A DNA stretch of 64,000 nucleotides, from the NCBI GenBank assembly GCA_964364455.1, contig CAYIMR010000003.1:23-64022 (forward strand). The letters run 5' to 3'. Both the position numbers and the translations under genes were made by a program. Below are positions 1 through 64,000 of the stretch, piece after piece. The stretch is from an uncultured Planctomycetales bacterium. Lineage in GTDB: Bacteria > Omnitrophota > Gorgyraeia > Zapsychrales > Zapsychraceae. How positions within the stretch are numbered: position 1 is the first letter of the stretch; each line of letters opens with the position of its first letter. The notes beneath the pieces were generated by a model. The model searched no databases. It was not told the DNA's origin and worked only from the letters and a program-made list of their open reading frames with translations.

Positions 1-1
1 C

Positions 2-178
2 GATCCCGCCGAACGCGCCAAACTGCGCGCCGAGCTCGACGGCCTCATCGCGCATCTTTACGGCCTGACCGAGAACGAGTTCACGCATATTCTTAAAACT
101 TTCCCGCTCGTCCCCGAACCGGTCCGAGCCGCCGCGCTCGATGCCTACCGCGATGTCGGGAAGGGAAAGGTCAAGTGA
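2..178 (+). CDS. 3' end (window-truncated) of a restriction-modification-type protein, probably the C-terminus of a type IIG/methylase-subunit-like enzyme
   Basis: Open frame from the window edge to TGA at 176-178. It translates to DPAERAKLRAELDGLIAHLYGLTENEFTHILKTFPLVPEP..., and the LYGLTExEFxHIL..FP tail is one I recall from C-termini of type II RM methylase-subunit proteins. It is not in the ORF track because it has no start. Confidence 0.4.
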   Translation, partial: DPAERAKLRAELDGLIAHLYGLTENEFTHILKTFPLVPEPVRAAALDAYRDVGKGKVK

Positions 179-216
179 TCGCCTTGTTGAGAGGTCTATA
201 AAAAGGATTGGTTCAA

Positions 217-1332
217 ATGAATGGGCAATGGATGGGGCAATATATTGGATCAAACTCCGGCTCGATCATCGTCAATCTCGATGATATGGGGGAACATTAT
301 GAAGGTGTCGCCTTTCTACTCGATACAAATAGTCAATTGCCGGTCACTGTAGCTATGTTAAAAACAAGTGATAAGGCGAGGACATTTCAATTCAAGACGC
401 CGGCGATTCTTTCAATAAATCCTCGCACTTCGTTCATTGATACTTGGGACAACGTTAAGCAATTTTTTCCCCAGATGTTTTTTCCGAAAGAAGCAAAAGT
501 GCGTGGGGAGTGGAATGAAAGCGAATTGATATTTAGCTGCTCAACAGATATTGGAACGACAGCTTCTGCTACGCTTCCAAAAAGTAAAGCTGATAAACCG
601 TCTGAACAGGTGCCGTTGACTTTAGACTGGAATGGTTGCAAAGTGCATTTTTCTAAATTAGCAGGATCCAGGAGATATCTATTTCGTGGTCAAAATGAAC
701 CACGACGGCTTCGCACAAAATTCCATAGATCGGGGAGGGCCGATTTAGGTAGATTTCTCAATGAGGATATGCAGACTTTGCATAAACATCTCAGCGGCAG
801 AACCCGACATATATTTAATTTGAATATACCCGATGAAAATGGTGCTTTTTTCAATTTAGTTCAGCATCATGGTTACCCGACTCCGTTGCTTGATTGGACA
901 TGCTCTCCATATGTGGCTGCGTATTTTGCGTATCGTGGGATTTCTAATGCAGATGCAGCGAAGGCGCCAAATGATAAAAGAGTACGAATCATTGTATTTG
1001 ATCAAGAGCAATGGCGGAAAGATTTTCCTCAGCCATTAGTACTTAATTCAGCTTTTCCGTATTTTTCAATTATGGAATCCCTTGCGATTGACAATGCGAG
1101 GATGATTCCGCAACAGGCAGCTTCAAGTGTGACTAATATTGATGATATAGAAAGTTACATAAAGTCTAAAGAGAATGCGGAAAAAAAGTATCTGCATGCT
1201 ATCGATTTACCTATGAAAGATCGAACAGAGGTGATATGTGAATTGAGTTATATGGGTATTACTGCAGGGTCACTGTTCCCAGGGCTGGATGGCGCGTGCG
1301 AAGAATTAAAAGAACGTTTCTTTAAGATTTAA
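217..1332 (+). CDS. FRG domain-containing protein with an unrecognised N-terminal domain of about 150 aa
   Basis: YLFRGQNEPRRLRTKFHR ... LVQHHGYPTPLLDWTCSPYVAAYFAY matches the FRG-domain signature (FRG motif plus HyG.PT.LLDWT.SP..A.YFA). ATG 217 lies 10 nt after AAAAGGA. The track start at 208 is TTG. Confidence 0.75.
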   Translation: MNGQWMGQYIGSNSGSIIVNLDDMGEHYEGVAFLLDTNSQLPVTVAMLKTSDKARTFQFKTPAILSINPRTSFIDTWDNVKQFFPQMFFPKEAKVRGEWNESELIFSCSTDIGTTASATLPKSKADKPSEQVPLTLDWNGCKVHFSKLAGSRRYLFRGQNEPRRLRTKFHRSGRADLGRFLNEDMQTLHKHLSGRTRHIFNLNIPDENGAFFNLVQHHGYPTPLLDWTCSPYVAAYFAYRGISNADAAKAPNDKRVRIIVFDQEQWRKDFPQPLVLNSAFPYFSIMESLAIDNARMIPQQAASSVTNIDDIESYIKSKENAEKKYLHAIDLPMKDRTEVICELSYMGITAGSLFPGLDGACEELKERFFKI

Positions 1333-1335
1333 AGA

Positions 1336-1416
1336 AAATCAACGACGAATCAACGTACCAAGCCTGCATGCAGGCCTTTTTGACGCCTGCTCGCCAACGT
1401 TCGCGGCGCGACCGCG
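1336..1416. repeat. Intergenic module A, copy 1, directly after the stop codon and including a small GC hairpin plus T-run
   Basis: Shares AATCAACGT, the palindrome GCCTGCATGCAGGC followed by TTTTTGA, and an exact 17-mer AACGTTCGCGGCGCGAC (1396-1412 = 4001-4017) with copy 2. Confidence 0.8.
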
Positions 1417-1453
1417 TTCTTTCCTGACATGCTTTTGGTGGAAGAGCTTGTCG

Positions 1454-1514
1454 GGGGACAGGTTGAAGGCCGCGGAGGTCACAGGGCGGGACGACAGAGG
1501 GACACAATACTTAA
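1454..1514. repeat. GGGGACAGG box, then a degenerate module B, then the 16-mer GGGACACAATACTTAA
   Basis: GGGGACAGGTTGA (1454-1466) is identical to 5122-5134. GTCACAGGGCGGGACGACAG resembles module B. The 16-mer at 1499-1514 is the exact reverse complement of 44075-44090. Confidence 0.8.
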
Positions 1515-1530
1515 GTGATAGAAGGAAACA

Positions 1531-2184
1531 ATGGAAATTGAAGAGAAAATCAGGAAACGATTTGAAGAATTGTTAAAAGTAGGTGACAAATTAAAGCACG
1601 GAAATGAGAGTGACCAAGTGCAAAACGAAGCGCATCGACAGGAGTGCATTGGCTGGCTTGCGTCGGCTCAAAATATTGTGCATTTGGTGGTAGCTAATCT
1701 TGGTAATCCTTATCGATTATCAGTAGATAAGATATGTAATGCTGACCGCGGATACTGCATTCAAAGGTCTGTTGGTGAAGTCGCTGTGATTTTGAGGTCA
1801 TTGCTTTATGATGTCGACTCAGGTTTGCTGGCTTCTATTGAGGATCAAACTAAAGCTTCCGTCTTCGATGATTTTTTAGATCATGCGAAAGAATATGCAA
1901 AACAAAAATTGTCAAAAGAGGCTGGTGTGATAGCCGGTGTCGTATTCGAGGACACCTTACGGAGTATTTGTCGTGCCAAGGGCATAGCCGAAAAAGACAG
2001 GAAACTGGATTCTTTGATTGACGATCTTGTTAAGGCAGGTGTATTGAGCCAGGTAAAAGCAAAAAGAGCGAAAGTTGCGGCCCATGTCCGCACAAAAGCA
2101 ACACATGCCCAATGGGACGAATTTGATTTAGGAGATGTCAATACGACGATTGATTTTACGGAAGACTTGATCCTTAATATCTAG
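1531..2184 (+). CDS. Hypothetical helical protein with a HEPN-like (DUF4145/Abi-like) C-terminus
   Basis: RBS GAAGGAAAC precedes the ATG. The C-terminal ...LIDDLVKAGVLSQVKAKRAKVAAHVRTKATHAQWDEF carries an R-x4-H motif in the context typical of HEPN/DUF4145 domains. No other family was recognised. Confidence 0.4.
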   Translation: MEIEEKIRKRFEELLKVGDKLKHGNESDQVQNEAHRQECIGWLASAQNIVHLVVANLGNPYRLSVDKICNADRGYCIQRSVGEVAVILRSLLYDVDSGLLASIEDQTKASVFDDFLDHAKEYAKQKLSKEAGVIAGVVFEDTLRSICRAKGIAEKDRKLDSLIDDLVKAGVLSQVKAKRAKVAAHVRTKATHAQWDEFDLGDVNTTIDFTEDLILNI

Positions 2185-2203
2185 AGAGAACAGAGAAGAA
2201 CAG

Positions 2204-2268
2204 GTGACAGTCACCCGTACCCCGTACGGGGACAGGCACTTTTGAAGGGGACAGGGTGAAGGTTGGGG
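2204..2268. repeat. Intergenic module B copy 1, followed by a GGGGACAGG box
   Basis: GACAGTCACCCG (2206-2217) equals 3583-3594. GGGGACAGGCA (2228-2238) equals 3598-3608. CTTTTGAAGGGGACAGG (2239-2255) equals 5114-5130. Contains the palindromes GTGACAGTCAC and CCCCGTACGGGG. Confidence 0.8.
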
Positions 2269-2356
2269 AAATCAAAAAATCCACCGCCGAGCTTAAAGAG
2301 GGAGTCGTTTCTATTGCGGCTACGCTCAATAAACATGGCCGGAGAGAGATGATAAA

Positions 2357-3511
2357 ATGAAAGCGCAAATAAAATCTGTTAAAAGAAATGCTTTCGACGA
2401 TGCAGTGTTATTTAGAGAAATTCGCGAGTTAATTCTTTCAGCGAGAAAAGCTGTCGTCAGAAATATTGATGCCATTCAGGTGATTACGAGTTTTGAAATT
2501 GGCCGCAGAATTGTGAAACATGAACAAAAAGGCTCTGCCCGCGCTCAATACGGGAAACAACTTCTTGTTGATCTTTCAACGCATTTAACTAACGAATTCG
2601 GGAGAGGGTTTTCCCGCTCAAATTTGGAATATATGCGTAAGTTTTATTTAGCATATCATGATCGTTCCGGGCAGATTCGGCAGATGGCGTCTGCCAAATA
2701 TAAAGACACCTCTGTCTCTGAAATTTCCCAGATGCCATCTGGGAAATCTACCGTAGCGCTTAAATCCCAGATACGTTCTGGGAAATCAATCAAGCCAGCA
2801 TTTTGTTTAAGCTGGTCTCAATATGTTTTTCTCACCGGAATTAAAGACGAAGACGCGCGCAGTTTTTACGAAATAGAAGCGGCAAGCAATAATTGGACTT
2901 TACCGGAACTTACCCGTCAGTTCAATTCAGGGCTGTATGAACGTTTGGCGTTAAGCCGGGATAAAGAAGGCGTACGAAAACTGGCAAAAGAAGGTCAGAT
3001 TATTTCTAAACAAGAGGACTTGCTTAAGGAGCCGTATGTATTGGAGTTCCTCGGGCTTGATGAAAATGCCAAGTATTCAGAATCTGATTTAGAGTCCGCC
3101 ATTATTGACAAGCTTGAACATTTTCTCCTTGAACTTGGTAAAGGATTCTTGTTTGAAGCGCGCCAGAAGAGATTTACATTTGATGAGGATCATTTTTTTG
3201 TAGATTTGGTTTTTTATAATCGTTTGATCGGGTGTTATGTTCTTATTGATTTAAAGATCGGGAAACTAACGCATCAGGACTTGGGGCAAATGCAAATGTA
3301 TGTGAATTATTTTGACCGCTATGTGAAAACAAAAGAGGAAGGCTCGACCGTTGGCATTATCCTTTGCCGTAAGAAGCGTGAAGCTCTGGTCAAAATCACG
3401 CTTCCCAAAGACGCGAATATCCATGCTAAAGAATACCGCCTGTACCTGCCGTCAAAAGAAGAATTAAGACGTAAGCTTCTCGACTGGACTAAAGACCGGG
3501 ATGTTTCTTAG
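2357..3511 (+). CDS. DUF1016/YhcG-family PD-(D/E)xK nuclease domain protein, paralog 1
   Basis: N-terminal ...FEIGRRIVKHEQKGSARAQYGKQLLVDLSTHL..FGRGFSRSNLEYMRKFYLAY and C-terminal ...FFVDLVFYNRLIGCYVLIDLKIGKLTHQDLGQMQMYVNYF are the hallmark YhcG/DUF1016 blocks (D...ELK nuclease core). Confidence 0.8.
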   Translation: MKAQIKSVKRNAFDDAVLFREIRELILSARKAVVRNIDAIQVITSFEIGRRIVKHEQKGSARAQYGKQLLVDLSTHLTNEFGRGFSRSNLEYMRKFYLAYHDRSGQIRQMASAKYKDTSVSEISQMPSGKSTVALKSQIRSGKSIKPAFCLSWSQYVFLTGIKDEDARSFYEIEAASNNWTLPELTRQFNSGLYERLALSRDKEGVRKLAKEGQIISKQEDLLKEPYVLEFLGLDENAKYSESDLESAIIDKLEHFLLELGKGFLFEARQKRFTFDEDHFFVDLVFYNRLIGCYVLIDLKIGKLTHQDLGQMQMYVNYFDRYVKTKEEGSTVGIILCRKKREALVKITLPKDANIHAKEYRLYLPSKEELRRKLLDWTKDRDVS

Positions 3512-3580
3512 CTTTTAAATAAAAAAGAAGAATATGCTCAAAGGATCCGAAACAATCGAGTTCAAGACAAAGGAATGAAG

Positions 3581-3608
3581 GCGACAGTCACCCGGGCGGG
3601 GACAGGCA
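3581..3608. repeat. Intergenic module B copy 2
   Basis: Exact 12-mer and 11-mer matches to 2206-2217 and 2228-2238. It lies immediately upstream of the truncated DUF1016 fragment. Confidence 0.8.
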
Positions 3609-3650
3609 TGGTGAGCTTCGCCGCTCGCCTCGTTTCACGGGCGAAGCGGG

Positions 3651-3938
3651 TTGGCGGTTGAACTTAAAATAGGTGATTTTAAGCCGGAATATGCGGGGAA
3701 AATGCAGTTTTATCTTTCCGCGCTCAATGAGCGGGATAAGCTTGAAGGAGAAAATCCGGCTATCGGTATTATAATTTGTAGAAGTAAAAGCCGGACCGTG
3801 GTTGAATACGCGTTAAAGGATGTGCACAAGCCCATAGGGGTTTCTATCTATTCTATTAAAAAGTCTTTGCCCAAAGCATTGCAAAAATATCTGCCGTCAT
3901 CAAAGGAACTGGCGGAAAGACTGGACGCGGTGAAATGA
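3651..3938 (+). pseudogene. 5'-truncated DUF1016/YhcG remnant (only the last ~95 codons remain)
   Basis: VELKIGDFKPEYAGKMQFYLSALNE..ENPAIGIIICRSKSRTVVEYAL aligns with the C-terminal third of paralog 3 (FELKIDDFKPEYLGKLNFYLEALDR..ENPSVGIILCKSKNDEVVEYAL). No N-terminal portion, no ATG and no RBS. Confidence 0.7.
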
Positions 3939-4021
3939 AATCAGCGAAATCAACGTGCCAGGCCTGCCTGCCGGCAGGCGCTTTTGAACACCTGCTCACT
4001 AACGTTCGCGGCGCGACGGTG
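3938..4021. repeat. Intergenic module A, copy 2
   Basis: AATCAACGTGCC (3948-3959) equals 5090-5101. Hairpin GCCTGCC-TGCC-GGCAGGC followed by CTTTTGA. The 17-mer at 4001-4017 equals 1396-1412. Confidence 0.8.
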
Positions 4022-4063
4022 ATTTGAATAATAAGCCGAAAGGAGAGAATAAGAGGTGATTGA

Positions 4064-5077
4064 ATGAAGATTATTAAACCGCTTGATAATCAGTTCGGGG
4101 AAGTCGTTCATTTAATTAAAAAAGCCCGTCTTAACGCGTTGCGAAGTGTTAATCAGGAATTGATTGAGCTTTACCGGCAAATCGGAAGTTATATCAGTGC
4201 AAGAGTCGAATGCGAAGAATGGGGGAAGGGGGTTGTGACTCAGCTGGCTGTGCATCTACGGGAAAGGCTCCCGGATTCAACAGGCTATTCCTCGCAAAAT
4301 CTCTGGCGTATGAAGCAGTTTTATGAGGTATACCGCAAATATCCAAAACTCTCAACACTGTTGAGAGAATTAGGCTGGTCCAGCCACCTGCATATTGTCT
4401 CTAAAACAAAAACTATCGAAGAAAAAGAATTTTATCTCCGGCTTGCCATTAAGGAAAGATATTCCGTCCGCGAACTGGAGCGCCAGATTGACAGCGGTTT
4501 ATTTGAACGCGTTGTGCTTTCCAGAAAGAAAGTTCCGGCATCGCTGACACAAAAGCATCCTGAAGCGCCGGAAGTATTCAAGGATGTCTATGTCCTTGAT
4601 TTTCTTAACCTGCCTGAAGTTCACAGCGAGACCGGCTTGCGAAGGAGCATTGTTTCTAACCTGAAGAATTTTATTCTTGAATTCGGCAAAGACTTTGCAT
4701 TTGTTGGCCAGGAACACCGGCTTCAAGTCGGTAAAAACGATTATTTCATCGACCTTCTGTTTTTTCACCGCGGCTTACGCTGTCTTGTTATGTTTGAGTT
4801 GAAGATAGACGATTTCAAACCCGAGTATCTGGGCAAGTTGAATTTTTATCTCGAGGCTTTAGACAGGGATGTAAGAAAACCGGATGAGAATCCGAGCGTT
4901 GGAATCATCCTCTGCAAATCAAAAAACGATGAAGTGGTGGAGTATGCCTTAAGCCGCAATCTTTCGCCCGCGCTTGTTGCCGAGTACAAGACAAAGCTTA
5001 TTCCCAAGAAGATATTGCAGAAAAAGCTGCATGAGTATTACCTGTTGGGCGAAAGCGGGGCAAGGAAGGAAAAATAA
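4064..5077 (+). CDS. DUF1016/YhcG-family PD-(D/E)xK nuclease domain protein, paralog 3
   Basis: GSYISARVECEEWGKGVVTQLAVHLRERLPDSTGYSSQNLWRMKQFY ... YFIDLLFFHRGLRCLVMFELKIDDFKPEYLGKLNFYL. RBS GAGGTGA lies upstream of the ATG. Confidence 0.8.
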   Translation: MKIIKPLDNQFGEVVHLIKKARLNALRSVNQELIELYRQIGSYISARVECEEWGKGVVTQLAVHLRERLPDSTGYSSQNLWRMKQFYEVYRKYPKLSTLLRELGWSSHLHIVSKTKTIEEKEFYLRLAIKERYSVRELERQIDSGLFERVVLSRKKVPASLTQKHPEAPEVFKDVYVLDFLNLPEVHSETGLRRSIVSNLKNFILEFGKDFAFVGQEHRLQVGKNDYFIDLLFFHRGLRCLVMFELKIDDFKPEYLGKLNFYLEALDRDVRKPDENPSVGIILCKSKNDEVVEYALSRNLSPALVAEYKTKLIPKKILQKKLHEYYLLGESGARKEK

Positions 5078-5150
5078 AAATCAACGAAAAATCAACGTGC
5101 CGGGCACTTTTGACTTTTGAAGGGGACAGGTTGAGGGCGAGGGGTTGGGA
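5077..5150. repeat. Module A copy 3 (short form) fused to a GGGGACAGG box
   Basis: AAAATCAACGAAAAATCAACGTGCC, then hairpin GTGCC-G-GGCAC with T-run, then CTTTTGAAGGGGACAGGTTGAGGGC. Exact matches to 3948-3959, 2239-2255 and 1454-1466. Confidence 0.8.
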
Positions 5151-5245
5151 AGTGGAATTTGAAGAAGCTAAAGGACGAAGGGCTTATGAAACGCATTGGC
5201 CCGGACAAAGGCGGGCATTGGGAGGCTTAGGTTTTTTGCAAGGCA

Positions 5246-7348
5246 ATGAAAATCTTACAAGTTTTACCTGAACTCAACGTCGGCGGCGTGGAAACCGGGA
5301 CGGTCGATCTGGCCAGGTATCTGGCCGCCCACGGCCATCAATCCGTCGTTGTGTCCAACGGCGGCGAATTGGTCAGTGATCTGGAAGCCGCAGGGACGCG
5401 ACATTACACGTTGCCCGTCCACAAAAAGTCGTTATGGTTGATGATAAAATGTGTCAAGGCGTTACGCGCGATCATTCAAAGTGAAAAAGCGGATATCGTG
5501 CACGCCCGCTCCCGGGTGCCGGCCTGGATCGCCTATTTTGCCTGCCGCGGGACGCAAGCCGCGTTTATCACAACTTGTCACGGGTATTATGGCAATCGTA
5601 TTTTTAGCCAGGTGATGGGCTGGCCCAAGTTGGTCATCGTGCCCAGCCGGGTCATCGGGCGGCACATGATGGAACATTTCGGCACTTTGTCCAATAGCAT
5701 CCGTTATATTCCCCGCAGTGTGGATGTGGAAAAGTTCCGGGTGCAGCGTCCGGTCATTGAGGGAAAATCGTTTTTTACCGTTACGATCGTGGGGCGGCTG
5801 ACGCCCTTGAAGGGTCATACGTTCTTTTTACGCGCGATGGCAAAGGTGGTGCGCGCGATGCCCAATATCCGCGTTTGGATCATCGGGGACGCGCCGGCGG
5901 CCAAACAATCGTACAAGGCCGAACTGCAAGTCCTCACCCATCGTCTGGGGATCCAGGAACATGTTGAATTTTTAGGGAATCGCAAAGACGTTCCGCAACT
6001 CTTGGCCCAAACGGATGTGCTTGTCCTTTCCACGGTGACCCAGGAAGCTTTTGGGAGGGTGATTCTGGAAGCCCAGGCCGCAGGCGTTCCGGTGGTTGCC
6101 ACCAGTGTTGGCGGTGTCGTTGATATCATCGATGACGGGCACACGGGTTTATTGGTAATGCCTAAAGATCCGGATGGCATGGCCAAAGCTGTGATGCGCG
6201 TTCTGGGCGATAAAAAGTTTGCCGCCCAGTTGGCCGGCGCGGCGCGGCAAAAATTGCAGGAAAACTTCACTCTGGGACATATGGCGTCCCAAACGTTAAA
6301 AGTTTACGAGGAATTGCTCAATTCCCTGAATATCCTGGCCATCAAGATCAGCGCGGCGGGAGATGTGGTTTTGGTAACGGCATCATTGAAAGCGTTGCGG
6401 GAAAAATATCCGCGGGCGAAGATCTATTGCCTTGTCGGAAGAGAATCGCGCAAGATATTGCAGAGCTGCCCCTATCTGGATGGGCTTGTTGTCGATGACA
6501 CGCGGCAGAAAAGCAAAGGATGGATCAATGCGATACGCTTGTCGCATCGGCTGCGCAAATACCGTTTTGACAAGATCGTCGATTTTCAAAACAGCCGTAA
6601 AAGCCACCTGCTGGCGTTTTTAAGCTTCCCTCGGGAAAGCTACGGGTACGACAACGGAAAATGGAGTGGACTGCTGACGAATCCGTTAAAACAATATCGT
6701 AATGATATCCCGGCGGTCGACCATCAATTTCAGTTATTGCAAACGATGGGAATAACCACTCCGAAAGAATTGGCTTTGGAGCTTTGGCCTTCTGAGAAGG
6801 ACCGTAAATATGCCCAAGAGCTCCTCGACGCGGAATGGCTGGGCAACGTGACCCGGATCGTTGGCATCAACATCGCCGCTTCGCAAAAATGGCAGACGAA
6901 GAATTGGCCCATGGAATATATCGCGCGTTTATGCGACCTGCTTTCCGGCAAAAGTGTCCGCGTGCTCATCACCGGAATGGAGAAGGATAAACCTTTGGTC
7001 GAAGCGCTTCTGGCGCAGACGAGGTCCAAACCCGCTATTTTCGTGGGGCGTACCGATATCTTGCAATTGGCCGCGCTCATTGAACGCTGTAAAGTTTATA
7101 TCACGCCGGACTCGGCGCCGTTGCATGTCGCCGCGGCCATGCGCACCCCGCTGGTCGCGTTCTTTGGCCCGACGGATTCCCGGAGGCACCAGCCGCCGGC
7201 TAAAAATATGATCATCCTGGAAAAGAAACCCGCTTGCGCGCCCTGTTACAGTCCGCGGTGCCTGATCATGACGCACGTGTGCATGCGCGACATAACCCCC
7301 GAGGAAGTCGCCGGCAAGGTTGAGCTGTTGATGGATACAAAACAATGA
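5246..7348 (+). CDS. Fusion protein: GT4 glycosyltransferase (N-terminal ~355 aa) plus GT9 heptosyltransferase-like domain (C-terminal)
   Basis: N-terminus: MKILQVLPELNVGGVETGTVDLARYL...EAFGRVILEAQAAGVPVVATSVGG (GT4 EX7E region). C-terminus: ILAIKISAAGDVVLVTASLKALREKYP...DSAPLHVAAAM (GT9/RfaF-like). Confidence 0.75.
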   Translation: MKILQVLPELNVGGVETGTVDLARYLAAHGHQSVVVSNGGELVSDLEAAGTRHYTLPVHKKSLWLMIKCVKALRAIIQSEKADIVHARSRVPAWIAYFACRGTQAAFITTCHGYYGNRIFSQVMGWPKLVIVPSRVIGRHMMEHFGTLSNSIRYIPRSVDVEKFRVQRPVIEGKSFFTVTIVGRLTPLKGHTFFLRAMAKVVRAMPNIRVWIIGDAPAAKQSYKAELQVLTHRLGIQEHVEFLGNRKDVPQLLAQTDVLVLSTVTQEAFGRVILEAQAAGVPVVATSVGGVVDIIDDGHTGLLVMPKDPDGMAKAVMRVLGDKKFAAQLAGAARQKLQENFTLGHMASQTLKVYEELLNSLNILAIKISAAGDVVLVTASLKALREKYPRAKIYCLVGRESRKILQSCPYLDGLVVDDTRQKSKGWINAIRLSHRLRKYRFDKIVDFQNSRKSHLLAFLSFPRESYGYDNGKWSGLLTNPLKQYRNDIPAVDHQFQLLQTMGITTPKELALELWPSEKDRKYAQELLDAEWLGNVTRIVGINIAASQKWQTKNWPMEYIARLCDLLSGKSVRVLITGMEKDKPLVEALLAQTRSKPAIFVGRTDILQLAALIERCKVYITPDSAPLHVAAAMRTPLVAFFGPTDSRRHQPPAKNMIILEKKPACAPCYSPRCLIMTHVCMRDITPEEVAGKVELLMDTKQ

Positions 7349-8451
7349 ATGTCCTTTTTTTGACCACGCATCTTGACACGGGCGGAATTACAAGCTATCT
7401 GTTGACGCTCGGCAAGGGGATGGTCGAACGCGGCGTGGGCGTGCGCGTGGCTTCAGGCGGCGGAAACCTGGCCGGCGAATTTTCTACGTTGGGTACCCGG
7501 CTTTTAAATTTAAATATCCGGACGAAGTCGGAACTTGACCCGCGGATTTACCTTGCCTTGCCGCCGTTAAAACGTTACGTCCGGCAATACGCGATCGATA
7601 TCATCCATACCCAGACGCGGGTGACCCATGTGATGGGGGCGTGCTTGTCGCGGATGACCGGGCGCCCTCATGTCAGCACGTGTCATGGTTTCTACAAAAC
7701 CCGTTTGTCCCGAAGGATTTTTCCGTGCTGGGGACAAGCGGTCATCGCCATCAGTCCGGCCGTCCAAAAACATCTACGCGATGACTTTAATGTGCCGGAT
7801 GACCGCGTCGCGCTTGTTCCCAGCGGCATTGATCTACGGATGCACGCACCCGTCGACGGGGAGCGTAAGCGTCAACTGCGCCAGAAAAATCATTGGGGAG
7901 AGGAACCCGTGCTCGGGATTATCGCCCGTTTGTCGGACGTGAAAGGCCAGGATATTCTGGTTGATGCCATGGCGAAAATCCGCGAACAAATCCCGGACGC
8001 CAAACTGATCATGGCGGGCGAAGGGAGAATGGAGCCGGTGCTCCGGGGGATGGTCAAGCGCATGGGCCTCGATCAAAATGTGTTTTTTTATCCGCTCGCC
8101 TGTAATGTTTCGGAAATCTTGCCCGCGCTGGATATTTTTGTCATGCCCTCCCGGCAGGAAGGGCTGGGACTTTCCATTATGGAGGCGCAGGCTTCCGGCG
8201 TGCCGGTTGTCGCCTCACGGGTCGGAGGGATCCCGAGCCTGATCGAAGACGGGAAAACAGGATTCCTCGTTGAGCCGGAAAATCCGGACGCGCTGGCGCG
8301 GACGATTGTAGCGGCCTTGCGCGATAAAAACCGTCTGGCACAGGTCGCGAAAGCCGGCCGGGAATTTGTAAGGGAGAATTGTTCCGCCGACACGATGGTG
8401 GAGAAGACACTCACTTTTTACGCGACCGTAAACCGCGGAAGACAGACATGA
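7345..8451 (+). CDS. Glycosyltransferase family 4
   Basis: MNVLFLTTHLDTGGITSY... and SRQEGLGLSIMEAQASGVPVVASRVGGIPSLIEDGKTGFLV. ATGA overlap with the upstream gene. Confidence 0.8.
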   Translation: MNVLFLTTHLDTGGITSYLLTLGKGMVERGVGVRVASGGGNLAGEFSTLGTRLLNLNIRTKSELDPRIYLALPPLKRYVRQYAIDIIHTQTRVTHVMGACLSRMTGRPHVSTCHGFYKTRLSRRIFPCWGQAVIAISPAVQKHLRDDFNVPDDRVALVPSGIDLRMHAPVDGERKRQLRQKNHWGEEPVLGIIARLSDVKGQDILVDAMAKIREQIPDAKLIMAGEGRMEPVLRGMVKRMGLDQNVFFYPLACNVSEILPALDIFVMPSRQEGLGLSIMEAQASGVPVVASRVGGIPSLIEDGKTGFLVEPENPDALARTIVAALRDKNRLAQVAKAGREFVRENCSADTMVEKTLTFYATVNRGRQT

Positions 8452-9467
8452 AAAAAATCCTTGTCGTGAACGTGAATTGGCTGGGCGACGTCATTTTTTC
8501 TTCACCGGTTTTCAAGGCGCTCAAGACGGCGTATCCGCAGTCGCAGATCAGTTGTCTGACCGTGCCGCGCGTCCGGGAGATCCTGGAGTCGATTCCCGGC
8601 ATTGATGAGATCATCGTCTACGATGAACAGGGCGTCCACCGGAATCCGCTTGCCAAACTGCGATTGATCCATGAACTTTCGCAAAAACATTTTGACGCGG
8701 CCTTTTTGTTGCACCGTTCATTGACCCGCGCGTTATTCGTTTTTCTTGCGGGGATCCCGCAGAGGATAGGATATGATGCCAAGGGCCGCGGGAGGTTCTT
8801 GACCCGCGCTATAAAAACACCGGATGAACGAACAACGCATCGTCTGGATTATTATCTTAACGTCGTGGAATCTTCCGGAGTTACCGTCGCGGACCGTGCC
8901 AGTTCATTAACGGTAAGTATCGCATCCGAAACAGAAAACCGTGATCTGCTTAAACGCCATGATGTCGGAGACAGGGATTTTTTGGTCGTCGTTCATCCTG
9001 GCGGGAACTGGGACCTGAAGCGTTGGCCGGTCCATCACTTCACCCGGCTCATCGACGAGTTGATGAAAGACGGAAAGGTCAAAGTCGTCATTTCCGGATC
9101 TGATCAAGACGTTGTTTTGACGGAGGCAATTATTTCCGGTCTGCGCCGTAAACCCATTATTTTGGCTGGAAAAGTTGATTTGAAACAACTGATGGCCCTT
9201 ATGAAACGCGCGGATTGCGTCGTGTCCGCGGATTCGGGGCCGCTCCACATCGCCAGCAGCGTGGGAACTAACGTCATCGGCATTTTCGGGCCGACCCGTC
9301 CTGAAATAACTGGTCCGCGCGGCAGCGGCCGCGCGGTCATTTTGCAACACGACGTGGGGTGCAATCGCCGGCCATGCTACAATCTGGAATGCCCTGATAA
9401 TATTTGCATGCAGGCGGTCAGTGTGAAGGAAGTCCTTGATGCGATTCGACAGTTCCAGGATCAATAA
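8448..9467 (+). CDS. Glycosyltransferase family 9 (LPS heptosyltransferase-like)
   Basis: MKKILVVNVNWLGDVIFSSPVFKALK... and VSADSGPLHIASSVGTNVIGIFGPT. ATG 8448 overlaps the upstream stop (ATGA). The longer track ORF from 8379 is an upstream extension. Confidence 0.8.
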   Translation: MKKILVVNVNWLGDVIFSSPVFKALKTAYPQSQISCLTVPRVREILESIPGIDEIIVYDEQGVHRNPLAKLRLIHELSQKHFDAAFLLHRSLTRALFVFLAGIPQRIGYDAKGRGRFLTRAIKTPDERTTHRLDYYLNVVESSGVTVADRASSLTVSIASETENRDLLKRHDVGDRDFLVVVHPGGNWDLKRWPVHHFTRLIDELMKDGKVKVVISGSDQDVVLTEAIISGLRRKPIILAGKVDLKQLMALMKRADCVVSADSGPLHIASSVGTNVIGIFGPTRPEITGPRGSGRAVILQHDVGCNRRPCYNLECPDNICMQAVSVKEVLDAIRQFQDQ

Positions 9468-10434
9468 AATATTGGTCATTTCCCTAAGCAACATTGGTGA
9501 TGTTATCCTGACGCTGCCGGTGATGGACATTCTGCTTGGCGATTTCCCGCGGGCGAAATTTTCGGTGGTAGTGGGGCCCAAAGCCGAAACGCTATTTAAA
9601 GGGAATCCGCTCATCAATGATGTCCATGTCTTTGATAAGAGTCAATCCGTCTGGAAAACGATTCCCTGGGTAGCTGGTTTGTGCGCCCAACGCTTTGATC
9701 TGGTGGTCGATCTGCGTAACACAGCTATACCGGTTTTAATTTTTCCGCGATATCGCACGCCTTTGATAGTGGCCAACCATGCCGGTATGCATATGAAATA
9801 CAAACACCTCCAGCGCTTGCACGCTGTTTATCCTCATGGCGTCGAGTCACCGAAACACTACGCACTCGCGGTTTCCCTGGACGACCAAGCCTGTATCCGT
9901 AACTTGTTACATACAACGTGGGGAGAAGACCAAAAATATATCATGGTGGCGCCGGGAGCGGCGAATGAGGCCAAACGATGGACGCCCCGGGGATTCATTG
10001 AAGTTTGCTATCACCTGATAAAGCGTTATCAGCAAAGAATCGTGTTTGTCGGGGACGCGGCCGATCATGGCGGCGCCGAGCGCATGGTGGAAGTTCTGGG
10101 TGCCAACACGCTGAATTTGTGTGGGCGTACGACCTTACTTCAATTGGCCCAGGTAACTCAAAGGGCGGCATTGGCTCTGGTCAATGACAGCGCGCCGATG
10201 CATGTGGCCAGTTATCTGGATGTACCCGTCCTCGCGTTATTCGGGTCCAGCGATGTCCGAAAGTATGGGCCATGGGGTCTTCACGGCCATTACCTGCAAA
10301 AGAATCAGGACTGTCCGGCCTGCCAGAACCCCAAAAATCCCGCCCGGCATAATTGCATGGCCGCCATCACCAGCCAAGATGTTTTGAACGCATTTCGGAT
10401 CGTCCAGGGACAGGTTATTTTCAATAAAACATGA
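9439..10434 (+). CDS. Glycosyltransferase family 9 (heptosyltransferase-like)
   Basis: KILVISLSNIGDVILTLPVMDIL... and LVNDSAPMHVASYLDVPVLALFG. ATG 9439 (track start 9436 is TTG). Confidence 0.75.
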   Translation: MRFDSSRINKILVISLSNIGDVILTLPVMDILLGDFPRAKFSVVVGPKAETLFKGNPLINDVHVFDKSQSVWKTIPWVAGLCAQRFDLVVDLRNTAIPVLIFPRYRTPLIVANHAGMHMKYKHLQRLHAVYPHGVESPKHYALAVSLDDQACIRNLLHTTWGEDQKYIMVAPGAANEAKRWTPRGFIEVCYHLIKRYQQRIVFVGDAADHGGAERMVEVLGANTLNLCGRTTLLQLAQVTQRAALALVNDSAPMHVASYLDVPVLALFGSSDVRKYGPWGLHGHYLQKNQDCPACQNPKNPARHNCMAAITSQDVLNAFRIVQGQVIFNKT

Positions 10435-11486
10435 ATGACTTTAGAAACATTCTTGTAGTGCGCACCGATCGGATGGGGGACGTGGTCTTGACAACGCCTG
10501 CTATCAAGGCCTTGCGCCAGGCATATCCTGCGGCCAGAATTTCGATCCTTGTCGCGCCGCTAACGAAAGACCTTGTCACGGGGAATCCTTATCTAGACGA
10601 AATTATCGTGGATGACCGCCGGGGCGACCATCGCGGGATATTCGGTTTTTGGCGTCTCGCCGCTGTCTTGCGGCAGAAAAAATTCGATCTGGCGATCGTT
10701 TATCACACCAAAAAGCGTACCAATTGTCTTTGCTGGGCCGCGGGAATTCCTCGACGGACGGGATACAGAAACGAAAAATTCGGCTTTTTATTGAACGATC
10801 CCATCCGTGATGAACGGCATTTCGGGAAACAGCATGAAGCACAATACTGTCTGGATGTTTTGAAACATCTGGGTATTTCCGGGAATAGTATATTCGATAA
10901 ATCGCCGCAAGACCTGGCCGACGATCTATATGTTCCGGTTTCAGCCGATTCCCGGGCATGGATCGAACAGTTTTGCATGGAATATCACATTAGCAGGCAG
11001 GAGCGTTTGATCGCCATCCATCCGGGCGCCAGCGACCCGGCGAAACGCTGGCCGGAAGGGCAGTTTGCCGAACTTATTGATCAATTGGCCAATCGTTACC
11101 AGGCCAGAATTGTTCTCATCGGCGCGCCGCATATGGCTGGCGTTGCCCGGCAGATCATGTCCGATACCCACGTTCCGGTTTTAGACCTGGCCGGACAGAC
11201 GGACGTAGGGCAGTTGGCAGGACTGTTGAAGCGATGTAGCTTGCTGGTCTCCAATGATTCAGGTCCGGTCCATATCGCCGCGGGCGTTAAAACGCCGTGT
11301 GTTTCTATCTTTACCCGCAATCAACCGGGGATCAATCCTCAACGCTGGCAACCGCTTGGGAAATTTTCCAGGGTTGCGAGCGTTCCACCCTCTAAATTCC
11401 GTCCTCAAGACGGCCCCGAATGTTCGGAAACTATTCCAACGCAGGCTGTTTTGGAAGCTGTTGACGCCCTATTTAAACTGTGTTAG
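10431..11486 (+). CDS. Glycosyltransferase family 9 (heptosyltransferase-like)
   Basis: ILVVRTDRMGDVVLTTPAIKALRQAYP... and LVSNDSGPVHIAAGVKTPCVSIF. ATGA overlap with the upstream gene. Confidence 0.8.
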   Translation: MNDFRNILVVRTDRMGDVVLTTPAIKALRQAYPAARISILVAPLTKDLVTGNPYLDEIIVDDRRGDHRGIFGFWRLAAVLRQKKFDLAIVYHTKKRTNCLCWAAGIPRRTGYRNEKFGFLLNDPIRDERHFGKQHEAQYCLDVLKHLGISGNSIFDKSPQDLADDLYVPVSADSRAWIEQFCMEYHISRQERLIAIHPGASDPAKRWPEGQFAELIDQLANRYQARIVLIGAPHMAGVARQIMSDTHVPVLDLAGQTDVGQLAGLLKRCSLLVSNDSGPVHIAAGVKTPCVSIFTRNQPGINPQRWQPLGKFSRVASVPPSKFRPQDGPECSETIPTQAVLEAVDALFKLC

Positions 11487-11531
11487 AATCCTTCGTTTCT
11501 TTTGGCTCAAAGACTAAAAGGCGGCCCGGAT

Positions 11532-12557
11532 ATGGCACAACTTCACTCCATCATTTCGAAATTTCACCGCAAGAAGATCATGGTGATCGGAGACATAATC
11601 CTTGACCAATATATTCAGGGTTATGTTACCCGGTTATCTCCAGAAGCGCCGGTCCCGGTTGTTGTGCAGGAGAGATCTTTCTATACACCGGGAGGGGCGG
11701 CCAATGTGGCGCATAATTTGTGCGGCTTGACCGCCCAAGCCGTGCTGGTCGGGAGGATCGGTGATGACCCGGAGGGGCAAATCCTCTTGCGGGAACTTCG
11801 CCAAAAAGGGATCAATACGCGGGGCATATTTATTGACAAGACGTTGCCGACTACCTGCAAGACCAGGGTCATCGCCCAGCGTCAGCAGATCGTTCGCATC
11901 GACCGCGAGAAAGCAGAAGATACCCCTAACAAGTTTGTTTCCGATAAGATCACGAATTTTATCCGCAAGGGCATGGAATCCTGTGACGCGGTCATTCTCT
12001 CCGACTACGGCAAAGGGTTGATCACGCCGCAACTGGTCAGTTTTGTGAGGGATCTGGCGTTAGCCAAAAAGAAAATTATTACGATCGACCCAAAAGTCGA
12101 ACATTTCAGTTATTACCGCAATGTCACGGCTATCACACCGAATTTGAAAGAAACCGAGAACGCCATCCGCAATATTAAGATCACCTCAACGCTGCCGGAA
12201 AAACTGGAGATTCATTTCGACCGGTTGCGCGACAACGGGCATATCGATTCGGCGGGGAAAGAATTACTGCGCTATTTGAACCTGGATTGCCTTTTGATCA
12301 CTTTGGGCGAACATGGCATGCGGTTGTTCGAGAAACAGAGGCCCCCCGTGAACATTAAAACCCGCGCGAAAGAAGTTTATGACGTTTCCGGCGCGGGTGA
12401 TACGGTCATCGCCACGTTTACGCTGGGCTTGAGCGCCGGTGCCAGGAAAAAAGAAGCCGCGGATCTGGCCAATCTGGCCGCGGGGATCGTGGTCGGCAAG
12501 CTCGGAACCGTAGCTGTCACTAAAAAAGAATTGTCGGAAGCGGTCAGGAGTCATTGA
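11532..12557 (+). CDS. hldA: D-glycero-beta-D-manno-heptose-7-phosphate kinase (RfaE domain I / HldA type, kinase only)
   Basis: KIMVIGDIILDQYIQGYVTRLSPEAPVPVVVQERSFYTPGGAANVAHNL... and DVSGAGDTVIATFTLGL (ribokinase fold, RfaE N-terminal domain signature). ATG 11532 follows AAAAGG. Confidence 0.8.
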   Translation: MAQLHSIISKFHRKKIMVIGDIILDQYIQGYVTRLSPEAPVPVVVQERSFYTPGGAANVAHNLCGLTAQAVLVGRIGDDPEGQILLRELRQKGINTRGIFIDKTLPTTCKTRVIAQRQQIVRIDREKAEDTPNKFVSDKITNFIRKGMESCDAVILSDYGKGLITPQLVSFVRDLALAKKKIITIDPKVEHFSYYRNVTAITPNLKETENAIRNIKITSTLPEKLEIHFDRLRDNGHIDSAGKELLRYLNLDCLLITLGEHGMRLFEKQRPPVNIKTRAKEVYDVSGAGDTVIATFTLGLSAGARKKEAADLANLAAGIVVGKLGTVAVTKKELSEAVRSH

Positions 12558-12559
12558 CA

Positions 12560-13288
12560 ATGCGAGCGATCGGCGTTATTCCTGCCCGCTGGGGTTCAAC
12601 GCGCTTTGAAGGCAAGATTTTAGCGGACATAAACGGTAAGCCGATGATCGAGCACGTCTGGCAACGGTCCCGGCGGAGCCGCTTGCTTAAGGAAGTCATC
12701 ATCGCTTGCGATGATGACCGGATTCTAAAAGCCGCTAAAACGTTCGGAGCAAAAGCAGTTTTGACGTCCAAAAATCACACCTCCGGCACGGACCGGATCG
12801 CGCAAGCCGTGGCTGATGTTTCGGCCGATATTATCGTTAATATTCAAGGTGATGAGCCGCTTATCCATTACAGCGTCATTGATAGCCTGGTGACGGCGTT
12901 GAGTAAATATCCGGATTATTTGATGGCAACGGCGATCAAGCTCATCCGGACGAAAGACGAATTGGAAAATCCGAATGTCGTCAAGGCGGTCATCGATGCC
13001 GCAGGCAACGCCTTGTATTTTTCGCGCTCCGTTATCCCTTACGACCGGGATCGGATCGGGATTCGGAAGATCCGATATTACAAGCATCTGGGGATCTACG
13101 CGTACCGCAAGAGTTTTTTGCTGAAATTCAAAGATATGCCGAAATCACGGCTGGAACAAGCGGAACAGCTGGAACAATTAAGGGCGCTGGAGGCGGGCGT
13201 CAAGATCAAAACGGTCCTCACCGGTATTGAAACAATCGGCGTGGACACACCGGAAGATTTAGCCCGCGTGGAACAGCTGTTACGGTAA
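12560..13288 (+). CDS. kdsB: 3-deoxy-manno-octulosonate cytidylyltransferase (CMP-KDO synthetase)
   Basis: AIGVIPARWGSTRFEGKILADINGKPMIEHVW...NIQGDEPLI... Start is ATG 12560, or TTG 12554. Confidence 0.9.
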   Translation: MRAIGVIPARWGSTRFEGKILADINGKPMIEHVWQRSRRSRLLKEVIIACDDDRILKAAKTFGAKAVLTSKNHTSGTDRIAQAVADVSADIIVNIQGDEPLIHYSVIDSLVTALSKYPDYLMATAIKLIRTKDELENPNVVKAVIDAAGNALYFSRSVIPYDRDRIGIRKIRYYKHLGIYAYRKSFLLKFKDMPKSRLEQAEQLEQLRALEAGVKIKTVLTGIETIGVDTPEDLARVEQLLR

Positions 13289-13338
13289 CATTTGCGAATG
13301 CGCTGCTCTACCAACCGAAAACCGGAGTCGATTTTTTC

Positions 13339-14178
13339 ATGACAAAAAGTAGAATAGTTCAGGTCGGTTCAGTCAAAATCGGCGGGGGCAAACCTTTCGT
13401 TTTGATCGCCGGGCCGTGCGTCATCGAAAGCCGGAAAATGACTTTGAATATCGCGCGAGCGTTAAAAGAGATCACGGCACAGGTCAAGGTCCCGCTCATT
13501 TTCAAGGCAAGTTACGATAAGGCCAACCGTACGTCCATCCATTCATTCCGCGGGCCCGGCTGGGCCGAAGGGCTTGACGTTTTAGCCGAAGTCAGAAGAG
13601 AATTGAAGCTCCCTGTTCTAAGCGACGTGCACACCCCGCAGGAGATCGAACAAGCCGCTGGAGTCCTCGACGTGTTGCAGATCCCCGCTTTTTTGTGCCG
13701 GCAGACGGACCTTCTTTTGGAGGCCGGAAAGACCGGCAAACCCGTGAATATCAAAAAGGGACAATTTTTGGCGCCATGGGACATGACGGAGGTCGTCAAA
13801 AAAGTGGAGAGCACGGGTAATCATAATATCTTGTTGACCGAGCGCGGGACAAGTTTCGGGTACAACACGCTGGTCAGTGATTTTCGGTCATTGAGCATTA
13901 TGCGGGAAACCGGTTACCCGGTTGTCTTTGACGCCACGCACAGCGTGCAGCAGCCGGGAGGATTGGCGACCGCTTCCGGAGGCCAGAGCGAGTATATTCC
14001 GCTTTTGTCGCGCGCCGCCGTTGCCGCCGGATGCGATGCCGTTTTTATGGAAGTTCATCCCAATCCCGCCAAAGCACTTTCGGACGGGCCGAACATGTTA
14101 GCGCTCAACGCGCTTAAAAAATTACTCATTGATTTGCAGGCGATCGACAGGATCATCAAGCGAACGCATAAAGGATAA
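13339..14178 (+). CDS. kdsA: 2-dehydro-3-deoxyphosphooctonate aldolase (KDO-8-P synthase)
   Basis: PFVLIAGPCVIESRKMTLNIA...PLIFKASYDKANRTSIHSFRGPG...FDATHSVQQPGG. Confidence 0.9.
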   Translation: MTKSRIVQVGSVKIGGGKPFVLIAGPCVIESRKMTLNIARALKEITAQVKVPLIFKASYDKANRTSIHSFRGPGWAEGLDVLAEVRRELKLPVLSDVHTPQEIEQAAGVLDVLQIPAFLCRQTDLLLEAGKTGKPVNIKKGQFLAPWDMTEVVKKVESTGNHNILLTERGTSFGYNTLVSDFRSLSIMRETGYPVVFDATHSVQQPGGLATASGGQSEYIPLLSRAAVAAGCDAVFMEVHPNPAKALSDGPNMLALNALKKLLIDLQAIDRIIKRTHKG

Positions 14179-14179
14179 A

Positions 14180-15139
14180 ATGACGATCCAAAAAGCCAAA
14201 GAAGTCATTGCCATCGAAGCCAAAGCCGTCGCAGATTTAATCGGGCGGATCAACCGTGATTTTATGAAAGCCGTTGGCCTGATCGCCAAATGCAAAGGCC
14301 GCGTGATCGTTGCCGGCATGGGCAAAACGGGGATCATCGGCCGCAAGATCGCCTCCACGTTTTCATCGACGGGCACACCCAGTTTATGGATGCACAGCGC
14401 GGAAGCCATCCACGGCGATTTGGGGCAAGTGACCCGCAATGACGTTGTCATTATTATTTCGAGCAGCGGCGAAACGGAAGAGACAAAGCGGCTTTTACCT
14501 CTTATCAAAAAAATTGGTTCCCGAACGATCGCCATGACGGGTAACCGTCATTCGACACTGGCAAAACATGCGGATGTCCTGCTGGATGTCTCGGTAAAAG
14601 AAGAAGGGTGTCCTCTGGGGCTGGCCCCGATGGCTTCCACAACGGCGACGCTGGTGATGGGTGACGCGTTGGCGGCTTGCCTGATCGTGCGCAAGGGATT
14701 TCAGAAAGAAGATTTCGCTTTTTATCATCCCGGCGGGATGCTCGGGCGCAGGCTTTTGTTGAGGGTTGAAGACATTATGCGTAAAGGCACGCACCATCCC
14801 AGGGTCCGTGAGAACATGAAGGTCAAACAAGTCCTGTTCGCCATTACCCGGGCACGCTGCGGTTCAGCCTGCGTTTTAGACAAGCGCGGAAAATTCGTTG
14901 GGATATTTACCGACGGGGATCTGCGTCGGCACCTGGAATCCAACACCAATGTTCTGGAACGCCGCGTGTCGGAGGTGATGACACGCAAACCCATAACGAT
15001 CTTGAAGGATAAACTGGCGGCTGAGGCTCTCAATATCTTGAAAGAGAAAAAGATCGATGAGGTACCCGTATTGGACAATCGCCGCCGGCTGGTCGGGCTG
15101 CTGGACGTTCAGGACCTTTTACGCGCAGGACTGGTATGA
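14180..15139 (+). CDS. kdsD: Arabinose-5-phosphate isomerase (KdsD/KpsF, SIS plus tandem CBS)
   Basis: GRVIVAGMGKTGIIGRKIASTFSSTGTPS...IIISSSGETEE... and a C-terminal CBS pair. ATG 14180 follows AAAGGA. Confidence 0.9.
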   Translation: MTIQKAKEVIAIEAKAVADLIGRINRDFMKAVGLIAKCKGRVIVAGMGKTGIIGRKIASTFSSTGTPSLWMHSAEAIHGDLGQVTRNDVVIIISSSGETEETKRLLPLIKKIGSRTIAMTGNRHSTLAKHADVLLDVSVKEEGCPLGLAPMASTTATLVMGDALAACLIVRKGFQKEDFAFYHPGGMLGRRLLLRVEDIMRKGTHHPRVRENMKVKQVLFAITRARCGSACVLDKRGKFVGIFTDGDLRRHLESNTNVLERRVSEVMTRKPITILKDKLAAEALNILKEKKIDEVPVLDNRRRLVGLLDVQDLLRAGLV

Positions 15140-15663
15140 ACAAGACGCTGAAAACAAAGCTGAATAAAATAAAACTTTTGGTCATGGACGTGGATGGTGT
15201 CCTGACGGACGGTAAGATCGTTGTGGACGCGCAGGGAAAAGAACTCAAATTTTTTGACGTGCAAGATGGTTTTGGGCTTGTGCTATTGCGCCAGGCGGGA
15301 ATAAAGACGGCTATTCTTTCGGCGCGTTCATCTTCCGCGGTAACAGCCCGCGCCGAAGACTTAAAAATTGACAAAATCTGCCAGGATGCGTATCCTAAGA
15401 CAAATGCTTACGAAAGTTTGATCAAAGAACTGGGATGCACCGATGAGCAAGTTTGTTTTATGGGTGATGACCTCCCGGATCTACCGGTATTAAAACGGGT
15501 TGGCCTTGCCGTTGCCGTACCCAATGCCATGGATGAGCTTAAAAAGATCGCCCATTACGTGACGACACGCAGAGGTGGCGCCGGGGCGGTACGTGAAGTG
15601 ATTGAATTAATTCTCAAGGCGCAAAGGAAATGGAAAAATATCGTTGCGCAGATGGAAAAATGA
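15136..15663 (+). CDS. kdsC: KDO-8-phosphate phosphatase (HAD, YrbI family)
   Basis: KLLVMDVDGVLTDGKIVVDAQGKELKFFDVQDGFGL...FMGDDLPDLPV... Confidence 0.85.
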   Translation: MNKTLKTKLNKIKLLVMDVDGVLTDGKIVVDAQGKELKFFDVQDGFGLVLLRQAGIKTAILSARSSSAVTARAEDLKIDKICQDAYPKTNAYESLIKELGCTDEQVCFMGDDLPDLPVLKRVGLAVAVPNAMDELKKIAHYVTTRRGGAGAVREVIELILKAQRKWKNIVAQMEK

Positions 15664-15667
15664 TCAC

Positions 15668-16495
15668 ATGAAAAAAAAATGTGTATTTCCGTTATTACTG
15701 ATTGTTATGGTGGGGACAACCGAAGTTGTATGGGCCGGTGAGCCCGGCCAGCAATTTGAAGGCTTCAATCTTCAGGGATATACCAAAGACGGGGGAAAAG
15801 CCTGGACAGTTAACGGAGACAACGCCGATATTTTGGGCGACAAGATCAGGATCTCAAACGTGGATGCCGAGTCCTACGGCGAAGAAAAAGTCTATCTGAC
15901 GGCCGAGACCGGAACGATCGATCAGAAGAGCAGCATGATTCACCTGGAAAAAGATGTCGTCATTACCAGCGAACGGGGAACCCGGATGACGACCGATTCG
16001 CTGGACTGGAACCGCAACGAAGATCTGGTCAAAACAAAAGATGATGTCAGGATCACGGACAAGGACATGACGATGACCGGCACGGGGATGGAAGCGCACC
16101 CGGCCATGAAAACGGCGCAGATCGATCAGGACGTGACGGTGACCATGGATACGGAACCCACGCCGGAGGTCACCTCGACTGTAACCATCACCTCCGATGG
16201 GCCGATGGAGATCGACCAAAACAAATCGTACGCTGTCTTTGAGGATAACGTCGTTGCCGTGCAGGCCGACCAGACCTTGAAGGCCGACCGGATGGAAATT
16301 TATTTCGATGAAGTTAAAAAGGGAATTAAAAATATGATCTGCACCGGCCATGTCGTGATCATCCGTGGGGACAACCAGTCATTTGCCGATAAAGCCGTTT
16401 ATAACGGCGCGGAAAAACGCCTGACGCTTTCCGGCCGGCCGAAACTCATCCTGGTCATTGAAGGGGACAATGCCATTACAGCTCTTGGAAACTAG
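15668..16495 (+). CDS. LPS export periplasmic protein, an apparent LptC-like/LptA(OstA)-like fusion
   Basis: Signal/anchor MKKKCVFPLLLIVMVGTTEVVWA. The first half has the LptC-type pattern (...YLTAETGTIDQKSSMIHLEKDVVITSERGTRMTTDSLDWNRNEDLV). The second half has the LptA/OstA pattern (ITSDGPMEIDQNKSYAVFEDNVVAVQADQTLKADRMEIYF...GHVVIIRGDNQSFADKAVYNGAEKRLTLSGRPKL). Confidence 0.7.
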   Translation: MKKKCVFPLLLIVMVGTTEVVWAGEPGQQFEGFNLQGYTKDGGKAWTVNGDNADILGDKIRISNVDAESYGEEKVYLTAETGTIDQKSSMIHLEKDVVITSERGTRMTTDSLDWNRNEDLVKTKDDVRITDKDMTMTGTGMEAHPAMKTAQIDQDVTVTMDTEPTPEVTSTVTITSDGPMEIDQNKSYAVFEDNVVAVQADQTLKADRMEIYFDEVKKGIKNMICTGHVVIIRGDNQSFADKAVYNGAEKRLTLSGRPKLILVIEGDNAITALGN

Positions 16496-17198
16496 AAATC
16501 TGGTCAAGAAGTACGGTCAGCGCCAGGTCGTGGACGGATTGAGTATTTCCGTCGGCCGTTCGGAGATTGTCGGACTGCTGGGTCCCAACGGCGCCGGCAA
16601 GACGACCACCTTTTATATGGCCGTCGGTATTATCAAACCGAACGCGGGCGAAATATTTTTTGATAATGAAAATATCACTTATAAGTCCATCCATGAGCGG
16701 TGCAAGCTGGGAATGGGATATTTGGCGCAGGAACCGTCGATCTTCCGGAAGTTGACCGTTGCCGAGAACATCCTGGCGATCCTGGAAACTTTGCCGCTTA
16801 GCCCGCGGGAACGCAAAAAACGGCTGCAGTCTTTACTGGAAGAATTGAACATCGCGCACCTGGCTAAAAATAAAGCCTATACGTTGTCGGGGGGGGAACG
16901 TCGCCGTCTTGAAATTACACGGGCATTGGTGACGAACCCGTCGTTTCTTTTGCTGGACGAACCTTTTTCCGGCATCGATCCGATCGTAGTAGCGGAAGCG
17001 CAGGAGATCATTAAAAATTTGAAACAGCGCGGGTTGGGGATCCTCTTGACAGATCATAACGTGAGAGAAACACTTTCCATTACGGACCGGGCGTACCTGA
17101 TCGCCGATGGCAGGATCCTTATTTCGGGCACGGCGCAGGATTTGATCAATGATCCGGAAGCCAAGAAAATTTATTTGGGTGAAAAATTTAGAATGTAA
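16470..17198 (+). CDS. lptB: LPS export ABC transporter ATP-binding protein
   Basis: LLETRNLVKKYGQRQVVDGLSISVGRSEIVGLLGPNGAGKTTTFYM...LSGGERRRLEITRAL...LLLDEPFSGIDP. ATG 16470 follows GAAGGGGA. Confidence 0.9.
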   Translation: MPLQLLETRNLVKKYGQRQVVDGLSISVGRSEIVGLLGPNGAGKTTTFYMAVGIIKPNAGEIFFDNENITYKSIHERCKLGMGYLAQEPSIFRKLTVAENILAILETLPLSPRERKKRLQSLLEELNIAHLAKNKAYTLSGGERRRLEITRALVTNPSFLLLDEPFSGIDPIVVAEAQEIIKNLKQRGLGILLTDHNVRETLSITDRAYLIADGRILISGTAQDLINDPEAKKIYLGEKFRM

Positions 17199-17254
17199 CG
17201 TGTGTTGCCGATTATCGCGGTAATCCAATTAACTGTGGAGGAGGTAGCTGATTT

Positions 17255-18148
17255 ATGAAATTAGCCGTTAAGAAACTCGACGCCGTCCGTTGGGAATTAA
17301 AATTTGAGATTCCCCGGGATCGCGTGTCAGAAAAATTCGATAAGATCTATGAAGAGCTGGGAAAAGTCGTGAAGGTCAGGGGATTCCGGCAAGGAAAAGT
17401 TCCCCGGCATATCCTGGAAAACCAGCATAGTAAACTTGCCAAGGAAGAAGTCATTAAGGAGCTCATCCCGGAGGTTTATCAGGAAGGGCTGGAGAAAGAA
17501 AAGATCAAGCCGATCGATCTGCCGGAGATCCTGGATGTCAATCTTGATGAAGGCAAGGTGACCTTCACCGTCAAACTGGACGTCAAACCGGAGGTCAGGG
17601 TCGGCGATTACAAGAAGATCAAGGTCACGCGCAAGAGTTCCACCGTCACGCTGGAAGAAGTGAACAAGACGCTGGAATTTTTCAAAAAAAGCCAGGGAGA
17701 GGGCAAAGAGATCACGATCGATGACGCCTTCGCCCACGGCTTGGGCTTCCCCAGTTTGGAGGAATTTACCAAATCGCTTTCCCGTCAATTGGAGATCGAC
17801 AAAGACCGTCACAACCGGATGGATGTCGAGAATCAGGTCGCGGAGCATCTTCTGAAAAAGGCCAAACTGACAACGCCGGGTTCAATGGTCAAAAAGCAAC
17901 TCGCGCGCCGTCTGGAAGATATTCATCGCCGGCTTGCGTCGCAAGGGTTGTCCCCTGAGGAGATCAAGAAGAAAGAAGAGGAGATCCGTCCGCAGCTCGA
18001 AGAGTCCGTTGAAAAGGACATTCGCATATATCTGATCCTCGATAAAATTGCCGAACAAGAAAGCGTACCGGTCAAGGAAAACGAAAATCTGGCCGCGAAG
18101 GTCATGGAATTTCTACTTAAAGAAGCAGAATGGGAGGAGGCTAAGTAA
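17255..18148 (+). CDS. tig: Trigger factor, short form that appears to lack the central FKBP PPIase domain
   Basis: The N-terminal ribosome-binding region has the GFRxGKxP signature ([15 protein letters not shown]). The C-terminal arm region follows directly after about residue 150. 297 aa in total, and adjacent to clpP as in the canonical tig-clpP synteny. Confidence 0.75.
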
Positions 18149-18149
18149 G

Positions 18150-18776
18150 ATGGATCAAAAATCGCAAATACTCGTACCAATGGTCGTCGAAAAAACTTCG
18201 CAGGGCGAACGCGCCTACGACATTTATTCACGGTTGCTCAAAGAAAGGATCGTCTTCATCGGCACGGCCATCGATGATACCGTTGCCAATTTGATTATCG
18301 CGCAATTGCTCTATTTGCAAAGCGAGGACGCCACCAAAGATATCTGCGTGTATATCAATTCGCCGGGCGGTTCGGTCACGGCGGGACTGGCCATTTACGA
18401 TACGATGCAGTTCGTGAAACCCGATGTCTCTACCTTTTGTCTTGGCCAGGCAGCGAGCATGGGCTCGCTTCTATTGTCGGCCGGCGCCAAAGGCAAACGA
18501 TTCGCCTTGCCGTACTCGCGCATCATGATCCATCAACCTTGGGGAGGCACGCAAGGAACGGCCAGTGATATTTCCATCCAGGCCAAAGAAATCCTGCGGA
18601 TGAAGGAAACCTTGAGCCAAATATTGGCAAATCATACCGGACAACCGCTCGATCGGATCCACAGGGACTCCGACCGGGATTTCTACATGAGCGCGGAAGA
18701 ATCCAGGGAATACGGACTGGTTGATGAAGTCATTAGAAGCATACGCACAACCAAAAAAAACCAGGCATTAACTTGA
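18150..18776 (+). CDS. clpP: ATP-dependent Clp protease proteolytic subunit
   Basis: [24 protein letters not shown]...[20 protein letters not shown]...[11 protein letters not shown]...IMIHQP. ATG 18150 follows GGAGGAGG. Confidence 0.92.
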
Positions 18777-18801
18777 GTTTTAGGCAGAAAGGTAGTTGAC
18801 G

Positions 18802-19941
18802 ATGAAACGCAATTTGCTGCTTACCCCCGGGCCGACCCAGATCCCGCCGGAAATTTGCGCGGCATTGGGGCGGCCGATCATCCATCACCGCACGCCGCAG
18901 TTCCAGGAGAACCTTAAAGAAGCTGTCGAAGGATTAAAGCAGGTTTTCCAGACAAAAAATGACGTATATTTGCTCACCTGCTCCGGGACGGGAGCGATGG
19001 AGGCGTCCGTGTGCAATCTGCTTTCCCCAGGAGATAAAGCCATCACGGTCGAAGGCGGAAAATTCGGCGAGCGCTGGAGCGAACTTTGCCGCAGTTACGG
19101 GGTTGAGCCGCATGTGATCCAGGTCCCGTGGGGCAAGGCGGTTGATCCGGTGCAAATCAAGAAAATACTCGACGCGCACAAGGATATCAAAGCAGTCTTT
19201 ATCACGCAGAGCGAAACATCCACCGGGGTCACGACCGACGTTGAGGCGGTTGCCCGCGTTGTCCGCGATAGCAACGCGGTGTTGGTCGTCGATGCCATTA
19301 GCGGACTTGGGATCATTGATCTGCAAATGGACAACTGGGGCGTTGATGTGGTTGTTTCCGCCGCGCATAAAGGTTTTATGCTTCCGCCGGGGCTGGCGTT
19401 CGTTTCGCTAAGTCCCAAAGCGTTCAAATTGGTCGAAGCCTGCAAAAGCCCGCGCTATTATTTTGATCTGCGCAAGTCCAAAGAAGCCATGGCGGATATC
19501 GATACGCCTTTTACGCCGGCCATCGGTATCGTCATCGCGCTCAATGAAAGCCTGCGGCGCATGAAGCAGGAAGGCCTGCCCAATTTGTTCGCCTCCTACG
19601 CGCGTCTGGCCAAAGGCACGCGGGAAGCGGCCAAAGCGCTGGGATTATCAATCTTTACGGATGAATCATGCCAGTCCAATGTCCTGACGGCCATCAATCT
19701 TCCGCCGGATGTGGACGGCAATAAAGTGGTCAAGATCATGCGCGACACCCACGGGATCTCGGTCGCCGGCGGGCAGGATTCGCTCAAAGGAAAAATCATC
19801 CGCATCGCCCATATGGGTTGCGTTGATGAATATGATATCCTGACGGGCATATCCTGTTTGGAAAAAGTTTTACTGAAACTGGGATATAAATTTACGTTGG
19901 GAGCCGGTGTTGCCGCCGCGCAAAAGGTATTTAATACATAG
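18802..19941 (+). CDS. Class V aminotransferase (serine-pyruvate/alanine-glyoxylate type). Probably acts as the phosphoserine aminotransferase, given the adjacent serA.
   Basis: LLLTPGPTQIPPEICAALGRPIIHHRTPQF...VDVVVSAAHKGFMLPPGLAFV (PLP-lysine context). The functional role is inferred from synteny. Confidence 0.7.
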   Translation: MKRNLLLTPGPTQIPPEICAALGRPIIHHRTPQFQENLKEAVEGLKQVFQTKNDVYLLTCSGTGAMEASVCNLLSPGDKAITVEGGKFGERWSELCRSYGVEPHVIQVPWGKAVDPVQIKKILDAHKDIKAVFITQSETSTGVTTDVEAVARVVRDSNAVLVVDAISGLGIIDLQMDNWGVDVVVSAAHKGFMLPPGLAFVSLSPKAFKLVEACKSPRYYFDLRKSKEAMADIDTPFTPAIGIVIALNESLRRMKQEGLPNLFASYARLAKGTREAAKALGLSIFTDESCQSNVLTAINLPPDVDGNKVVKIMRDTHGISVAGGQDSLKGKIIRIAHMGCVDEYDILTGISCLEKVLLKLGYKFTLGAGVAAAQKVFNT

Positions 19942-19965
19942 GACGTAAGATCGAGAGGAGTCGTA

Positions 19966-21552
19966 ATGAGCAGAATACTTGTCAGCGACCAGCTCGCTAA
20001 TGAAGGTCTGGAAATATTAAAGGCCGTCAAGGAGTTCCAGGTCGATTATAGAATTGATCTTAAGCCGGAACAATTAAAGGCGATCATCAAGGATTACGAC
20101 GCCTTGATCGTGCGTAGCAGCACGAAAGTCACGGCGGATATCATCCAGGCGGCCGCGCGCTTGAAGTTCATCGGCCGCGCGGGGGTGGGGTTGGATAACG
20201 TGGATTTAAAGGCCGCGACCCAAAAAGGAATTGTGGCCATAAACACTCCGGCTGGAAATACCACTTCGACGGCGGAACACACGATGAGCATGATCCTCGC
20301 CTTGTCTCGTAACATCCCGCAAGCCTGCGCCTCGGTCAAGGCGGGGAAGTGGGAACGCTCCAAATTCAGCGGCGTTGAGCTGCACGGAAAAACGCTGGGG
20401 ATCATCGGTTTCGGCCGGATCGGCTCGACAGTGGCGCGTTACGCCAAAGCGTTCAGCATGCCGGTCATTGTCTTCGACCCCTACATCTCGCTGGAAGTCG
20501 GCGCCACGCTTGGCGTGCAAATGGTCGACCTTAAAGCGTTGATCAAGGGATCCGATTATATCACCATTCATATTCCCAAAAGCGCGGAAACAAAAAATCT
20601 GATCGGAGAGGCGGAATTTCAATCAATGAAAAAAACGGCTCGTTTGATCAACTGCGCCCGCGGCGGGATCGTGGATGAAGCCGCGCTCGCCAAGGCGTTG
20701 GCGGAAAAAAAGATCGCCGGTGCCGCGCTGGATGTTTTTGATGAAGAGCCGCTTCCCGCGAATTCCCCATTGTTAAAATTCGACAATTGCATCATGACGC
20801 CTCATTTGGGAGCTTCGACCTCCGAAGCACAGATCAACGTGGCCATCGAGATCGCCGAAACGATCCGCAACGCTCTCCTGGGCAAGGGCATCATGAACGC
20901 GGCCAATTTCCCGACGGTCGACGCGGAAGCGTACAAGACTTTGGAGCCGTATATCAACCTCGCGTACCGGATGGGAAAATTTTCCGGACAACTAATCACC
21001 GGGCGCATCAGCGCCGTGAAGATCACCTACAGCGGGGTGGTGAGCAAATATAAGGTGGCCCCGGTCACATTATCTTTGGTCAACGGCCTTTTAACGCCGA
21101 TCCTGGGAGAGACCGTCAATTTCATCAATGCCCTGGAGATCGCCAAGGAGCGGGCGATCAACGTCCATGAAGTTGTTTCGACCATGGAAGAAGAGTTTGT
21201 TAACGCCATCCGCGTGGAAGTCAAGACGGATAAAGAACCTTTCGCGATCCAGGGGACATTGTCGGCTAACCAAAAACCGCGTATCGTCAAGATCAACAAT
21301 GTTTATATGGAAGCAGTCCCTGATGGATATATCTTGTTCATTCAGAACAATGATAAACCCGGATTGGTCGGCGCGATCGGGACATTGCTGGCCGAGGCTA
21401 AGATCAACATCGCCGGGATCACTCTGGGCCGCGAAGCTCCCGGTGGACTGGCGATCAGCGCCGTTAACGTGGACAGCAACGTTCCGGAGAAAACGATCGA
21501 ACGGCTGCGCAGCACCAAAGATGTCTTGTACGTGAAACTGCTGAAAGTCTAA
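19966..21552 (+). CDS. serA: D-3-phosphoglycerate dehydrogenase (long form with ASB and ACT domains)
   Basis: ILVSDQLANEGLEIL...GKTLGIIGFGRIGSTVARYAKAFSMPVIVFDPY...NCARGGIVDEAAL...TPHLGAST... and a C-terminal ACT-like region. Confidence 0.9.
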   Translation: MSRILVSDQLANEGLEILKAVKEFQVDYRIDLKPEQLKAIIKDYDALIVRSSTKVTADIIQAAARLKFIGRAGVGLDNVDLKAATQKGIVAINTPAGNTTSTAEHTMSMILALSRNIPQACASVKAGKWERSKFSGVELHGKTLGIIGFGRIGSTVARYAKAFSMPVIVFDPYISLEVGATLGVQMVDLKALIKGSDYITIHIPKSAETKNLIGEAEFQSMKKTARLINCARGGIVDEAALAKALAEKKIAGAALDVFDEEPLPANSPLLKFDNCIMTPHLGASTSEAQINVAIEIAETIRNALLGKGIMNAANFPTVDAEAYKTLEPYINLAYRMGKFSGQLITGRISAVKITYSGVVSKYKVAPVTLSLVNGLLTPILGETVNFINALEIAKERAINVHEVVSTMEEEFVNAIRVEVKTDKEPFAIQGTLSANQKPRIVKINNVYMEAVPDGYILFIQNNDKPGLVGAIGTLLAEAKINIAGITLGREAPGGLAISAVNVDSNVPEKTIERLRSTKDVLYVKLLKV

Positions 21553-21560
21553 AGGCTGAT

Positions 21561-22259
21561 ATGACCTTCATGGATTATATAACCTCGGCGATCTCCTTAG
21601 GGATCATGGATAGCGGTAATCCTTACATGCTGTCGATGATTCTTTGTCTTTTGACTTTTCTGGCACTTGTCGGGGATACACCGCGGCACATCGCTCTCGC
21701 CGGCACGTTCACGGCAGGCACCGTTTTTTTGTTGACATTTTTTCTGACGCGGGGACTCTTGCTGGAACATCCCGCGGTCAACCGTATCATCCATTTTCTT
21801 TCGCTGGGTGTGGCCGTATTCCTGCTGGTCATAGGGTATTTGCTGTTTCAACATTGGCGGCTGGACAAAACGAGATCAGCGAAGCAATGGCTGCCGTTAT
21901 TTTTGCGGGAAGGCAGGGAAACGGCGGAGAAAAAGGTTGGCATTATTTTTTTCTCTGTTATATTGGGTGTGGCGACCGTATTGATTGTTTCATTGTGGCC
22001 CAGAAATCAGAATATTTACATATTTTATTATTTTCTGTCTACCCGTGGCAATGTTTTGTTGGCCACTTTATTTTTTGTCTTGTACAGTTTGGCTTTTATG
22101 TTTTTGTTAGCGGCAGTATGGGGAATGATATTTTATCTCAGGCACTGCGCGAAGTTGCGCAATGATTTTCTCAACGTTATTTCATGGGTGCGGATCAGCA
22201 GCTCCGCCATTTTTATCGCCGTTGGCATGGGGCTGATTTATCTGTTTATCGCAACGTAA
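21561..22259 (+). CDS. Hypothetical integral membrane protein (about 6 predicted TM helices)
   Basis: Long hydrophobic segments throughout. No family recognised. Confidence 0.5.
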   Translation: MTFMDYITSAISLGIMDSGNPYMLSMILCLLTFLALVGDTPRHIALAGTFTAGTVFLLTFFLTRGLLLEHPAVNRIIHFLSLGVAVFLLVIGYLLFQHWRLDKTRSAKQWLPLFLREGRETAEKKVGIIFFSVILGVATVLIVSLWPRNQNIYIFYYFLSTRGNVLLATLFFVLYSLAFMFLLAAVWGMIFYLRHCAKLRNDFLNVISWVRISSSAIFIAVGMGLIYLFIAT

Positions 22260-22268
22260 AGGTGTCCT

Positions 22269-23540
22269 ATGAACATTGTCGTTGTGGGTTCACAATGGGG
22301 GGATGAGGGAAAGGGAAAGTTGATCGATATTCTTTCCGAACACAGTGATATCACCGTACGTTACCAAGGCGGGAATAACGCCGGGCACACGGTTGTCGTC
22401 GGTGAGCAGGAATATGTTTTTCACTTGCTGCCCTCCGCCATTTTGCACAAGGGAAAGGTATGTGTGATCGGAAACGGGGTGGTGGTCGATCCTAAAGCTC
22501 TTTTAAAAGAGATCGATGATCTCGCGCGCCGCGGGATCAAGGTGGGGGCCCAGCGTTTAAAAATCTCCGGACACGCCCACGTCGTGATGCCGTATCACCG
22601 GATATTGGACGGCCTGCGCGAATCGAAACGAAAAAACAAGATCGGGACCACGGGGCGCGGCATCGGCCCGTGCTACGCGGATAAGGTCAGCCGTTGCGGG
22701 ATCCGTATAATTGATCTCTTGAACAGGCGTATTCTTAAGTCCAAGCTGGATGATAATCTCCGGGAAAAGAACGAAATTTTCCAAAAAGTTTTTAACACCA
22801 AGGGATTTTCATCCCGGGGTATCTACGAGGAGTATCTGGAGTACGGGAAAAAACTTAGCCCTTACGTCTGCGATGCCGCGCTTTACTTAAATGATGCGCT
22901 GGATCACAAGAAATCCGTTCTTTTCGAAGGCGCGCAGGGGACGTTCCTGGATATTGATTTTGGCACGTATCCATTTGTCACGTCCTCCAATTCCATAGTC
23001 GGCGGCTTGTGTACGGGAAGTGGTGTCGCTCCCACGCGAATCGATAAAACCATCGCCTGCGTCAAGGCCTACACGACGCGTGTGGGGGAAGGGCCGTTCC
23101 CGACAGAATTCGCCTCCAGTTTGAAAAATGAAATACGCGCCAAAGGTAACGAGTTTGGCGCCACGACCGGACGTCCCAGACGCTGTGGCTGGTTTGACAG
23201 TGTGCTGGTGCGCTATTCGGTTATAATCAACAATGTCCATGAACTTGCCATCATGAAACTGGACGTCTTGGGTGATCTTGATAAGATCCGAATATGCACC
23301 GGATACAAATATAAGGGGAAGACCTACAAGGATTTTCCAATGGATTTTGAAGTCTTAAGCAATGTTCAGCCGATCTATGAGGAATTGGACGGCTGGAAAA
23401 CGGATATCAGCGGGGCACGGACCTATGCCCAATTGCCGGTCAACGCGCGCAAATACATTGAACGCCTTGAGAAGCTCCTGAAAGTCGGTGTTAAATATAT
23501 TTCCATTGGAACAAAGCGCTCGGAAATTATTATCCGTTAG
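22269..23540 (+). CDS. purA: Adenylosuccinate synthase
   Basis: VVVGSQWGDEGKGKLIDIL...RYQGGNNAGHTV...GTTGRGIGPCYADK... Confidence 0.95.
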   Translation: MNIVVVGSQWGDEGKGKLIDILSEHSDITVRYQGGNNAGHTVVVGEQEYVFHLLPSAILHKGKVCVIGNGVVVDPKALLKEIDDLARRGIKVGAQRLKISGHAHVVMPYHRILDGLRESKRKNKIGTTGRGIGPCYADKVSRCGIRIIDLLNRRILKSKLDDNLREKNEIFQKVFNTKGFSSRGIYEEYLEYGKKLSPYVCDAALYLNDALDHKKSVLFEGAQGTFLDIDFGTYPFVTSSNSIVGGLCTGSGVAPTRIDKTIACVKAYTTRVGEGPFPTEFASSLKNEIRAKGNEFGATTGRPRRCGWFDSVLVRYSVIINNVHELAIMKLDVLGDLDKIRICTGYKYKGKTYKDFPMDFEVLSNVQPIYEELDGWKTDISGARTYAQLPVNARKYIERLEKLLKVGVKYISIGTKRSEIIIR

Positions 23541-23636
23541 ACCGTATCTTGTTGCAGGAGCTTAAGTTGTCATAAAGAGCTTGACTTTGAATTATGCCTA
23601 TGTTACGGTAGGACTAATAATATTACGGAGGATTGG

Positions 23637-24251
23637 ATGTATCGGATTTTTTCAATTTTTTCCACGCTATTCGTGACCCTTGCCTTAGTCTTCGCTGTTA
23701 ACGGCTGCACGATCGTATTCCAAAAAGGTAGACGCTCGGATGTTGAAGAGATTGCTAAACTTCAAGGCCGTTTAAACAGCCTTGAACAAGCCAAGGCGGA
23801 ACTTGAAGCGCGGCTTAGCAAAGAGATCAGCGATCGGGAGGTCAGCGTGAAAATGATGGATCGCGGGCTGGTCATCACTTTTGTGGCCGAGGTTTTGTTC
23901 GGTTCAGGAAAAGCTGAATTACGGCAAAGTTCATTTGAGAAATTGGATAAAATCGCGGACGTTCTGAATACGACGGTCAAAGATTTGGCAGTTGGCATTG
24001 AGGGGCATACGGATGATGTCCCGATCCAGCGTTCCGGATGGAAATCGAATTGGGAATTATCCAGCGCGCGGGCGCTTAGTGTTTTACACTATTTAGCTCA
24101 AACACATAATATTTTGCCCGGGCGTTTGTCCGCCACGGGATACGGAGAATTCCGGCCGGTTGCCGATAACTCGACTACTGAAGGGCGACAAAAGAACCGC
24201 CGTGTGGAGATCGTTATTCTTCCTAATAGAACGACGGAAGGACGTTATTGA
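23637..24251 (+). CDS. OmpA/MotB-family lipoprotein with a C-terminal peptidoglycan-binding OmpA domain
   Basis: Lipobox-like FAVNGC, a coiled-coil segment, then ...VGIEGHTDDVPI...SNWELSSARALSVLHYL...GYGEFRPVADNSTTEGRQKNRRVEIVI. Confidence 0.8.
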   Translation: MYRIFSIFSTLFVTLALVFAVNGCTIVFQKGRRSDVEEIAKLQGRLNSLEQAKAELEARLSKEISDREVSVKMMDRGLVITFVAEVLFGSGKAELRQSSFEKLDKIADVLNTTVKDLAVGIEGHTDDVPIQRSGWKSNWELSSARALSVLHYLAQTHNILPGRLSATGYGEFRPVADNSTTEGRQKNRRVEIVILPNRTTEGRY

Positions 24252-24264
24252 GCTTTCCTTTCCC

Positions 24265-24315
24265 AACTTCAAATCTCCCCTGGAATTTTTTGACGCTGTT
24301 GGGAGATTTGAAGTT
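24265..24315 (+). terminator. 15-bp perfect hairpin downstream of the OmpA-family gene, a possible terminator or regulatory stem
   Basis: AACTTCAAATCTCCC (24265-24279) pairs with GGGAGATTTGAAGTT (24301-24315) across a 21-nt loop. It is followed by a weak T-rich tract. Confidence 0.4.
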
Positions 24316-24357
24316 ATGTTTATTGAGAGGAAGCTCAATAATCGGGAGGCCTAAGTT

Positions 24358-24750
24358 ATGAAAGTCGTTGCCGTTGTCTTGGCGGTCGCATTGGTGGTGT
24401 TTTGTTTTGGTTTGGCCATTCATTTCAACCAGAATGTCCTTCAGACCAGAAAAGTCCTGGAAAGCGAACGGTACACGCGTTTAACGGCCGAGGAAAGTCT
24501 CGAAAAGGCCGCCTCGCAGATCCGCAATCTGGAAAATGAGCTGGAACGCGCGCAGGTGAAAGTCAAGAGTGCGGAAAAATTGCTGGAACAAACACAGTCC
24601 TTGAATGCGCAATTGCAGGAGCGGGTCACAGAGGGCGCGACCCTTCAAAAATCACTGCAGCATCGCATTCAACAACTGGAACAGGGTCCAATCCCGATGG
24701 GCAAGAGTAATTCCAGATCCGATATAACAACTGCCGCCGGCGCCACCTAG
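24358..24750 (+). CDS. Membrane-anchored coiled-coil protein, unknown function
   Basis: N-terminal TM segment VVAVVLAVALVVFCFGLAI, then heptad-like, Q/E/L-rich sequence. RBS GGGAGG upstream. Confidence 0.5.
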   Translation: MKVVAVVLAVALVVFCFGLAIHFNQNVLQTRKVLESERYTRLTAEESLEKAASQIRNLENELERAQVKVKSAEKLLEQTQSLNAQLQERVTEGATLQKSLQHRIQQLEQGPIPMGKSNSRSDITTAAGAT

Positions 24751-24837
24751 AGCCAACGACATGCTTTAATAGCGAAGCCTTTGCCGAATACTGTAACGTA
24801 CTGTGATGGGGGATAAGAAGCCCTCCTTTTTTTTAAT

Positions 24838-25572
24838 ATGATACAAACATCTAATATTCCGCGGCATGTTGCCATCATTATGGATGGTAACGGCCGCTGG
24901 GCGAAACGTCAGCATCTTACTCGAACGCAGGGCCACACGGAAGGGATCAAGCGCGTGGAAGAGGCCGTTGCCGTGGCCCAAAAAATCGGGATCAAAGTGC
25001 TGACTCTATTTACGTTCTCGACCGAAAACTGGCGGCGTCCGGAATCCGAGATCTCGATATTAATGAGCATGTTGGCCAATGTTCTGCAAAAAAAAATAAA
25101 AATGTTGAAGGAGAATAACGTGCGATTCCAGGTGATCGGCCGGGAGGAAAGCGTTCCCGGATCGGTCCTGAAAACATTCCAAATGGCTATTCATGAGACA
25201 AAGGATAATACGGGGTTGATCGTGAATTTGGCTTTCAATTATGGTTCCCGCCAGGAGATAATCGACGCGGTCAAAAAAATCGCGGCGGCGGTGGAAAAGA
25301 AGTCTTTAGTCATCGCTGATATCGACGAAAAGACCATCACTCAATTCTTGTATACCAAAGACCTCCCTGACCCTGACCTCCTTATCCGGACATCCGGTGA
25401 AAAAAGGATCAGCAATTTTCTTTTGTGGCAGCTTTCTTATTCGGAGCTGTATTTTACGGACAAATTCTGGCCGGATTTTACAGAAGAAGAATTCGAAAAG
25501 GCCATCGCGGATTACCAGAAGCGTGAACGCCGCTACGGCGATCTGGCCGGAACGACACGGGAAAGATCATGA
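24838..25572 (+). CDS. uppS: Isoprenyl transferase (undecaprenyl diphosphate synthase)
   Basis: PRHVAIIMDGNGRWAK...LTLFTFSTENWRRP...RTSGEKRISNFLLWQLSYSELYF. Confidence 0.93.
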   Translation: MIQTSNIPRHVAIIMDGNGRWAKRQHLTRTQGHTEGIKRVEEAVAVAQKIGIKVLTLFTFSTENWRRPESEISILMSMLANVLQKKIKMLKENNVRFQVIGREESVPGSVLKTFQMAIHETKDNTGLIVNLAFNYGSRQEIIDAVKKIAAAVEKKSLVIADIDEKTITQFLYTKDLPDPDLLIRTSGEKRISNFLLWQLSYSELYFTDKFWPDFTEEEFEKAIADYQKRERRYGDLAGTTRERS

Positions 25573-26393
25573 TGAACAAAGCGCGCTTTATAAGTTCAAC
25601 GACCATGATCCTGGTCACAATTGCTGCGGTTCTCAACGCGTGGGTTTTTATCGCCGTTTTGCTGGGATTGACACTCGCGGGACTGTATGAATTCTTCTAT
25701 CTGGTCAAGAAGAAGGGGATTCCCATCTACAGTTATACCGGCATCATCATTGGCATGCTGATCCCACTTTCTATCTTTACGCGTTTTGAACCGACCGGAA
25801 AATGGGAGTTGTTGTTCATCGTCCTTCTTTTACTGCTGATTTTTCTCATGCAATTCATCCGTAATGACAACACCAATGCGATCATCGGGATATCAACGAC
25901 GCTGTTCGGGATCCTGTACGTTTCGTGGCTGTTCAGCTTTCTGATCCGGATAAGGTATTTTTTACCCGGGACCGATGGCGTCAAATTGCTGGCCTTCATT
26001 CTGTTGGTGACAAAATGCGGGGACATGGGGGCGTTATTGATCGGCAGCAAATTCGGGAAACATCCGCTGTGGCCGCGCATCAGCCCCAACAAAACGATCG
26101 AGGGGAGCCTGGGCAGTTTTGCGTTCAGTGCTTTGGCGGCCATTCTCGGCAGCAGTTTGATTCCGCCGCAATTTGGTTTTTCACCTGGTCATATTGCCGT
26201 AATGGGGACATTTTTTGGCGGTATGGGACAGCTGGGCGATCTGTCCGAATCGCTTATCAAGCGGGATTGCAACGTGAAGGATTCCGGGAAGTTTCTCCCC
26301 GGTCTGGGTGGTGTTCTCGATGCGATCGACAGCATCTTATTCTCGGCGCCGGTATTTTATTTCTATATAAGTTCGGTGGTTATACGGCCGTAG
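25569..26393 (+). CDS. cdsA: Phosphatidate cytidylyltransferase
   Basis: Polytopic membrane protein with SPNKTIEGSLGS... and ...SLIKRDCNVKDSGKFLPGLGGVLDAIDS (CdsA signature). Confidence 0.88.
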   Translation: MMNKARFISSTTMILVTIAAVLNAWVFIAVLLGLTLAGLYEFFYLVKKKGIPIYSYTGIIIGMLIPLSIFTRFEPTGKWELLFIVLLLLLIFLMQFIRNDNTNAIIGISTTLFGILYVSWLFSFLIRIRYFLPGTDGVKLLAFILLVTKCGDMGALLIGSKFGKHPLWPRISPNKTIEGSLGSFAFSALAAILGSSLIPPQFGFSPGHIAVMGTFFGGMGQLGDLSESLIKRDCNVKDSGKFLPGLGGVLDAIDSILFSAPVFYFYISSVVIRP

Positions 26394-26397
26394 CGAC

Positions 26398-27555
26398 ATG
26401 ACACGCAGGAATATCGTTATTCTTGGTTCAACCGGGTCCATCGGCATCAATGCCTTGAAGGTCATTGAGCGCTTCGCGGATCGTTTTAAGGTCGTTGGAT
26501 TGACGGCATACAACAATTACCGGCTTTTAGAACAACAGGTACGTAAATTCCGACCGTCGCACGTGGCCGTTAACGGGTCAGGGGTTGATTACCTTCGGCG
26601 GCACATAAATACGAGGACCACCAAAATTTTGAGCGTCAAGGCGGATATCGACGAAATCATCCGTTTGCGATCCGTCGATGTGATCGTGGTCGCGATGCAT
26701 GGAAGCGCCGCGTTGCGGCCGTTTTTGACGGCGGTGCGTACCGGAAAAACGGTCGCGCCGGCCAACAAAGAAGCCCTCGTATCGGCGGGGGATATCCTGA
26801 TGCGCGAGGCCCGGCGGCATAAGGCGACCATCGTGCCCATAGACAGTGAACAAAGCGCTATTTTTCAGTGCCTGGCGGGAGAGAACAGGGAACATCTCAG
26901 GAAGATCTATTTAACGGCCTCAGGCGGCGCGCTTTTGAACATTCCACGGACGCGCTTTGATGCGTTGTCCGTCACGCAGATCCTGAAGCACCCGCGCTGG
27001 AAGATGGGAAAACGCATCACGGTCGATTCGGCAAGCTTAATGAACAAAGGATTTGAAGTGATCGAGGCTAAACATTTGTTCGGGCTTGATGTTGATGATA
27101 TCGAGGTCGTTGTGCATCCGGAAGCCATCATCCATTCGATGGTCGAATTTACTGATGGATCGATCGTCGCGCAGCTTGGCGTGACGGATATGCGATTGCC
27201 GATCCAGTACGCGCTGACGTACCCACAGCGCTGGAAAACGGGATTAAAAAGCGTGGACTTCGCGCGGTTGGGCCAGCTGACGTTCCAAAAGCCGAATTAC
27301 AAAAAATTTCCCTCATTGGCCTTGGCCATTGACGTTGGCCAGCGGGGAGGAACGCTTCCGGCAGTGTTGAACGCGGCTGACGAAATGGCGGTCGACGCTT
27401 TTTTAAATCGTTGTCTGCCTTTTACGGGGATCTACAGAACAGTGGAAAAAGTCGTCCAAAAACATAAAGTCATCGATCGCCCTTCCTTTACGCAGATTCT
27501 GGACGCGGACCAATGGGCGCGGGAGGAAGCTGGCCGGCTGATCAAGGAACGGTAA
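26398..27555 (+). CDS. dxr: 1-deoxy-D-xylulose 5-phosphate reductoisomerase
   Basis: IVILGSTGSIGINALKVI...PANKEALV...PIDSEQSAIFQCL...LTASGGA...HPRWKMGKRITVDSASLMNKGFEVIEA. Confidence 0.95.
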   Translation: MTRRNIVILGSTGSIGINALKVIERFADRFKVVGLTAYNNYRLLEQQVRKFRPSHVAVNGSGVDYLRRHINTRTTKILSVKADIDEIIRLRSVDVIVVAMHGSAALRPFLTAVRTGKTVAPANKEALVSAGDILMREARRHKATIVPIDSEQSAIFQCLAGENREHLRKIYLTASGGALLNIPRTRFDALSVTQILKHPRWKMGKRITVDSASLMNKGFEVIEAKHLFGLDVDDIEVVVHPEAIIHSMVEFTDGSIVAQLGVTDMRLPIQYALTYPQRWKTGLKSVDFARLGQLTFQKPNYKKFPSLALAIDVGQRGGTLPAVLNAADEMAVDAFLNRCLPFTGIYRTVEKVVQKHKVIDRPSFTQILDADQWAREEAGRLIKER

Positions 27556-27561
27556 AAAACT

Positions 27562-28662
27562 ATGGAAACGCTTTGGGCAAATTTAAACAGCACAATTTTG
27601 TTTGTCGTCACATTGAGCATTTTAATCGTCGTTCACGAATGGGGACACTTTATAACCGCGAAACGTCTGGGGATCGCAGTGGAACGCTTCGCACTGGGGT
27701 TCGGACCAACGATATATTCACGGATGCATAATGGGACGCGTTACATGATCAACATCATTCCCCTGGGTGGGTATGTCAAGATGGCTGGAGATGAACGCTC
27801 CCAATGCAGCGGCAAACCGGATGAATTTTATTCGAAACCAGCTGGACACCGGGCGCTTGTCATCTTCAACGGCCCGGTGGTTAATTTTATTTTCGCGTAC
27901 GTCTGTTTATTTGTCGTTTTTATGGTCGGGTATCCCGATCTGAGCAATAAAGTCGGCACCATCCTTGAGGGCTACCCCGCGCAGGCCGCGGGAGTTCAGG
28001 CCGGCGACCAGATCCTTCGCGTCAATGATCGAATAACGGAAAGCTGGAGTGGTTTGCAGGAAGCGATCATCTCCTCCACCGCCGACACGATCCAGCTAAG
28101 GATCCGGCGCGACGGGCGTGAAATCGACACAACGATCGCACCGCGCGTGGAAATGAACAAATCGATCTTTGGAAAATACCGGAAAGTACGCCTGGTCGGC
28201 ATCCGCCCGGCGGAAGATATTGTTACCCTCAAATATAATCCGGCCGTTGCGCTCCTAAAATCCGGGCAGGAATTGATCAAGATCACGAGCATGACATACA
28301 AGGCGATATTTGCCATGCTCACGGGTTCAATGTCGGTCAAAGAGAACGTGACGGGCCCCATCGGTATTTTTTACATTCTGCAAAAAGCCGCCGAAATGGG
28401 CATGTCGCACGTTTTGTTCATTATGGGGGTCATCAGCGCCAGTTTGGCAATTTTCAATTTACTGCCGGTCATACCGCTTGATGGCGGACATTTGTTGTTG
28501 CTTGGTATCGAAAAGCTCCGGGGACGCGCGTTATCGGCACGCACCGACGAATATGTCGCTAAAGCAGGTTTTAGCTTGATCATCATGCTTGCGTTATTCG
28601 TATTGTACAGTGATTTTTCACGTTTTGGCTTTATCGACAAGATCAAGCAATTGTTTCCTTAG
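27562..28662 (+). CDS. rseP: RIP metalloprotease RseP (M50 family, PDZ-containing)
   Basis: VVHEWGHFITAKRLG (HExxH), a central PDZ region, and C-terminal NLLPVIPLDGGH. Confidence 0.9.
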   Translation: METLWANLNSTILFVVTLSILIVVHEWGHFITAKRLGIAVERFALGFGPTIYSRMHNGTRYMINIIPLGGYVKMAGDERSQCSGKPDEFYSKPAGHRALVIFNGPVVNFIFAYVCLFVVFMVGYPDLSNKVGTILEGYPAQAAGVQAGDQILRVNDRITESWSGLQEAIISSTADTIQLRIRRDGREIDTTIAPRVEMNKSIFGKYRKVRLVGIRPAEDIVTLKYNPAVALLKSGQELIKITSMTYKAIFAMLTGSMSVKENVTGPIGIFYILQKAAEMGMSHVLFIMGVISASLAIFNLLPVIPLDGGHLLLLGIEKLRGRALSARTDEYVAKAGFSLIIMLALFVLYSDFSRFGFIDKIKQLFP

Positions 28663-28677
28663 GAAGGGAGATGAACG

Positions 28678-29970
28678 ATGGGAAATAATGACTTACGCGA
28701 TGTGGTCAATCATTACCTGATCAAGGAAACGGATTTCCTTAAGGTCAAGGATTCAATGACGGAAGACCAGCTGCGCAAATTCGTCGATGACGCCATTATC
28801 CGGATGTGCCAGGAGCAAAACGTGGTCATCGAAAAGGATGTGCGCGCGGCCGTCATCCGCGATCTGGTCAGCGCACTGGTCAGCATGGGGCCGTTACGGC
28901 CTTTGATGGAAGATAAAACGATCTCGGAGATCATGATCAACGGGCCCAAGCAGATCTATCTTCAACGCAACGGCCGTATTTCATTGTCTGACATAAAATT
29001 CGATAACAATGCGCAGCTGGCGCATGCCATCCAGAAGATCCTTGCCGCCTCGGGCTCGAACAAACGGGTGGATGAATCTTCCCCGTACGTCGATTTCATG
29101 CTCAAGGACGGATCGCGTATTAACGTCATTTTGCCGCCCTGCTCGCTGATTGGGCCGGTTATGACGGTGCGAAAGTTCAATGACGCCATCGGAACGGTGG
29201 ATGACCTGCTGAATCTTAAAATGATCGACAAGAATATCGCGACGCTGCTGATCGCGGCCATGAAGGCCAAGTTCAACGTGATTTTTTGCGGGTCGACCGG
29301 TTCGGGTAAGACGACCATGCTGAACGTATTTTCCCGGCACATCCCATCGGAGGAGCGGATCATCACCATCGAAGATACCCCCGAGTTGCGCCTGCTTCAG
29401 GACCATGTGGTTACGCTGGTTTCCAAGCCTTCCAACATCGAAGGCCGCGGAGAGATCACGATGCGCGAATTGTTCATCAATTCGCTGCGCATGCGACCGG
29501 ACCGGATCATCATCGGTGAGGTGCGCGGGGAAGAAATGCTTGATCTGATCCAGTCGATCAGCAGCGGCCACAGCGGGTCATTGGCCATCGTGCACGCCGA
29601 AACGCCGGAAGATTGTTTTAACCGCATGGTTATGATGATGCTCATGGCCGGAGTCCGCTTAAGCACCGAGCAGATCCAGAAACAGATAGCGCGTGCCATC
29701 GACATCCTTGTCCATGTTGAGCTTTTTCTGGATGGGCGTCGCCGCGTGACAGCGGTGACCGACCTGGTTTATGATGAAAAGAACCAGCGACCGATATTGC
29801 ATGAGGTATTTCGTTTTGATCAAAAAGGCATGACGGGAAAAAACGAGATCATCGGTGATTGGGTCATGGACCGCCGCCGGCCGTCGTTTTACGAAAAATT
29901 CAAAAAAAGACTGGTGACATTGCCGCCGGGATTCTTCGATGAATCTTTGCCGGCCTTTAAGGATTCTTAA
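28678..29970 (+). CDS. CpaF/TadA-family type II/IV secretion ATPase
   Basis: Walker A FCGSTGSGKTTMLN. Also RIITIEDTPEL, PDRIIIGEVRGEE and SGHSGSLAIVHA, typical of CpaF/VirB11-like ATPases. Confidence 0.8.
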   Translation: MGNNDLRDVVNHYLIKETDFLKVKDSMTEDQLRKFVDDAIIRMCQEQNVVIEKDVRAAVIRDLVSALVSMGPLRPLMEDKTISEIMINGPKQIYLQRNGRISLSDIKFDNNAQLAHAIQKILAASGSNKRVDESSPYVDFMLKDGSRINVILPPCSLIGPVMTVRKFNDAIGTVDDLLNLKMIDKNIATLLIAAMKAKFNVIFCGSTGSGKTTMLNVFSRHIPSEERIITIEDTPELRLLQDHVVTLVSKPSNIEGRGEITMRELFINSLRMRPDRIIIGEVRGEEMLDLIQSISSGHSGSLAIVHAETPEDCFNRMVMMMLMAGVRLSTEQIQKQIARAIDILVHVELFLDGRRRVTAVTDLVYDEKNQRPILHEVFRFDQKGMTGKNEIIGDWVMDRRRPSFYEKFKKRLVTLPPGFFDESLPAFKDS

Positions 29971-29971
29971 C

Positions 29972-31255
29972 ATGCTGTGGTCTAAATATTTCATTCCAAC
30001 ATTGAAGGAAACGCCGATCGGCGTGGAGGCGATGAGCCATCAGTTCCTTTTGCGCGGCGGGTTCGTGCATATGCTCACCTCGGGAGTTTATTCCTATCTG
30101 CCTTTGGGCTTGAAGGTCCTGCGCCGGATTGAACATATTATCCGCGAAGAAATGAACAATGCCGGCGCCGTGGAATTGTTCTTGCCGTGCCTGCAACCCA
30201 TCGAACTCTGGAAACAAACCGGCCGCGACGAGGTCCTCAAGGATGTCATGATCAAATTTACCGATAACCGCGGACGGGCCATGTGCCTGGGGCCCACGCA
30301 CGAAGAGGTCATTACCGATCTGGTCAAAAATTACGTCCAATCCTACCGGCAGCTCCCCGTCACTCTTTATCAGATCCAGACAAAATTTCGCGACGAGCTG
30401 CGCACGCGCTTTGGCATCGTGCGGGCCTGCGAATTCATCATGAAAGACGCGTACAGTTTCGACCGTGACCTTGAAGGTCTTAAAAAAAACTATCAATTGA
30501 TGTATGAAGCTTATCAAAATATTTTCCGCCGCTGCGGCTTGAACGCCGTGATCATCGAGGCGGATTCCGGGGACATGGGCGGAGACATGTCCCATGAATT
30601 TCTGGTGACCGCGCCGATCGGGGAAGATACCATTTTGCATTGCCCGTCCTGTCACAGCTACTGTTCTGTTTTCGGGGAACATGCCGAGGGCGCGAAGTGT
30701 CCCAAGTGCCATAAAGGCGCTCTTAAAGGGGAAGTGGCGATCGAGCTGGGACATATATTTCAACTGGGAGCGAAATACAGCCAGGCGCAACGCGCGCAAT
30801 TCCTGGATGAAGACGGGAAACAAAAGCCGATGATCATGGGCTGTTACGGTATCGGCGTCAGCCGCGTGATCGCGGCCATTATCGAAAAACATCATGATGA
30901 ACGTGGGATTCAATGGCCGGGCGAAGTGACGCCTTTTGACGTGGAAATTGTACCGTTGCCGGCGGGCAATGAGGCCGGGGAGATTGTGGATCTGGCACAG
31001 CGTTATTACAAGGAACTGGCCGCTTCCGGTTACGATGTTCTCTTGGACGACCGTTCGGAAACCGCGGGCGTGAAGTTCAACGACGCGGACCTTATCGGTA
31101 TTCCTTTACGCGTCATTATCGGCAAACGCAATTTGGCCGGGGGGAAGGTCGAGATCAAGGACCGCAGGAGTGGCGAGGCTGTGATTGTGGATAAAAACGC
31201 GATGGCCCAAAAGGTGGCTGAAATCCTTGGAGGAACCCCATGCCTGAAGAATTGA
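29972..31255 (+). CDS. proS: Proline--tRNA ligase, short bacterial-type form without the INS editing domain
   Basis: MLWSKYFIPTLKETP...GPTHEEVITDLV...QIQTKFRDELRTRFGIVRACEFIMKDAYSF...GHIFQLGAKYS... and a C-terminal anticodon-binding domain. A CxxC...CxxC segment sits where the INS domain is normally inserted. Confidence 0.88.
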   Translation: MLWSKYFIPTLKETPIGVEAMSHQFLLRGGFVHMLTSGVYSYLPLGLKVLRRIEHIIREEMNNAGAVELFLPCLQPIELWKQTGRDEVLKDVMIKFTDNRGRAMCLGPTHEEVITDLVKNYVQSYRQLPVTLYQIQTKFRDELRTRFGIVRACEFIMKDAYSFDRDLEGLKKNYQLMYEAYQNIFRRCGLNAVIIEADSGDMGGDMSHEFLVTAPIGEDTILHCPSCHSYCSVFGEHAEGAKCPKCHKGALKGEVAIELGHIFQLGAKYSQAQRAQFLDEDGKQKPMIMGCYGIGVSRVIAAIIEKHHDERGIQWPGEVTPFDVEIVPLPAGNEAGEIVDLAQRYYKELAASGYDVLLDDRSETAGVKFNDADLIGIPLRVIIGKRNLAGGKVEIKDRRSGEAVIVDKNAMAQKVAEILGGTPCLKN

Positions 31256-31695
31256 CACGGCAACTCCATGAGCTTATAATGCCTAGCATTGTCCGCGCCG
31301 GGGCTGGCTTGGTCGAGTTGACCTTCAAACGTCGAGGACGAACCCAGGTCGTTGAAATCCTCGTTGATAAAGACTCCGGCGGGATCACGGTCGGAGAATG
31401 TTCGGCCATCAATCGCGGAATATTCAAGCAATGCGAGCAGGCGCAGATCTTAGGTGACAATTTTCAGGTGGAAGTTTCTTCTCCGGGGCTGGATCGGCCG
31501 TTACTGACCACGAAAGATTTCTCCCGAAAGAGAGGGCGGTTGATCCGGGTCCATTTACGCGCGCCGGTCAATGAGCGGCTGGAATACTCCGGCACCATTA
31601 AAGAGGTGAAGGATGACCAGGTGGTCGTGGACACGCCGCAAGGCGTGATGGAATTAGCCATTGATAACATACAAAAAGCAGTTCAGGAAATATAA
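31240..31695 (+). CDS. rimP: Ribosome maturation factor RimP
   Basis: Position upstream of nusA-infB, and EVSSPGLDRPL motif. Confidence 0.85.
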   Translation: MPEELTRQLHELIMPSIVRAGAGLVELTFKRRGRTQVVEILVDKDSGGITVGECSAINRGIFKQCEQAQILGDNFQVEVSSPGLDRPLLTTKDFSRKRGRLIRVHLRAPVNERLEYSGTIKEVKDDQVVVDTPQGVMELAIDNIQKAVQEI

Positions 31696-31710
31696 AGAAG
31701 GGAATCAAGA

Positions 31711-32946
31711 ATGGAAAGCACTGAATTATTGACCATACTCGAACAATTGGAGCGCGATAAAGGCATCGACAAAAAGATCCTGATCGAGGCCGTTGAATCC
31801 GCCGTCGCCACCGCCGCTAAAAAGCTGTGGACGGTCGACAAGAACGAAGAGGTCCATGCTGTTTTGGACATCAAAACCGGCAGGATCACGGCGTACGCGG
31901 GAACCCAGGAGATCCGTTCCAGCGAATTCGGCCGCATCGCCGCGCAAACAGCGAAACAAGTCGTCATTCAAAAGATCCGCGAGGCCGAAAAAGATGTCGT
32001 TTTTAACGAATACCAGGTGCGTATCGGTGAGATCATCTCCGGAGGCGTCTACCGTTTCGAACGGGGGAATATCATCGTCGATCTGGGCAAGGCCGAAGCG
32101 TATATCCCCAAAAAAGAACAATCTCCCAAAGAAGAATTCCGCCAGGGAGATCGTGTCCGGGCCTACGTGCTGGACGTCAAACGCGACAGCAAAGGTCCCC
32201 AGATCCTTTTATCCCGGGCCAATCCAAATTTTATCCGGAAACTTTTCCAGCTGGAAGTCCCCGAGATCTATGAGGGGATCGTTGAGATCAAATCGATCGC
32301 CCGTGATGTGGGAGAACGCACCAAGATCGCCGTTTGCTCCAAGGACGAAAAGGTCGATTGCGTCGGTGCCTGCGTGGGGATGCGCGGTTCACGCGTCAAG
32401 AACATCGTTTCGGAACTACAGGGTGAGAAGATCGACATCGTCCGTTATTCTTCCGACATCAAGGAATATATCCAGGCGGCCCTTTCTCCGGCGGAGATAT
32501 CACAGATCCAGTTGAATTACGATGGAAAGAAAGCGAACATCATCGTGGCGGACGATCAGTTGTCGCTGGCCATCGGCAAGCATGGACAGAACGTCCGTCT
32601 GGCAAGCCAACTGGTCAGCTGGGAACTGGACCTGTTCTCCTCCGATCAGTGGAAGCAATTGCAGGAACAAGCAGGTGTTGACGAAACCGCGCAGGCGGCT
32701 GAAGAAGAAAAGAAAAAAATAACGGAACAACAGTCATCTGATCGTGGTCTGACCGTCTTGACCGGGGTCGGCGAGAAGATCATGGTGCAATTAAAAGCCG
32801 CAGGATTGGACACGCTGGAAAAAATTGTCGCGGCGGACGTCGAAACGTTGACTAAAATCAAAGGCTTAGGTGAAGTCAAAGCCAAGAAAATTATCAAGGA
32901 CGCCAAATCACTTCTCAGTTCCTCAAAGAAGGAAGAAAAGGAATAG
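31711..32946 (+). CDS. nusA: Transcription termination/antitermination factor NusA
   Basis: LLTILEQLERDKGIDKKILIEAVESAV... then S1 and two KH domains (...GACVGMRGSRVKNIVSELQGEKIDIV...AIGKHGQNVRLASQL...). Confidence 0.95.
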   Translation: MESTELLTILEQLERDKGIDKKILIEAVESAVATAAKKLWTVDKNEEVHAVLDIKTGRITAYAGTQEIRSSEFGRIAAQTAKQVVIQKIREAEKDVVFNEYQVRIGEIISGGVYRFERGNIIVDLGKAEAYIPKKEQSPKEEFRQGDRVRAYVLDVKRDSKGPQILLSRANPNFIRKLFQLEVPEIYEGIVEIKSIARDVGERTKIAVCSKDEKVDCVGACVGMRGSRVKNIVSELQGEKIDIVRYSSDIKEYIQAALSPAEISQIQLNYDGKKANIIVADDQLSLAIGKHGQNVRLASQLVSWELDLFSSDQWKQLQEQAGVDETAQAAEEEKKKITEQQSSDRGLTVLTGVGEKIMVQLKAAGLDTLEKIVAADVETLTKIKGLGEVKAKKIIKDAKSLLSSSKKEEKE

Positions 32947-32952
32947 ACGTTT

Positions 32953-35304
32953 ATGAAGGTATCGGAATTAGCCAAAGAACTTAGCACAACGACCGACAAA
33001 GTCCTGGCGACTTTAAAGTCTTTCAAATTGAAAGCCAAGGATGGCGACCAGGAATTGAGCGCAGGGGTTGCCTCGGTTGTCCGCAGCGAGCTGGCAAAAG
33101 CAAAGCAGGCATCCGCCAAGATGGAAAAAAAATCTGTCGCAAAGGAATCTGCGAAAACCAGTAAACCGGCCAAGAAAGTATTGCAGGCCAGGCCAACGGC
33201 GAAAAAAAAAGTTAAAAAGGAAGAGGAAGAAGCCGCTGATTCAAAGGTCACGAAACCGGTGGAGAAGAAGTCGGAAGCGCGGCTGGTGAAAGCGCCATCG
33301 GTTGATACCGCCCTCGAGAAACGACCGGTTCCAGCCACCAAACCCAAGGTCACATTTAGTAAAGAACCGATGATCGCGCTTAAACCCTTGGTCCGGAAAA
33401 AGCGTAAAATGGGCGGTGCGGAACAACGGGGCTTCCCGGCACCTCATGAGCCGGCAATCTCCGGTGTTGTTCGTGAAGCCCTCATGGGGGACGCGCAACA
33501 AATGGCCGCTGAGGGTACCGAAGTCCTGCCCGCGCAGACAAAACATCTCGTTGACCTGGAAATCGATCTTCCCATCAGCGTCAAAGATTTCAGCACGAAA
33601 GTCCAGCAAAAACCGAGCGTTATCCTCAAATCCCTGATGCAAGTAGGGATTTTAACGCATATCAACCAGAGCCTGGATGCCGCGATCGTCAGTAAGCTTG
33701 CCCGCGGACTCGGGTACAATGTCATCAAGATCAAGACGCAGGAAGAGCAGCTCATTGAGGTACACCAGAAGGAAGACGAGAACCCGGAACTTTTAAAACC
33801 CCGCGCGCCGGTCATCACGTTCATGGGACACGTCGATCATGGAAAAACTTCGCTCCTGGACCGTATCCGCAAATCAAAGGTCACCGATACCGAACATGGC
33901 GGGATCACCCAGCATATCGGGGCTTACTCGGTAGTACTTCCCAAAGGACGCATTACTTTTTTAGATACGCCCGGTCATGAGGCGTTCACGGCCATGCGCG
34001 CGCGAGGCGCCCATATTACGGATATCGTTGTCTTGGTCGTTGCCGCGGATGAGGGGATCATGCCTCAGACGGAAGAGGCCATCGACCACGCGCGCGCGGC
34101 GAACGTTCCGATCGTCGTCGCGCTCAATAAGATCGACAGCAAGAACGCCGATCCTGAGCGTGTTAAAAAGCAGTTATCCGAACACAACCTCGCTCCGGAA
34201 GATTGGGGGGGGAAAACCGTTGTCGTCGGTGTTTCCGCCATGACCGGCGAAGGCGTGGATAATTTACTGGAGTTGATCCTTCTGGAAGCCGAACTGCTGG
34301 AGTTAAAGGCCAACGCGGATAAAAAGGCCTCGGGGATCGTCGTGGAGGCGCATATGAGCCCAGGCAAGGGTTCAGTGACGACACTCATCGTTCAAAGCGG
34401 GACCTTGCGCGAAGGCGATAATATTGTTGTCGGTCCATTTTATGGCCGGGTGCGCGCGATCATCGATGATCGCGGGCGCTCGATCAAAGAAGCCGGACCA
34501 TCCATGCCCGTTGAGGTCTTGGGCCCCTCCGATGTCCCCGAAGCTGGAGAATTGTTTTACGTCCTTGAGGATGAGCGTCAGGCCAAAGATATCGCGGCAA
34601 AGCGCCAGGAACAACTAAAAAACAGGCGACTGCAAATGACTTCCCGCGTCACCCTGGAAGATCTTTACGCCCAAGTGCAGGAAGGTTACATCAAAGAACT
34701 TAATGTCATTATAAAAGCCGACGTGCAGGGATCTTTGGAGGCGTTGAAAGATTCACTGGCAAAAATTCCCAGCGATAAAGTAAAGATAAAACTTATCCAT
34801 GCCGGTGTCGGTGACGTGAATTCCTCTGATGTCATTTTGGCGGTCGCCTCCAAGGCGATCATCATCGCGTTCCACGTTGACATCGATGTCCGCGCCAAGA
34901 AAGAACTGGAAGAAGACCCCGTCGATGTGCGGCGATACCGGATCATCTATGACGCCGTCAATGACATCCGAAAAGCCCTGGAAGGCCTTTTGGACGCGAA
35001 GATCCGCAAAAAATTCCTGGGGCGCGTGGAGATCCGTGAAGTCTTTAAATTATCAAAGCAGGGGACCGTGGCCGGGTGCTATGTCACCAAAGGCCGCGTT
35101 ACCCGCAAGGACCATGTTGATGTCGTACGTAACGGAGAGCCGGTATACACCGGAACGGTTTCTGGCCTTAAACGTTTCAAAGATGATGTAAAGGAAGTCA
35201 CCGAAGGCACCGAATGTGGTATCAGTTTCGCGGGATTTACCGGATTTGAAGCCGGCGACATCATCGAGGCCTACGAGATCGAGAGAATCGCGCAGAAAAT
35301 ATGA
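32953..35304 (+). CDS. infB: Translation initiation factor IF-2
   Basis: Lys-rich N-terminus, then the G domain [20 protein letters not shown]...DTPGHEAF...NKID. Confidence 0.95.
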
Positions 35305-36284
35305 AAAAGATTGTTTTTAGCGCCATGCGTCCGACGGGCAAGCTTCATCTGGGACACCTCGTGGGCGCCCTTGATAACTGGCTGGAAATGCAGGAAAAAC
35401 ATTCCTGCATTTTTTCCATTGTCGACTGGCACGCGCTTATGGGCGAATATGAGCAAAGCACAGAGATCGCGGAGAATATCATGGATATGGCCCTGGACTG
35501 GATGGCCTACGGCATTGATCCGAAAAAATCCATCATATTCGTCCAGTCGCAGGTGCCGGAACATCTGGAATTGCAGATGATCCTGGCCTGCATTACCCCG
35601 CTGGGCTGGCTGGAACGAAATCCGACGTACAAAGAACAACTGCGCGAGATCAAAACGCGCGATCTGCAGACATATGCTTTCCTGGGGTATCCGGTTTTAC
35701 AGGCCGCGGACATTCTTTTATACAAGGCCAGCGCCGTTCCCATCGGTGAGGACCAGCTGCCGCACATCGAATTGACGCGAGAAATGGCCAGACGCTTCAA
35801 CCATCTCTACAAAACAAATTTTTTCCAGGATTGCGAGGCCATTCTAACGCAAACACCGCGCCTTTTGGGGTCGGACGGACGCAAGATGAGCAAAAGTTAC
35901 AAAAATACGGTCAATCTTTCGGATCCGCCAACGGAGATCGTCAAAAAAGTGAAAACGATGTTCACGGACCCCAAACGGATCAAATTATCCGATCCCGGGC
36001 ACCCGGCCCAGTGTAATGTATATAGCTATTACAAAGTTTTCACCGCTGATCGCGCCGATGAAGCCCATTACTGGTGCACCCACGCGCAAAAAGGGTGCAC
36101 GGAATGTAAAACGATCCTTGGAGAAGCGATCGTTAACCGGTTAGCAAATTTTCAGGAGAAGCGCAACGACCTGGCCAAACGTAAAGAGCATGTTCGTGAG
36201 ATCCTGGACCACGGTCAGCGCCGCGCCCAGAAAATCGCCAGGGAAACCATGGGCCAGGTCAGAGAGATCGTTTTTGGCCGGTAG
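35301..36284 (+). CDS. trpS: Tryptophan--tRNA ligase
   Basis: SAMRPTGKLHLGHLVGAL (HIGH-type) and KMSKS (GRKMSKSY). Confidence 0.93.
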   Translation: MKKIVFSAMRPTGKLHLGHLVGALDNWLEMQEKHSCIFSIVDWHALMGEYEQSTEIAENIMDMALDWMAYGIDPKKSIIFVQSQVPEHLELQMILACITPLGWLERNPTYKEQLREIKTRDLQTYAFLGYPVLQAADILLYKASAVPIGEDQLPHIELTREMARRFNHLYKTNFFQDCEAILTQTPRLLGSDGRKMSKSYKNTVNLSDPPTEIVKKVKTMFTDPKRIKLSDPGHPAQCNVYSYYKVFTADRADEAHYWCTHAQKGCTECKTILGEAIVNRLANFQEKRNDLAKRKEHVREILDHGQRRAQKIARETMGQVREIVFGR

Positions 36285-36326
36285 GCTGAGAAAATTAAAT
36301 CGAACAACGATTAACGGGAACATACT

Positions 36327-37118
36327 ATGGGATACAAGCTGAAACTGGAAATATTCGAAGGGCCGCTGGATCTTTTGCTGTATCTGATCAAAAAAGATGA
36401 CATCGACATCAACGACATTCCCATCAGCCAGATCACCGAGCAGTACATGCAATACATCAGCATGATGAAAATGCTCGACCTGGATGTTGTCGGCGACTTT
36501 CTCGTTATGGCCGCGACATTGATGCAAATAAAATCCAGAATGCTCCTGCCTCCGGATCCCAATGAACAGCCCGAAGAAGAGCTCGACCCGCGCGATGAAC
36601 TGGCCCGCCGGCTGCTGGAATACAAAAAATTCAAGGAGATCGCCGAGGCGCTTAAAGAAAAAGAGACCCTGCGGCAGGATTTCTTCGGCCGCAACATCGA
36701 CCCCGAAGCGCTCCAGCAATTGCGGGAAGAATCCAAAGAGATCTATTACGAGGCCAGCCTTTTTGACCTGATCAGCGCCCTTTCCGAAGCGCTCAGGAAA
36801 GCCCCGGAAGAAGTTATCCACGAGATCATCACGGAAGAATTTACGGTCGAAAAAAAATTGCATGACATATTGCATCTTTTGCTCAAGGAGTCCACGATCC
36901 GGTTGCAGGATCTTTTTGAGCGCTCCCGCACGAAGATCGAGATCATCGTGACGTTCCTGGCCGTTCTGGAGTTGATCCGTATTAAAGAACTCATTGCCGT
37001 CCAAAAAGGTGTCTTTGGCGAGATCGAGATCATGCGCAACCAGAAAAAAATTATCCCCATTGAAGAGGGCGCGGATGATGGAAGAGCGGAAAACGATCCT
37101 GTTCAATCAGGAAACTGA
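36327..37118 (+). CDS. scpA: Segregation and condensation protein A
   Basis: KLEIFEGPLDLLLYLIKKDDIDINDIPISQITEQYMQYI...MAATLMQIKSRMLLP. Confidence 0.9.
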   Translation: MGYKLKLEIFEGPLDLLLYLIKKDDIDINDIPISQITEQYMQYISMMKMLDLDVVGDFLVMAATLMQIKSRMLLPPDPNEQPEEELDPRDELARRLLEYKKFKEIAEALKEKETLRQDFFGRNIDPEALQQLREESKEIYYEASLFDLISALSEALRKAPEEVIHEIITEEFTVEKKLHDILHLLLKESTIRLQDLFERSRTKIEIIVTFLAVLELIRIKELIAVQKGVFGEIEIMRNQKKIIPIEEGADDGRAENDPVQSGN

Positions 37119-38109
37119 AGAAGACCGGGTCTACAGCTTATCGTTGCGGCCCGCGCAGTTAAACGAATTCGTGGGACAAAGCGAGCTGATGGCCAATCTG
37201 CAGGTGTCGCTGCAGGCCGCCAAAGGGCGGCACGAATGCCTCGAGCACATATTATTTTCCGGCCCGCCGGGCTTAGGAAAAACCACCTTAGCCAACATTG
37301 TCGCCCACGAAATGGGCGCGCGCATCACCATTACCTCCGGCCCGGCCATTGAGCGCGCCGGAGACCTCATCGGCATCCTGACCAATTTGGGGGAAGGGGA
37401 CATCTTCTTTATCGATGAAATCCACCGCCTTTCGAAAGTCGTCGAAGAATTTTTATACCCCGCCATGGAAAGTTTCAAGATCGATTTTGTCGTGGATAAA
37501 GGGCCCTACGCCAAGACGATCAATTTCAATCTTAAGCCATTTACTCTGATCGGCGCGACGACCCGCAGCGGCCTTTTGGCCGCGCCGTTACGCGAACGTT
37601 TCGGGATATTCCATCATCTGGATTTCTATAACGCGCAGGAATTAAGCCAGATCGTGACCAATTCAGCCAGGAAGCTCAATGTCGAGCTTGACGCGCAGGC
37701 CGCCTTTGAGATCGCGCGCCGCGCGCGGGGAACGCCGCGCATTGCCAACCGGCTGTTGCGCCGCGTGCGCGATTACGCGCAGGTCAAAACAAAAACCGGG
37801 AATATTACCGCCACGGTCGCCGATGAGGCCTTGCGTACCCTGGCCATCGATGAAATCGGACTTGATGACAAGGACCGTAAGCTCCTGGATGTCATCGCCC
37901 AGCACTACAAGGGAGGTCCGGTGGGCATTGAAACGCTCGCCGCCACCCTCAATGAAGAAATGGACACCATCGTCGATGTGATCGAACCGTATCTGCTGAA
38001 GATCGGATTTCTAAAGCGCACGCCCCGCGGCCGCGAACTTACGCAAGAAGCCAGCAAGCACATCAAAGCCCCGCTGGCCGAAAAAGAAACCCAACCGAAG
38101 CTCTATTAA
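37075..38109 (+). CDS. ruvB: Holliday junction branch migration helicase RuvB
   Basis: LRPAQLNEFVGQSEL...LFSGPPGLGKTTLANIVAHEMG...FIDEIHRL...GATTRSGLLAAPLRERFG...RGTPRIANRLLRRVRD. ATG 37075 overlaps the scpA 3' end. Confidence 0.93.
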   Translation: MMEERKTILFNQETEEDRVYSLSLRPAQLNEFVGQSELMANLQVSLQAAKGRHECLEHILFSGPPGLGKTTLANIVAHEMGARITITSGPAIERAGDLIGILTNLGEGDIFFIDEIHRLSKVVEEFLYPAMESFKIDFVVDKGPYAKTINFNLKPFTLIGATTRSGLLAAPLRERFGIFHHLDFYNAQELSQIVTNSARKLNVELDAQAAFEIARRARGTPRIANRLLRRVRDYAQVKTKTGNITATVADEALRTLAIDEIGLDDKDRKLLDVIAQHYKGGPVGIETLAATLNEEMDTIVDVIEPYLLKIGFLKRTPRGRELTQEASKHIKAPLAEKETQPKLY

Positions 38110-38114
38110 TCGTT

Positions 38115-38327
38115 ATGGGATTAGCCAAAACCTTTGTTATCCTGGGCATTGTTTTGATCGCCCTCGGCGGGATCGTGCATATTGCCGGTAAAATTCCCTG
38201 GCTGGGACGCTTGCCCGGGGACATCGCCATAAGAAGAGAGAATTTTTCCTTTTATTTTCCGCTCACCACATGCCTGCTATTAAGCGTCCTTCTAAGTCTG
38301 GTCCTTTTTCTATGGCGTCACCGTTGA
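38115..38327 (+). CDS. DUF2905-family small membrane protein
   Basis: ...IAGKIPWLGRLPGDIAIRRENFSFYFPLTTCLLLSVLLSLVL matches my recollection of the DUF2905 signature (GRLPGDI...F.FYFP). Confidence 0.7.
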   Translation: MGLAKTFVILGIVLIALGGIVHIAGKIPWLGRLPGDIAIRRENFSFYFPLTTCLLLSVLLSLVLFLWRHR

Positions 38328-39489
38328 TTCGTTCCCTCATTATCGCTGGCCTGCTGCTGGGAGGCTTCGCGCAGGCGCGCGCGGCTGACCAGTCGAGCGA
38401 GAAGTACGTCAGGGTGGCCATCCTCAATAATGTCGAAACGCTGAACTTTTCCATAAGGGGCAAATACAAAATCATCGATCTGATATCCGGCGCCGTTCTG
38501 GGAGAAGGACGGAGTCTGCGGGAATCCCGGATCTCATCTCATCCGGATGGCATCACGATCAACGGCAAGAAATATCCGTTACGCCGGATCCGTCTGGCGT
38601 CCAGCAAGGATATCGCGCTTTACCTGGATGATAAGGTAAATCGTTACCGTGGAGCGCTGGATATCATTCTGAAATCGAACAAAAAATTTCTGGCCGTCAA
38701 TACCGTTGAGATCGAACAATACATCCGCGGAGTCCTTTATCATGAAGTGTCGCACCGCTGGCCGATGGAAGCGATGAAGGCCCAGGCCGTGGCCGCCCGC
38801 ACGTATGCGTTGTACCAAATGAAAAAAAACAAGAACGATGACTACGACGTGACGGGAGACATCTATTCCCAGGTCTACGGCGGCAGGAATTCCGAACGCT
38901 TCCGTACCAACATCGCGGTCAAGCGCACCCCGGGAAAGATCCTTGTTTATAACAACAAGATCTTGCCGGCCTATTTTCACGCTTCCTGCGGAGGCCGCAC
39001 GGAGAACGCCAAAAACATCTGGGGGGAGAATCTGCCGCCGTTAGCCGGCGTGCCGTGTTCATTTTGCGCGCTCGCTCCGCACGCGAACTGGAAAAAGAAT
39101 TATCGCTCCAAAGATATCCAGGAAAAACTTAGCGCCAATGGATACCCGATGGGGCCCATCGCGGATATCCGTGTGGTCAGCCGCAACGAGAGCGGCCGGA
39201 TCAATAATCTGCTCTTTACCGCGCGCGACGGCAAGACAACGACGATCCCCGGCATTAAATTCCGCGGGATCATCGGCCCCAACACGGTCAAAAGCAATAA
39301 ATACGAAGTGGTCATGAGAGGATATTATTTTGACCTTATCGGTAAAGGCTGGGGACACGGGGTGGGGATGTGCCAGTGGGGGGCGCACCGGATGGCCGAA
39401 GAGCGGCACAAATACGATGAGATCCTTTCTTTTTATTATCCGGGCGCTGATATCGTCGATTACCGCGAACAACCGCCCGTTGACCTGCC

Positions 39490-39493
<4 letters not shown>
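38312..39493 (+). CDS. SpoIID/LytB domain protein (lytic transglycosylase-like peptidoglycan remodelling)
   Basis: Signal peptide MASPLIRSLIIAGLLLGGFAQARA. Also EQYIRGVLYHEVSHRWPMEAMKAQAVAARTYAL...YFHASCGGRTENA...GHGVGMCQWGA. Confidence 0.85.
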
Positions 39494-42482
<2,989 letters not shown>

Positions 42483-42507
42483 CAGTATATTAGGGAGGTA
42501 GCTTCAA

Positions 42508-42882
42508 ATGATCGCCACACACGCTAAAAAAACCATACAAGATATTGATGACAAGTCACTGCGGACAGAGCTGCCCGATTTCAAGGTCGGCGACGCGGTC
42601 AAGATGAAGGTCAAAGTGCGCGAGGCCGACAAGGTCCGCCTGCACCCCTTTGAAGGCACCGTCATCAGCAAGACCGGCAGGGGAGTAAAGAGCACCTTTA
42701 CCGTGCGCAAGATCTCCTTTGGAGAAGGAGTCGAGAGGATATTCCCGATCCATTCACCGGTCATCGACAGTTTCCAGGTCGTCAGCAAAGGCGTTACCGA
42801 GCGTTCCAAGCTGTATTATTTAAGAGGACGCACCGGCAAAGCCGCCCGCGTTAAGAAAGAACAAGCGTCGGTCCAACAGTAA
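42508..42882 (+). CDS. rplS: 50S ribosomal protein L19
   Basis: ...PDFKVGDAVKMKVKVREADKVRLHPFEGTVISKTGRG..STFTVRKISFGEGVERIFPIHSP. Confidence 0.95.
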   Translation: MIATHAKKTIQDIDDKSLRTELPDFKVGDAVKMKVKVREADKVRLHPFEGTVISKTGRGVKSTFTVRKISFGEGVERIFPIHSPVIDSFQVVSKGVTERSKLYYLRGRTGKAARVKKEQASVQQ

Positions 42883-42887
42883 TCTTT

Positions 42888-42957
42888 GTATCTCGTATTT
42901 TGTATCTCGCATTCGTTTTAATAGCGACGAGATACGAGCGACGGTATACGAAATACG
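42888..42957 (+). terminator. Nested imperfect hairpin with a direct TGTATCTCG repeat after rplS, a likely terminator or RNA structure
   Basis: GTATCTCG (42902-42909) pairs with CGAGATAC (42928-42935). CGTATTT (42894-42900) pairs with AAATACG (42951-42957). TGTATCTCG occurs twice (42888 and 42901). Confidence 0.4.
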
Positions 42958-42965
42958 TGTAAAAT

Positions 42966-43592
42966 ATGCTGGAACTTGAGGATAAGACCAGAAAAGCTGG
43001 TTTTAACCTCGTCATCGGTGTCGATGAGGCGGGCCGGGGCCCACTGGCCGGCCCGGTGGTCGCGGCCGCCGTTGCCTTGCGCCGATTCGACTTCTCCGTC
43101 CCCATCCGTGATTCCAAAAAACTCTCCCATGTCCAGCGCGAAGAGGCCTTTCATGAAATTTATCAGCGCGCGTACGTCGGCGTCGGAATGATCAGCGAAA
43201 GCGTCATCGATCAGGCCGATATCCTGCAAGCCACGTTTTTTGCGATGCATAACGCCGTTGTCGATCTCATCGCGTGGCTCCCTCCGGCAAAAACTAAACA
43301 GAAAAATTTCATCCAGGGAGTATGTCTCCTTGTTGATGGCAATTGTTTCCGCTCTGACCTGCCGTACAAGTTCAAGACGATCATCAAAGGAGACGAGCAC
43401 GTTCTCTCCATTGCCTGCGCTTCCATTGTGGCAAAAGTGACGCGCGACCGGGCCCTTAATATGTACCACCGCGTTTATCCGGGATATGGGTTCAGCCAGC
43501 ACAAAGGTTACCCGACGCTGAAGCACAAAGCGGCCATCCGGCGTCTGGGCCCGTCGCTGATCCAGCGCCGAACGTTCCAGTGCCAGCTATGA
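42966..43592 (+). CDS. rnhB: Ribonuclease HII
   Basis: VIGVDEAGRGPLAGPVVAAAV...DSKKLS...LVDGN...KGDEHVLSIACASIVAKVTRD...GYPT. Confidence 0.93.
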   Translation: MLELEDKTRKAGFNLVIGVDEAGRGPLAGPVVAAAVALRRFDFSVPIRDSKKLSHVQREEAFHEIYQRAYVGVGMISESVIDQADILQATFFAMHNAVVDLIAWLPPAKTKQKNFIQGVCLLVDGNCFRSDLPYKFKTIIKGDEHVLSIACASIVAKVTRDRALNMYHRVYPGYGFSQHKGYPTLKHKAAIRRLGPSLIQRRTFQCQL

Positions 43593-43957
43593 CGCACGAA
43601 CGCCTTGATCTGGGAAGGCTGGGGGAAGAACAGGCGGTGGCGCGGCTGAAAAAAGAGGGCTACCGCGTTATCGCGCGCAACTACCGCAACACCTTTGGCG
43701 AGATTGATATCATTGCCCAAGACGGCAAGACGTTATGTTTTGTGGAAGTGCGCACCCGCACCAAAGACTGGCACGGGCATCCCTTTGAATCGATTTCCTC
43801 AATAAAACAAAAAAAGATCATTCGCGCGGCGCGGGCCTATCTGGCGCGGGAAGACGCCGAAGACACCGACGCGCGCTTTGACGTCGTGGCCGTGATCCCC
43901 GATGAGGCCGGCGGCTTTACGGTCGAACTCATCAAAAACGCATTTGAAGTGGAGTGA
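43589..43957 (+). CDS. yraN: YraN-family (UPF0102) predicted endonuclease
   Basis: LGRLGEEQAVARLKKEGYRVIARNYRNTFGEIDIIAQDGKTLCFVEVRTR. ATGA overlap with rnhB (canonical rnhB-yraN synteny). Confidence 0.88.
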   Translation: MTHERLDLGRLGEEQAVARLKKEGYRVIARNYRNTFGEIDIIAQDGKTLCFVEVRTRTKDWHGHPFESISSIKQKKIIRAARAYLAREDAEDTDARFDVVAVIPDEAGGFTVELIKNAFEVE

Positions 43958-43960
43958 GCC

Positions 43961-43981
43961 CGGACACTCCGGGAGTGTCCG
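43961..43981 (+). terminator. Hairpin after yraN
   Basis: CGGACACT-CCGGG-AGTGTCCG, followed by TT. Confidence 0.35.
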
Positions 43982-43994
43982 TTGGCCATTGCGG

Positions 43995-44056
43995 GAAATA
44001 AGGGGACACGGAAATAAGGGGACAGAAATAAGGGGACACAGAAATAAGGGGACACG
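43995..44056. repeat. Four tandem copies of a 14-16 bp unit, GAAATAAGGGGACA(C)(N)
   Basis: Units at 43995-44010, 44011-24, 44025-40 and 44041-56, read directly from the sequence. Confidence 0.9.
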
Positions 44057-44090
44057 ATACTTAATTGAGGTGAGTTAAGTATTGTGTCCC
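44049..44090. repeat. Inverted repeat GGGACACGATACTTAA / TTAAGTATTGTGTCCC with a 10-nt spacer
   Basis: Arms at 44049-44064 and 44075-44090 with one G/T difference. The right arm is the exact reverse complement of 1499-1514. Confidence 0.9.
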
Positions 44091-44124
44091 GAATAATATG
44101 CCCCGAATAACATGGGAGATTGTT

Positions 44125-44685
44125 ATGCGTAAAAAAAATGTTGTAATCATGCTATTTGTCTTTGCGGGGATCATCGTTATCGTATACATGGGTGTTCTGA
44201 TCCCGCTCGCAGACAGCGAGGCAGGGCCTGTTTGCACCGCGGAGGCGAAGCTGTGTCCGGATGGTTCTTATGTCGGCAGGGTTTCTGCGCATTGTAAATT
44301 TGCGCCATGCCCCGGCAAGGATCTTCCCGCCGAATCCGCGCCGGGAGACTTTGGGTTTGAACAAGAAGTTGCCGCCAGCGGAATCGCGGGAGATGTGGTG
44401 CTGGGGCCCCTGTGTCCTGTTATAGGGCCCGGCATGGAAGAACAATGCGCGGACAAGGGCTATCAGACAACGCTTGTTGTTGAGGCCAAAGATGGAGGGC
44501 AGGAAGTTGCGCGAGTTCAATCCGGCGTGGATGGCCGATTTCGCGTTGTCCTTGCGCCGGGAGAATATATCGTCGCGCCCCTGTCTGGTGCCAGGCCATT
44601 ACCCAACTGTGAGATGCAATTTGTTACAGTCGAGCCGGGTCAATTCGCCCCGATGATGATCCATTGCGATACAGGCATGAGATAA
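44125..44685 (+). CDS. Hypothetical secreted or membrane-anchored Cys-rich protein
   Basis: MRKKNVVIMLFVFAGIIVIVYMGVLI anchor, then CTAEAKLCPDGSYVGRVSAHCKFAPCP, then a beta-rich region (...GVDGRFRVVLAPGEYIV, carboxypeptidase-regulatory-like flavour). ATG 44125 follows GGGAGA. Confidence 0.55.
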   Translation: MRKKNVVIMLFVFAGIIVIVYMGVLIPLADSEAGPVCTAEAKLCPDGSYVGRVSAHCKFAPCPGKDLPAESAPGDFGFEQEVAASGIAGDVVLGPLCPVIGPGMEEQCADKGYQTTLVVEAKDGGQEVARVQSGVDGRFRVVLAPGEYIVAPLSGARPLPNCEMQFVTVEPGQFAPMMIHCDTGMR

Positions 44686-44783
44686 ATTTTCTATCAAGGC
44701 CCTATGGTACGTGCGCCAGCGCCAGACGTTTGCCAGACGTTTGCCGGATTGCCTTTTGGGAGTTAACCTGTTAATATAAAGAA

Positions 44784-45125
44784 ATGAAAATTATAACAAA
44801 AACGTTGTCCCTGGATGAACTCAAAGAAATGGCTGCCGCGACATTTGGTGATATGGTCAAGGCCGTTGTCGACATCGAGCGGGGCATTTTTGCGGTTGAC
44901 GCTGAACTGCATTCTGATCTGGAGGCCGCGCTACTGCAGGACGGCTCAAAACAGAGAAATTTGTGGGGCATTAACCTTTATCCGGAAACTCCCGATGAGG
45001 ATTTTATCGAATTTGATTCCATGATCAACGTCCGTCCTTCACAAGGCAACCGAAGCCGGGGGGTTGAAGACGAAGGCCTGCGCGCAAGAATTCTGGAAAT
45101 TGTCAACCAAAGGGTGCCCAGATGA
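44784..45125 (+). CDS. Small conserved protein of unknown function, resembling DUF5674 as I recall it
   Basis: ...FGDMVKAVVDIERGIFAVDAELHSDLEAALLQDGSKQRNLWGINLYPE...FIEFDSMINVRPSQGNRSRGVEDEGLRARI. The family assignment is from memory and needs an HMM check. Confidence 0.55.
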   Translation: MKIITKTLSLDELKEMAAATFGDMVKAVVDIERGIFAVDAELHSDLEAALLQDGSKQRNLWGINLYPETPDEDFIEFDSMINVRPSQGNRSRGVEDEGLRARILEIVNQRVPR

Positions 45126-45448
45126 TCGTCCAGCATAAAAAGCTTGCCGCCGGCCGGTGGGAAGAATTCCGGCTTATTGAGCAAATGGCCCATGTCGGAA
45201 GCGAGGTGGAGAGGGCATTGAACTGGAAAGCGAAGAATAACCTTGAACGGTCGGCCAAAGCCTTCGACCGCGCGCTCGAACTATTGGACTTGACCCTTGA
45301 CTGTCCCCGCAACCGGCCGCGCCTTAAAGAGATCGCCAGGGCGCGGGAAGTTTGTGTGGACTTTTTTCAGGGTGAGAATCAATTTGCCTCTTCCGGGGAT
45401 TCCCTGCGAAAATATTTTCTGCAATTCGCCTGCGCCGCGCGCCGATAG
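45122..45448 (+). CDS. Small all-helical hypothetical protein, translationally coupled to the preceding gene
   Basis: ATGA overlap at 45122-45125. ...RWEEFRLIEQMAHVGSEVERALNWKAKNN...AFDRALELLDLTL... No family confidently recognised. Confidence 0.5.
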   Translation: MIVQHKKLAAGRWEEFRLIEQMAHVGSEVERALNWKAKNNLERSAKAFDRALELLDLTLDCPRNRPRLKEIARAREVCVDFFQGENQFASSGDSLRKYFLQFACAARR

Positions 45449-45491
45449 ACTCCCTCAGGGAGGCAGAAATCAGATTCCCGCGTAAACGCGG

Positions 45492-45530
45492 GAATTCAAA
45501 TTGTGCGGAAACGCACGAATTCAAAAAGCG
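45492..45530. repeat. Direct repeat copy a (GAATTCAAATTGTGCGGAA ... CACGAATTCAAAAAGCG)
   Basis: The exact 19-mer 45492-45510 equals 46268-46286. The exact 17-mer 45514-45530 equals 46290-46306. Confidence 0.9.
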
Positions 45531-45549
45531 TCCGCGAAATAACCTCGGC

Positions 45550-45578
45550 TTGACAAATCGTGCGGCGTCATTTAAGCT
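45550..45578 (+). promoter_or_regulatory. Sigma70-like promoter upstream of the ORF6N gene
   Basis: TTGACA (45550-45555), a 17-nt spacer, then TAAGCT (45573-45578). Confidence 0.45.
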
Positions 45579-45635
45579 TTAGGCAATAATCCGTCCCCCT
45601 ATCGATTCTCCATAAAATTGAAAGGGGGATTTTTT

Positions 45636-46166
45636 ATGTCCAGCGACGGTACGCTGCAACACATCATTGAAAGCAAGATTTTCCTGTTCAGAGGAGAAAA
45701 GGTAATGCTTGATAAGGACCTGGCCGCGCTTTATCAAGTCAGGCCGATCGCTTTGCGCCAGCAAGTGGCGCGCAACAAGGAGCGTTTCCCTGACGATTTC
45801 ATGTTTCGGCTCAATGACGATGAGGTCACAGAGCTGGTATCACAAAATGTGATACCCTCCAAAAGCACCCTGGGAGGCCATAACCCGTATGTCTTTACCG
45901 AACAGGGTGTGGCCATGCTCTCCAGTGTTTTGCGCAGCCCCCGGGCGGTTTTGGTAAACGTCCAGATCATGCGGACGTTCGTCAAGCTCCGCAAGATCCT
46001 GGCAAGCCACAAAGAGCTGGCCCGCAAGCTGGAAGAGCTTGAAAAGAAATATGACGTCCAGTTCAGGGCCGTGTTTGATGCGATCCGGCGGCTGATGAAG
46101 GAAGAGGAAAAACCCAAAGCGCCCTTTGGATTCCACTCGCAAAGACCCCGCCAACTTACGCCTTGA
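45636..46166 (+). CDS. ORF6N (KilA-N-related) domain DNA-binding protein
   Basis: IFLFRGEKVMLDKDLAALYQVRPIALRQQVARNKERFPDDFMFRLNDDEV...NPYVFTEQGVAMLSSVLRSPRAVLVNVQIMRTFVKLR matches the ORF6N domain pattern. ATG 45636 follows AAGGGGGA (track start 45618 is TTG). Confidence 0.8.
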   Translation: MSSDGTLQHIIESKIFLFRGEKVMLDKDLAALYQVRPIALRQQVARNKERFPDDFMFRLNDDEVTELVSQNVIPSKSTLGGHNPYVFTEQGVAMLSSVLRSPRAVLVNVQIMRTFVKLRKILASHKELARKLEELEKKYDVQFRAVFDAIRRLMKEEEKPKAPFGFHSQRPRQLTP

Positions 46167-46241
46167 CCTTTCGCGCGAAATTCCCTACTATTGTCTTATC
46201 CGCGCCGGCGAACGAGCGTTCAGAATTTTGTCCCGGGACGA

Positions 46242-46324
46242 GAATTCAAATTGTTGCGGAACGGCAAGAATTCAAATTGTGCGGAATATCACGAATTCAA
46301 AAAGCGGCCAAGTGGCCGCAATTG
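46242..46324. repeat. Direct repeat copies b and c, plus the GCCGCAATTG tail
   Basis: GAATTCAAATTGTTGCGGAACGGC (46242-46265) resembles 46585-46609. The stretches 46268-46306 duplicate 45492-45530. GCCGCAATTG at 46315-46324 equals 46616-46625. Confidence 0.9.
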
Positions 46325-46332
46325 CGATGAAT

Positions 46333-46421
46333 ATGAATAGGAGGCGTTACTATGAATAGGAGGCGTTACTGGTGGTGCCGGGCTAGGTTTAGTGCAGCGT
46401 GGCACTGGCAGTAACGCCTCC
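46333..46421 (+). repeat. Tandem 19-bp duplication (ATGAATAGGAGGCGTTACT x2), followed by a 13-bp-stem hairpin
   Basis: Units at 46333-46351 and 46352-46370. GGAGGCGTTACTG (46359-46371) pairs with CAGTAACGCCTCC (46409-46421). There is an inner stem GGTGCC/GGCACT. Confidence 0.85.
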
Positions 46422-46584
46422 GTAAAACCCCAAAAATAAATGGGAGGGGGATGAATCACGCTTTTTTAATTTGCTACCTAGCAGTTCTGCTTTTAGGAGG
46501 CATTGGGAATTGAGGAGTTTTAAGTTGTGAGCAGTGACCATGGCAACACTGGGTGTTACTGCGCGTCATTTCTGACACGCGTCA

Positions 46585-46625
46585 GAAATTCAAATTCTTG
46601 CGGAACGGCCACATAGCCGCAATTG
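46585..46625. repeat. Direct repeat copy d, abutting the AT-rich orphan gene
   Basis: GAAATTCAAATTCTTGCGGAACGGC...GCCGCAATTG. It is preceded by the 9-bp hairpin ATTTCTGAC-ACGC-GTCAGAAAT (46568-46589). Confidence 0.85.
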
Positions 46626-46673
46626 GGAACCAGAAAAAACCTGTCCTCATTACGACAAAAAGAGTTGAGCAAT

Positions 46674-47462
46674 ATGGTTAAAATAACGGTAGATAACAAT
46701 TTTTTTAACACTGAGTTATTGACAAATCCAAGACCACTAGGAGATTTTGATAATGATAGGATATCATTTTATCCTTCCTTCGAATTAATAGGCGAATTTT
46801 TGTCTATGTATGGGACACAAAAGGGGAACGAAAGATTGCGGAGATATTCAGAAATATTTCTTCAAATGAACCCCAAGCGCATTATAAATTCTTGGCGAGA
46901 TTTATTGTTGAATCAACTAGGAATTCAACAAAGTCAACTTTATGTGGATGAGAGATTAGAAGATTCCTTGCGCCAGATTTTGCATAAATTAGCGCAAAGT
47001 CAAAGTCTTAATATAGAAGAAGAGGATTCCATTGTTAAAATTAAAGAAAGGGTGAATTCTGGAAAGAAGACAATGGGAATTAGGTATGAGGAGGCAAAAA
47101 GTTTATATAAAATACAAAATAATTATCGAGACTTCGAAGATTTCTACAGCAGAAGAGGAGATGTTATACAAAAAGCTATTATTAAGAAAATATTCCAAGA
47201 CAATCAGGTCCCTATTAATGATTCGAGTATCATCGAAATAATTAACGCTTTGGACACTAAACCTTATTTGAATTTATATTCCAGGATCTATTCAGCCTTT
47301 GTGTTTTACCACTATATAACAAATCAAAATAATCAAAAAATCGATGGTAATGATTTTTATGACCACCTCTACCTTATTTATCTTGTTGATGTTGATTACC
47401 TGATAACATATGAACGCAGGTTAAAAACATTGGCTGAATTAGTTTTCCCCGGGGAAAACTAA
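46674..47462 (+). CDS. Orphan hypothetical protein in a strongly AT-rich segment
   Basis: Long ORF with N/I/K/Y-rich composition. I counted 18 G+C in the 60 nt starting at 46681, against 34 in the 60 nt starting at 48121. Start is ATG 46674, or TTG 46623. The C-terminal ...GNDFYDHLYLIYLVDVDYLITYERRLKTLAE is only faintly PIN-like. Confidence 0.55.
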   Translation: MVKITVDNNFFNTELLTNPRPLGDFDNDRISFYPSFELIGEFLSMYGTQKGNERLRRYSEIFLQMNPKRIINSWRDLLLNQLGIQQSQLYVDERLEDSLRQILHKLAQSQSLNIEEEDSIVKIKERVNSGKKTMGIRYEEAKSLYKIQNNYRDFEDFYSRRGDVIQKAIIKKIFQDNQVPINDSSIIEIINALDTKPYLNLYSRIYSAFVFYHYITNQNNQKIDGNDFYDHLYLIYLVDVDYLITYERRLKTLAELVFPGEN

Positions 47463-47483
47463 GTAGGAAAAATAACCTTTGAA

Positions 47484-47512
47484 GTTGAATAAGCGCGGGG
47501 TTTGGGTTATGA
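47484..47512 (+). promoter_or_regulatory. Sigma70-like promoter for the fchA-like/folD operon
   Basis: TTGAAT, a 17-nt spacer (AAGCGCGGGGTTTGGGT), then TATGAT, read from the sequence at about 47484-47512. Confidence 0.45.
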
Positions 47513-47619
47513 TGAGCGCATGTAAATTTACAGTTTCCGAGGATCCGCGGAACCGGATATCCGGGGATCCGGATCTCCTAGTCGCGGATCACCAGTTGTC
47601 CGGATAACCTGTTGCAACT

Positions 47620-48105
47620 ATGAAACCTTTCAAAAATTACACTTTAGCAGAATACACCCGCGTCTTGTCGCTCAAGGTCCCTGCCCCGGGCGGCGGGTCG
47701 GCGGCGGCGTTGACGGCGGCGCTGGGCGCGGCGCTTCTGTCCATGGTCGCGAATTATTCGCTGGGGAAAACGTCATCCCGCACCAACGAGCAAAAGATAA
47801 AAGCCAGCCTTAAAACAAGCGAACAGTTGCGTAAACGTTTTTTACAGCTTGTCGATCTCGACGCCCGGGCGTATTTGAACGTTGTCAAGACGCGCAAGGT
47901 CGCGCCGGCGAAGCGTATCGCGGCACGGCGCAAGGCGGCCGAGGTGCCACTGGAGATCTGCAAGCTTTGCTACAAAGCGGTGCAATTGTCGCCGGCCCTG
48001 GTCCGCTACGGCAACAAGCACTTGATTTCGGACGTGAAGGTCGCTCTGGAACTTCTTCTGGCCGCCTTCAACGCCGCCCGCGTCAACGTGGAGATCAACC
48101 AATGA
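47620..48105 (+). CDS. Cyclodeaminase/cyclohydrolase family protein (FchA/FTCD C-terminal-like, methenyl-THF cyclohydrolase type)
   Basis: ...LSLKVPAPGGGSAAALTAALGAALLSMVANYSLGK... is the signature of this family. ATGA overlap with folD. Confidence 0.8.
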   Translation: MKPFKNYTLAEYTRVLSLKVPAPGGGSAAALTAALGAALLSMVANYSLGKTSSRTNEQKIKASLKTSEQLRKRFLQLVDLDARAYLNVVKTRKVAPAKRIAARRKAAEVPLEICKLCYKAVQLSPALVRYGNKHLISDVKVALELLLAAFNAARVNVEINQ

Positions 48106-48977
48106 ACGCCACCGCGCACATCCTCGACGGTACGGCCCTGGCCAAAAAGCTCAAGGACGAACTGAAAAAGGAAGTGGCGCGCCTGAAAGCGGATTTCGGC
48201 GGCGTGCCGCATCTCGTTAACGTGATGGTGGGCTCTGACCCCGGCTCCTGCGCCTACGCCAATGCGCAAAAAAAGGTCGCCGAATACATCGGCATCAAAT
48301 ATGAACTGAAGATCCTCTCGCAGAACACGACCCAGGCAAAACTGATCAGCGTCATCAAGGAGCTCGATGCCGATTCCGGCGTGCACGGCATCATGATCCA
48401 TAAACCAATTCCCGAACAGATCGATTACCGCGCCGTGGCCAACTACGTGGCCTCGTCCAAAGACCTCGAAGGCGTCAACGTCATCAATATCGGCAAGATG
48501 ATGCTGGGTCAAACGCGCATCATCCCCTGCACACCGGCTGCGGTCATGGAGCATATCCGCTCCACGGGCGTCAAACTGCGCGGGAAAGAAGCCGTCGTGG
48601 TCGGGCACAGCGAGATCGTCGGCAAACCTTTAAGCCTGCTTTTGCTCGCCCAGGACGCGACCGTCACCGTGTGTCATCTGGCCACCACTCAGGCCGGACG
48701 GCTGGTTGAGCACGTGGGGTGCGCCGATATCCTGGTCGTGGCGGTGGGGAAGCCCGCGCTCATCAAAGGCGAATGGATCAAGGAAGGCGCCATTGTCATT
48801 GACGTGGGGATCAATAAAGTGGGCTCCGCAATCGTCGGCGACGTGGAATTTAAAAGAGCGAGCGGACGGGCGTCATTTATCACGCCCGTGCCCGGCGGTG
48901 TGGGGCCGGTGACGGTCGTCATGCTCATGCGTAACGGTATTGAGGCATTCAAGATCCAACAGGAGGCGAAGCGTTAA
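48102..48977 (+). CDS. folD: Bifunctional methylene-THF dehydrogenase / methenyl-THF cyclohydrolase
   Basis: ILDGTALAKKLKDELKKEV...GSDPGSCAYANAQKK...GIMIHKPIP...PCTPAAVMEHI...VVGHSEIVGKPLSLLL...ITPVPGGVGPVTVVML. Confidence 0.93.
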   Translation: MNATAHILDGTALAKKLKDELKKEVARLKADFGGVPHLVNVMVGSDPGSCAYANAQKKVAEYIGIKYELKILSQNTTQAKLISVIKELDADSGVHGIMIHKPIPEQIDYRAVANYVASSKDLEGVNVINIGKMMLGQTRIIPCTPAAVMEHIRSTGVKLRGKEAVVVGHSEIVGKPLSLLLLAQDATVTVCHLATTQAGRLVEHVGCADILVVAVGKPALIKGEWIKEGAIVIDVGINKVGSAIVGDVEFKRASGRASFITPVPGGVGPVTVVMLMRNGIEAFKIQQEAKR

Positions 48978-48978
48978 T

Positions 48979-49968
48979 ATGAAAAAGATACTTATTCTGG
49001 GCAGTTCCATCGCGGGAGTGAAGGCTATTGAAGAGATACGGCGCTTCGAACCCGACTGCGAAGCGACCATTTTGACCGACGGCGAATATCCGTATGACCG
49101 CGGCTTGTTCGCGCCGGTCCTCTCCAAAGAGGTCGATTACAAAAAAATATTTTACAAGCCCAACGATTATTACGAAAAAAACCGTATCAATGTCGTTGTG
49201 GGGCAAAAAATCGCCCGGATCAATCTTAAAAAATGCAAGGTCACGACCGATGACAAGCAGGCCTTCGAAGGCGATGTCCTTATTGTCACCGACGCGCCGG
49301 GATACAAACTGCCGGAGATCAGGGGTGTGAACAAAAACGGCGTTTATACACTCCAGCAATTGACCGATCTCAACCAGATCCTCGACTTTCTGCCTTTGAT
49401 CGACACGGTGCTGATCCAGTCGGATTCCAATCGCGGGGTGTCCATTGCCGCGGCATTCCTCAAAAGAGATAAAGAGGTCATCTGGGTGGTTTCAAGCGAC
49501 CAAATCGCGCAAGACTTGCTTAACGCGGACACAACCGGCAAGTTGGCGGCGGCCGCGCAGGAGAATATGTTGCGTGTCGTTGCCGCAAATCCGATCGCCG
49601 AAATTTTGGGTGAAGGGGACGTCAAGGCCATACGGCTTAAATCCGGCAAAGTGCTGGCAACGCAGATCATTATTTTTCCGGACGCTCCGGTCGATTTCAA
49701 GATCCTTACCGATCCGGCGGTCACCATCGATGGCAAGATCCGCGTCAACGAACAGTTCCAGACCGGGATCGAGGGCGTTTTCGCGCTGGACGCGGCGTGC
49801 CTGCCTGTCCCGCGGAGCGGGACCTACTCGGCCGGACAAGCAGGCGTGTCCGCGGACCTGGGGCAGGAAAGCGCTGGATTCTTACTGGTGACCGTATTAG
49901 AGCAGCAGGGGGCGGCCGTTGCCGCGGCGCTCAAGAATCCCAAAACAGCCGGCGCCGTAAACTCTTAA
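48979..49968 (+). CDS. Pyridine-nucleotide-disulfide-oxidoreductase-like protein with degenerate dinucleotide-binding motifs
   Basis: MKKILILGSSIAGVKAIEEIRR... follows the fold pattern of the NAD(P)/FAD oxidoreductase family. However, the first motif reads GSSIAG and the second is not recognisable. Confidence 0.5.
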   Translation: MKKILILGSSIAGVKAIEEIRRFEPDCEATILTDGEYPYDRGLFAPVLSKEVDYKKIFYKPNDYYEKNRINVVVGQKIARINLKKCKVTTDDKQAFEGDVLIVTDAPGYKLPEIRGVNKNGVYTLQQLTDLNQILDFLPLIDTVLIQSDSNRGVSIAAAFLKRDKEVIWVVSSDQIAQDLLNADTTGKLAAAAQENMLRVVAANPIAEILGEGDVKAIRLKSGKVLATQIIIFPDAPVDFKILTDPAVTIDGKIRVNEQFQTGIEGVFALDAACLPVPRSGTYSAGQAGVSADLGQESAGFLLVTVLEQQGAAVAAALKNPKTAGAVNS

Positions 49969-49976
49969 ACTTTTCC

Positions 49977-50005
49977 TTGCCAAAGCTTTATTTATATATT
50001 ATGCT
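49977..50005 (+). promoter_or_regulatory. Sigma70-like promoter at the head of a ~240-nt leader upstream of polA
   Basis: TTGCCA (49977-49982), a 17-nt spacer, then TATGCT (50000-50005). Confidence 0.4.
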
Positions 50006-50251
50006 TAGCATGTTGTTAAAGGTAGTGTTTCGCCGAGAAAAGAGTTCTTCACTACATCTTCCTTAAATATACCTTTCAGTTAAGTGATTCCGCGCAAATT
50101 ATACAGCCGTAACGTATCGCATGAAAGGGTATAAACAGTTAAAAGCGTTTGAAGAAGTCAATGCGTTTGGTCAAGAGAGTAGCGTCTGCATTAACTACTA
50201 ACGGCAAGCCGGCTTTGAATTCCAAATAATAAACATAATCAATTGAAACCG

Positions 50252-52801
50252 ATGGCGGCAAAGCTATTTTTGATCGATGCCCACGCGTTGTGTTACCGCT
50301 CATTCTACGCCATCAAGGACCTGTCGACGCGCAAAGGCCAGCAGACAAACGCGATCTATGGTTTCGTGAACACCCTGCGCAAGATCTTGCGCGATCATCA
50401 TCCGGAATACATGGCCGTTTGTTTCGATTCTCCGGGCAAGACTCACCGCCAGGAGAAGTTCAACGCCTACAAGATCCAGCGGCCGGCCATGCCGCGGGAC
50501 ATGATCGACCAGATGCCCATCATCAAGGAAGTGGTGGCGGCGTACAATCTGGCGCTCTTTGAATCACCCGGTTTTGAGGCGGATGACATCATCGCCACGA
50601 TCGCCCGCGTCGCGAAAAACAAAGATATCGAAGTTGTCATTGTCAGCGATGACAAGGACATGTACCAATTAGCCGGCGAGCGGATGTCCTTTTTTAGCGC
50701 GCGCAAGGACGCCATCTGGGAATACAAGGCGCTCAAGGAACATTTGGGCTTCGACCCGCACCGGATCACGGATTTTATCGCTTTGGCCGGAGACAATTCG
50801 GATAATATTCCCGGGGTCAAAGGAATAGGCGAAGTAACCGCGCGGCAACTGATCAATAATTTTGATAGTCTCGATGACATTTTCCGGCACTTGGACAAGA
50901 TCAAGTCGGCCAAGGTGCGCGAGAAGCTGGAACAGAACAAGGAACAAGCCGTTTTAAGCAAGGAGCTGGCTGTTTTGGAAACCGAAGTACCGCTTGATCT
51001 GCAATTGGAACGTTTGAAGGTCAGGGAACCGCAGCAAAACCGCCTGCTCGAGCTGTTCCAGGGACTGGAATTCCACCGATTCGTCAAGGAACTTAGCCAA
51101 GCCGGCCAGGCTTTCGTCCTGACGGACGAAGAAATACACTCCGATATTCAACCGCTGGCGAATAAAGGAACGATTCGGGAGTGGATCAAAAAGATCAAAG
51201 CGGCCGGACGTTTCGCCGTCTTGGCCGATAGCGCGGCGCAGAGATTGATCCTTTCCACGGGCGCGCAGGAACATTGCGCGGTCGCGCTCGATCAGGTGGC
51301 GGATTGGAAAGAGATCTTCCAGGACAAGGGAATCGAAAAGGTCACGTACGATCTGAAGGAAACCGTCAAACTGCTCAAGGCGCAAGACGTGTCACTAGAA
51401 GGAAAACTTTTTGATGTGTTTCTGGCCGGGTATCTGGCCGGCAATCCGCAAAGCTCATTGAATTTTATGGAACAGCCGCTCGCGCGGCGCGCGGCGCTGT
51501 TGTGGGAAATGTATCCTGCCCTGGCCGAGGAAATAAAGGAAAAATTTCTGGAGAAGTTGCTCAATGAGATCGAAATTCCGCTGGCCTTCGTTCTGGCGGA
51601 CATGGAAACCTGCGGCGTGAGGATAGATATGGAGCTGCTGGCGGGGCTTTCCAAAGAATGTGAACGCAAAATCGGAAATTTGACGGAACAGATATTCCGG
51701 CTCTCCGGCAAGGAATTCAATCTTAATTCCCCGAAGCAATTAAGCCAGGTGCTCTTTGAAGATTTGAAACTGCCCACGATCAAGAAAACCAAAACGGGGT
51801 TCTCGACCGATGAAGGGGTTTTGACCATCCTCGCGCCAAAACACGAGGTCCCGGCGCTCATTTTAGAATACCGGCAGCTGGCGAAATTAAAATCAACCTA
51901 TATCGACGCGCTGCCCGCGCTGGTCAACCCGAAAACGGGGCGCGTTCACGCGCTATTTCATCAGACCGGAACGGAAACGGGGCGGTTGAGCTCAAGTCAG
52001 CCTAATTTACAAAATATTCCGATCCGTACCGAATTGGGCCGCGAGATCCGCAAAGCATTTATTCCTTTGAAGTCCGGTCACGTGATCGTGGCCGCGGATT
52101 ATTCGCAAGTGGAGTTACGCATCCTGGGGCATCTGACGCAGGATCCGGGATTATTGAAGGCGTTCCAGGAAAATCAGGATATTCACGCATATACCGCGTC
52201 GCTGATCTTCGAGGTCCCGGAAAAAGACGTGACGCCGCAGATGCGCGACACGGCCAAACGGGTCAACTTCGGCATCATTTACGGGATGAGCGCGTTCGGT
52301 CTGGCCAAGGACTTGGGGATCTCCCAGGCTGACGCCCAGGAGTTCATTGACAAATATTTTTCGCGCTATCCAAAAGTGAAGGATTTTATGGACAACGCCA
52401 TCCTCCAATGCCAGGAGAAGGGATTCGTAACGACATTGCTGAACCGCCGGCGCTATATTCCGGAGATCAACAGTCCAAACGAATCCATGAAACAATTCGC
52501 CCAGCGCCAGGCGATCAACACGCCGGTGCAGGGTTCCGCGGCGGATCTGATGAAATTGGCGATGATCGACATTCACCGTGAGCTCAAAGAACGCAAGTTG
52601 GCATCACAAATTTTAATTACTGTCCACGACGAATTGGTTTTAGACGTGCCAAGTAAAGAAAAGGACGAAATTGTGGAATTGCTGCGAAAATGGATGGAGC
52701 ATCCATTTGTGTTGCCGGAGGCAACGCAAATGGAGTTGTCCGTGCCCATTAAAGTGAGTATCAAAACGGGCGCGAACTGGCTGGAGACGAAAGAACTCTG
52801 A
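50252..52801 (+). CDS. polA: DNA polymerase I. The 5' nuclease and polymerase domains are intact. The central 3'-5' exonuclease-like domain appears to lack the DxE motif.
   Basis: LFLIDAHALCYRSFYA...GDNSDNIPGVKGIGEVTA... and ...VAADYSQVELRILGHL...RDTAKRVNFGIIYGMS...QGSAADLMK...VHDELV. Confidence 0.93.
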   Translation: MAAKLFLIDAHALCYRSFYAIKDLSTRKGQQTNAIYGFVNTLRKILRDHHPEYMAVCFDSPGKTHRQEKFNAYKIQRPAMPRDMIDQMPIIKEVVAAYNLALFESPGFEADDIIATIARVAKNKDIEVVIVSDDKDMYQLAGERMSFFSARKDAIWEYKALKEHLGFDPHRITDFIALAGDNSDNIPGVKGIGEVTARQLINNFDSLDDIFRHLDKIKSAKVREKLEQNKEQAVLSKELAVLETEVPLDLQLERLKVREPQQNRLLELFQGLEFHRFVKELSQAGQAFVLTDEEIHSDIQPLANKGTIREWIKKIKAAGRFAVLADSAAQRLILSTGAQEHCAVALDQVADWKEIFQDKGIEKVTYDLKETVKLLKAQDVSLEGKLFDVFLAGYLAGNPQSSLNFMEQPLARRAALLWEMYPALAEEIKEKFLEKLLNEIEIPLAFVLADMETCGVRIDMELLAGLSKECERKIGNLTEQIFRLSGKEFNLNSPKQLSQVLFEDLKLPTIKKTKTGFSTDEGVLTILAPKHEVPALILEYRQLAKLKSTYIDALPALVNPKTGRVHALFHQTGTETGRLSSSQPNLQNIPIRTELGREIRKAFIPLKSGHVIVAADYSQVELRILGHLTQDPGLLKAFQENQDIHAYTASLIFEVPEKDVTPQMRDTAKRVNFGIIYGMSAFGLAKDLGISQADAQEFIDKYFSRYPKVKDFMDNAILQCQEKGFVTTLLNRRRYIPEINSPNESMKQFAQRQAINTPVQGSAADLMKLAMIDIHRELKERKLASQILITVHDELVLDVPSKEKDEIVELLRKWMEHPFVLPEATQMELSVPIKVSIKTGANWLETKEL

Positions 52802-52802
52802 T

Positions 52803-54212
52803 ATGCATATAACGTTTTGCGCCGTGGAGGCGGTCCCTTTTGCCCAGACGGGCGGGTTAGGTGATGTGTGCGGTTCATTACCACTGGCATTGGCCCAACG
52901 GGATGTTTCGGTCACGATCCTTTTGCCGCGTTATAAATTTATCGACGCGAAAAAATTCGGCATTACACCAGTCGATAAGAGCTTTTCCCGCAGGGTCGTT
53001 TCGCCAAAACTGGACGTCTATTTCATCGAACACGATTATTACGGGAAGCGCGACGGCATTTACGGGGACGATGGCGGCGATTATCCGGACAATCTGGAGC
53101 GGTTCCAGTACTTTTGTTCAAGGGCCTTAAAGGCCATTGAACAGCTCAAGAAGAAAACGGACATCATCCATTGTCACGACTGGCATACGGCGCTTATACC
53201 AATCTATCTTAAAGAGCATTATAAGAACAGTCCTTTGGCAAAGGCCAAAACGATCTTGACGATCCATAACATGGCGCACCAGGGCATGTTCCCGCGGGAT
53301 CGTTACCCGAAGCTGAACTTGCCGGCAACCTACAATTCGCCGCAATATCTGGAGTATTACGGCAAGATTAACTTTTTAAAAGGCGGGATCGTTACGAGCG
53401 ACAAGGTGACCACGGTCAGCAAGCAATACGCGAAAGAGATCCTTACCAAAGAGTTTGGATGCGGGCTTGAGGGTGTGTTGAAGTCGCGGCGGAACCCGGC
53501 CGTGGGGATCATCAACGGGATCCATCATGATATCTGGAATCCGGCGACCGACGTGAAGATCGCGAAGACCTACACGAAAGACGAAGTGACCCACGGAAAA
53601 ACGGCTAATAAGGCGAAATTGCAGCAATTGGTCAAACTGCCGCAACGCGACGATGTGCCGTTATTTGCTTTCGTCAGCCGCCTGGTCCACCAGAAAGGCG
53701 TTGATCTGATCCTTGAAGTGATGGAACAGTTCTTAGGGATGGACGTTCAGGTCGTGATGCTCGGGGCCGGTGAGAAACGCTATGAAAAACAGGTCAAGGC
53801 GTACACGGACAAATATCCGCAGAAGATCTGGGCGAATTTTGAATTTGACGATCCTTTGGCGCACCAGGTTTACGCCGGCGCAGACTGGTTCCTGATGCCC
53901 TCGCGCTTCGAACCTTGCGGGTTAAGCCAGATGATCAGTATGGCCTACGGCACGATCCCCATCGCCTTTAAGACCGGTGGGCTCGTGGACACGGTCGAGC
54001 CGTTTAACGCCAAGCTTTTGAAAGGCAACGGAATTTTGTTCAACCATTTCACAAAAAAAGATTTTCTTCAGGCACTCCGTCAGGCGATGGAAATCTATCC
54101 GGATGAAAAGAAATTCCATGCCCTGCGGCAGAACGCTTTAGCAACGGATTTTTCATGGGAGCACGCGGCCGAGGAATACATCAAGGTATACCAATGCTTG
54201 TTGTCGGCTTGA
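52803..54212 (+). CDS. glgA: Glycogen (starch) synthase
   Basis: MHITFCAVEAVPFAQTGGLGDVCGSLPLAL...IHCHDWHTALIP...PSRFEPCGLSQMISMAYGTIPI. Confidence 0.92.
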   Translation: MHITFCAVEAVPFAQTGGLGDVCGSLPLALAQRDVSVTILLPRYKFIDAKKFGITPVDKSFSRRVVSPKLDVYFIEHDYYGKRDGIYGDDGGDYPDNLERFQYFCSRALKAIEQLKKKTDIIHCHDWHTALIPIYLKEHYKNSPLAKAKTILTIHNMAHQGMFPRDRYPKLNLPATYNSPQYLEYYGKINFLKGGIVTSDKVTTVSKQYAKEILTKEFGCGLEGVLKSRRNPAVGIINGIHHDIWNPATDVKIAKTYTKDEVTHGKTANKAKLQQLVKLPQRDDVPLFAFVSRLVHQKGVDLILEVMEQFLGMDVQVVMLGAGEKRYEKQVKAYTDKYPQKIWANFEFDDPLAHQVYAGADWFLMPSRFEPCGLSQMISMAYGTIPIAFKTGGLVDTVEPFNAKLLKGNGILFNHFTKKDFLQALRQAMEIYPDEKKFHALRQNALATDFSWEHAAEEYIKVYQCLLSA

Positions 54213-54790
54213 CAGGGGGATTAGCGACAGGGAAATCAACGGTGGCCGCCGCCTTCGCCCGGCTGGGGGCGAAGGTCATTGATACCGACAAGATCGTCCA
54301 CAAAGAAATGCGCCGCGGCGGGCGATGCTACGCGGGCGTTGTCCGGGCCTTTGGGGCGCAGGTGGCCGGCAACAACGGCATTGACCGCAAGAAACTGGCG
54401 GCCATTGTTTTTAACGACAGGCGTAAATTAAAGCGCCTGGAGGGGATCGTTCATCCGAAAGTACGCTTAGGGGTCAACGAAGAACTTAAAAAGTATCGGG
54501 GTAAGGGGATCGCGGTCGTCGAGGTCCCGTTGCTGTTCGAGGCCGGTTTCGACCGTTACGTGGACACGACGATCGTGGTCACATCCCGGCGTAACGCGCA
54601 GATCGATCGGGCCGCGAAATCGTTAAAATTAACACGCACGGAGGCACTGCGGCGCATCAACGCGCAGATGCCGTTACGTGACAAAATCCGCCGCGCGGAT
54701 ATTATCATAGATAACAGCACAACCAAAACACAAACACACAAACAGGTAAAGGCAATATGGCAAAAACTGACACAAAGAGCAAAAAAGTAA
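54194..54790 (+). CDS. coaE: Dephospho-CoA kinase
   Basis: [32 protein letters not shown]...[10 protein letters not shown]. Confidence 0.9.
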
Positions 54791-56184
54791 GTGAAAACGA
54801 ATCCGCCGAACGGGAAAGACCCGTTTCCGCGAAAGAAAAAATACATGTCAAAAAGGAAGTTTCGGAGCCCATCAGCCCCGTGACCCACGCCCAAGCGCAA
54901 TCACAGTCGCAACCCCAGGGGCAGGAAGACCAGTTGGACATCACCAAGCTCAAGAACATGAGCGTGGCCGAGTTGTCCAAATACGCCCGGGACATGGGGA
55001 TCAACGGCATCAGCGGCATCCGCAAGCAGGACCTTATTTTCAAAATCCTGCAAGGCAAGGCCGAGAAAGCCGGATTGATGTTCGGGGAGGGGACGCTGGA
55101 AATATTGCAGGAAGGGTTCGGATTTTTACGCAGCGTCAATTACAACTATCTTCCTTGCCCGGACGATATTTATATTTCCCCCTCGCAGATCCGCCGGTTC
55201 GATCTTAAGACCGGGGACACGGTCAGCGGGCATATCCGTCCGCCCAAAGAAGGCGAGAAATATTTCGCGCTTCTGAAAGTCGAGGCCGTCAACTACGAGA
55301 ACCCGGAAAAGTGCAAGGACAAGATCTTTTTCGACAACCTCACGCCGATCTACCCGCAGGACCGCCTGGTCCTGGAAACGAAATCCGATGAGGTCTCCAT
55401 GCGCTTGATGGACCTGATCACGCCCATCGGCAAAGGGCAGCGCGCGCTCATTGTCGCGCCGCCTTACAGCGGCAAAACGGTTTTATTGCAAAAGATCGCC
55501 AATTCGATCATGCACAATCATCCGGACATCGTCCTGATGGTGCTTCTGATCGATGAGCGCCCCGAAGAGGTCACCGACATGCAGCGCAGCGTGCACGGCG
55601 AGGTCGTCGCTTCCACCTTTGACGAACCACCCGAACGTCACGTGCAGATCGCGGAAATGGTCCTGGAAAAAGCGAAGCGCCTCGTGGAACACAAACGCGA
55701 TGTCGTCATTCTTCTCGACAGCATCACGCGCCTGGCCCGGGCGTACAACACGGTCGTTCCGCACAGCGGGAAGATCCTCTCCGGCGGTGTGGATTCCAAC
55801 GCTCTCCATAAACCAAAGCGGTTCTTCGGCGCGGCCCGCGCGGTCGAAGAGGGCGGAAGTCTTACTGTTATTGCAACAGCCCTCGTAGACACCGGAAGCC
55901 GCATGGATGAAGTCATATTCGAAGAGTTCAAGGGAACGGGTAACATGGAATTGCAGTTGGATCGCAACCTCTTCCAACGGCGTATCTACCCGGCCATGGA
56001 CATCCGGCGCTCCAACACGCGTCATGAGGAGAAACTCATCTCTTCCGACGACCTGCAGCGGGTTTGGCTGTTGCGCAAGGCCATTCACGACTTGAACGCC
56101 GCCGAGGCGATGGAATTATTAATCGGCCGGATCAGCAAATTCAAGTCTAATAAAGACTTTCTGGAAAACTTAAGCAAGTTATAA
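54757..56184 (+). CDS. rho: Transcription termination factor Rho with a ~60-aa low-complexity N-terminal extension
   Basis: ...[18 protein letters not shown]...GFGFLRS...RFDLKTGD...[21 protein letters not shown]...[13 protein letters not shown]... Confidence 0.95.
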
Positions 56185-56204
56185 ATGAAAGGAGTAGTAA
56201 CGCA

Positions 56205-56417
56205 ATGAAGTCCGAACTGCACCCTTCTTACGAAGTCACAACGATCACCTGCGCCTGCGGGAACGTCATTCACACGCGTTCCACGAAGAAAAACATCCGC
56301 GTGGAGATTTGTTCCAAATGTCATCCGTTCTTTACCGGGGACAAGAAGTTTCTTGACACCGCCGGACGTATCGAACGTTTTGCCAAACGGTATGGAGCCA
56401 AAGGGAAAAATAAATAA
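56205..56417 (+). CDS. rpmE: 50S ribosomal protein L31
   Basis: [20 protein letters not shown]...[11 protein letters not shown]. Confidence 0.93.
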
Positions 56418-56419
56418 AC

Positions 56420-57481
56420 ATGAAGCTGGAAAAACTCGCAAAGATCGAAGAGCGTTACGGTGAATTGGAAAAGCTTCTGGTCGACGCGCAGGGCATCAAC
56501 GATAAAGGTCAGTACCAGAAATTAGCCAAAGAATACGCTGACGCCACACTGATCATCAATACGCTCAAGGCTTACAAGGACTGTCTCCGTCAGACGGAAG
56601 AGTTAAGGAAACTCCTCCAGGAAAAACACGACGCGGAGTTCGAGTCTCTGGCCAAAACCGAGTTGCAGGAACTCGACGCGCGTGGGCAGGCGCTGGCCAA
56701 TGAGCTCAATGAACTGATGAACCCTGCCAGCGCGGAGGATGACCGTAACCTCATTATGGAAATACGCGCGGGAACAGGCGGGGAGGAAGCGAGCCTTTTT
56801 GCAGGGGATCTCTTTCGCATGTACACCAAATACGCCGAGACCAGGGGCTGGAAGGTGGAGTTGATGAGTGAAGCGCCTTCAGAGACCGGGGGTTTTAAAG
56901 AAGTCATCTTCAGCATTAGCGGCAAAAAAGCGGCCAGGTTCCTCAAGTGGGAAAGCGGGGCGCACCGTGTCCAGCGCGTTCCCACGACCGAGGCCTCGGG
57001 ACGCATCCACACCTCAGCGGCAACGGTCGCGGTCTTGTTCGAACCGCAGGAAGTGGAGATCAACATCGAACCCAAGGACCTGAAGATCGACGTGTACCGG
57101 TCCTCCGGCCCCGGCGGGCAAAGCGTCAACACGACGGACTCCGCGATCCGCATCACGCATTTGCCCACAGGCCTGGTCGTTACCTGTCAGGACGAACGAT
57201 CGCAATTGAAAAACCGCATTAAAGCCATGCGTGTCTTGCGCGCGCGGCTGTTAGATAAAATGAAGCAGGACGAATTCAACAAAACTTCCCGAGACCGTAA
57301 GCAAAAGATTGGTTCCGGCGACCGCAGTGAAAAGATCCGCACGTATAACTTTCCTGACCGGCGCATCACCGACCACCGCATCGGTTTTACGACCTACAAA
57401 CTGGCCAATGTCATGAACGGCGAATTGGCTGAGCTCATGGAAGCCTTGAGCAAGGCCGAGAACGAGGGGGTTCTGGTATGA
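56420..57481 (+). CDS. prfA: Peptide chain release factor 1
   Basis: ...RAGTGGEEASLFAGDLFRMY...RVQRVPTTEASGRIHTSAATVAV...RSSGPGGQSVNTTDSAIRITHLPTG (PxT-type region and GGQ). Confidence 0.95.
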   Translation: MKLEKLAKIEERYGELEKLLVDAQGINDKGQYQKLAKEYADATLIINTLKAYKDCLRQTEELRKLLQEKHDAEFESLAKTELQELDARGQALANELNELMNPASAEDDRNLIMEIRAGTGGEEASLFAGDLFRMYTKYAETRGWKVELMSEAPSETGGFKEVIFSISGKKAARFLKWESGAHRVQRVPTTEASGRIHTSAATVAVLFEPQEVEINIEPKDLKIDVYRSSGPGGQSVNTTDSAIRITHLPTGLVVTCQDERSQLKNRIKAMRVLRARLLDKMKQDEFNKTSRDRKQKIGSGDRSEKIRTYNFPDRRITDHRIGFTTYKLANVMNGELAELMEALSKAENEGVLV

Positions 57482-58287
57482 ACGAGGACGAACTACTGCT
57501 GACGGCGGTCCGCAAATGCCGGCGCGTCGATCTCTACGCTGCCCCGCGGCCGCTGACGCATGAGGAACAGCAAACTTACGATGCGATGCGCGCGCGTTAC
57601 CAGAACGGTGAACCGCTGCAATACGTCCTGGGCGAATGCGACTTTTTAGGCAACACCCTTGCCGTCAATCCTTCCGTCTTGATCCCCCGTCCGGAAACGG
57701 AAATTCTGGTTGATACGATCGTTCAAAAGTTAAGAGCAAACAAATTTTCAAAACCCTGTCGTATCCTGGATCTCGGGACGGGTTCGGGCAATATCGCGAT
57801 CGCCCTGGCCAAGGCGATCGAGCCGTGTTTGGTTACGGCGCTGGATATTTCAGAAGACGCCATTGCCGTGGCCGGGCGTAACGCCGAAGCAAATGACGTC
57901 GCGCAAAGGATCGAATTCTTACGCGAAGATATGCGCGCGAGCCTTGTTGCCAACCGCGCGTGGATAAAAAATTTTGATTGTATTGTCTCGAATCCGCCGT
58001 ATATTAAGACATCAGCCCTTGCACGCCTGCCGGCGGATGTCCGGCAGGAACCGCGCCTGGCCTTAGATGGCGGATCCGACGGATTACGCTTCTATGCGAC
58101 CATCATCCGGCGCGCTTACCAATATTTGAAGCCGGAGGGTTACTTATTTTTTGAGATCGGCGATGACCAGGCCGCGGCCGTCAAGGCGTTTTTGACGCAA
58201 AATCCATTTTACCGGAACATTTGTTTTTATCCGGACCATACCCAAACCGACCGGGTCGTTTGTGCTCAAACGACCCGGGTCGTTTGA
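57478..58287 (+). CDS. prmC: Release factor glutamine N5-methyltransferase (PrmC/HemK)
   Basis: GEPLQYVLGECDFLGNTLAVNPSVLIPRPETE...ILDLGTGSGNIAIALA...IVSNPPYI. Confidence 0.92.
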   Translation: MNEDELLLTAVRKCRRVDLYAAPRPLTHEEQQTYDAMRARYQNGEPLQYVLGECDFLGNTLAVNPSVLIPRPETEILVDTIVQKLRANKFSKPCRILDLGTGSGNIAIALAKAIEPCLVTALDISEDAIAVAGRNAEANDVAQRIEFLREDMRASLVANRAWIKNFDCIVSNPPYIKTSALARLPADVRQEPRLALDGGSDGLRFYATIIRRAYQYLKPEGYLFFEIGDDQAAAVKAFLTQNPFYRNICFYPDHTQTDRVVCAQTTRVV

Positions 58288-58294
58288 GCACAAA
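58259..58294. repeat. Perfect 36-bp palindrome spanning the prmC stop codon
   Basis: TTTGTGCTCAAACGACCC|GGGTCGTTTGAGCACAAA (58259-58294). The prmC TGA is at 58285-58287. The upstream partial direct copy GACCGGGTCGTTT is at 58248-58260. Confidence 0.9.
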
Positions 58295-58307
58295 AGGACG
58301 AACACAC

Positions 58308-59570
58308 ATGGAAAAATTAGTGATCGAAGGCGGAAAACCCCTTCACGGCGAAGTCGAAATTTCAGGTTCCAAGAACGCGGTTTTGCCGATCATGGCGGCG
58401 ACATTACTGACGGACGCGCCCTGCACCATCCGGCGCGTGCCTAAATTGCGTGACGTCATGACGATGATCAGACTTTTACGGTCATTGGGTAAGAAGGTGG
58501 AAATGACCGGCAGTACCGTCGTCGTTGAGTCCAAAGGGCCGCTTCATCACATCGCGGACTATAAACTGGTCTCCACGATGCGCGGGTCGTTTTGCGTTCT
58601 AGGCCCGCTTCTGGCCAAGCTCGGTAAAGCGGAAGTGTCATTGCCCGGTGGCTGTATCATCGGCGTGCGTCCGGTCGATCTTCACTTGAAAGGTTTGGGC
58701 GCGCTGGGAGCGAAATTCGAGATCGAGAACGGTTACGTGGTCAGCACCGCCAAGCGCTTGAAAGGAACTTCCGTGTATTTGGGGGGCATATTCGGTTCGT
58801 CTGTTTTGGCGACCGCCAACGTCCTGATGGCCGCGACCCTCGCCCAAGGGACAACGATCATCGAATCCGCGGCCTGCGAGCCGGAGATCGAGAACCTTTG
58901 TCATTTCTTAAAAGCGATGGGCGCGAAGATCGAAGGGACCGGGAGCTATCGTTTGATCGTCACCGGCGTTAAAAAATTAAAAGGCGTTTCCTTTGACGTG
59001 ATCCCCGACCGCATTGAGGCCGGCACGTACATTTTATTGGCGGCCGCCACGCGCGGTGACATCCTCGTCAAAGGCGCCGATTACGCGCACTTATGGGCGC
59101 TTATGGACAAACTCAAACAAGCCGGGGTCGATGTTACCCGGGAAAAAAACGCGATCCGGGTCAAAGCAAAAAAGACACTGCAGCCGGTGGGGATCACGAC
59201 TCATCCGTATCCGGGATTCCCGACGGACTTGCAGGCCCAATTTATGGCGTTAATGGCCGTCACACCGGGAGTGAGTGTTATTACCGAGCGGATTTATCCG
59301 GATCGTTTCATCCATGTCGCCGAGTTAAACCGTATGGGCGCCGATATCCAGCGAGAAGGGACCAGCGCGATCGTGCAGGGGGTTAAAGTGCTGCACGGCG
59401 CGCCGGTCATGGCCTCGGACTTGCGCGCGTCAGCGGGACTCGTCATTGCCGGATTGGCCGCCCAAGGCCGCACCGAGATCCAGCGCATGTACCATCTGGA
59501 GCGTGGTTACGAAAATCTTGATGAAAAATTGCTCGCGTTGGGAGCGCGGATTAGTCGGGAAAAAGAATAA
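58308..59570 (+). CDS. murA: UDP-N-acetylglucosamine 1-carboxyvinyltransferase
   Basis: MEKLVIEGGKPLHGEVEISGSKNAVLPIMAATLL...LPGGCIIGVRPVDLHLKGL...GFPTDLQAQFMAL. Confidence 0.95.
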   Translation: MEKLVIEGGKPLHGEVEISGSKNAVLPIMAATLLTDAPCTIRRVPKLRDVMTMIRLLRSLGKKVEMTGSTVVVESKGPLHHIADYKLVSTMRGSFCVLGPLLAKLGKAEVSLPGGCIIGVRPVDLHLKGLGALGAKFEIENGYVVSTAKRLKGTSVYLGGIFGSSVLATANVLMAATLAQGTTIIESAACEPEIENLCHFLKAMGAKIEGTGSYRLIVTGVKKLKGVSFDVIPDRIEAGTYILLAAATRGDILVKGADYAHLWALMDKLKQAGVDVTREKNAIRVKAKKTLQPVGITTHPYPGFPTDLQAQFMALMAVTPGVSVITERIYPDRFIHVAELNRMGADIQREGTSAIVQGVKVLHGAPVMASDLRASAGLVIAGLAAQGRTEIQRMYHLERGYENLDEKLLALGARISREKE

Positions 59571-59595
59571 TTTGCAGGGGCAATGAGAGATAACC

Positions 59596-60168
59596 ATGAT
59601 TCTAATGATTGATAATTACGATTCGTTCACCTACAACCTCGTCCAGTATTTCGGCGAGCTGGGGGCGGACCTGAAAGTCTACCGCAATGACGCGTTGACG
59701 ATCGATCAGATCAAGGTCATGAAGCCGGAGGGAATCGTCATTTCGCCGGGACCGGGGCGTCCGGAAGACGCTGGGATCTGCATTGACCTCATTCGGTGTT
59801 TCGCTGGAAAAATCCCGACCCTGGGCGTTTGCCTCGGACACCAGGCCATCGGTTATACTTATGGCGGCAAGATCATCCGCGCCAAACATCTGATGCACGG
59901 CAAAACCTCCATGATCGAACATACTGGTAAAGGTGTTTTTCAAGGCGTTGAACATCCCTTTGAGGCGACGCGCTATCATTCGCTCGTCATTGAACGCGAA
60001 ACAATGCCCGACTGTCTGGAAATTACCGCCTGGACCGCCGATGAAGACAAAGAAATCATGGGTGTGAGCCACAAGGAATTCCCGCTCTGGGGCGTGCAGT
60101 TCCACCCGGAATCGATCTTGACAAAGGCCGGCAAAGATATTTTAAAAAATTTCCTGACCTTAAAATGA
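59596..60168 (+). CDS. trpG: Anthranilate synthase component II / aminodeoxychorismate synthase glutamine amidotransferase
   Basis: [22 protein letters not shown]...ISPGPGRP...[10 protein letters not shown]...[16 protein letters not shown]...GVQFHPES. Confidence 0.9.
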
Positions 60169-61175
60169 AATCCTACATCCATAAATTGCACAATCGGGAA
60201 AATCTCACCCGCGACGAGATTGAGGACGTAATGCGCCTGATCATGTCCGGAAAAGCCGTCAAGGAAGATATCACGGCATTTCTTTTGGCATTACGCGCTA
60301 AAGGGCCGACGGTCGATGAAATTACCGGCGCGGCCAGGATCCTGCGTGAATACGTGATCCCGATCAAGACCAAACACACCACTATTCTGGACACCTGCGG
60401 GACCGGCGGGGACAAAAAAAATACCTTTAATATCTCCACGATCACCGCGCTCGTTGTGGCCGGGGCCGGGGTGGTCGTGGCCAAGCACGGCAACCGCTCC
60501 GTTTCCAGCCGCTGTGGCAGCGCCGATATCCTGGAGGCCGTGGGCGTGAACATCAACGTCGAAGAGCAGCATTTAAGCGCGTGCCTGGACGAACTGGGCA
60601 TCACCTTTTTGTTCGCCCAGCAACTGCATCCGGCCATGAAAAACGTCGCCGTCATCCGCAAAGAATTGGGTGTCGAGACCATTTTTAACATCCTCGGTCC
60701 GCTGACCAACCCGGCCAAAGCGACCCACCAGATCCTGGGCGTGTACAACCGCGACCTGGTCGAACCGATGGCAAATGTCCTTAAGAATCTGGGGCTCAAA
60801 CGCGCGCTCGTCGTCCACGGCAGTGATGGATTGGATGAGATCACCTCGACCGCGCAGACCTTTATCGGCGAATACGATGGCAAGGAAGTCTTTACCTACG
60901 ACATTATGCCCGATGAATTCGGACTTCCGCCGGCCCAACCGCACGATCTCGAAGGCGGGGACCTGGCCGCCAACGTCCGGATCTTCGAAGACATTTTAGC
61001 CGGCAAAAAGGGACCCAAACGCGACGTGGTCGTCATCAACGCCGCGTACGCCTTTTACGTGGCCGAAAGGGTCAAGAACATCAACGAAGGCATCGCGCTG
61101 GCGCAGGATTCCATCGATTCCGGCAAAGCCGCAAAGAAATTAGACGCGCTCAAGGAATTCACCAACCGTGGCTGA
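60165..61175 (+). CDS. trpD: Anthranilate phosphoribosyltransferase
   Basis: ...[53 protein letters not shown]... Confidence 0.93.
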
Positions 61176-61977
61176 TTTCCTGACGACAATCCTCGCTCAT
61201 AAACACCGTATTCTCGCGGCCCAAAAGGACGCTTACGTGACCCTGCGTAAAAAAGCCGACGCGGCCCCGAAGGACACAGCGGGGTTGTTTAAAAAGAATA
61301 TTTCCAGACCAGGGCAGATCAATTTGATCGCCGAGATCAAGAAAGCGTCGCCCTCCGCCGGAGTCATCCGCAAGGATTTTAACGTTGAGGCAATCGCCAA
61401 AATTTACGCCGACCATAAAGCCGCGGCCATTTCGGTCCTGACGGAAGACAAATATTTTCTGGGGAAACCTGAAGATATCCTGACCGTTACCAAGCGCGTC
61501 AATCTGCCGGTCCTTACCAAGGATTTCATTATCAGCGACGGCCAAATTTACGAAGCGAAGGCCAACGGCGCGGCGGCGGTCTTGCTGATCGTCGCTATTC
61601 TGGACGACAGCGAGCTAGGTGGTTTGCTGAACATCGCGCGCGAGTTCGGCCTGGATTGCCTGGTTGAAGTGCACGATGAAAAAGAGCTCGACCGCGCCAT
61701 GAAAGCCGGCGCGGAGATTATCGGTGTCAATAACCGTGATCTAAAGACCCTTGATGTGAACTTTAGAACCAGTGAGCGCCTGATCCCCCGGATTCCCGGA
61801 GATAAGGTGATCGTGGCTGAGAGCGGCCTGCGGACCCACGACGATATCCGCCGCGTGAAGGATCTGGGAGCGCACGCGGTTTTGATCGGGGAAACGTTCA
61901 TGAGGGCGAAGAATATTGGCGGAAAAATCGACGAAGTAATGGAGGATAGTTGTAGGCTTACGACTAAAAGATTATGA
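61168..61977 (+). CDS. trpC: Indole-3-glycerol phosphate synthase
   Basis: ...LIAEIKKASPSAGVIR...AISVLTEDKYFLG...LTKDFII...EVHDEKEL...IGVNNRDLKT... Apparent GTG start. Confidence 0.92.
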   Translation: MADFLTTILAHKHRILAAQKDAYVTLRKKADAAPKDTAGLFKKNISRPGQINLIAEIKKASPSAGVIRKDFNVEAIAKIYADHKAAAISVLTEDKYFLGKPEDILTVTKRVNLPVLTKDFIISDGQIYEAKANGAAAVLLIVAILDDSELGGLLNIAREFGLDCLVEVHDEKELDRAMKAGAEIIGVNNRDLKTLDVNFRTSERLIPRIPGDKVIVAESGLRTHDDIRRVKDLGAHAVLIGETFMRAKNIGGKIDEVMEDSCRLTTKRL

Positions 61978-62591
61978 CTCGAGTCAAGATCTGCGGTATC
62001 ACAAATCTCAACGACGCTCAAATGGCGGTTAATGCCGGCGCCTCTGCCCTTGGATTTATCTTCGACAAAAAAAGTCCGCGCTACGTTTCTCCCAGCAAGG
62101 TCAGGCCGATCGTTGAGGCCCTGCCGCCTTTTGTGACGCCGGTGGGCGTCTTTGTCAATTGCAGCGAGCACGCGGTGCGGGATATCTGCCGCCTGGCGCG
62201 CGTTGCGACCGTCCAGTTCCACGGCGAAGAGTCCCCCGGGTACTGCAAACGCTTCAATCATTTCAAGATCATCAAGGCCTTTCGCGTGAGTGATGTTTTT
62301 GATTTCAAGTCGGTCCTCCGATATAAGGTCGACGCCTATTTGTTCGATACGTTTCAGGAAGAAACCCCCGGAGGCACAGGTAAGACCTTTAACTGGGATC
62401 TGTTAAAGAATTACAAATTCGACAAGCCTGTTATCCTCTCCGGAGGCCTTAACCCCGAAAACGTGCGCCAGGCCGTTGAAACCGTCCGGCCGTACGCGGT
62501 GGACGTCTCCAGCGGTGTCGAAAAATCCCCGGGGGTCAAAAGCTATCAGTTGATTCAGGCATTTTGCGGTGCAATTCCACCGGTTCGTTAA
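61974..62591 (+). CDS. trpF: Phosphoribosylanthranilate isomerase
   Basis: VKICGITNLNDAQMAVNAGASALGFIF...SPRYV...QFHGEES...LSGGLNPENV. Confidence 0.9.
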   Translation: MTRVKICGITNLNDAQMAVNAGASALGFIFDKKSPRYVSPSKVRPIVEALPPFVTPVGVFVNCSEHAVRDICRLARVATVQFHGEESPGYCKRFNHFKIIKAFRVSDVFDFKSVLRYKVDAYLFDTFQEETPGGTGKTFNWDLLKNYKFDKPVILSGGLNPENVRQAVETVRPYAVDVSSGVEKSPGVKSYQLIQAFCGAIPPVR

Positions 62592-62650
62592 GCGACCATC
62601 CGCTTTTTGGGAAATCCGCCCTTCAAAACACAAAATTTTATTTTCGCGCC

Positions 62651-62680
62651 TTGTCAGCCGTTGGAAAATGTGTTATATTT
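62651..62680 (+). promoter_or_regulatory. Sigma70-like promoter preceding the structured RNA candidate
   Basis: TTGTCA (62651-62656), a 17-nt spacer, then TATATT (62674-62679). Confidence 0.5.
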
Positions 62681-62686
62681 GCAACG

Positions 62687-62886
62687 AGCCGATAAAGGTA
62701 AACCCGCCGAAAGGCTCCCTTTGGGGAGGGGAAACCCGGGGACACAAAACCACAGGCCTACATTATCCAATACCTAAAAGGCCCTTCGGAAACGTCGGGG
62801 CAGTTCAAGACCATTGGATTGGTTGACGATAATATGGCGGCTGGGTTGCCGAAGACAAAGAGGGGTTAAACCCCACTTTATCGGCT
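62687..62886 (+). ncRNA. Candidate structured small RNA of about 200 nt, class not recognised (a 6S-like RNA is one possibility)
   Basis: The 5' AGCCGATAAAG (62687-62697) pairs with the 3' CTTTATCGGCT (62876-62886). Internal helices include CTCCC/GGGAG (62715-28), GGGG-TTAAA-CCCC (62862-74) and ATCCAAT/ATTGGAT (62764-70/62813-19). No convincing ORF. An upstream promoter and downstream strong hairpins bound it. Confidence 0.45.
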
Positions 62887-62921
62887 TATTTTTTATCCGC
62901 AGAGCGGATAAAAAATAAGCC
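62883..62921 (+). terminator. 18-bp perfect hairpin (A/T-tract-containing, potentially bidirectional)
   Basis: GGCTTATTTTTTATCCGC-AGA-GCGGATAAAAAATAAGCC. It is followed by a second hairpin, CCTCCCAT...ATGGGAGG (62920-62968). Confidence 0.6.
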
Positions 62922-63004
62922 TCCCATGCTTTGATTTATTTTGCTTTCCCAAAAAAATCAATGGGAGGCGACAAACTTCAGCGCTCAAATTAACCTACCA
63001 ACGT

Positions 63005-63715
63005 ATGAACCTCATCCTCCTTTCACCTGACGACTTTATCAAACCCAAAACCCGCGTACGTCTGGATGACCGCCGTTACCTGCACATCCGGGATATCCAC
63101 CGCGCCAAAGAGGGCGATGAACTTTCCGTGGGCCTCATCGGCGGCCGCATCGGAACGGGAAAGATCGCTTCTCTGACCGGCGAAGCCATCGAAATGGATA
63201 TATCGTTGAACCTGCAGCCTCCGTCGCCGCTTCCGGTTACGCTCATTTTGGCCCTGCCGCGGCCCAATATTTTAAAACGCGCCCTGCAGGCGGCCAGCGC
63301 GATGGGCGTCAAAACAATTTTTCTCATCCACTCGAACCGGGCGGAAAAAAGTTTTTGGCTAAGCCCGGTGCTGAAGCCCGAAAAAATTCAGGAACAGCTG
63401 ATCTTGGGGTTGGAACAGGGGAAGGATACCGTTCTGCCCGATATTCAGTTACGGAAAAGTTTTAAACCATTTGTCGAGGATGAATTGCCCGAACTGATCC
63501 AGGGCACACGGGCGCTGATCGCCCACCCACAGGCGAGCGAGGAGTGCCCGCGCGACATTCGCCAGCCGGTCACCCTGATGATCGGCCCCGAGGGAGGATT
63601 TATTCCCTACGAGATCGAAAAGTTGACGGCACTGGGATTCACTCCGGTACATCTGGGCGATCGTATTTTGCGCGTCGACACCGCCGTCCCGGCCTTGCTG
63701 GCGAGATTGTTTTAA
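63005..63715 (+). CDS. rsmE: 16S rRNA (uracil1498-N3)-methyltransferase
   Basis: ...HIRDIHRAKEGDELSVGLIGG... and ...LILALPRPNILKRALQAASAMGVKTIFLI...LMIGPEGGF...E...LGDRILRVDTA. Confidence 0.85.
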   Translation: MNLILLSPDDFIKPKTRVRLDDRRYLHIRDIHRAKEGDELSVGLIGGRIGTGKIASLTGEAIEMDISLNLQPPSPLPVTLILALPRPNILKRALQAASAMGVKTIFLIHSNRAEKSFWLSPVLKPEKIQEQLILGLEQGKDTVLPDIQLRKSFKPFVEDELPELIQGTRALIAHPQASEECPRDIRQPVTLMIGPEGGFIPYEIEKLTALGFTPVHLGDRILRVDTAVPALLARLF

Positions 63716-63755
63716 CTCTTGGATAACCGCTACTATTGATGTACAATTTATCCCA

Positions 63756-64000
63756 ATGAGTTTTCAATACGTCCGTAAAATCCCGACTTTCCAGGAGATC
63801 CTCAAAGAGATGCCGCTTGCGGCTGACCTCAAAAATGTCAAGGCCAGGCGGGACGCGCACATCCGTGACGTGTTTGAGCGCCGCAGCAATAAATTCCTTC
63901 TGATCATCGGCCCGTGTTCGGCGGACAATGAAGATGCCGTCTGCGAATACGTGACGCGCCTGGCCCGCGTCCAGGACAAGGTCAAAGGCCAACTGATCCT
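63756..64000 (+). CDS. 5' part (runs off the window) of 3-deoxy-7-phosphoheptulonate (DAHP) synthase
   Basis: ATG 63756, open to the window end: MSFQYVRKIPTFQEILKEMPLAADLKNVKARRDAHIRDVFERRSNKFLLIIGPCSADNEDAVCEYVTRLA. The IGPCS block and N-terminal layout match DAHP synthases. It is absent from the ORF track because it has no stop. Confidence 0.65.
   Translation, partial: MSFQYVRKIPTFQEILKEMPLAADLKNVKARRDAHIRDVFERRSNKFLLIIGPCSADNEDAVCEYVTRLARVQDKVKGQLI

Follow-up and report, generated by a model that had tools for sequence, protein, structure and literature searches.

Shared linkers between unrelated genes in an accessory island of a groundwater Omnitrophota genome suggest a recombining cassette array

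The window analyzed here, 64,000 nucleotides long, belongs to the genome of a groundwater Candidatus Omnitrophota. An AT-rich accessory island separates an lpxL-like gene from the gene of the first LPS glycosyltransferase; its right part is bases 178-5245, and one family of linkers joins the genes in it. Since linkers of this family also connect very different genes in other genomes, the locus appears to be a recombining cassette array and not an integron. The favored reading, to which we give about an even chance, is that recombination between linkers built what is the right-hand part of an accessory defense and restriction-modification (R-M) island, at an insertion hotspot on the chromosome of groundwater Omnitrophota.

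The hotspot is a spacer of 12-20 nt from an lpxL-like acyltransferase fusion gene to the GT4-GT9 glycosyltransferase gene, whose orthologues in five relatives (L005-L009) are 71-93% identical. It is empty in L005, L006, L008, and L009, where the lpxL-like gene directly precedes the glycosyltransferase orthologue; the right boundary of the island was inferred against the empty sites of L005 and L006. The fifth relative, L007, has core genes ~72% identical to those of the window and an entirely different island of 8.1 kb. Islands of the two lineages occupy exactly the same spacer, and GTTTGCAAGSCA is the end of both. A fixed gene order at homologous loci, which the earlier note had set against its own cassette interpretation, is not found: there are four empty sites, one different island, and one changed neighbor. 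The GC content is 0.41-0.44 in the cargo, 0.50-0.55 in the spacers, and 0.52-0.54 in the surrounding genome. By composition, the AT-rich cargo genes look foreign, and the linkers, which are specific to the lineage and to one strand, match the host in GC content.

The methyltransferase gene at the left edge continues 2188 nt upstream in L001. Its homologues are 65-83% identical, with PF07669 and PF20473, and in L070-L073 are paired with a SNF2-PLD helicase gene. The FRG-domain gene starts 38 nt past the methyltransferase stop, with no linker between them. Each cargo is a single-gene unit: FRG, DUF4145-like, and DUF1016 twice plus one fragment (Table 1). The earlier note described five co-oriented, AT-richer genes, and all are indeed on the + strand. 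Its three DUF1016 copies include the 95-aa C-terminal fragment at 3651-3938, and its HEPN-like gene is DUF4145-like, by a weak match just under the cut-off. The proteins of DUF1016 genes a and b are 29% identical, and the fragment is 48% identical to gene b, which speaks against a local segmental duplication as the source of the shared modules. Close homologues of gene b in other organisms lie inside compact type I R-M operons (hsdS-DUF1016-hsdM).

Table 1. Genes and linkers at the left end of the window
Feature	Position	Strand	Details
DNA methyltransferase 3' end	1-178	+	Eco57I/MmeI-type, ~1140 aa; left-most visible island gene
FRG-domain gene	217-1332	+	PF08867, E 2e-18; PADLOC PDC-S15, E 1.5e-36; GC 0.41
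Linker 1, long form	1333-1530	+	AATCAACG tandem repeats 1335-1359; hairpin 1362-1375; CTTTTTGA 1376-1383
Linker 1, continued	1383-1490	+	70-nt tail 1383-1452; GGGGACAGG 1454-1462; right arm TTGAAGGCCGCGGAGGTCACAGGGCGGG 1463-1490
DUF4145-like (HEPN-like) gene	1531-2184	+	PF13643, E 1.3e-4, 22.4 bits, just under cut-off 23.1; GC 0.42
Linker 2, B-type	2185-2356	+	GAACAG tandem repeats 2185-2203; palindrome GGTGACAGTCACC 2203-2215
Linker 2, continued	2214-2255	+	hairpin 2214-2230 ending in GGGGACAGG 2228-2236; CACTTTTGAA 2237-2246; second GGGGACAGG 2247-2255
DUF1016/YhcG gene a	2357-3511	+	PF17761 and PF06250; PDC-S02
Linker 3, B-type	3512-3650	+	GGCGACAGTCACCCGGGCGGGGACAGGCA 3580-3608; hsdS 3'-end remnant from 3608
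Third DUF1016 gene, C-terminal fragment	3651-3938	+	95 aa; PF06250 profile positions 75-157 only
Linker 4	3939-4063	+	AATCAGCG/AATCAACG repeats 3939-3959; hairpin 3962-3979; GCTTTTGAAC 3980-3989; tail truncated to first 30 nt, 3988-4017
DUF1016/YhcG gene b	4064-5077	+	DUF1016/YhcG; PDC-S02
Linker 5, short form, island right end	5078-5245	+	AATCAACG repeats 5078-5101; hairpin GTGCCGGGCAC 5097-5107; TTTTGACTTTTGAA 5108-5121
Linker 5, continued	5122-5230	+	GGGGACAGG 5122-5130; shortened right arm 5131-5144; possible C-terminal gene remnant 5162-5230
GT4-GT9 fusion glycosyltransferase	5246-7348	+	Pfam; first core (LPS) gene; right flank of hotspot, outside island

All five spacers have one co-oriented linker layout, which is also present in 13 aligned copies from six sources. 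The linker opens with short tandem repeats, usually starting 0-3 nt past the stop codon. These are followed by a GC hairpin with a short T run, terminator-like in look and probably acting as such, and by CTTTTGA. An optional block of exactly 70 nt comes next, then the 9-mer GGGGACAGG and a common right arm of ~30 nt whose first codon is ATG, GTG, or TTG; the 9-mer and this NTG may possibly act in ribosome binding. About 8 of 12 linkers start at most 3 nt past the stop of an unrelated gene, and the 5' sides are ragged. The 9-mer occurs five times, always on the + strand and inside 1-5245 (0.31 expected per 64 kb), with no copy in the other 58.7 kb of the window.

The earlier note had seen two modules, A and B, and a box in these spacers. 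The observation is real in every feature and coordinate, and the three prove to be parts of the one layout instead of separate things. Module A has AATCAACGTRCC at 1348, 3948, and 5090, and this sequence is absent from the remainder of the 64 kb. The 17-mer at 1396-1412 is repeated exactly at 4001-4017, and the extended alignment of 1331-1412 with 3933-4017 has 78% identity over 87 nt (E 2e-10). In module B, GACAGTCACCCG occurs only at 2206 and 3583, and GGGGACAGGCA at 2228 and 3598. The box GGGGACAGGKTGA is confined to 1454, 2247, and 5122 (three sites against 0.08 expected; at least three in 0 of 100 shuffles), and the sequence shared by the second and third sites is identical over 2238-2255 and 5113-5130.

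Linker copies align at 78-92% within the window and at 81-98% across sources, against ~72% identity for core genes of the window and L007. Copies on different contigs resemble each other more closely than copies inside the window do, e.g., the tail part of linker 4 matches L063 at 30/30 positions and linker 1 at 27/30. For the tail of linker 1, identity to the copies of L007, L062, and L063 is 83-91%. In linker 2, an ORF of 34 codons starts with the GTG at 2256 and ends in an ATGA on the start of the next gene. Bases 3574-3608 of linker 3 are 97% identical to L063, and bases 3575-3627 are 85% identical to L007 5821-5873. This L007 stretch leads into a C-terminal HsdS fragment of 41 codons, which shares 89% identity with the end of the intact hsdS gene of L063. 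In linker 4, the final ~36 nt of an hsdS gene occupy bases 4023-4063 and were brought in with DUF1016 gene b; bases 4023-5079 are 84% identical to L074, and the first ~36 nt of the matching L074 stretch are a Methylase_S gene end. From the gene remnant in linker 5 to the glycosyltransferase start there are ~15 nt.

Linkers recur in L007, L062, L063, L068, and L077 at 81-98% identity, beside unrelated genes and also at other chromosomal sites, which supports the cassette-array proposal of the earlier note. In profile searches, the window gave linkers in island segments only, and the core DNA that flanks the site in seven relatives gave none. At the same hotspot, L007 carries AAA_14/DUF4143, nucleotidyltransferase, DUF4238, TPR, and Bro-N cargo. 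L062 has a single DUF1016 cassette with ftsI on one side and murE on the other, and the order in L063 is hsdS, an AbiU2-like gene, a linker, and a gene named RhuM-like by eye. L077 has a further palindromic repeat, and the number of TCAACG units varies across linkers from 2 to about 8. A six-frame peptide search of the linker against 5.8 billion proteins gave no match.

One cassette has different neighbors in different metagenomes. The DUF1016-a cassette of L068 is 99.8% identical to the window from 2233 rightwards (99.85% over 1301 nt). Left of 2233, the gene in L068 is a different one and the head is A-type, and the homology begins inside the linker; of only about two differences, one is the base that follows the 9-mer. 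Contigs from Hainich break at 2257-2311, and in two Hainich samples the coverage of the left segment is ~60-65% of the right (60 vs 92; 42 vs 70). One cassette of L007 is bracketed by a 63-nt direct repeat (97% identical), which takes in the 3' end of the core gene. Stumps at junctions comprise hsdS 3' ends, a DUF1016 C-terminal fragment, Bro-N N-terminal fragments, and a SNF2-PLD 5' end. These many fragments point to imprecise recombination rather than precise cassette excision. Right-hand sequences diverge from the common arm after 1, 4, 5, 8, 15, or ~35 nt, which means that the junction is not fixed at one position.

A rather unlikely explanation is a new type of site-specific or hairpin-directed cassette system, in which an enzyme whose gene lies elsewhere (an HUH/Y1 nuclease or a recombinase of the tyrosine or serine type) recognizes the hairpin and GGGGACAGG. 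It would cut beside the 9-mer, and cassettes would be excised and inserted as by an integron integrase at attC. The 9-mer is invariant and on one strand only, and a hairpin precedes it in all three left contexts, which combine freely with several right contexts; this looks like a recognition site and counts against the favored reading. Where the sequence is otherwise identical, the base after the 9-mer alone is hypervariable (A, G, or T). The same spacer was filled in two lineages, and comparison of the flanks found no tract of raised identity in the flanking gene. This too counts against the favored reading, as it is not the trace expected of homologous-recombination transfer through the flanks. 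The ATCAAC repeats and GTTGAAG are loosely like the integron core sites RYYYAAC and GTTRRRY, but GTTG is replaced by GGTG in two boxes and by GATG in one. As in the earlier note, no recombinase was seen, here in the complete L007 island, the L062 flanks, and 14 kb downstream in the window genome. The attC-like bottom-strand structure raised in that note gained no support from folding, which gave no such fold on either strand. The depth of the right-hand junction varies, and frequent gene stumps are unexpected from precise excision.

It is unlikely that the linkers are conserved as functional RNA or expression signals (a terminator, a structured RNA of 70 nt, and a leader ORF with a Shine-Dalgarno sequence), with a recombination role as a by-product. 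The + strand RNA of linker 1 folds with a z of -3.6, and the copies keep the hairpin pairing although they differ in its sequence. The length of the 70-nt block is fixed, with zero indels in five copies, which suggests some function and counts against the favored reading. The 9-mer is always followed by an NTG start codon, and the short ORF ends -23 to +45 nt from the start of the next gene in 7 of 9 copies. However, 27 predicted pairs contain 0 compensatory changes, the covariation term is unfavorable, there is no Rfam match at E up to 5, and T runs are short, with only the hairpin of linker 1 passing a terminator scan. Such signals alone would not explain the island-only distribution, and they are compatible with linker recombination instead of exclusive of it. 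Quite doubtful is the proposal that the linkers are small non-autonomous mobile elements ("mobile terminators", MITE/REP/BIME-like) that insert after stops and do not mobilize the genes. Their mosaic make-up, the clean 70-nt block between short and long forms, their placement directly past stop codons, the variable number of TCAACG units, and the extra palindromic repeat in L077 all fit. There are, however, zero copies in 58.7 kb of the window and the core DNA of seven relatives, the 70-nt block is without terminal inverted repeats or target-site duplications, and all copies have a single orientation. The different neighbors of the 99.8% identical cassette are also left unexplained. Ordinary operon spacers, alike through local segmental duplication or vertical inheritance of an old operon, are highly improbable. 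The three DUF1016 sequences are distant homologues and the genes are all co-oriented, but the flanked genes are far less alike than the linkers. Linkers flank FRG, DUF4145-like, AbiU2-like, Bro-N, and RhuM-like (by eye) genes and one PIN-like upstream gene (by eye; no Pfam hit). The closer likeness between contigs, the other chromosomal sites, and the empty sites in relatives also contradict this explanation.

Several known systems resemble this locus in part. BIME, REP, and ERIC elements of enterobacteria are intergenic, transcribed, hairpin-containing mosaics, with short and long variants set apart by an internal block, and often lie just past stops in operons. They are chromosome-wide, in tens to hundreds of copies and both orientations. 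The linkers are likewise intergenic, mosaic, hairpin-bearing, short or long, and just past stops, but they occur at about one copy per kb inside islands, not in the searched core DNA, and all co-oriented. Defense islands at core-genome hotspots are defined by flanking genes or by a carrier element (prophage, satellite, ICE). Variable defense-type gene sets between two conserved core genes, empty close relatives, and foreign-looking GC are common to both, whereas a shared internal linker between individual defense genes is not part of such hotspots as described. Rhs/CDI orphan cassette arrays arise by serial displacement, in which a short conserved stretch provides homology and fragments of displaced genes pile up. 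Each unit here also has a conserved stretch, and gene fragments are present, but the conserved stretch there is the main toxin coding sequence and here a non-coding linker.

The locus is like R-M genes inserted "with long target duplication" in the absence of a mobility gene (Furuta, Abe and Kobayashi 2010, PMC2853133) in having R-M-linked genes between core genes, no integrase or transposase, and the 63-nt direct repeat of L007. The published direct repeats are >30 bp and overlap the 3' end of the upstream gene, e.g., the 46-bp repeats of H. influenzae (PMC2853133). There, a single duplication affects sequence present once in the empty-site genome, whereas the linker family is common to many cassettes and genomes and absent from empty sites. 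Integron arrays, especially sedentary chromosomal ones with homogeneous attC, and CALIN, which are clusters of attC sites lacking an integrase (PMC4889954), share co-oriented, mostly single-gene, AT-richer cargo with the island. They also share a conserved repeat of ~50-190 nt after each gene, far more conserved than the genes, and a cassette order that differs between strains; an integrase is absent nearby, as in CALIN. Unlike attC sites, the linkers have no end-pairing imperfect palindrome and no significant single-strand fold, and ahead of the hairpin they carry direct instead of inverted repeats. Junctions fall at more than one base, gene fragments are many, and the GTT triplet is not always kept.

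Other points count against recombination between linkers. Linkers of 25-150 nt at 80-95% identity are poor RecA substrates, and precision on the stop-codon side with ragged 5' sides is an asymmetry that random recombination does not predict. The evidence is nevertheless about evenly balanced for a recombining cassette array that is integron-like in look and built by general recombination between linkers, not by an integrase acting on attC. Because every cassette carries the same linker, the linkers would serve as portable homology or duplicated targets. Two direct copies may recombine and so delete or excise the segment between them, and a resident linker recombining with one on incoming or excised DNA would give an insertion flanked by linker copies. 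Crossovers at varying depth and illegitimate joins at hairpins could produce chimeric A/B linkers and leave gene stumps. The pathway would be a general one, of RecA type or replication slippage. Cassettes in this island are most likely inserted duplicatively, deleted, and shuffled via recombination between their linkers.

The left end of the window is a cassette-like defence island whose genes are joined by an apparently lineage-specific family of linkers. The five island genes have a GC content of 0.41-0.44, their spacers 0.50-0.55, and the remaining window ~0.52. The left part of the island extends beyond the window.

Genes of the island and its borders in the window
Feature	Coordinates	Strand	Remark
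Large DNA methyltransferase gene, final 58 codons	1-178	+	window start
FRG-domain gene	217-1332	+	
DUF4145-like gene	1531-2184	+	weak Pfam match
DUF1016/YhcG gene (DUF1016-a)	2357-3511	+	
DUF1016 C-terminal fragment	3651-3938	+	95 aa
Second complete DUF1016 gene (DUF1016-b)	4064-5077	+	
GT4-GT9 fusion glycosyltransferase	from 5246	+	first gene of long LPS cluster

The five spacers, linkers 1-5, share one layout. A linker is made up of short tandem repeats (A-type AATCAACG; B-type GAACAG or AATGAAGG), a GC hairpin, (C)TTTTGA, an optional block of exactly 70 nt (ACRCCTG...GAGCTTGYC), the core 9-mer GGGGACAGG, and the right arm NTGAAGGYCGCGRAGGYCACAGGGCG. All exact matches between spacers reported in the earlier note were recovered, and none of them recurs elsewhere in the 64-kb window. 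Its modules A and B and its box are there as well, but not as separate things: alignment of the five spacers makes them parts of this layout. GGGGACAGGKTGA occurs three times in the window (0.08 expected) and the core 9-mer five times (0.31 expected), the latter on the + strand only and always inside 1-5245. The repeats that precede the hairpin are direct repeats rather than inverted ones. Hairpin pairing is kept despite differing hairpin sequences, and the 70-nt block shows zero indels among five copies. Linkers 1 and 4 have 87 nt in common at 78%. The motifs are interchangeable around a hairpin, giving a mosaic make-up; across all copies, the 9-mer has three left contexts and seven or more right ones, variously combined. 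The distance from the stop codon of an unrelated gene to the linker start is 3 nt or less in about 8 of 12 cases, and the 5' sides are ragged.

Six-frame peptides of the linkers had no match at E 0.01 or better among 5.8 billion proteins, so the linker is not a recognisable gene fragment. ARAGORN found nothing, and the B pattern had no match in viral contigs; the 49 viral matches to the 17-mer, all of 25 nt or less, are chance. Pieces of spacers 2, 3, and 5 (SETIEFK, GEIKKSTAELKEG..., ...GPDKGGHWEA) are possibly gene remnants, but an AlbA_2-type origin was confirmed neither by Pfam nor by BLAST against AlbA_2-fused methyltransferases.

Pieces identical to the window are found in contigs from Hainich groundwater metagenomes. 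The orthologous locus was fetched from reference genomes via the glycosyltransferase, whose eight matches all belong to Candidatus Omnitrophota. Four relatives have an empty site, in which an lpxL-like/ELM1-like fusion gene is followed after 12-20 nt by the glycosyltransferase (protein identity 93% in L005, 88% in L006, 77% in L008, and 71% in L009); these 12-20 nt contain no linker sequence. The relative L007 (glycosyltransferase 76%) carries an 8.1 kb island at exactly the same spot, composed of an AAA_14/DUF4143 ATPase, a nucleotidyltransferase with a partner gene, DUF4238, a 671-aa TPR protein, a Bro-N protein, and a Bro-N fragment. A different island at the same spacer, together with the empty sites, places the window's island in a recurrent insertion hotspot. 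The islands of both lineages terminate in GTTTGCAAGSCA, and the identity of the flanking gene is not raised. Around the ATPase gene of L007 lies a 63-nt direct repeat, 97% identical (1867-1929 and 3174-3236). The final 13 nt of the lpxL-like core gene fall in the left copy; the right copy forms the end of the ATPase gene (8 codons plus the stop), and the hairpin GCCCCACGGGTTAACACCCGTGGCCCC is in both.

In BLASTN of the window against L007, the island genes are dissimilar and the linkers 84-90% identical; core genes are ~72% identical. A metagenome collection scanned with a 27-nt pattern from the 70-nt block yielded two more contigs. In L062 (5839-7552, - strand), one DUF1016 cassette, flanked on either side by a linker, interrupts an otherwise standard cell-division (dcw) cluster between ftsI and murE; its DUF1016 has 34% protein identity to DUF1016-b, and a Bro-N N-terminal stump accompanies it. 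L063 runs from the end of an hsdS through an AbiU2-like gene and a composite B+tail linker to a RhuM-like gene (by eye). L077, found through a 95% identical DUF1016-b homologue, has three further linkers with 3, 5, and ~8 TCAACG units. L077 also holds two copies (1515-1565 and 1971-2020) of a ~50-nt palindromic element (TTTCCGGGGACACGTACCTAATAGATCGGTACATGTCCCCGGAA), one of which breaks up a fragment of a DUF559-like gene; GGGGACA is present both in the arms of the element and in the linker core.

The earlier note proposed searching related MAGs for the modules, and they do recur next to different genes, in L007, L062, L063, L068, and L077. Six linker-bearing sources were found. Outside island segments, profile searches detected no linker, either in the remaining 58.7 kb of the window or in core DNA from seven relatives; window 5300-64000, L005-L012 core DNA, and the core DNA flanking the L007 and L062 insertions have zero copies. 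The alternative raised with the original observation, a simple local segmental duplication, is excluded, because the three DUF1016 sequences of the window share only 29-48% protein identity, whereas the linkers of different sources share 81-98% identity, and certain copies resemble one from another contig more than those inside the window.

Cargo also varies between strains, as the earlier note had anticipated, since DUF1016-a has a different left neighbour in L068, a contig from another metagenome. DUF1016-a and its 5' leader are 99.8% identical from window base 2233 rightward, and the shared sequence begins at AGGCACTTTTGAAGGGGACAGG. Left of 2233, the window has DUF4145 and a B-type hairpin; L068 instead has an A-type head and a gene fragment that is unassigned, looks PIN-like by eye, and lacks a Pfam match. 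In two Hainich samples, coverage figures taken from contig names rather than read mapping are 60 and 42 for the methyltransferase-FRG-DUF4145 contig and 92 and 70 for contigs to the right, with the contig break at 2257-2311. These name-derived figures suggest that a sizeable minority of the population carries something else left of linker 2. Independently assembled contig ends from several samples cluster inside the spacers (1459-1469, 2257-2311, 3479-3567, and 3944), as expected if linkers are repeated or polymorphic in the population.

Right-hand sequences depart from the common arm after 1, 4, 5, 8, 15, or ~35 nt, and gene stumps are present at several junctions. Ahead of DUF1016-b lie the final ~36 nt of an hsdS gene, and close homologues of DUF1016-b reside in linker-free hsdS-DUF1016-hsdM operons. 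A second hsdS 3' stump behind a B-type linker is common to the window and L007. Further stumps are the DUF1016 fragment of the window and the Bro-N N-terminal stumps of L062 and L007. L007:4545-4580 holds the first codons of an SNF2-PLD helicase gene, which in other organisms pairs with the window's methyltransferase family.

The window methyltransferase (1-178, extended upstream in L001:3-2366) belongs to a ~1140-aa family with PF07669 and PF20473, whose members from many phyla have 65-83% identity and in some cases carry a fused AlbA_2 (PF04326) domain. In L070-L073, its partners are a 1125-aa SNF2-PLD helicase and a DUF6933 gene. The gene is truncated in every contig carrying it; the most similar complete homologue, P0001, comes from a different organism, where linkers are absent. 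In compact type I R-M operons (L074:712-4574, L076:245-4076, L078:2-3814), DUF1016-b homologues of 80-88% identity separate hsdS from hsdM. The gaps are 1-4 nt in L074 and L076; in L078, the homologue overlaps hsdS and lies 136 nt ahead of hsdM. In L075, the homologue and an hsdS stump adjoin dapF, so the gene is mobile outside linker arrays too. None of these four contigs has linkers; among the DUF1016-b homologues compared, only L077 does. Within DUF1016-a, window 2670-2790 contains direct and inverted repeats (TCCCAGATGCCATCTGGGAAATC twice), coinciding with ~40 extra aa relative to the DUF1016_N profile. A second AT-richer stretch of small genes (44700-47500; GC 0.44 at 46-48 kb) includes an ORF6N/KilA-N-like ORF (45618-46166, by eye) and a 279-aa ORF of unassigned function; linker sequences are absent from it.

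The array resembles a chromosomal integron or CALIN (PMC4889954) in its co-oriented cargo, the repeat behind each gene, and cargo variable between strains, but differs in attC fold, integrase, and precise boundaries. In an attC site, the ends of an imperfect palindrome (R''-L''...L'-R') pair so that the single strand forms a hairpin, and the earlier note suggested testing the spacers for such a structure. It was not supported: single-stranded folds of the five linkers on both strands have z scores of +0.13 to -2.1, no better than shuffled sequence; the linker ends are unpaired, and the small internal hairpin alone forms. In attC, conserved RYYYAAC (5') and GTTRRRY (3') boxes are mutually complementary. 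In the linkers, the (A)ATCAAC repeats and GTTGAAG have complementary TCAAC/GTTGA in common, but ATCAAC is present as 2 to ~8 direct repeats, and two boxes read GGTGAAG and one GATGAAG, breaking the GTT triplet. An intI gene adjoins integron arrays and is absent by definition in CALIN; none was found in the stretches searched here. Integron cassettes have one gene, one attC, precise edges, and no fragments, whereas stumps and variable-depth right junctions are found here. Among dispersed repeats, BIME, REP, and ERIC elements are likewise mosaics of interchangeable motifs around a hairpin in transcribed intergenic DNA, but exist in many copies across the chromosome, unlike the linkers in the DNA searched. 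R-M genes inserted with long target duplication have no mobility gene, and their 46-bp repeats extend over the 3' end of the gene upstream (PMC2853133). The likeness lies in defence or R-M genes between core genes, no mobility gene, and direct repeats >30 bp (the 63-nt repeat of L007 and the 87 nt common to linkers 1 and 4); there, however, the repeat duplicates single-copy empty-site sequence, whereas linkers are a family common to many cassettes and missing from empty sites. The locus is a defence island at a core-genome hotspot: its defence-type genes vary, the two bordering core genes stay the same, relatives have empty sites, and composition is atypical. A literature search on integrons in Omnitrophota gave no description of such linkers.

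Recombination in which linkers serve as portable homology or duplicated targets is the most likely mechanism, and we give it about an even chance. In the pathway we infer, recombination between direct linker copies would delete or excise the intervening segment, and recombination with a linker on incoming DNA would insert a segment with linkers on both sides. Crossovers at varied depth and illegitimate joins at hairpins would produce chimeric linkers and stumps. An unlikely alternative is that linkers are recombination sites of an undescribed, non-integron cassette system whose enzyme is encoded elsewhere in these Omnitrophota genomes. Such an enzyme would recognise the hairpin then GGGGACAGG and cut beside the 9-mer, so that single defence genes are excised, exchanged, and inserted directly behind stop codons, even in the tightest operons (lpxL-GT and ftsI-murE). 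The stop-proximal starts with ragged 5' sides, the invariant one-stranded 9-mer, the indel-free block, and the use of one spacer by two lineages with a common end are unexplained by portable homology and leave some probability for an enzyme that acts in trans, either site-specific or directed by the hairpin. No recombinase is present in the complete L007 island, the L062 flanks, or 14 kb downstream in the window genome. A nearby xerC was rejected as the enzyme, since relatives that lack an island have it in the same position. Chi sites and DNA-uptake sequences, which would be genome-wide, were dropped, as were dif/pdif sites, whose TTATG-type XerD arm is missing. In a more speculative variant, the recurrent DUF1016 PD-(D/E)XK nuclease itself would make the breaks.

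A role of the linkers in expression is possible and is compatible with recombination at portable homology. Directly behind the 9-mer stands A, G, or T, which always yields a start codon (ATG, GTG, or TTG; CATG in B-type), at window 1463, 2256, 3608, and 5131 and in L062, L063, L068, and L077. In seven of nine copies, the short ORF from this NTG ends -23 to +45 nt from the start of the next gene, and at 2357 it finishes in an ATGA overlap. This arrangement may provide a Shine-Dalgarno sequence and a leader ORF for translational coupling. Retained hairpin pairing across differing sequences points the same way. Against an RNA role, a consensus fold of five tail copies has 0 compensatory pairs, though with low power at 81-93% identity, and Rfam gave no match at E up to 5 on 1-5400.

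Defence islands are commonly described as loose gene heaps at hotspots. The island addresses how single defence genes enter and exit without a visible mobile element: the same portable linker between these genes, and between other genes elsewhere, offers a testable route by which an uncultivated phylum of small genomes could exchange defence functions one gene at a time. Metagenomes can also be probed for such arrays with the linker sequence, as the two further arrays found with the 27-nt pattern illustrate. Should an enzyme prove to act on the linkers, they would define a second, integron-independent cassette system; if none does, the island would show how closely plain recombination between short shared spacers can mimic a cassette system.

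Follow-up and report, generated by a model that had tools for sequence, protein, structure and literature searches.

Analysis of the window, which is the whole 64,000-nucleotide stretch of DNA, showed the presence of a low-GC island near its beginning, downstream of a large DNA-methyltransferase gene of which only the 3' end is included; the island comprises the gene for an FRG-domain protein, the gene for a HEPN-like protein and three paralogs of YhcG/DUF1016 nucleases. The island starts 38 nt past the stop codon of the methyltransferase gene and ends at about 5100-5250, where the GC content rises from 41-47% to 50-58%. The following features were annotated:

2-178, + strand: 3' end (last 58 codons and stop codon) of a large DNA-methyltransferase gene of the RM type, cut by the window start (tblastn)
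217-1332, + strand: gene for the FRG-domain protein, 371 aa, with ATG at 217 and stop codon at 1330-1332 (Pfam FRG, PADLOC PDC-S15)
217-606, + strand: N-terminal beta-barrel of the FRG protein, residues 1 to ~130 (AF2 model and Foldseek)
673-948, + strand: FRG core, residues 153-244 (Pfam FRG)
beyond the FRG core, + strand: conserved C-terminal extension of the FRG protein (homolog alignment)
1335-1412, + strand: repeat module A, a GC hairpin at 1362-1375 followed by CTTTTTGA; terminator-like site right past the FRG stop codon
1445-1469, + strand: copy of repeat module B (GGGGACAGGKTGARGG), three copies versus 0.11 expected
1531-2184, + strand: gene for the HEPN-like (DUF4145-type) protein, 217 aa (Pfam DUF4145, E 1.3e-4; AF2; Foldseek)
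residues 1 to ~105 of the HEPN-like protein, + strand: N-terminal helical domain (AF2 model)
residues ~108-217 of the HEPN-like protein, + strand: C-terminal HEPN domain (AF2 and Foldseek)
2089-2106, + strand: Rx4H motif R187-H192 (homolog alignment)
2202-2262, + strand: long form of repeat module B, past the HEPN-like gene (repeat comparison)
2357-3511, + strand: YhcG/DUF1016 PD-(D/E)xK nuclease paralog 1, PADLOC PDC-S02 (Pfam YhcG_C E 1.4e-49, DUF1016_N E 8.2e-36; PDC-S02 E 4.3e-133)
3651-3938, + strand: 5'-truncated YhcG_C fragment, a pseudogene remnant matching the 157-position YhcG_C model at 75-157 only
4064-5077, + strand: YhcG/DUF1016 paralog 3, PDC-S02 (Pfam and PADLOC matches)

The upstream reading frame is coding at 2-175 and ends with a stop codon at 176-178. 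Its product is 65-75% identical to the C-termini of annotated DNA methyltransferases of ~1170-1190 aa encoded on cyanobacterial plasmids (tblastn), where a helicase-related gene precedes these homologs; the match to the C-terminal PADLOC model of type IIG REase-MTase is weak (E 0.033). The original prediction placed the FRG and HEPN-like genes directly downstream of an RM-type gene and upstream of PD-(D/E)xK nuclease paralogs, in a defence-island neighbourhood. All three parts of this description agree with the data: the methyltransferase 3' end lies immediately upstream, the nuclease paralogs were assigned to YhcG/DUF1016 by Pfam, and the PADLOC run identified the candidates PDC-S15 and PDC-S02 as neighbours within the low-GC region. 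These features are not attributable to chance.

The gene at 217 encodes an FRG-domain protein, as originally called. The Pfam FRG model (PF08867) matches residues 153-244 with E 2.3e-18 and 67.3 bits versus a cutoff of 25, and 14 PADLOC models of PDC-S15 match the protein, the best of them over residues 138-365 with E 1.4e-36. The start codon at 217 is right, because homologs likewise begin with MNGQW. Motifs invariant in the family, according to the homolog alignment, are FRGQ, QHHGYPTPLLDW, PQQ and GLDG.C; FRGQ occupies residues 156-159 (nt 682-693), with F156, R157, G158 and Q159 invariant in 28 homologs, and HHGYPTPLLDWTCSPYVAAYFA corresponds to residues 217-238. The conserved arginine of FRG, S/T-x-S of LLDWTxSPY and the Q-Q positions might be the counterparts of an ART-type triad.

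Homologs of the FRG protein number 2918, and the best 120 of the 2918 are full length. The N-terminal extension of about 150 aa noticed earlier is real and conserved, since thousands of homologs of ~370 aa align with 100% coverage. The AF2 model of the protein has pLDDT 86.6 and pTM 0.83, and in Foldseek its N-terminal part matched designed beta-barrels, nitrobindin, lipocalins and FABPs; accordingly, the N-terminal domain is predicted from the model to be a lipocalin-like beta-barrel.

[quoted passage not shown] Aravind's group describes Frg as a clade of the ADP-ribosyltransferase superfamily and a predicted NADase effector of prokaryotic immunity (Burroughs & Aravind 2020, as cited in PMC9503650). 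The literature searched contained no biochemical data on the Frg clade. The description of FRG as functionally uncharacterised is only partly right: it holds with respect to experimental function, but the domain already belongs to candidate PDC-S15 and is a predicted NADase of the ART superfamily (PMC9503650). Similar to PDC-S15 (PF08867), the protein has a matching FRG core and C-terminal region and is encoded by a solo gene beside an RM-type gene, in keeping with the guilt-by-embedding definition of these candidates; in contrast, the best-matching PDC-S15 model does not extend over the N-terminal barrel of ~130 aa, and proteins combining barrel and FRG form a distinct, very large subfamily. 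The Pfam domain is identical to that of the Frg ART clade, for which the ART fold and NAD+ use are themselves predicted only.

The second gene encodes a helical protein with an R-x4-H motif of a DUF4145/HEPN-like type, in agreement with the original prediction. The sequence AAHVRTKATH is located at residues 183-192, and R187 and H192 (R187-T-K-A-T-H192) are invariant across 29 sequences of the family. The match to DUF4145 (PF13643), a HEPN family (PMC3710099), scores 22.4 bits, slightly below the curated cutoff of 23.1 (E 1.3e-4), and at E<=0.01 DUF4145 is matched by 9 of 29 family members and HEPN PF05168 by 5 of 29. In the AF2 model (pLDDT 86.4) the protein is all-helical, with nine helices. 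The first 19 Foldseek matches in PDB are HEPN or HEPN-type proteins (probability 0.9-1.0, target-normalised TM-score 0.47-0.64, with weak E-values of 0.05-1), the best matches to the C-terminal half being HEPN-MNT toxin-antitoxin structures, such as 7AE9 and 5YEP. A HEPN-like fold was thus found by structure prediction, so the objection of a missing fold, allowed for in the original prediction, does not apply. HEPN domains normally dimerise, forming a composite Rx4H RNase site.

Family members are mostly 210-230 aa long and nearly always stand-alone proteins of about 220 aa; at 50% identity the family forms 173 clusters at E<=1e-30 and, at the looser E<=1e-3, 2440. The 217-aa protein is matched by none of the PADLOC models, including PD-T7-4, even at E<=10. 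NCBIfam contains no model for either the FRG or the HEPN-like protein, and nothing meaningful emerged when the sequences of solved structures were searched with the profiles of the two families.

The FRG and HEPN-like genes are separated by 198 nt. This gap contains two sites matching the terminator pattern, at 1362-1375 and 1402-1416; RNA folding of four intergenic regions gave stabilities not above those of shuffled sequences, and the terminator is therefore pattern-level evidence only. Module A recurs at 3939-4017 and 5077-5110, with a different hairpin sequence each time and the same T-run. The module B core, GGGGACAGG, occurs five times versus 0.31 expected, always between island genes, and is absent from 177 related loci. 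The junction expected for a two-gene unit, close and operon-like, was consequently not what the sequence contained: a 198-nt gap, two terminator-pattern sites (by pattern match only) and junction repeats lie between the genes. No plausible small ORF was detected in the flanking gaps.

The intergenic repeats were also considered as a possible sign of an integron gene-cassette array. Integron cassettes are each followed by attC (R''/L''...L'/R', RYYYAAC...GTTRRRY) and are accompanied by an integrase/attI. Compared with the attC core consensus, the post-gene repeats of the island fit 6/7 by eye, a poor match, and some genes are not followed by one. Because the window begins partway through the upstream gene, any integrase would lie out of sight.

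The co-occurrence of the two families was surveyed at 102 FRG-family loci, many of them on short metagenome contigs (63 with at least 1 kb downstream, 45 with at least 1 kb on both sides), and at 72 HEPN-like loci (54 with at least 1 kb on both sides). The HEPN-like gene was found at none of the 102 FRG loci, and an FRG gene of any kind at one of the 72 HEPN-like loci (L024). At this locus, from a betaproteobacterial MAG, a HEPN-like gene with 52% identity is followed after 97 nt by a gene for a 245-aa FRG protein, which belongs to a distant, short, barrel-less subfamily; the gene order is the reverse of that in the window. The sole contig with the arrangement of the window (L183) is from the same organism and 99.9% identical; it belongs to the Hainich H52 groundwater assemblies. 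At HEPN-like loci no Pfam family accounted for more than 3 of the 106 immediate neighbours, and at FRG loci the maximum was 2 of 110; clustering of neighbours revealed no shared partner. With 0/102 and 1/72 loci, a conserved FRG and HEPN-like neighbourhood across genomes was not recovered, so that this ground for refutation, named in the original prediction, does apply. Across these loci the FRG gene is solo, with no obligatory partner.

The closest homologs of each gene, with 70-81% identity, occur in unrelated contexts. FRG homologs adjoin housekeeping genes, EcoRI-methylase/GmrSD genes, a phage integrase gene or MauJ/M78 genes; HEPN-like homologs adjoin TIR, PLD, DUF5677 or housekeeping genes, and the closest of them is followed by a gene for a TIR protein. 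TIR as a recurrent partner of the HEPN-like family was rejected, being confined to one lineage (L184-L186). Other partner candidates were unrelated to the window proteins, namely, a 218-aa gene overlapping FRG (L003) and a 173-aa gene (L001), as well as genes for proteins of 214 aa (L155) and 217 aa (L157) upstream of HEPN-like genes, the last two also unrelated to each other. Neither an MNT antitoxin nor another conserved neighbour was found at the 72 HEPN-like loci. Defence genes turn up here and there beside members of both families, and the majority of the neighbours sampled are not recognisable defence genes; the defence role therefore rests on the minority of contexts and on domain logic.

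Among known systems, the 217-aa protein comes closest to RAZR, BxaP and Ishtar, defences that each consist of a single DUF4145-HEPN protein. RAZR (PD-T7-4) is an abortive-infection RNase combining a zinc finger and DUF4145-HEPN in one protein (PMC13017515). Similar to RAZR, the window protein is small and stand-alone, with a non-catalytic N-terminal domain, a C-terminal DUF4145-type HEPN domain and no partner gene, and it shares the R/H residues, which are essential in RAZR; however, its N-terminus is helical and without the Cys4 pattern, whereas RAZR has a Cys4 zinc ribbon, and its motif is Rx4H, while the catalytic residues of RAZR are R146 and H154. BxaP, Ishtar1/2 and HEC-08 are single-protein HEPN (DUF4145/DUF3644) defences, often located near BREX, RM or Hma systems (PMC10799925; bioRxiv 10.64898/2026.07.06.735840; bioRxiv 10.1101/2024.01.29.577857). 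They too are one-gene systems whose predicted effector is an RNase domain of the HEPN type, but in them HEPN is N-terminal and the fused C-terminal domain is HEAT-like, alpha/beta or a zinc ribbon, whereas in the window protein it is C-terminal, behind the helical domain. The HEPN-MNT type II/VII toxin-antitoxin systems (PDB 7AE9, 5YEP) share the Rx4-6H motif and give the best structural match to the C-terminal half; the window differs in having no adjacent nucleotidyltransferase (MNT) gene and an extra N-terminal domain of ~105 aa.

Taken together, the FRG and HEPN-like genes are probably independent of each other, each a self-contained single-gene unit of defence type, and are neighbours in what is probably a small island acquired by horizontal transfer. 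Their adjacency is probably an accident of a gene-dumping hotspot and not a conserved two-gene system; the locus would then be an unremarkable defence island that holds two separate candidates. The three YhcG nuclease paralogs would have piled up at the same spot, downstream of the large RM-type methyltransferase gene.

That the two genes constitute one defence system, either as sensor and effector or as two cooperating effectors, was suggested by their adjacency on the same strand within a defence-type island. The independent pairing at L024 is consistent with this, and the TIR gene (a NADase-type domain) beside the closest HEPN-like homolog could hint at a theme of RNase and NADase. The two-gene module of the original prediction is nevertheless contradicted by the co-occurrence counts, by the solo occurrence of close homologs of both genes and by the 198-nt gap with its terminator-like hairpin and junction repeats; the FRG protein of L024 is barrel-less, of another subfamily and in reversed order, and the one contig arranged like the window is from the same organism. 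A two-gene system is accordingly very unlikely. It is rather unlikely that the island genes are accessory cargo of the upstream helicase/methyltransferase RM-like system, acting as a suicide module released upon RM inhibition, by analogy with BREX-associated BxaP and with PrrC in type I RM systems. The position of the island, beginning 38 nt beyond the methyltransferase stop codon, the variable cargo that also follows homologous methyltransferases on cyanobacterial plasmids and the definition of PDC-S15 and PDC-S02 from genes embedded in BREX/DISARM/RM (bioRxiv 10.1101/2024.01.29.577857) point to such a link, but the majority of homologs in either family have no RM genes beside them, and the window does not include the remainder of the upstream system.

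An absence of immune role for one or both genes, with the island as an integration hotspot, is unlikely. The HEPN-like gene could then encode a selfish toxin/addiction RNase or a stress-response RNase, and the FRG gene an NAD/ADP-ribose-related enzyme with a housekeeping or mobile-element function. The housekeeping genes in many homolog neighbourhoods, the integrases and IS elements adjoining FRG homologs and the presence of distant ~220-aa DUF4145/HEPN relatives among toxin-antitoxin pairs on small Acinetobacter and Serratia plasmids agree with this explanation; against it, the neighbourhoods contained neither a conserved antitoxin-like gene nor a conserved small ORF, they repeatedly include defence genes, and all experimentally studied stand-alone DUF4145-HEPN proteins in the literature search act in defence (PMC13017515, PMC10799925).

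If the two genes act independently, their presumed defence roles, predicted enzymatic activities and putative triggers would be as follows. In the FRG protein, the lipocalin-like barrel would serve as a sensor or ligand-binding module controlling the FRG catalytic domain, which, following the ART assignment in the literature, would consume NAD+ or make ADP-ribose derivatives; FRG being a predicted NAD+-consuming ART domain, the gene is read as a putative abortive-infection effector. In the HEPN-like protein, the N-terminal regulatory domain of four to five helices would keep the C-terminal DUF4145-type HEPN domain inactive until a trigger leads to RNA cleavage and arrest of the infected cell, similar to RAZR and BxaP. 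More tentatively, the 217-aa protein may stand for a widespread but so far unrecognised family of one-gene immune RNases, in which a helical N-terminal sensor of a new kind gates a DUF4145-type HEPN. The combination of barrel and FRG may likewise be a ligand-gated NAD+-targeting effector, the barrel of which would bind a small molecule, perhaps a nucleotide signal of phage or host origin, with no dedicated signal synthase nearby.

A conserved pair, if true, would have been a new defence architecture of RNase and NADase, which was not borne out. The FRG gene is a well-modelled representative of the PDC-S15/FRG candidates with a previously unnoticed lipocalin-like N-terminal barrel, and the HEPN-like gene is a member of a large family of stand-alone DUF4145-HEPN proteins missed by current defence-finder models. 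The value of both candidates is useful but incremental: for FRG, a demonstrated activity could be the first function established by experiment, and either gene, if active on its own, would join the growing number of single-protein HEPN or NADase abortive-infection systems.

The ORF listing and translation confirmed two genes on the same strand, one for a protein with an FRG domain (gene 1) and one for a HEPN-like protein (gene 2). The features of the region are as follows.

2-175: end of a methyltransferase ORF, with 65-75% identity to the C-terminal end of cyanobacterial plasmid genes annotated 'DNA methyltransferase' (~1170-1190 aa)
217-1332, forward strand: gene 1, FRG protein, 371 aa
1531-2184, forward strand: gene 2, HEPN-like protein, 217 aa
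1335-1412, 3939-4017, 5077-5110: intergenic repeat, module A
1445-1469, 2202-2262, 3579-3608, 5113-5137: intergenic repeat, module B

The neighbourhood described in the original prediction was recovered on both sides: the methyltransferase end represents the restriction-modification-type gene upstream, and downstream of gene 2 are two full PD-(D/E)xK genes of the YhcG/DUF1016 family and one 5'-truncated fragment, all matching PADLOC PDC-S02. GC content is 41-47% across 500-5000 versus 50-58% beyond, and this stretch is a small acquired island. On the cyanobacterial plasmids L181 and L182, homologs of the methyltransferase are located 3' of a 'helicase-related protein', and the cargo after them varies, being represented on one plasmid by small hypothetical proteins and on the other by an ATP-binding protein and DUF4276; accordingly, the site 3' of this methyltransferase seems to carry variable cargo.

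The pairing of genes 1 and 2 in a two-gene defence module was examined by searching all six-frame ORFs of the fetched loci with HMMs from the homolog alignments of both families. The sample comprised 62 HEPN-like genome loci, 80 FRG metagenome loci, viral contigs with 3 HEPN-like and 17 FRG loci, and contigs for 10 close homologs. The HEPN-like gene was absent from all 102 FRG-family loci (63 with at least 1 kb downstream, 45 with at least 1 kb on both sides), while an FRG-type ORF was found in one of the 72 HEPN-like loci (54 with at least 1 kb on both sides), so the conserved neighbourhood expected of a module was not recovered. In this locus, L024, the FRG protein is a barrel-less 245-aa form (E 2.8e-7 against the gene 1 family alignment), encoded 3' of the HEPN-like gene amid further genes of toxin and defence type, namely, DUF4145+DUF6615 and BrnT/BrnA. 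L183 is the only contig with the same arrangement as the window; it shares 99.9% identity with it, comes from the same organism and is not independent evidence.

Among immediate neighbours, no single Pfam family exceeds 3 of 106 cases for HEPN-like genes or 2 of 110 for FRG genes, and no shared partner emerged when all ORFs within 3 kb were clustered by BLAST. PADLOC matches are scattered among the neighbours, including PD-T7-1, UG13 reverse transcriptase, PD-T4-10, PD-T7-5, DpdF, HmaC, PD-Lambda-1, AbiEii and type I/IIG RM genes. Close FRG homologs are located after leuA, after an EcoRI-methylase/GmrSD pair, beside a phage integrase, or beside MauJ and M78; close HEPN-like homologs are located between housekeeping genes, after trmE and before PLD and DUF4062, before DUF5677, or before a TIR protein.

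Genes 1 and 2 are separated by 198 nt, and this gap contains two terminator-pattern sites and copies of both repeat modules, which recur only between island genes and were not found in the rest of the window or in 177 related loci. Module A is represented by AAATCAACG..AAATCAACGTRCC, a variable GC hairpin and CTTTTGA; in its three copies the hairpins differ and the trailing CTTTTGA is identical. Module B has the layout AGGYGACAGTCACCCG..GGGGACAGGCA / CTTTTGAAGGGGACAGGKTGARGG. The core GGGGACAGG is present in 5 copies versus 0.31 expected. The hairpins with CTTTTGA look like conserved terminators at the pattern level only, since RNA folding energies of the intergenic regions are no better than those of shuffled sequence. 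Modules A and B directly abut each other at the island's right edge, which would fit an ancestral A-B site broken up by earlier insertions, and the intergenic repeats are suggestive of separate genes having been inserted one after another at a single site. Accordingly, the co-occurrence survey, the neighbour census, the settings of homologs and the features of the gap do not support a two-gene FRG and HEPN-like module; the two genes proposed as a pair lie side by side by chance, in a hotspot of defence genes or of integration.

Several further observations concern these loci. In L024 (158-4042, betaproteobacterial MAG), the only other locus with an adjoining FRG-type ORF and HEPN-like gene, the order is a 99-aa DUF4145 ORF, DUF6615, BrnT/BrnA, the HEPN-like gene and the 245-aa FRG gene. 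The name of contig L183 (ENA ERZ1292622, Hain_H52_02um_R2_80117, 1591 nt, corresponding to window 105-1695) indicates the Hainich H52 well (0.2 um) as the likely environment of the window. The closest gene 2 homolog (81% identity; L184 254-1851, L185 216-1813) is followed 84 nt on by a gene for a 283-aa TIR-domain protein, an arrangement confined to this lineage. The YhcG_C fragment (3651-3938) lies between two full YhcG/DUF1016 genes diverged from each other, which suggests that the same nuclease family was repeatedly acquired and decayed at this spot. The first paralog contains at 2670-2790 three in-frame ~39-nt units, each with a DNA palindrome (2680-2696, 2726-2744, 2765-2783), encoding a repeated SQ(I/M)(R/P)xGKS-like peptide as a ~40-aa insertion inside DUF1016_N. 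A c-di-GMP-I riboswitch match (Rfam RF01051) at 62687-62853 on the forward strand scores 50.6 bits versus a gathering score of 35; it covers 167 nt, versus 87 positions in the model, indicating a large insertion.

The predicted FRG domain of gene 1 was confirmed by Pfam (PF08867, residues 153-244, E 2.3e-18), with the motifs FRGQ (residues 156-159) and, further on, QHHGYPTPLLDWTCSPYVAAYFA (residues 216-238); the N-terminus, MNGQW, has the same start in aligned homologs. The additional N-terminal domain proved real: in the confident AlphaFold model (pLDDT 86.6, pTM 0.83) residues 1 to ~130 fold into a beta-barrel of antiparallel strands, and the domain is kept in all 120 best homologs of the 2918 full-length ones found by word-indexed search. 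Its PDB structural matches are small-molecule-binding barrels, namely, designed fluorescence-activating barrels, nitrobindin, lipocalins, fatty-acid-binding proteins and VtrC. In the FRG core and C-terminal part, R157, H217-H218-G-Y-P-T-P-L-L-D-W and S230-P-Y are invariant among homologs, as are P298-Q-Q, D309-D-I-E and G356-L-D-G. Fourteen PADLOC PDC-S15 models match gene 1 (best E 1.4e-36, residues 138-365), and the barrel is outside the span of the best model. PADLOC PDC systems are candidates picked for embedding in BREX, DISARM or RM systems (bioRxiv 10.1101/2024.01.29.577857). The FRG protein is an already listed defence candidate, PDC-S15, and barrel+FRG proteins represent a large subfamily, the N-terminal fold of which was, to our knowledge, previously unremarked. 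PMC9503650, citing Burroughs & Aravind 2020, assigns Frg to the ADP-ribosyltransferase superfamily as one of its clades and regards it as a probable antiviral effector of the NADase type. The barrel may sense a ligand or trigger and would control the predicted NAD+-consuming or ADP-ribosylating domain.

In gene 2, the predicted motif AAHVRTKATH is present at residues 183-192, and R187 and H192 are invariant in the family alignment. The predicted model (pLDDT 86.4) consists of nine helices, and the proposed HEPN fold was upheld, all but a few Foldseek PDB matches being HEPN proteins (TM0613, the HEPN toxin of HEPN-MNT, TT1696, ST0689, AF_0298, SO_3166, MtlR, AbiV) with a probability of ~1 and a target-normalised TM-score of 0.5-0.64 over ~120 residues, yet with E-values of 0.05-1. 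The Pfam match to DUF4145, an established HEPN family (PMC3710099), is borderline (E 1.3e-4, 22.4 bits vs cutoff 23.1); 9 of 29 family members match DUF4145 and 5 of 29 match HEPN PF05168. Assignment to PADLOC systems held for gene 1 and the nucleases and not for gene 2, which has no match even at E<=10. Word-indexed search yielded 1215 full-length homologs, and exhaustive profile search 173, 820 and 2440 clusters at E<=1e-30, 1e-10 and 1e-3, respectively. The family is compact: its best matches are mostly 210-230 aa, essentially none fused to another domain. More distant relatives of ~220 aa, carrying HEPN or DUF4145 annotations, stand alone amid toxin-antitoxin pairs on plasmids of Acinetobacter and Serratia; no conserved antitoxin-like neighbour was found in the neighbour census and clustering of family loci, nor any small ORF in the gaps.

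Gene 2 is a new family-level member of stand-alone DUF4145-type HEPN proteins. Its closest functional analogues include the single-protein HEPN defences RAZR/PD-T7-4, a zinc finger plus DUF4145 cleaving ssRNA with R/H-residue-dependent activity (PMC13017515), BxaP (PMC10799925), Ishtar (bioRxiv 10.64898/2026.07.06.735840) and HEC-08 (bioRxiv 10.1101/2024.01.29.577857). Membership in the RAZR family itself was rejected, the N-terminal domain being helical, in contrast to the RAZR zinc ribbon, and a PADLOC match being absent. Gene 2 is predicted to encode an auto-inhibited HEPN RNase, which a trigger would release via the N-terminal domain. These findings are unsurprising to a specialist; their practical value is in two clean single-gene defence candidates for testing.

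Follow-up and report, generated by a model that had tools for sequence, protein, structure and literature searches.

The window analysed here is the whole 64,000-nucleotide stretch of DNA, and the site in question lies within the gene order trmD, rplS, rnhB, yraN, repeats, a 186-aa protein, DUF5674, a hypothetical protein, ORF6N, another hypothetical protein, fchA and folD. The stop codon of yraN occupies 43955-43957, and our reading of the sequence places the beginning of the repeats shortly 3' of it. The gene for the 186-aa protein, for which a Pfam search gave no match, starts at 44125 and is preceded by a GGGAG ribosome-binding site. An initial annotation of this DNA had described four tandem GAAATAAGGGGACA units and an inverted repeat after yraN, and both are there. 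The features needed for the argument, including two from near the left end of the window, are as follows.

43961-43981, no strand assigned: small perfect hairpin, CGGACACTCC-G-GGAGTGTCCG, directly 3' of the yraN stop; its link to the repeat family is putative
43994-44056, plus strand: left-end sub-terminal tandem units, about four copies of (G)GAAATAAGGGGACA(C), period 16, GGGGWSAS motif included
44041-44066, plus strand: left arm (terminal inverted repeat), GAAATAAGG followed by GGGGACACGATACTTAATT, which fits the arm consensus of the family
44065-44074, no strand assigned: 10-nt spacer or loop, TTGAGGTGAG, read as the remainder of the element interior
44075-44090, minus strand: right arm core, TTAAGTATTGTGTCCC; its counterpart in full elements overlaps the transposase stop
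44088-44114, plus strand: right-end sub-terminal units, 1.9 copies of CCCGAATAA(c/t)atg, of the 'CG' outer subtype, unlike the left end
1498-1516, plus strand: lone left-arm core, AGGGACACAATACTTAAGT, no partner arm, 16 nt 5' of the start of a DUF4145 gene
1445-5137, plus strand: five GGGGACAGG boxes in the spacers of island 1, at 1454, 2228, 2247, 3598 and 5122

The GGGGACA motifs of the left array start at 44002, 44018, 44032 and 44048, at intervals of 16, 14 and 16 nt, and Tandem Repeats Finder reports 43994-44056 as 4.1 copies of period 16 with 89% matches. The last unit merges into GGGGACACGATACTTAATT. Across a gap of 10 nt, GGGACACGATACTTAA (44049-44064) pairs with TTAAGTATTGTGTCCC (44075-44090), making an inverted repeat of 16 bp with one G.T pair. 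The right arm carries GGGACAC, its G-run one base short, and to the right of the inverted repeat Tandem Repeats Finder gives a second short array at 44088-44114 (14 nt x 1.9, CCCGAATAA..GCCCCGAATAA). The CCCGAAT(T/A) outer type of this right end also occurs in other copies of the family described below, for example L204, L160 and L206. Since the outer subtypes differ between left and right and the right G-run is short, the window copy is a hybrid or has undergone some decay. The small hairpin at 43961-43981 has GGACAC/GTGTCC in common with the arms; it is present in one relative (L261) and absent in another (L258).

The 186-aa protein is found together with identical repeats in contigs from Hainich groundwater, where the repeats are the same in four contigs, and one of its homologues is annotated Candidatus Omnitrophica. 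Two of the Hainich assemblies (L003 and L006) end exactly within the tandem units or the arm, as expected if the genome has many copies of the repeat. At the same groundwater site, a G+C-rich contig (Hainich H41, L304 1770-1846) has a further arm, also of the AAATAAGG subtype, together with one extra unit.

As the initial annotation had pointed out, 1499-1514 and the right arm are exact reverse complements, and in both places the 16-mer stands 16-35 nt 5' of a gene start (1531 and 44125). This closeness is one reason to consider an operator. According to that explanation a single DNA-binding regulator, such as the ORF6N protein, would bind the GGGGACA units, as iteron-like repeats, together with the inverted repeat, and would control the genes at 44125 and 1531. 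The other reason is that GGGGACAC recurs in both direct and inverted orientation, like the binding sites of proteins. We think the position just 5' of a gene most likely reflects nothing more than the shortness of the spacers. The sequence at 1499 is the lone left-end core of a second copy that is truncated or decayed. Lone arms are frequent elsewhere; a single exact arm core is found in 51 of 120 metagenome loci among the matches listed.

The counts of these motifs in the window are far beyond chance. The degenerate 16-mer GGGACACRATACTTAA has 3 matches in the 64-kb window where 0.01 are expected, and all of 100 shuffles gave fewer. For GGGGACA the count is 29, against an expectation of 7.1. 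It is the commonest intergenic 7-mer, with 11 occurrences in 3.3 kb, every one on the plus strand, and its intergenic density is about 14 times that in coding DNA (14 in 60.7 kb). The 14 coding matches, on the gene-bearing strand, have the look of normal coding sequence. An inverted pair resembling GGGGACA at 30563-30600, which we considered as a further copy, is within an ORF, where a repeated Gly-Asp-Met coding motif seems to have produced it incidentally. One of the intergenic occurrences (62738) falls within a c-di-GMP-I riboswitch (RF01051, 62687-62853, plus strand, 50.6 bits, above the gathering score) in the long spacer 5' of the gene at 63005.

Island 1, in which the copy at 1499 lies, contains an FRG gene, a DUF4145 gene and three YhcG/DUF1016 genes. 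It was said to be rich in GGGGACAGG boxes, and we find five, all of which fit GGGGWSAS and three of which sit inside the 25-nt repeat ACTTTTGAAGGGGACAGGKTGARGG. Their link to the family is weak: they have a 10-mer in common with one miniature subfamily, with 9 matches against 1.1 expected. The spacers of the island have other repeats as well. An 80-nt module is common to 1335-1412, 3948-4017 and 5077-5101, and is made of a doubled AATCAACG, a terminator-like G+C-rich hairpin with a T-run behind it, and CCTGCTC..AACGTTCGCGGCGCGAC. It sits after the FRG-domain gene and after two YhcG/DUF1016 genes, one of them a 95-aa fragment, and this placement suggests duplicated units. The three YhcG/DUF1016 genes are consecutive (2357-5077) and encode PDDEXK nucleases, the 95-aa C-terminal fragment being at 3651-3938.

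Other repeats lie closer to the yraN site. A separate family, GAATTCAAATTGTGCGGAA..GAATTCAAAAAGCG, stands on both sides of the ORF6N gene in direct and inverted orientation (45465-45533, 46226-46309 and 46570-46628). In the 456-nt spacer 3' of the same gene (46332-46421) two exact tandem copies of the 19-mer TATGAATAGGAGGCGTTAC merge into a 26-nt inverted repeat (46359-46384 / 46396-46421). The rplS-rnhB spacer has two tandem copies of the 14-mer TTTGTATCTCGYAT and a 25-nt imperfect inverted repeat at 42885-42952.

Four related Omnitrophota have 186-aa proteins that are 69-78% identical to the one in the window, so the same site can be compared among them. The spacer between yraN and the 186-aa gene is 167 nt here, 41 nt in L258 and 96 nt in L261. 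At the orthologous site neither the tandem repeats nor the family hairpin is present in L258 or L261, the latter having the small first hairpin only, and L259 and L260 carry other genes there. The region after yraN is thus variable among these relatives. Because the copy is absent from the orthologous site in four related genomes, it is a lineage-specific insertion and not a conserved control region. This counts against an operator for the 186-aa gene, since in none of the four relatives does the hairpin lie 5' of the orthologue.

The window copy is a member of a dispersed family. Scanning one reference genome per species with the pattern GGACACRATACTTAA-N1-30-TTAAGTATYGTGTCC gave at least 120 loci with exact hairpins, in genomes labelled as more than ten phyla and with 3-9 copies in single genomes. 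The hosts include Omnitrophota, Elusimicrobia, Desulfofustis, Alpha- and Gammaproteobacteria, Planctomycetes, Acidobacteria, Cloacimonadota, Aminicenantes, Clostridia and Actinomycetota. The matches are mostly to metagenome-assembled genomes, with one isolate, Sedimenticola hydrogenitrophicus, among the hosts listed, and some phylum assignments that depend on a single match could be binning errors. Among 19 matches to the 16-mer in viral contigs there is one true hairpin copy (L022); the other 18 are coding or chance matches, L014 being the C-terminus of a methyltransferase-like ORF. GAAATAAGGGGACA gives only single, chance-like matches in viral contigs, and the consensus hairpin has no match in plasmids (PLSDB) or cultured phages.

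The arms of these copies are laid out as AATT-NN-GGGGACACAATACTTAATTC, and from the outside to the loop the consensus is AATT-M-N-GG-GGACACAATACTTAA-TTC; its outer edge, at -8, is sharp. Loop lengths run from 6 to 30 nt, and the loop sequence is different in every copy, even inside one genome. The outer dinucleotide is identical on both arms in 91 of the 120 copies listed, where shuffling predicts 18.5, and is largely uniform within a genome; at core position 7, the single variable position of the core, A-T is replaced by G-C on both arms in 8 loci. About a third of the listed copies have extra tandem outer units, often mirrored on both sides, and the GGGGACA units of the window are such units: each of those in its left array repeats the outer part of the arm, like the arrays beside hairpins and full elements elsewhere. 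The units end at various points (after GGGG, GGGGACA(C), ACTT or ACTTAA). A single cut site would account for these varied endpoints less well than duplicated binding sites would, or than processing of the ends that slipped or was abortive.

The family has subfamilies and longer derivatives of its own. Genome LQ108M_Bin_12 has a subfamily (L203, L233, L236, L240, L243, L245, L254 and L255) whose loop of about 24 nt, TTCCGCCAAAACGGGGCGTGGGAA, is structured and occurs in both orientations, and which has extra outer layers, GTGGGACC... Gene-less derivatives with 100-200 bp between the arms are found at L285 (413-551 and 6654-6750), at L364 (4246-4453 and 8960-9059) and in L311, L296 and L359; they have conserved interiors (AATTCTGAAAAACAGGGACAGGCAC..., AATTCTAAGACGAAAAGCAGGTACAGGCAC...) with further GGGGWSAS-like motifs. 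We found neither a target-site duplication nor a consistent target among the copies of the family. At L156 (about 4700-4860) a 19-bp direct repeat, CGCTGCGGTCAGCCTTTGA, stands on either side of a composite hairpin, the sole long flanking duplication in 123 copies.

The neighbours of the copies decide against the operator. The 144 nearest genes match 182 Pfam families of ordinary metabolism and housekeeping, and clustering together with a Pfam census found no recurrent regulator, integrase or transposase among them. Two loci with paired hairpins have a gene between the pair, a response regulator in L159 and an HTH protein in L247, neither of them a transposase. Among the listed copies 39 lie in convergent, 44 in tandem and 15 in divergent spacers, so that convergent spacers are enriched, and 131 adjacent gene ends (at a median of 31 nt) stand against 79 adjacent gene starts. 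Against an operator stand the preference for gene ends, the unrelated housekeeping neighbours in many phyla, the arm spacing of anywhere from 6 to 30 nt, the outer stem that covaries between the arms, and the identity of the arms as the ends of a transposase-bearing element. Many neighbour types, placement at 3' ends and variable spacing together rule out both an operator and an island-border mark. We find nothing in support of the ORF6N protein as the regulator, and we hold control of the two genes by one such protein to be extremely improbable.

The second explanation offered by the initial annotation was that the 16-mer is the terminal or recombination sequence of a repeat family that marks the borders of accessory islands. 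Half of this survives. The arms are terminal inverted repeats, those of a Y1-transposase element; the marking of island borders is not supported, since the neighbours elsewhere are housekeeping genes. A stricter form of the idea, an attC- or dif-like site for site-specific recombination at the borders of cassettes or accessory islands, can draw on the variable region after yraN, on the short same-strand genes of island 1 with repeated spacers between them, and on the fact that in about a quarter of the hairpins the left and right outer parts differ in subtype, which recombination between copies could produce. However, no integrase or recombinase is nearby, none having been found among the window genes scanned, the 144 neighbours elsewhere are core genes, the spacer has no fixed length, and the layout, with perfect palindromes and conserved sequence in the stem, is unlike attC, an imperfect palindrome with outer R''/R' boxes and extrahelical bases. 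The link to a transposase accounts for the arms directly, and a recombination site is therefore a most unlikely reading. Layout and variable spacer also led us to reject integron attC, dif/Xer, telomere-resolvase and parS-like sites as a class. The ends of Tn7, Mu or IS21 transposons, with their multiple sub-terminal sites, were set aside because there are no such genes and the unit is a short palindrome.

The preference for gene ends raises a different possibility, a role in RNA. The transcript hairpin would act as a terminator, attenuator or stabiliser between yraN and the next gene, or as a protein-binding leader with repeated GGA motifs. The fold is strong (-61.2 kcal/mol for 176 nt of RNA, z = -5.2), the family lies at short distances after gene ends with convergent spacers enriched, and the single mismatch of the window copy is a G.U on the transcribed strand. 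Yet a T-run terminator is not predicted, and the wobble mismatches of the family show no clear bias towards the transcribed strand (13 against 9). In Rfam 15 the locus matched nothing above noise up to E = 10, and a canonical copy gave only sub-threshold generic hairpins. Perfect palindromy on two strands and the association with a DNA transposase point to an origin at the level of DNA, with any effect on RNA possibly secondary. We regard a primary role in RNA as improbable, if somewhat less so than an operator or a recombination site. A CsrA-type GGA leader and a type III toxin-antitoxin repeat array were also considered and find no support given the family context.

The association with a transposase is observed directly at other loci. 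Scanning metagenome contigs with the single arm ATAAGGGGACACRATACTTAA gave at least 120 loci. Many lone arms are followed after 18-20 nt by a conserved ATG opening MARLARVVLPGYPHHITQRGNRR (ATG...MARLARVVLPGYPHH), and others, in the opposite orientation, come after the conserved 3' end of this gene. In at least 8 loci (L301, L299, L282, L318, L323, L371, L272 and L327) a pair of arms encloses a gene of 219-226 aa. The arms of these full elements are about 700 bp apart with the gene within, the right arm overlaps the stop codon (T-AAG-TATTGTGTCCCC), and each arm has tandem outer units on its outer side. The left arm of the window matches the left end of the full elements, which is the one 18-20 nt 5' of the transposase ATG. 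A six-frame motif scan found no family transposase gene in the 64-kb window.

The protein is a Y1/HUH transposase (PF01797 Y1_Tnp, E = 1e-14). Its best NCBIfam model is the REP-associated tyrosine transposase, at 68.6 bits, which is below the 80-bit cutoff, and the IS200 model reaches 18.6 bits. Among solved structures only 4ER8, E. coli TnpA-REP, is related, in an alignment that spans the HUH motif and the Y..NPVK.G tyrosine motif; the structures of IS608 and ISDra2 gave no match. At E <= 1e-20 there are at least 7,991 homologues. Since the loci above were found by their arms, the association was also tested from the other side, with homologues picked by protein similarity alone (P0054, P0122 and P0041). 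All three have both arms at the same positions (loci L382-L388). The identical P0054 protein occurs in three different gene contexts, once inside another copy of the element; this element is behaving as an insertion sequence. In the nested case (L384, 1082-2169) a full transposase element lies in the 3' portion of a second copy of the same gene, and the upstream gene is cut after ...YVELNPVK, exactly at the new left end.

An arrangement of this kind has been described before. Di Nocera, De Gregorio and Rocco (2013) presented RAYT-like genes flanked by terminal inverted repeats that are not REPs and called the elements TIRtrons and the enzymes TIRYTs (PMC3733652). According to that paper, many of the repeats contain GGGGWSAS, their distance from the gene is constant, and the repeat families are moderately abundant, with single, dimeric or grouped repeats. 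GSU2396 is listed there as a TIRYT, and the transposase of our family is 63% identical to it over 119 aa. According to Quentin et al. (2018; PMC6006769), most TIRYTs probably belong to TnpA-REP subclass 2.1, whose C-terminal extension resembles a helix-turn-helix. Both papers give the GGGGWSAS consensus. The likeness to our family is close. GGGGACAC fits GGGGWSAS and occurs in all four left units and the left arm of the window, the right arm being one G short. In the related loci a RAYT-like Y1 gene has inverted arms at a fixed distance, the right one lying over its 3' end. The proteins have the HUH and tyrosine motifs and, at 219-226 aa, are longer than RAYTs, with a long C-terminal extension. 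Repeats of our family, too, are dispersed as single, dimeric or grouped units.

The differences should be stated as well. The window holds only a gene-less derivative. In our family an invariant core of about 19 nt lies in a 26-nt arm across more than ten labelled phyla, tandem sub-terminal units accompany an outer dinucleotide that covaries, and Omnitrophota and Elusimicrobia are among the hosts; in the available text of PMC3733652 we found none of these. A literature search for the arm sequence that included the supplements of PMC3733652 did not find it and returned only unrelated primers. We found no mention of TIRYT biochemistry in the available portion of the TIRtron and RAYT literature. 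In published terms the window copy is a TIR dimer, and functionally it is MITE-like or REPIN-like. The family is a dispersed selfish repeat, a new member of a kind already described.

Two better known systems resemble it in part. As in the REPIN-RAYT system (Bertels and Rainey 2011; Nunvar 2010; Ton-Hoang 2012), an inverted doublet forms a long hairpin whose spacer is different in each copy, the copies are extragenic and numerous, a Y1 gene lies between the same repeats, and lone units resemble decayed remnants. REPs are defined by a tetranucleotide tag, GTAG or CGTC, at one end of the repeat, to follow Di Nocera et al. (PMC3733652). The consensus of our arm, AATTMNGGGGACACAATACTTAATTC, lacks the tag. 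A REP unit is a short imperfect palindrome, whereas a single arm here is no such conserved palindrome; only the AATTAAGG subtype folds by itself, at -3.6 kcal/mol, and neither the CC subtype nor the arm in the window does so. Without the tag, and with an arm that folds alone in one subtype only, the family is not a classical REP. Its core is conserved across phyla instead of being specific to a lineage. RAYT groups are mostly reported as typically single-copy genes that are mainly inherited vertically, whereas the transposase here resembles that of an insertion sequence, with an identical protein in three contexts and one nested copy.

The other system is IS200/IS605, with which the family has in common a Y1 HUH transposase of PF01797, a small element and the lack of a target-site duplication. 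The ends of IS200/IS605 are two different sub-terminal hairpins and not terminal inverted repeats. The transposase itself sets our family apart, with its low score for the IS200 model and no structural match to IS608 or ISDra2.

We are confident that 43994-44114 of the window is a non-autonomous, gene-less copy of an element that encodes a RAYT-like Y1 (HUH) transposase. The complete element measures about 0.75-0.8 kb. Its left end consists of tandem outer units and AATT-NN-GGGGACACAATACTTAATT, followed after 18-20 nt by the transposase gene of 219-226 aa. Its right end, overlapping the stop codon, is TAAGTATTGTGTCCCC-NN-AATT and then tandem units. On this reading the four GAAATAAGGGGACA units of the window are sub-terminal repeats of the left end, and its two CCCGAATAA units those of the right end. 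The anatomy of the window copy points to a left and a right end joined together with the gene between them deleted.

How such copies move can be proposed from better known enzymes. By analogy with E. coli TnpA-REP and IS608 TnpA, they would be moved in trans as single-stranded DNA, the enzyme recognising the end that bears GGGGWSAS and cleaving by way of a 5'-phosphotyrosine intermediate. Single arms mostly do not fold, unlike the end hairpins of IS200/IS605 and of REP enzymes, so the single-strand mechanism is offered by analogy only. The extra units may be additional binding sites, or may have arisen from slipped or abortive processing of the ends. An effect on the 186-aa gene, for example through a hairpin barrier that separates it from yraN, is hypothetical and would be no more than a side effect.

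For this organism the conclusion is that the repeats after yraN are inserted selfish DNA, and they give no basis for believing that the DUF4145 gene and the 186-aa gene are regulated together. More generally, a very common and unstudied group of transposases is now tied to a concrete DNA end that is easily searched for and to gene-less derivatives, and this link reaches poorly known phyla such as the Omnitrophota and Elusimicrobia. The defined left and right ends and the variable outer dinucleotide are ready substrates for work on how the enzyme recognises its DNA. We also raise, as a tentative and rather doubtful suggestion, that the TIRYT lineage is an active transposon with miniature derivatives that spreads horizontally, keeping the core of its end invariant between phyla, and that the tandem units are functional or a record of processing and not just decay. 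If this is true, the lineage would contrast with the RAYT groups reported as largely vertical, single-copy genes, and the tandem GGGGWSAS units would be a multi-site platform for the C-terminal helix-turn-helix domain, or else the record of slipped processing.

Follow-up and report, generated by a model that had tools for sequence, protein, structure and literature searches.

The 64,000-nucleotide stretch of an Omnitrophota genome that we analysed (the window) carries, close to its end, the genes trpF and rsmE in the same orientation, separated by a spacer of 413 bp (from the trpF end at 62591 to the rsmE start at 63005). A first-pass annotation, made from the letters alone, had pointed to this spacer as the possible seat of a stable small RNA, and the elements that it described are indeed present at the coordinates given. 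A promoter-like sequence, TTGTCA-17-TATATT, lies at 62651-62679; 10 of 12 positions are matched and a TG stands ahead of the -10 box. Downstream of it, AGCCGATAAAG (62687-62697) and CTTTATCGGCT (62876-62886) are perfectly complementary, and this end-to-end pairing is found in the minimum-energy fold. The two GNRA-like loops are GCC-GAAA-GGC at 62706-62715 and GGG-GAAA-CCC at 62728-62737. The 18-bp perfect hairpin, with an AGA loop, occupies 62883-62921, and a further hairpin occupies 62920-62968, where pairing is kept within the genus via compensatory changes (CAU:AUG becomes CGC:GCG in the homologous locus L008). When 62680-62975 is folded as one piece, its energy is -114.2 kcal/mol against -82.1 +/- 5.4 kcal/mol for shuffled sequences (z = -6.0; 0 of 200 shuffles are as good), and the minimum-energy fold holds the end-to-end helix together with both hairpins. 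The features and their coordinates are collected in the table.

Table. Features of the trpF-rsmE interval (positions are those of the window)
Feature	Position	Strand	Remark
trpF	61974..62591	+	upstream neighbour of the RNA
-35 box TTGTCA	62651..62656	+	
-10 box TATATT with TG extension	62674..62679	+	
Predicted primary transcript, about 205-210 nt	62687..62896	+	inferred from promoter spacing, fold and U-run
5' arm AGCCGAUAAAG	62687..62697	+	P1 5' strand and J1/2 strand, including the G20 equivalent G62697
c-di-GMP-I aptamer (Rfam RF01051)	62687..62853	+	50.6 bits; gathering score 35; E = 6e-7 over the whole window
P2 arm	62703..62740	+	docking GAAA loop 62731-62734; species-specific 22-nt insertion 62706-62727
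A47 equivalent	62746	+	alignment to model; relatives also have A
P3 arm with tetraloop-receptor motif CCUA...UAUGG	62748..62847	+	62-nt distal extension 62767-62828
C92 equivalent	62849	+	alignment to RF01051 and RF03167
P4 hairpin AAAG-(GGGGU UAA ACCCC)-A-CUUU	62857..62879	+	alternative CUUU partner; constrained fold
3' arm CUUUAUCGGCU	62876..62886	+	partner of the 5' arm
U-run UAUUUUUUAU	62887..62896	+	immediately 3' of the closing helix; probable intrinsic termination site
18-bp hairpin	62883..62921	+	GGCU common to the 3' arm; U-run buried in the stem
Second hairpin	62920..62968	+	no U-run after it on the + strand; compensatory changes in L008
rsmE	63005..63715	+	downstream neighbour; possible read-through target in this genus

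There is no terminator-like hairpin between the trpF stop and the promoter of the RNA (62592-62650), hence transcripts of the trp operon may enter the RNA and stop at its terminator. An open frame of 85 codons (62569-62826) also leads from trpF into the spacer, and one could imagine that a small protein is encoded there. However, the frame starts inside trpF, relatives differ in this region by the 22-nt indel and by other indels that are not multiples of three, and they also show paired compensatory substitutions, as is typical of RNA helices. In our opinion the chance of a protein product is negligible, and we agree with the first-pass annotation that the spacer contains no credible open reading frame.

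We disagree with the same annotation regarding the kind of RNA. It had found no match to riboswitch consensus sequences and suggested 6S RNA or an unclassified RNA. An Rfam scan of the whole window returned the c-di-GMP-I family (RF01051) as the sole family above threshold, with 50.6 bits against a curated cut-off of 35. All 87 model positions are aligned, and the sequence exceeds the model by an insert of 30 nt in the loop of P2 and one of 62 nt in that of P3; scores of 61-78 bits are reached by relatives that lack the P2 insert. Besides c-di-GMP-I, an E-value scan of 62500-63100 gave only chance-level matches to other known RNAs. The RNA is thus not unclassified, since it belongs to RF01051. 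Its length of about 200 nt, its paired ends and its own promoter would all suit a 6S-like RNA, but no 6S model appears at E <= 10, the interior is a two-arm GEMM-I aptamer in which both arms covary and not a rod with a central bubble, and the c-di-GMP-I model is above threshold with all pocket nucleotides kept. We therefore regard a 6S-like RNA, or an unclassified family, as very improbable. What survives of the proposed stable small RNA is a conserved and structured molecule with its own promoter and paired ends, represented in RNA libraries; the likeness to 6S does not survive.

In c-di-GMP-I aptamers the adenine of A47 intercalates between the two ligand bases and C92 pairs with one ligand guanine, while an A20 instead of G20 would indicate the c-AMP-GMP variant. 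According to the alignment to the models, this ligand-contact signature is kept in the RNA described here: G62697 corresponds to G20, A62746 to A47 and C62849 to C92. The segments AAAGG, CAAA and GCC are invariant or nearly so among 80 homologs, and in the 80-row alignment both the GAAA loop and the CCUA...UAUGG receptor motif are invariant. It seems nearly certain to us that the spacer RNA is a c-di-GMP-I (GEMM-I) aptamer, for which ligand binding is predicted from the sequence, and in genome annotation the trpF-rsmE spacer should be labelled as a c-di-GMP-I riboswitch and not as an unknown RNA. Given 10 GGDEF and 9 PilZ matches in the genome, which thus encodes domains for both turnover and reception of c-di-GMP, signalling by this messenger is present in the organism.

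The c-di-GMP-I-GGC variant (RF03167) was considered and rejected because of the standard A at position 47. In some relatives RF03167 slightly outscores RF01051 (61-65 bits, cut-off 59; loci L003, L005, L026 and L038). Nevertheless, the standard A is kept where the RF03167 model has G (GACACAAAG here versus GACGCGAA in the model), so the RNAs of these relatives have the standard signature and do not belong to the GGC variant. As RF03167 scores higher than RF01051 on RNAs that keep A47, automated annotation would mislabel them as the variant class.

Comparison with Vc2 of Vibrio cholerae, the type example of RF01051, makes both the likeness and the peculiarities clear. The two share the two-arm aptamer, in which the P2 GAAA loop docks on the CCUA/UAUGG receptor of P3, the equivalents of G20, A47 and C92, and a score above the gathering threshold. 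In contrast to standard GEMM-I RNAs, the P1 adjacent to the pocket is only about 2 bp long here, and a helix of 11-12 bp joins the first bases of the transcript, including J1/2, to a distal 3' arm with a U-run behind it. C92 and this 3' arm are separated by a P4 hairpin, P3 is extended by 62 nt, and P2 is enlarged in this species by a 22-nt insert. Finally, the RNA has its own promoter, and most relatives have two terminators after it and no consistent downstream gene.

Two side observations belong here. The 22-nt insertion in P2 (62706-62727) adds two small hairpins, one of which has a second GAAA loop; this species has the insertion, L003 and L004 of the same genus lack it, and thus it looks like a recent expansion of an aptamer arm. 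The same genome also contains a second c-di-GMP-I riboswitch (G000:C38:2038-2108, minus strand; locus L001, about 1440-1590; 43 bits). This copy has a conventional adjacent P1 (CUGUU/AACAG), an enlarged P3, a promoter-like site and a canonical terminator, after which come two more hairpins and an ORF starting MNRHTLKRGFLSLAPVMGAC.

The P2 and P3 helices are supported by covariation, which the first-pass annotation had proposed to test. In the alignment of 80 sequences (A1), 98.9% of consensus-structure cells are paired versus 92.0% in shuffles, and both sides have changed in 14 of 34 pairs. The covariation score of 0.308 compares with 0.158 in shuffled alignments (0 of 500 reach the observed value) and with 0.035-0.086 when partners are slid. 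Changes on both sides affect all six P2 pairs and all five distal P3 pairs, and the base of P3 covaries as well. The P3 extension is widespread but variable: MAFFT and RNAalifold found no common structure for its interior across the phylum, only its base and the first distal stem being supported.

The closing helix has to be judged differently. Six of its 11 pairs are invariant, three show one-side changes that still pair, one has changed on both sides, and one contains a single unpaired cell; being nearly invariant, this helix cannot be proven by covariation. The homolog set was also partly chosen by closing-helix motifs. The 5' arm is unchanged in 80 of 80 rows of A1, but these rows were selected by the 5'-arm motif and are not independent evidence on this point. 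The sequence common to the homologs is GCCGAUAAAGG paired to CCUUUAUCGGC. The helix is part of the unconstrained minimum-energy fold in 103 of 105 homologs, and a 3' arm with at most two mismatches is found in 127 of 133 loci, the chance rate being estimated by us at about 15%.

The same homologs tell where the transcript probably begins and ends. Of 105 unique homologs, 88 have a -10-like hexamer 12-15 nt ahead of GCCGA and 84 have TTG at -35 to -38 relative to the 5' arm. With promoter and 5' arm so regularly spaced, transcription should begin with the first bases of the closing helix. After the 3' arm, at least six T within 9 nt are present in 70 of the 105 homologs, and a canonical second terminator (hairpin and T-run) follows within 140 nt in 78. 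Among the 23 homologs with a weak U-run, 21-22 possess the second terminator and the helix is still kept, which argues that termination is not the only reason for the conservation of the closing helix. In the family at large, own promoter, terminator and the lack of a conserved downstream ORF, the marks of a merRNA-type RNA, are found together, while in the genus of the window the second terminator is missing. We consider it probable, with a good margin for error, that the RNA is a self-contained transcription unit in the family at large.

Based on these data, the following mechanism can be proposed. Transcription would start at about 62687, exactly where an 11-bp helix begins in which the first 11 nt of the RNA pair with the 11 nt just ahead of the U-run. 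Helix and U-run most likely end the transcript at about 62890-62896, which would give an RNA of about 205-210 nt with clamped ends. The 5' strand of this clamp also supplies J1/2 of the ligand pocket (AUAAAG, with the equivalent of G20); as the same strand serves both, the fully closed form could not bind c-di-GMP. Ligand binding would need the upper 4-6 pairs to be open, and the freed CUUU may then pair with AAAG in the tail of the aptamer, forming P4. In constrained folds the closed state has an energy of -75.3 kcal/mol, and freeing both AUAAAG and G-C92 brings it to -68.3 kcal/mol, at a cost of 7.0 kcal/mol (the median opening cost across homologs is 7.1 kcal/mol). In this opened state a 5-bp P1 (AGCCG:CGGCU) is formed and CUUU:AAAG makes P4; forcing the canonical 2-bp P1 gives -62.1 kcal/mol. 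With J1/2 freed, CUUU re-pairs locally in 69 of 105 homologs, and a short helix beside the U-run persists in 87 of 105. An affinity of about 1 nM for c-di-GMP is quoted for the c-di-GMP-I class (PMC3627812). Such an affinity is worth more than the 7 kcal/mol opening cost, hence the ligand would pay for the opening of the clamp. The best reading of these folds, in our opinion, is that the clamp is a ligand-gated helix in an RNA whose termination would be largely constitutive, the exchange of helices being what the models suggest. The same models do not choose between an ON and an OFF switch, as a P1 of 5-7 bp and a local tail hairpin could both adjoin the U-run.

Almost without exception, riboswitches are regarded as leaders of the next gene. 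The most serious alternative is a conventional one: the RNA could act in cis as a riboswitch that controls transcription termination ahead of rsmE and of the DAHP synthase gene behind it. The terminator stem would then be formed by the 3' arm either with the 5' arm or with the 3' tail of the aptamer (GCCGA...UCGGC). In an ON version c-di-GMP would lock both partner strands in the aptamer and thereby permit read-through, and in an OFF version it would stabilise the short P1 beside the U-run. Indeed, the tail can form with the 3' arm a local hairpin of -16.7 kcal/mol directly ahead of the U-run, and its GCCGA duplicates the 5' arm, so that a classic partner swap is possible. However, the persistence of a helix at the U-run when J1/2 is freed suggests that termination may be independent of the ligand, and the second terminator present in most homologs would stop read-through anyway.

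The neighbouring genes bear on the same question. At the 105 homolog loci trpF stands upstream in 26, spread over several families. Downstream, the commonest genes encode a Zn-ribbon protein (19), a GH1 glycosidase (14), RsmE (7) and a Cys-rich small protein (6), followed by CorA (4), an M20 peptidase (3), a patatin-cNMP protein (3) and others. The GH1 gene has its own promoter after the terminator. The most frequent downstream gene (19 of 105 loci) encodes a conserved protein of about 103 amino acids, for example L010:1081-1389 (minus strand), which has a zinc-ribbon-like CxxC...CxxC motif and matches no Pfam family above threshold. The same strand is used by 77 of 93 downstream ORFs, as a cis-acting element would favour, and 16 of 93 are convergent. 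Against the cis-acting explanation, the RNA has rsmE behind it in close relatives alone (L002-L009), while unrelated or convergent neighbours are found elsewhere. Neighbours so varied are not what one expects of a leader that belongs to a regulon. Typical c-di-GMP targets, moreover, do not include rsmE or DAHP synthase. All considered, we find a dedicated cis-acting role unlikely, although it is the alternative that deserves most attention.

Given the terminators after the RNA and its varied neighbours, the unit cannot control a downstream gene across the family, and for that reason we read it as a stand-alone c-di-GMP-binding RNA. Such an RNA would act either as a buffer (sponge) of c-di-GMP or as a sensor in trans, as has been proposed for merRNA. 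The explanation as a whole, a GEMM-I aptamer placed in a self-contained unit and producing a stand-alone RNA, has in our judgement a probability of roughly 0.55. Whether the stand-alone role, by sponge or in trans, would be the main function is a narrower claim which we see as evenly balanced.

The genus of the window requires a reservation. Here two conserved hairpins stand in place of the canonical second terminator, and both the 18-bp stem and the second hairpin show compensatory changes among genomes of the genus. We considered whether these hairpins belong to a repeat family and rejected it, as they are unique in the genome. In two relatives (L003:101-304 and L004:1365-1561, both minus strand) an extra module of about 65 nt lies between the riboswitch and rsmE; it contains a hairpin pair resembling 62883-62968 of the window, as if the hairpin module had been duplicated. 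For the cis-acting explanation it is favourable that rsmE is the next gene in the same orientation, that no promoter-like site was found for it between the RNA and its start, that in L009 its ATG is only 11 nt after the 3' arm, and that the DAHP synthase gene directly follows in L020. With no promoter-like site and with the ATG of L009 so close to the arm, rsmE may depend on read-through. Thus in this genus the RNA, while stand-alone in our preferred reading, may in addition set how much transcription continues into rsmE and the DAHP synthase gene.

RNA from the environment was examined in three aquifer metatranscriptome runs (X1, X2 and X3) as contigs, which give neither levels nor true ends. 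In X1 there is a contig of 168 nt with a depth of 23.7 that is identical to 62697-62852, its last 12 letters being Illumina adapter; X3 holds the copy of a relative at a depth of 67.4. These depths are confined to the aptamer, and contig depth is no measure of expression. The only match in X2 is a distant homolog of depth 2 that carries promoter sequence, and this run is uninformative. No cover of 62000-62683, on the side of trpF, or of 62855-63633, on the side of P4, the 3' arm and rsmE, was seen in the three runs, which, coming from contigs, is no proof of absence; beyond 63633 there is only an X3 contig of low depth (2.5) with six differences. The silent flanks argue against carry-over of DNA and fit an RNA that is far more abundant than the mRNAs of its neighbours. 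The lack of cover over rsmE in runs where the aptamer is present also speaks against the cis-acting explanation, weakly, as these are contigs. The first-pass annotation had proposed metatranscriptome coverage as a way to define the ends of the RNA: the contigs recovered the aptamer core. The X1 contig stops at 62852, ahead of P4 and the 3' arm, in disagreement with the 3' end that we predict. Its junction with the adapter falls right after GCCGA, where the aptamer core ends on its 3' side, and maps no RNA end; it could be a common site of processing or fragmentation, or an artefact.

The distribution of the RNA extends well beyond the genus. BLAST of the spacer, the search for homologous spacers that had been recommended earlier, found the RNA conserved in 51 of 61 related genomes and in 12 of 14 families of the order. 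An exact-pattern scan with one genome per species gave 103 loci, nearly all labelled Candidatus Omnitrophota. Of 401 genomes sampled from the phylum (Candidatus Omnitrophota), 76 contain the 15-mer GCCGATAAAGGTAAA, almost always in a single copy, while the reversed control pattern occurs in 0 of 401. The 15-mer is concentrated in the order of the window (15 of 18 genomes in family f1) and in parts of its class; the genomes sampled from the other classes nearly all lack it. An RF01051 family search of the window's own genome found the C38 copy and missed the copy in the window, so counts from such searches are unreliable, and BLAST and the 15-mer were used instead. In the literature searched for riboswitches of Omnitrophota, we found no description of this RNA.

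Omnitrophota are small and possibly dependent on other cells, like Bdellovibrio. To our knowledge, merRNA is the only c-di-GMP aptamer proposed to work as a free RNA; it is limited to one genus and its role was never confirmed. The merRNA of Bdellovibrio bacteriovorus, in our view the closest precedent, is an RNA with a c-di-GMP-I aptamer that was proposed to be a store or sponge of c-di-GMP (Karunker et al. 2013, PMC3627812). As in our case, the aptamer resides in a non-coding RNA with no conserved downstream ORF (PMC3627812). On the other hand, merRNA is 445 nt long, is reported only from Bdellovibrio, and its massive attack-phase-specific expression was measured (PMC3627812), whereas the Omnitrophota RNA is about 205 nt long, occurs across an order and in parts of a class, and its expression is known from metatranscriptome contigs only; the comparison is made by the shared aptamer. 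A second useful precedent is EutX/Rli55, an sRNA that contains an AdoCbl riboswitch and has its own promoter, the ligand setting the length of a trans-acting RNA (PMC5821096). There too the last helix of the aptamer doubles as a terminator, and the riboswitch belongs to a non-coding RNA transcribed from its own promoter (PMC5821096). However, EutX uses another aptamer class and has a defined 3' extension which sequesters EutV (PMC5821096), while in most relatives of the window the stretch from the first to the second terminator is short and variable, being conserved only within this genus.

We tentatively extend the stand-alone reading to the lineage, with the odds in our opinion somewhat against it: a large Omnitrophota lineage would possess one abundant stand-alone c-di-GMP-binding RNA per genome, with a clamp-gated pocket, which would buffer or relay the signal in trans and not control a neighbouring gene. 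A single-copy unit from promoter to terminator, maintained across an order of uncultured, very small bacteria and represented in RNA from the environment, would offer a second and much broader test of the idea put forward for merRNA. If true, this would be a widespread counterpart of the merRNA of a single genus, and it would point to RNA as a significant receptor of c-di-GMP in genomes of 1.5-2.5 Mb with about ten GGDEF genes.
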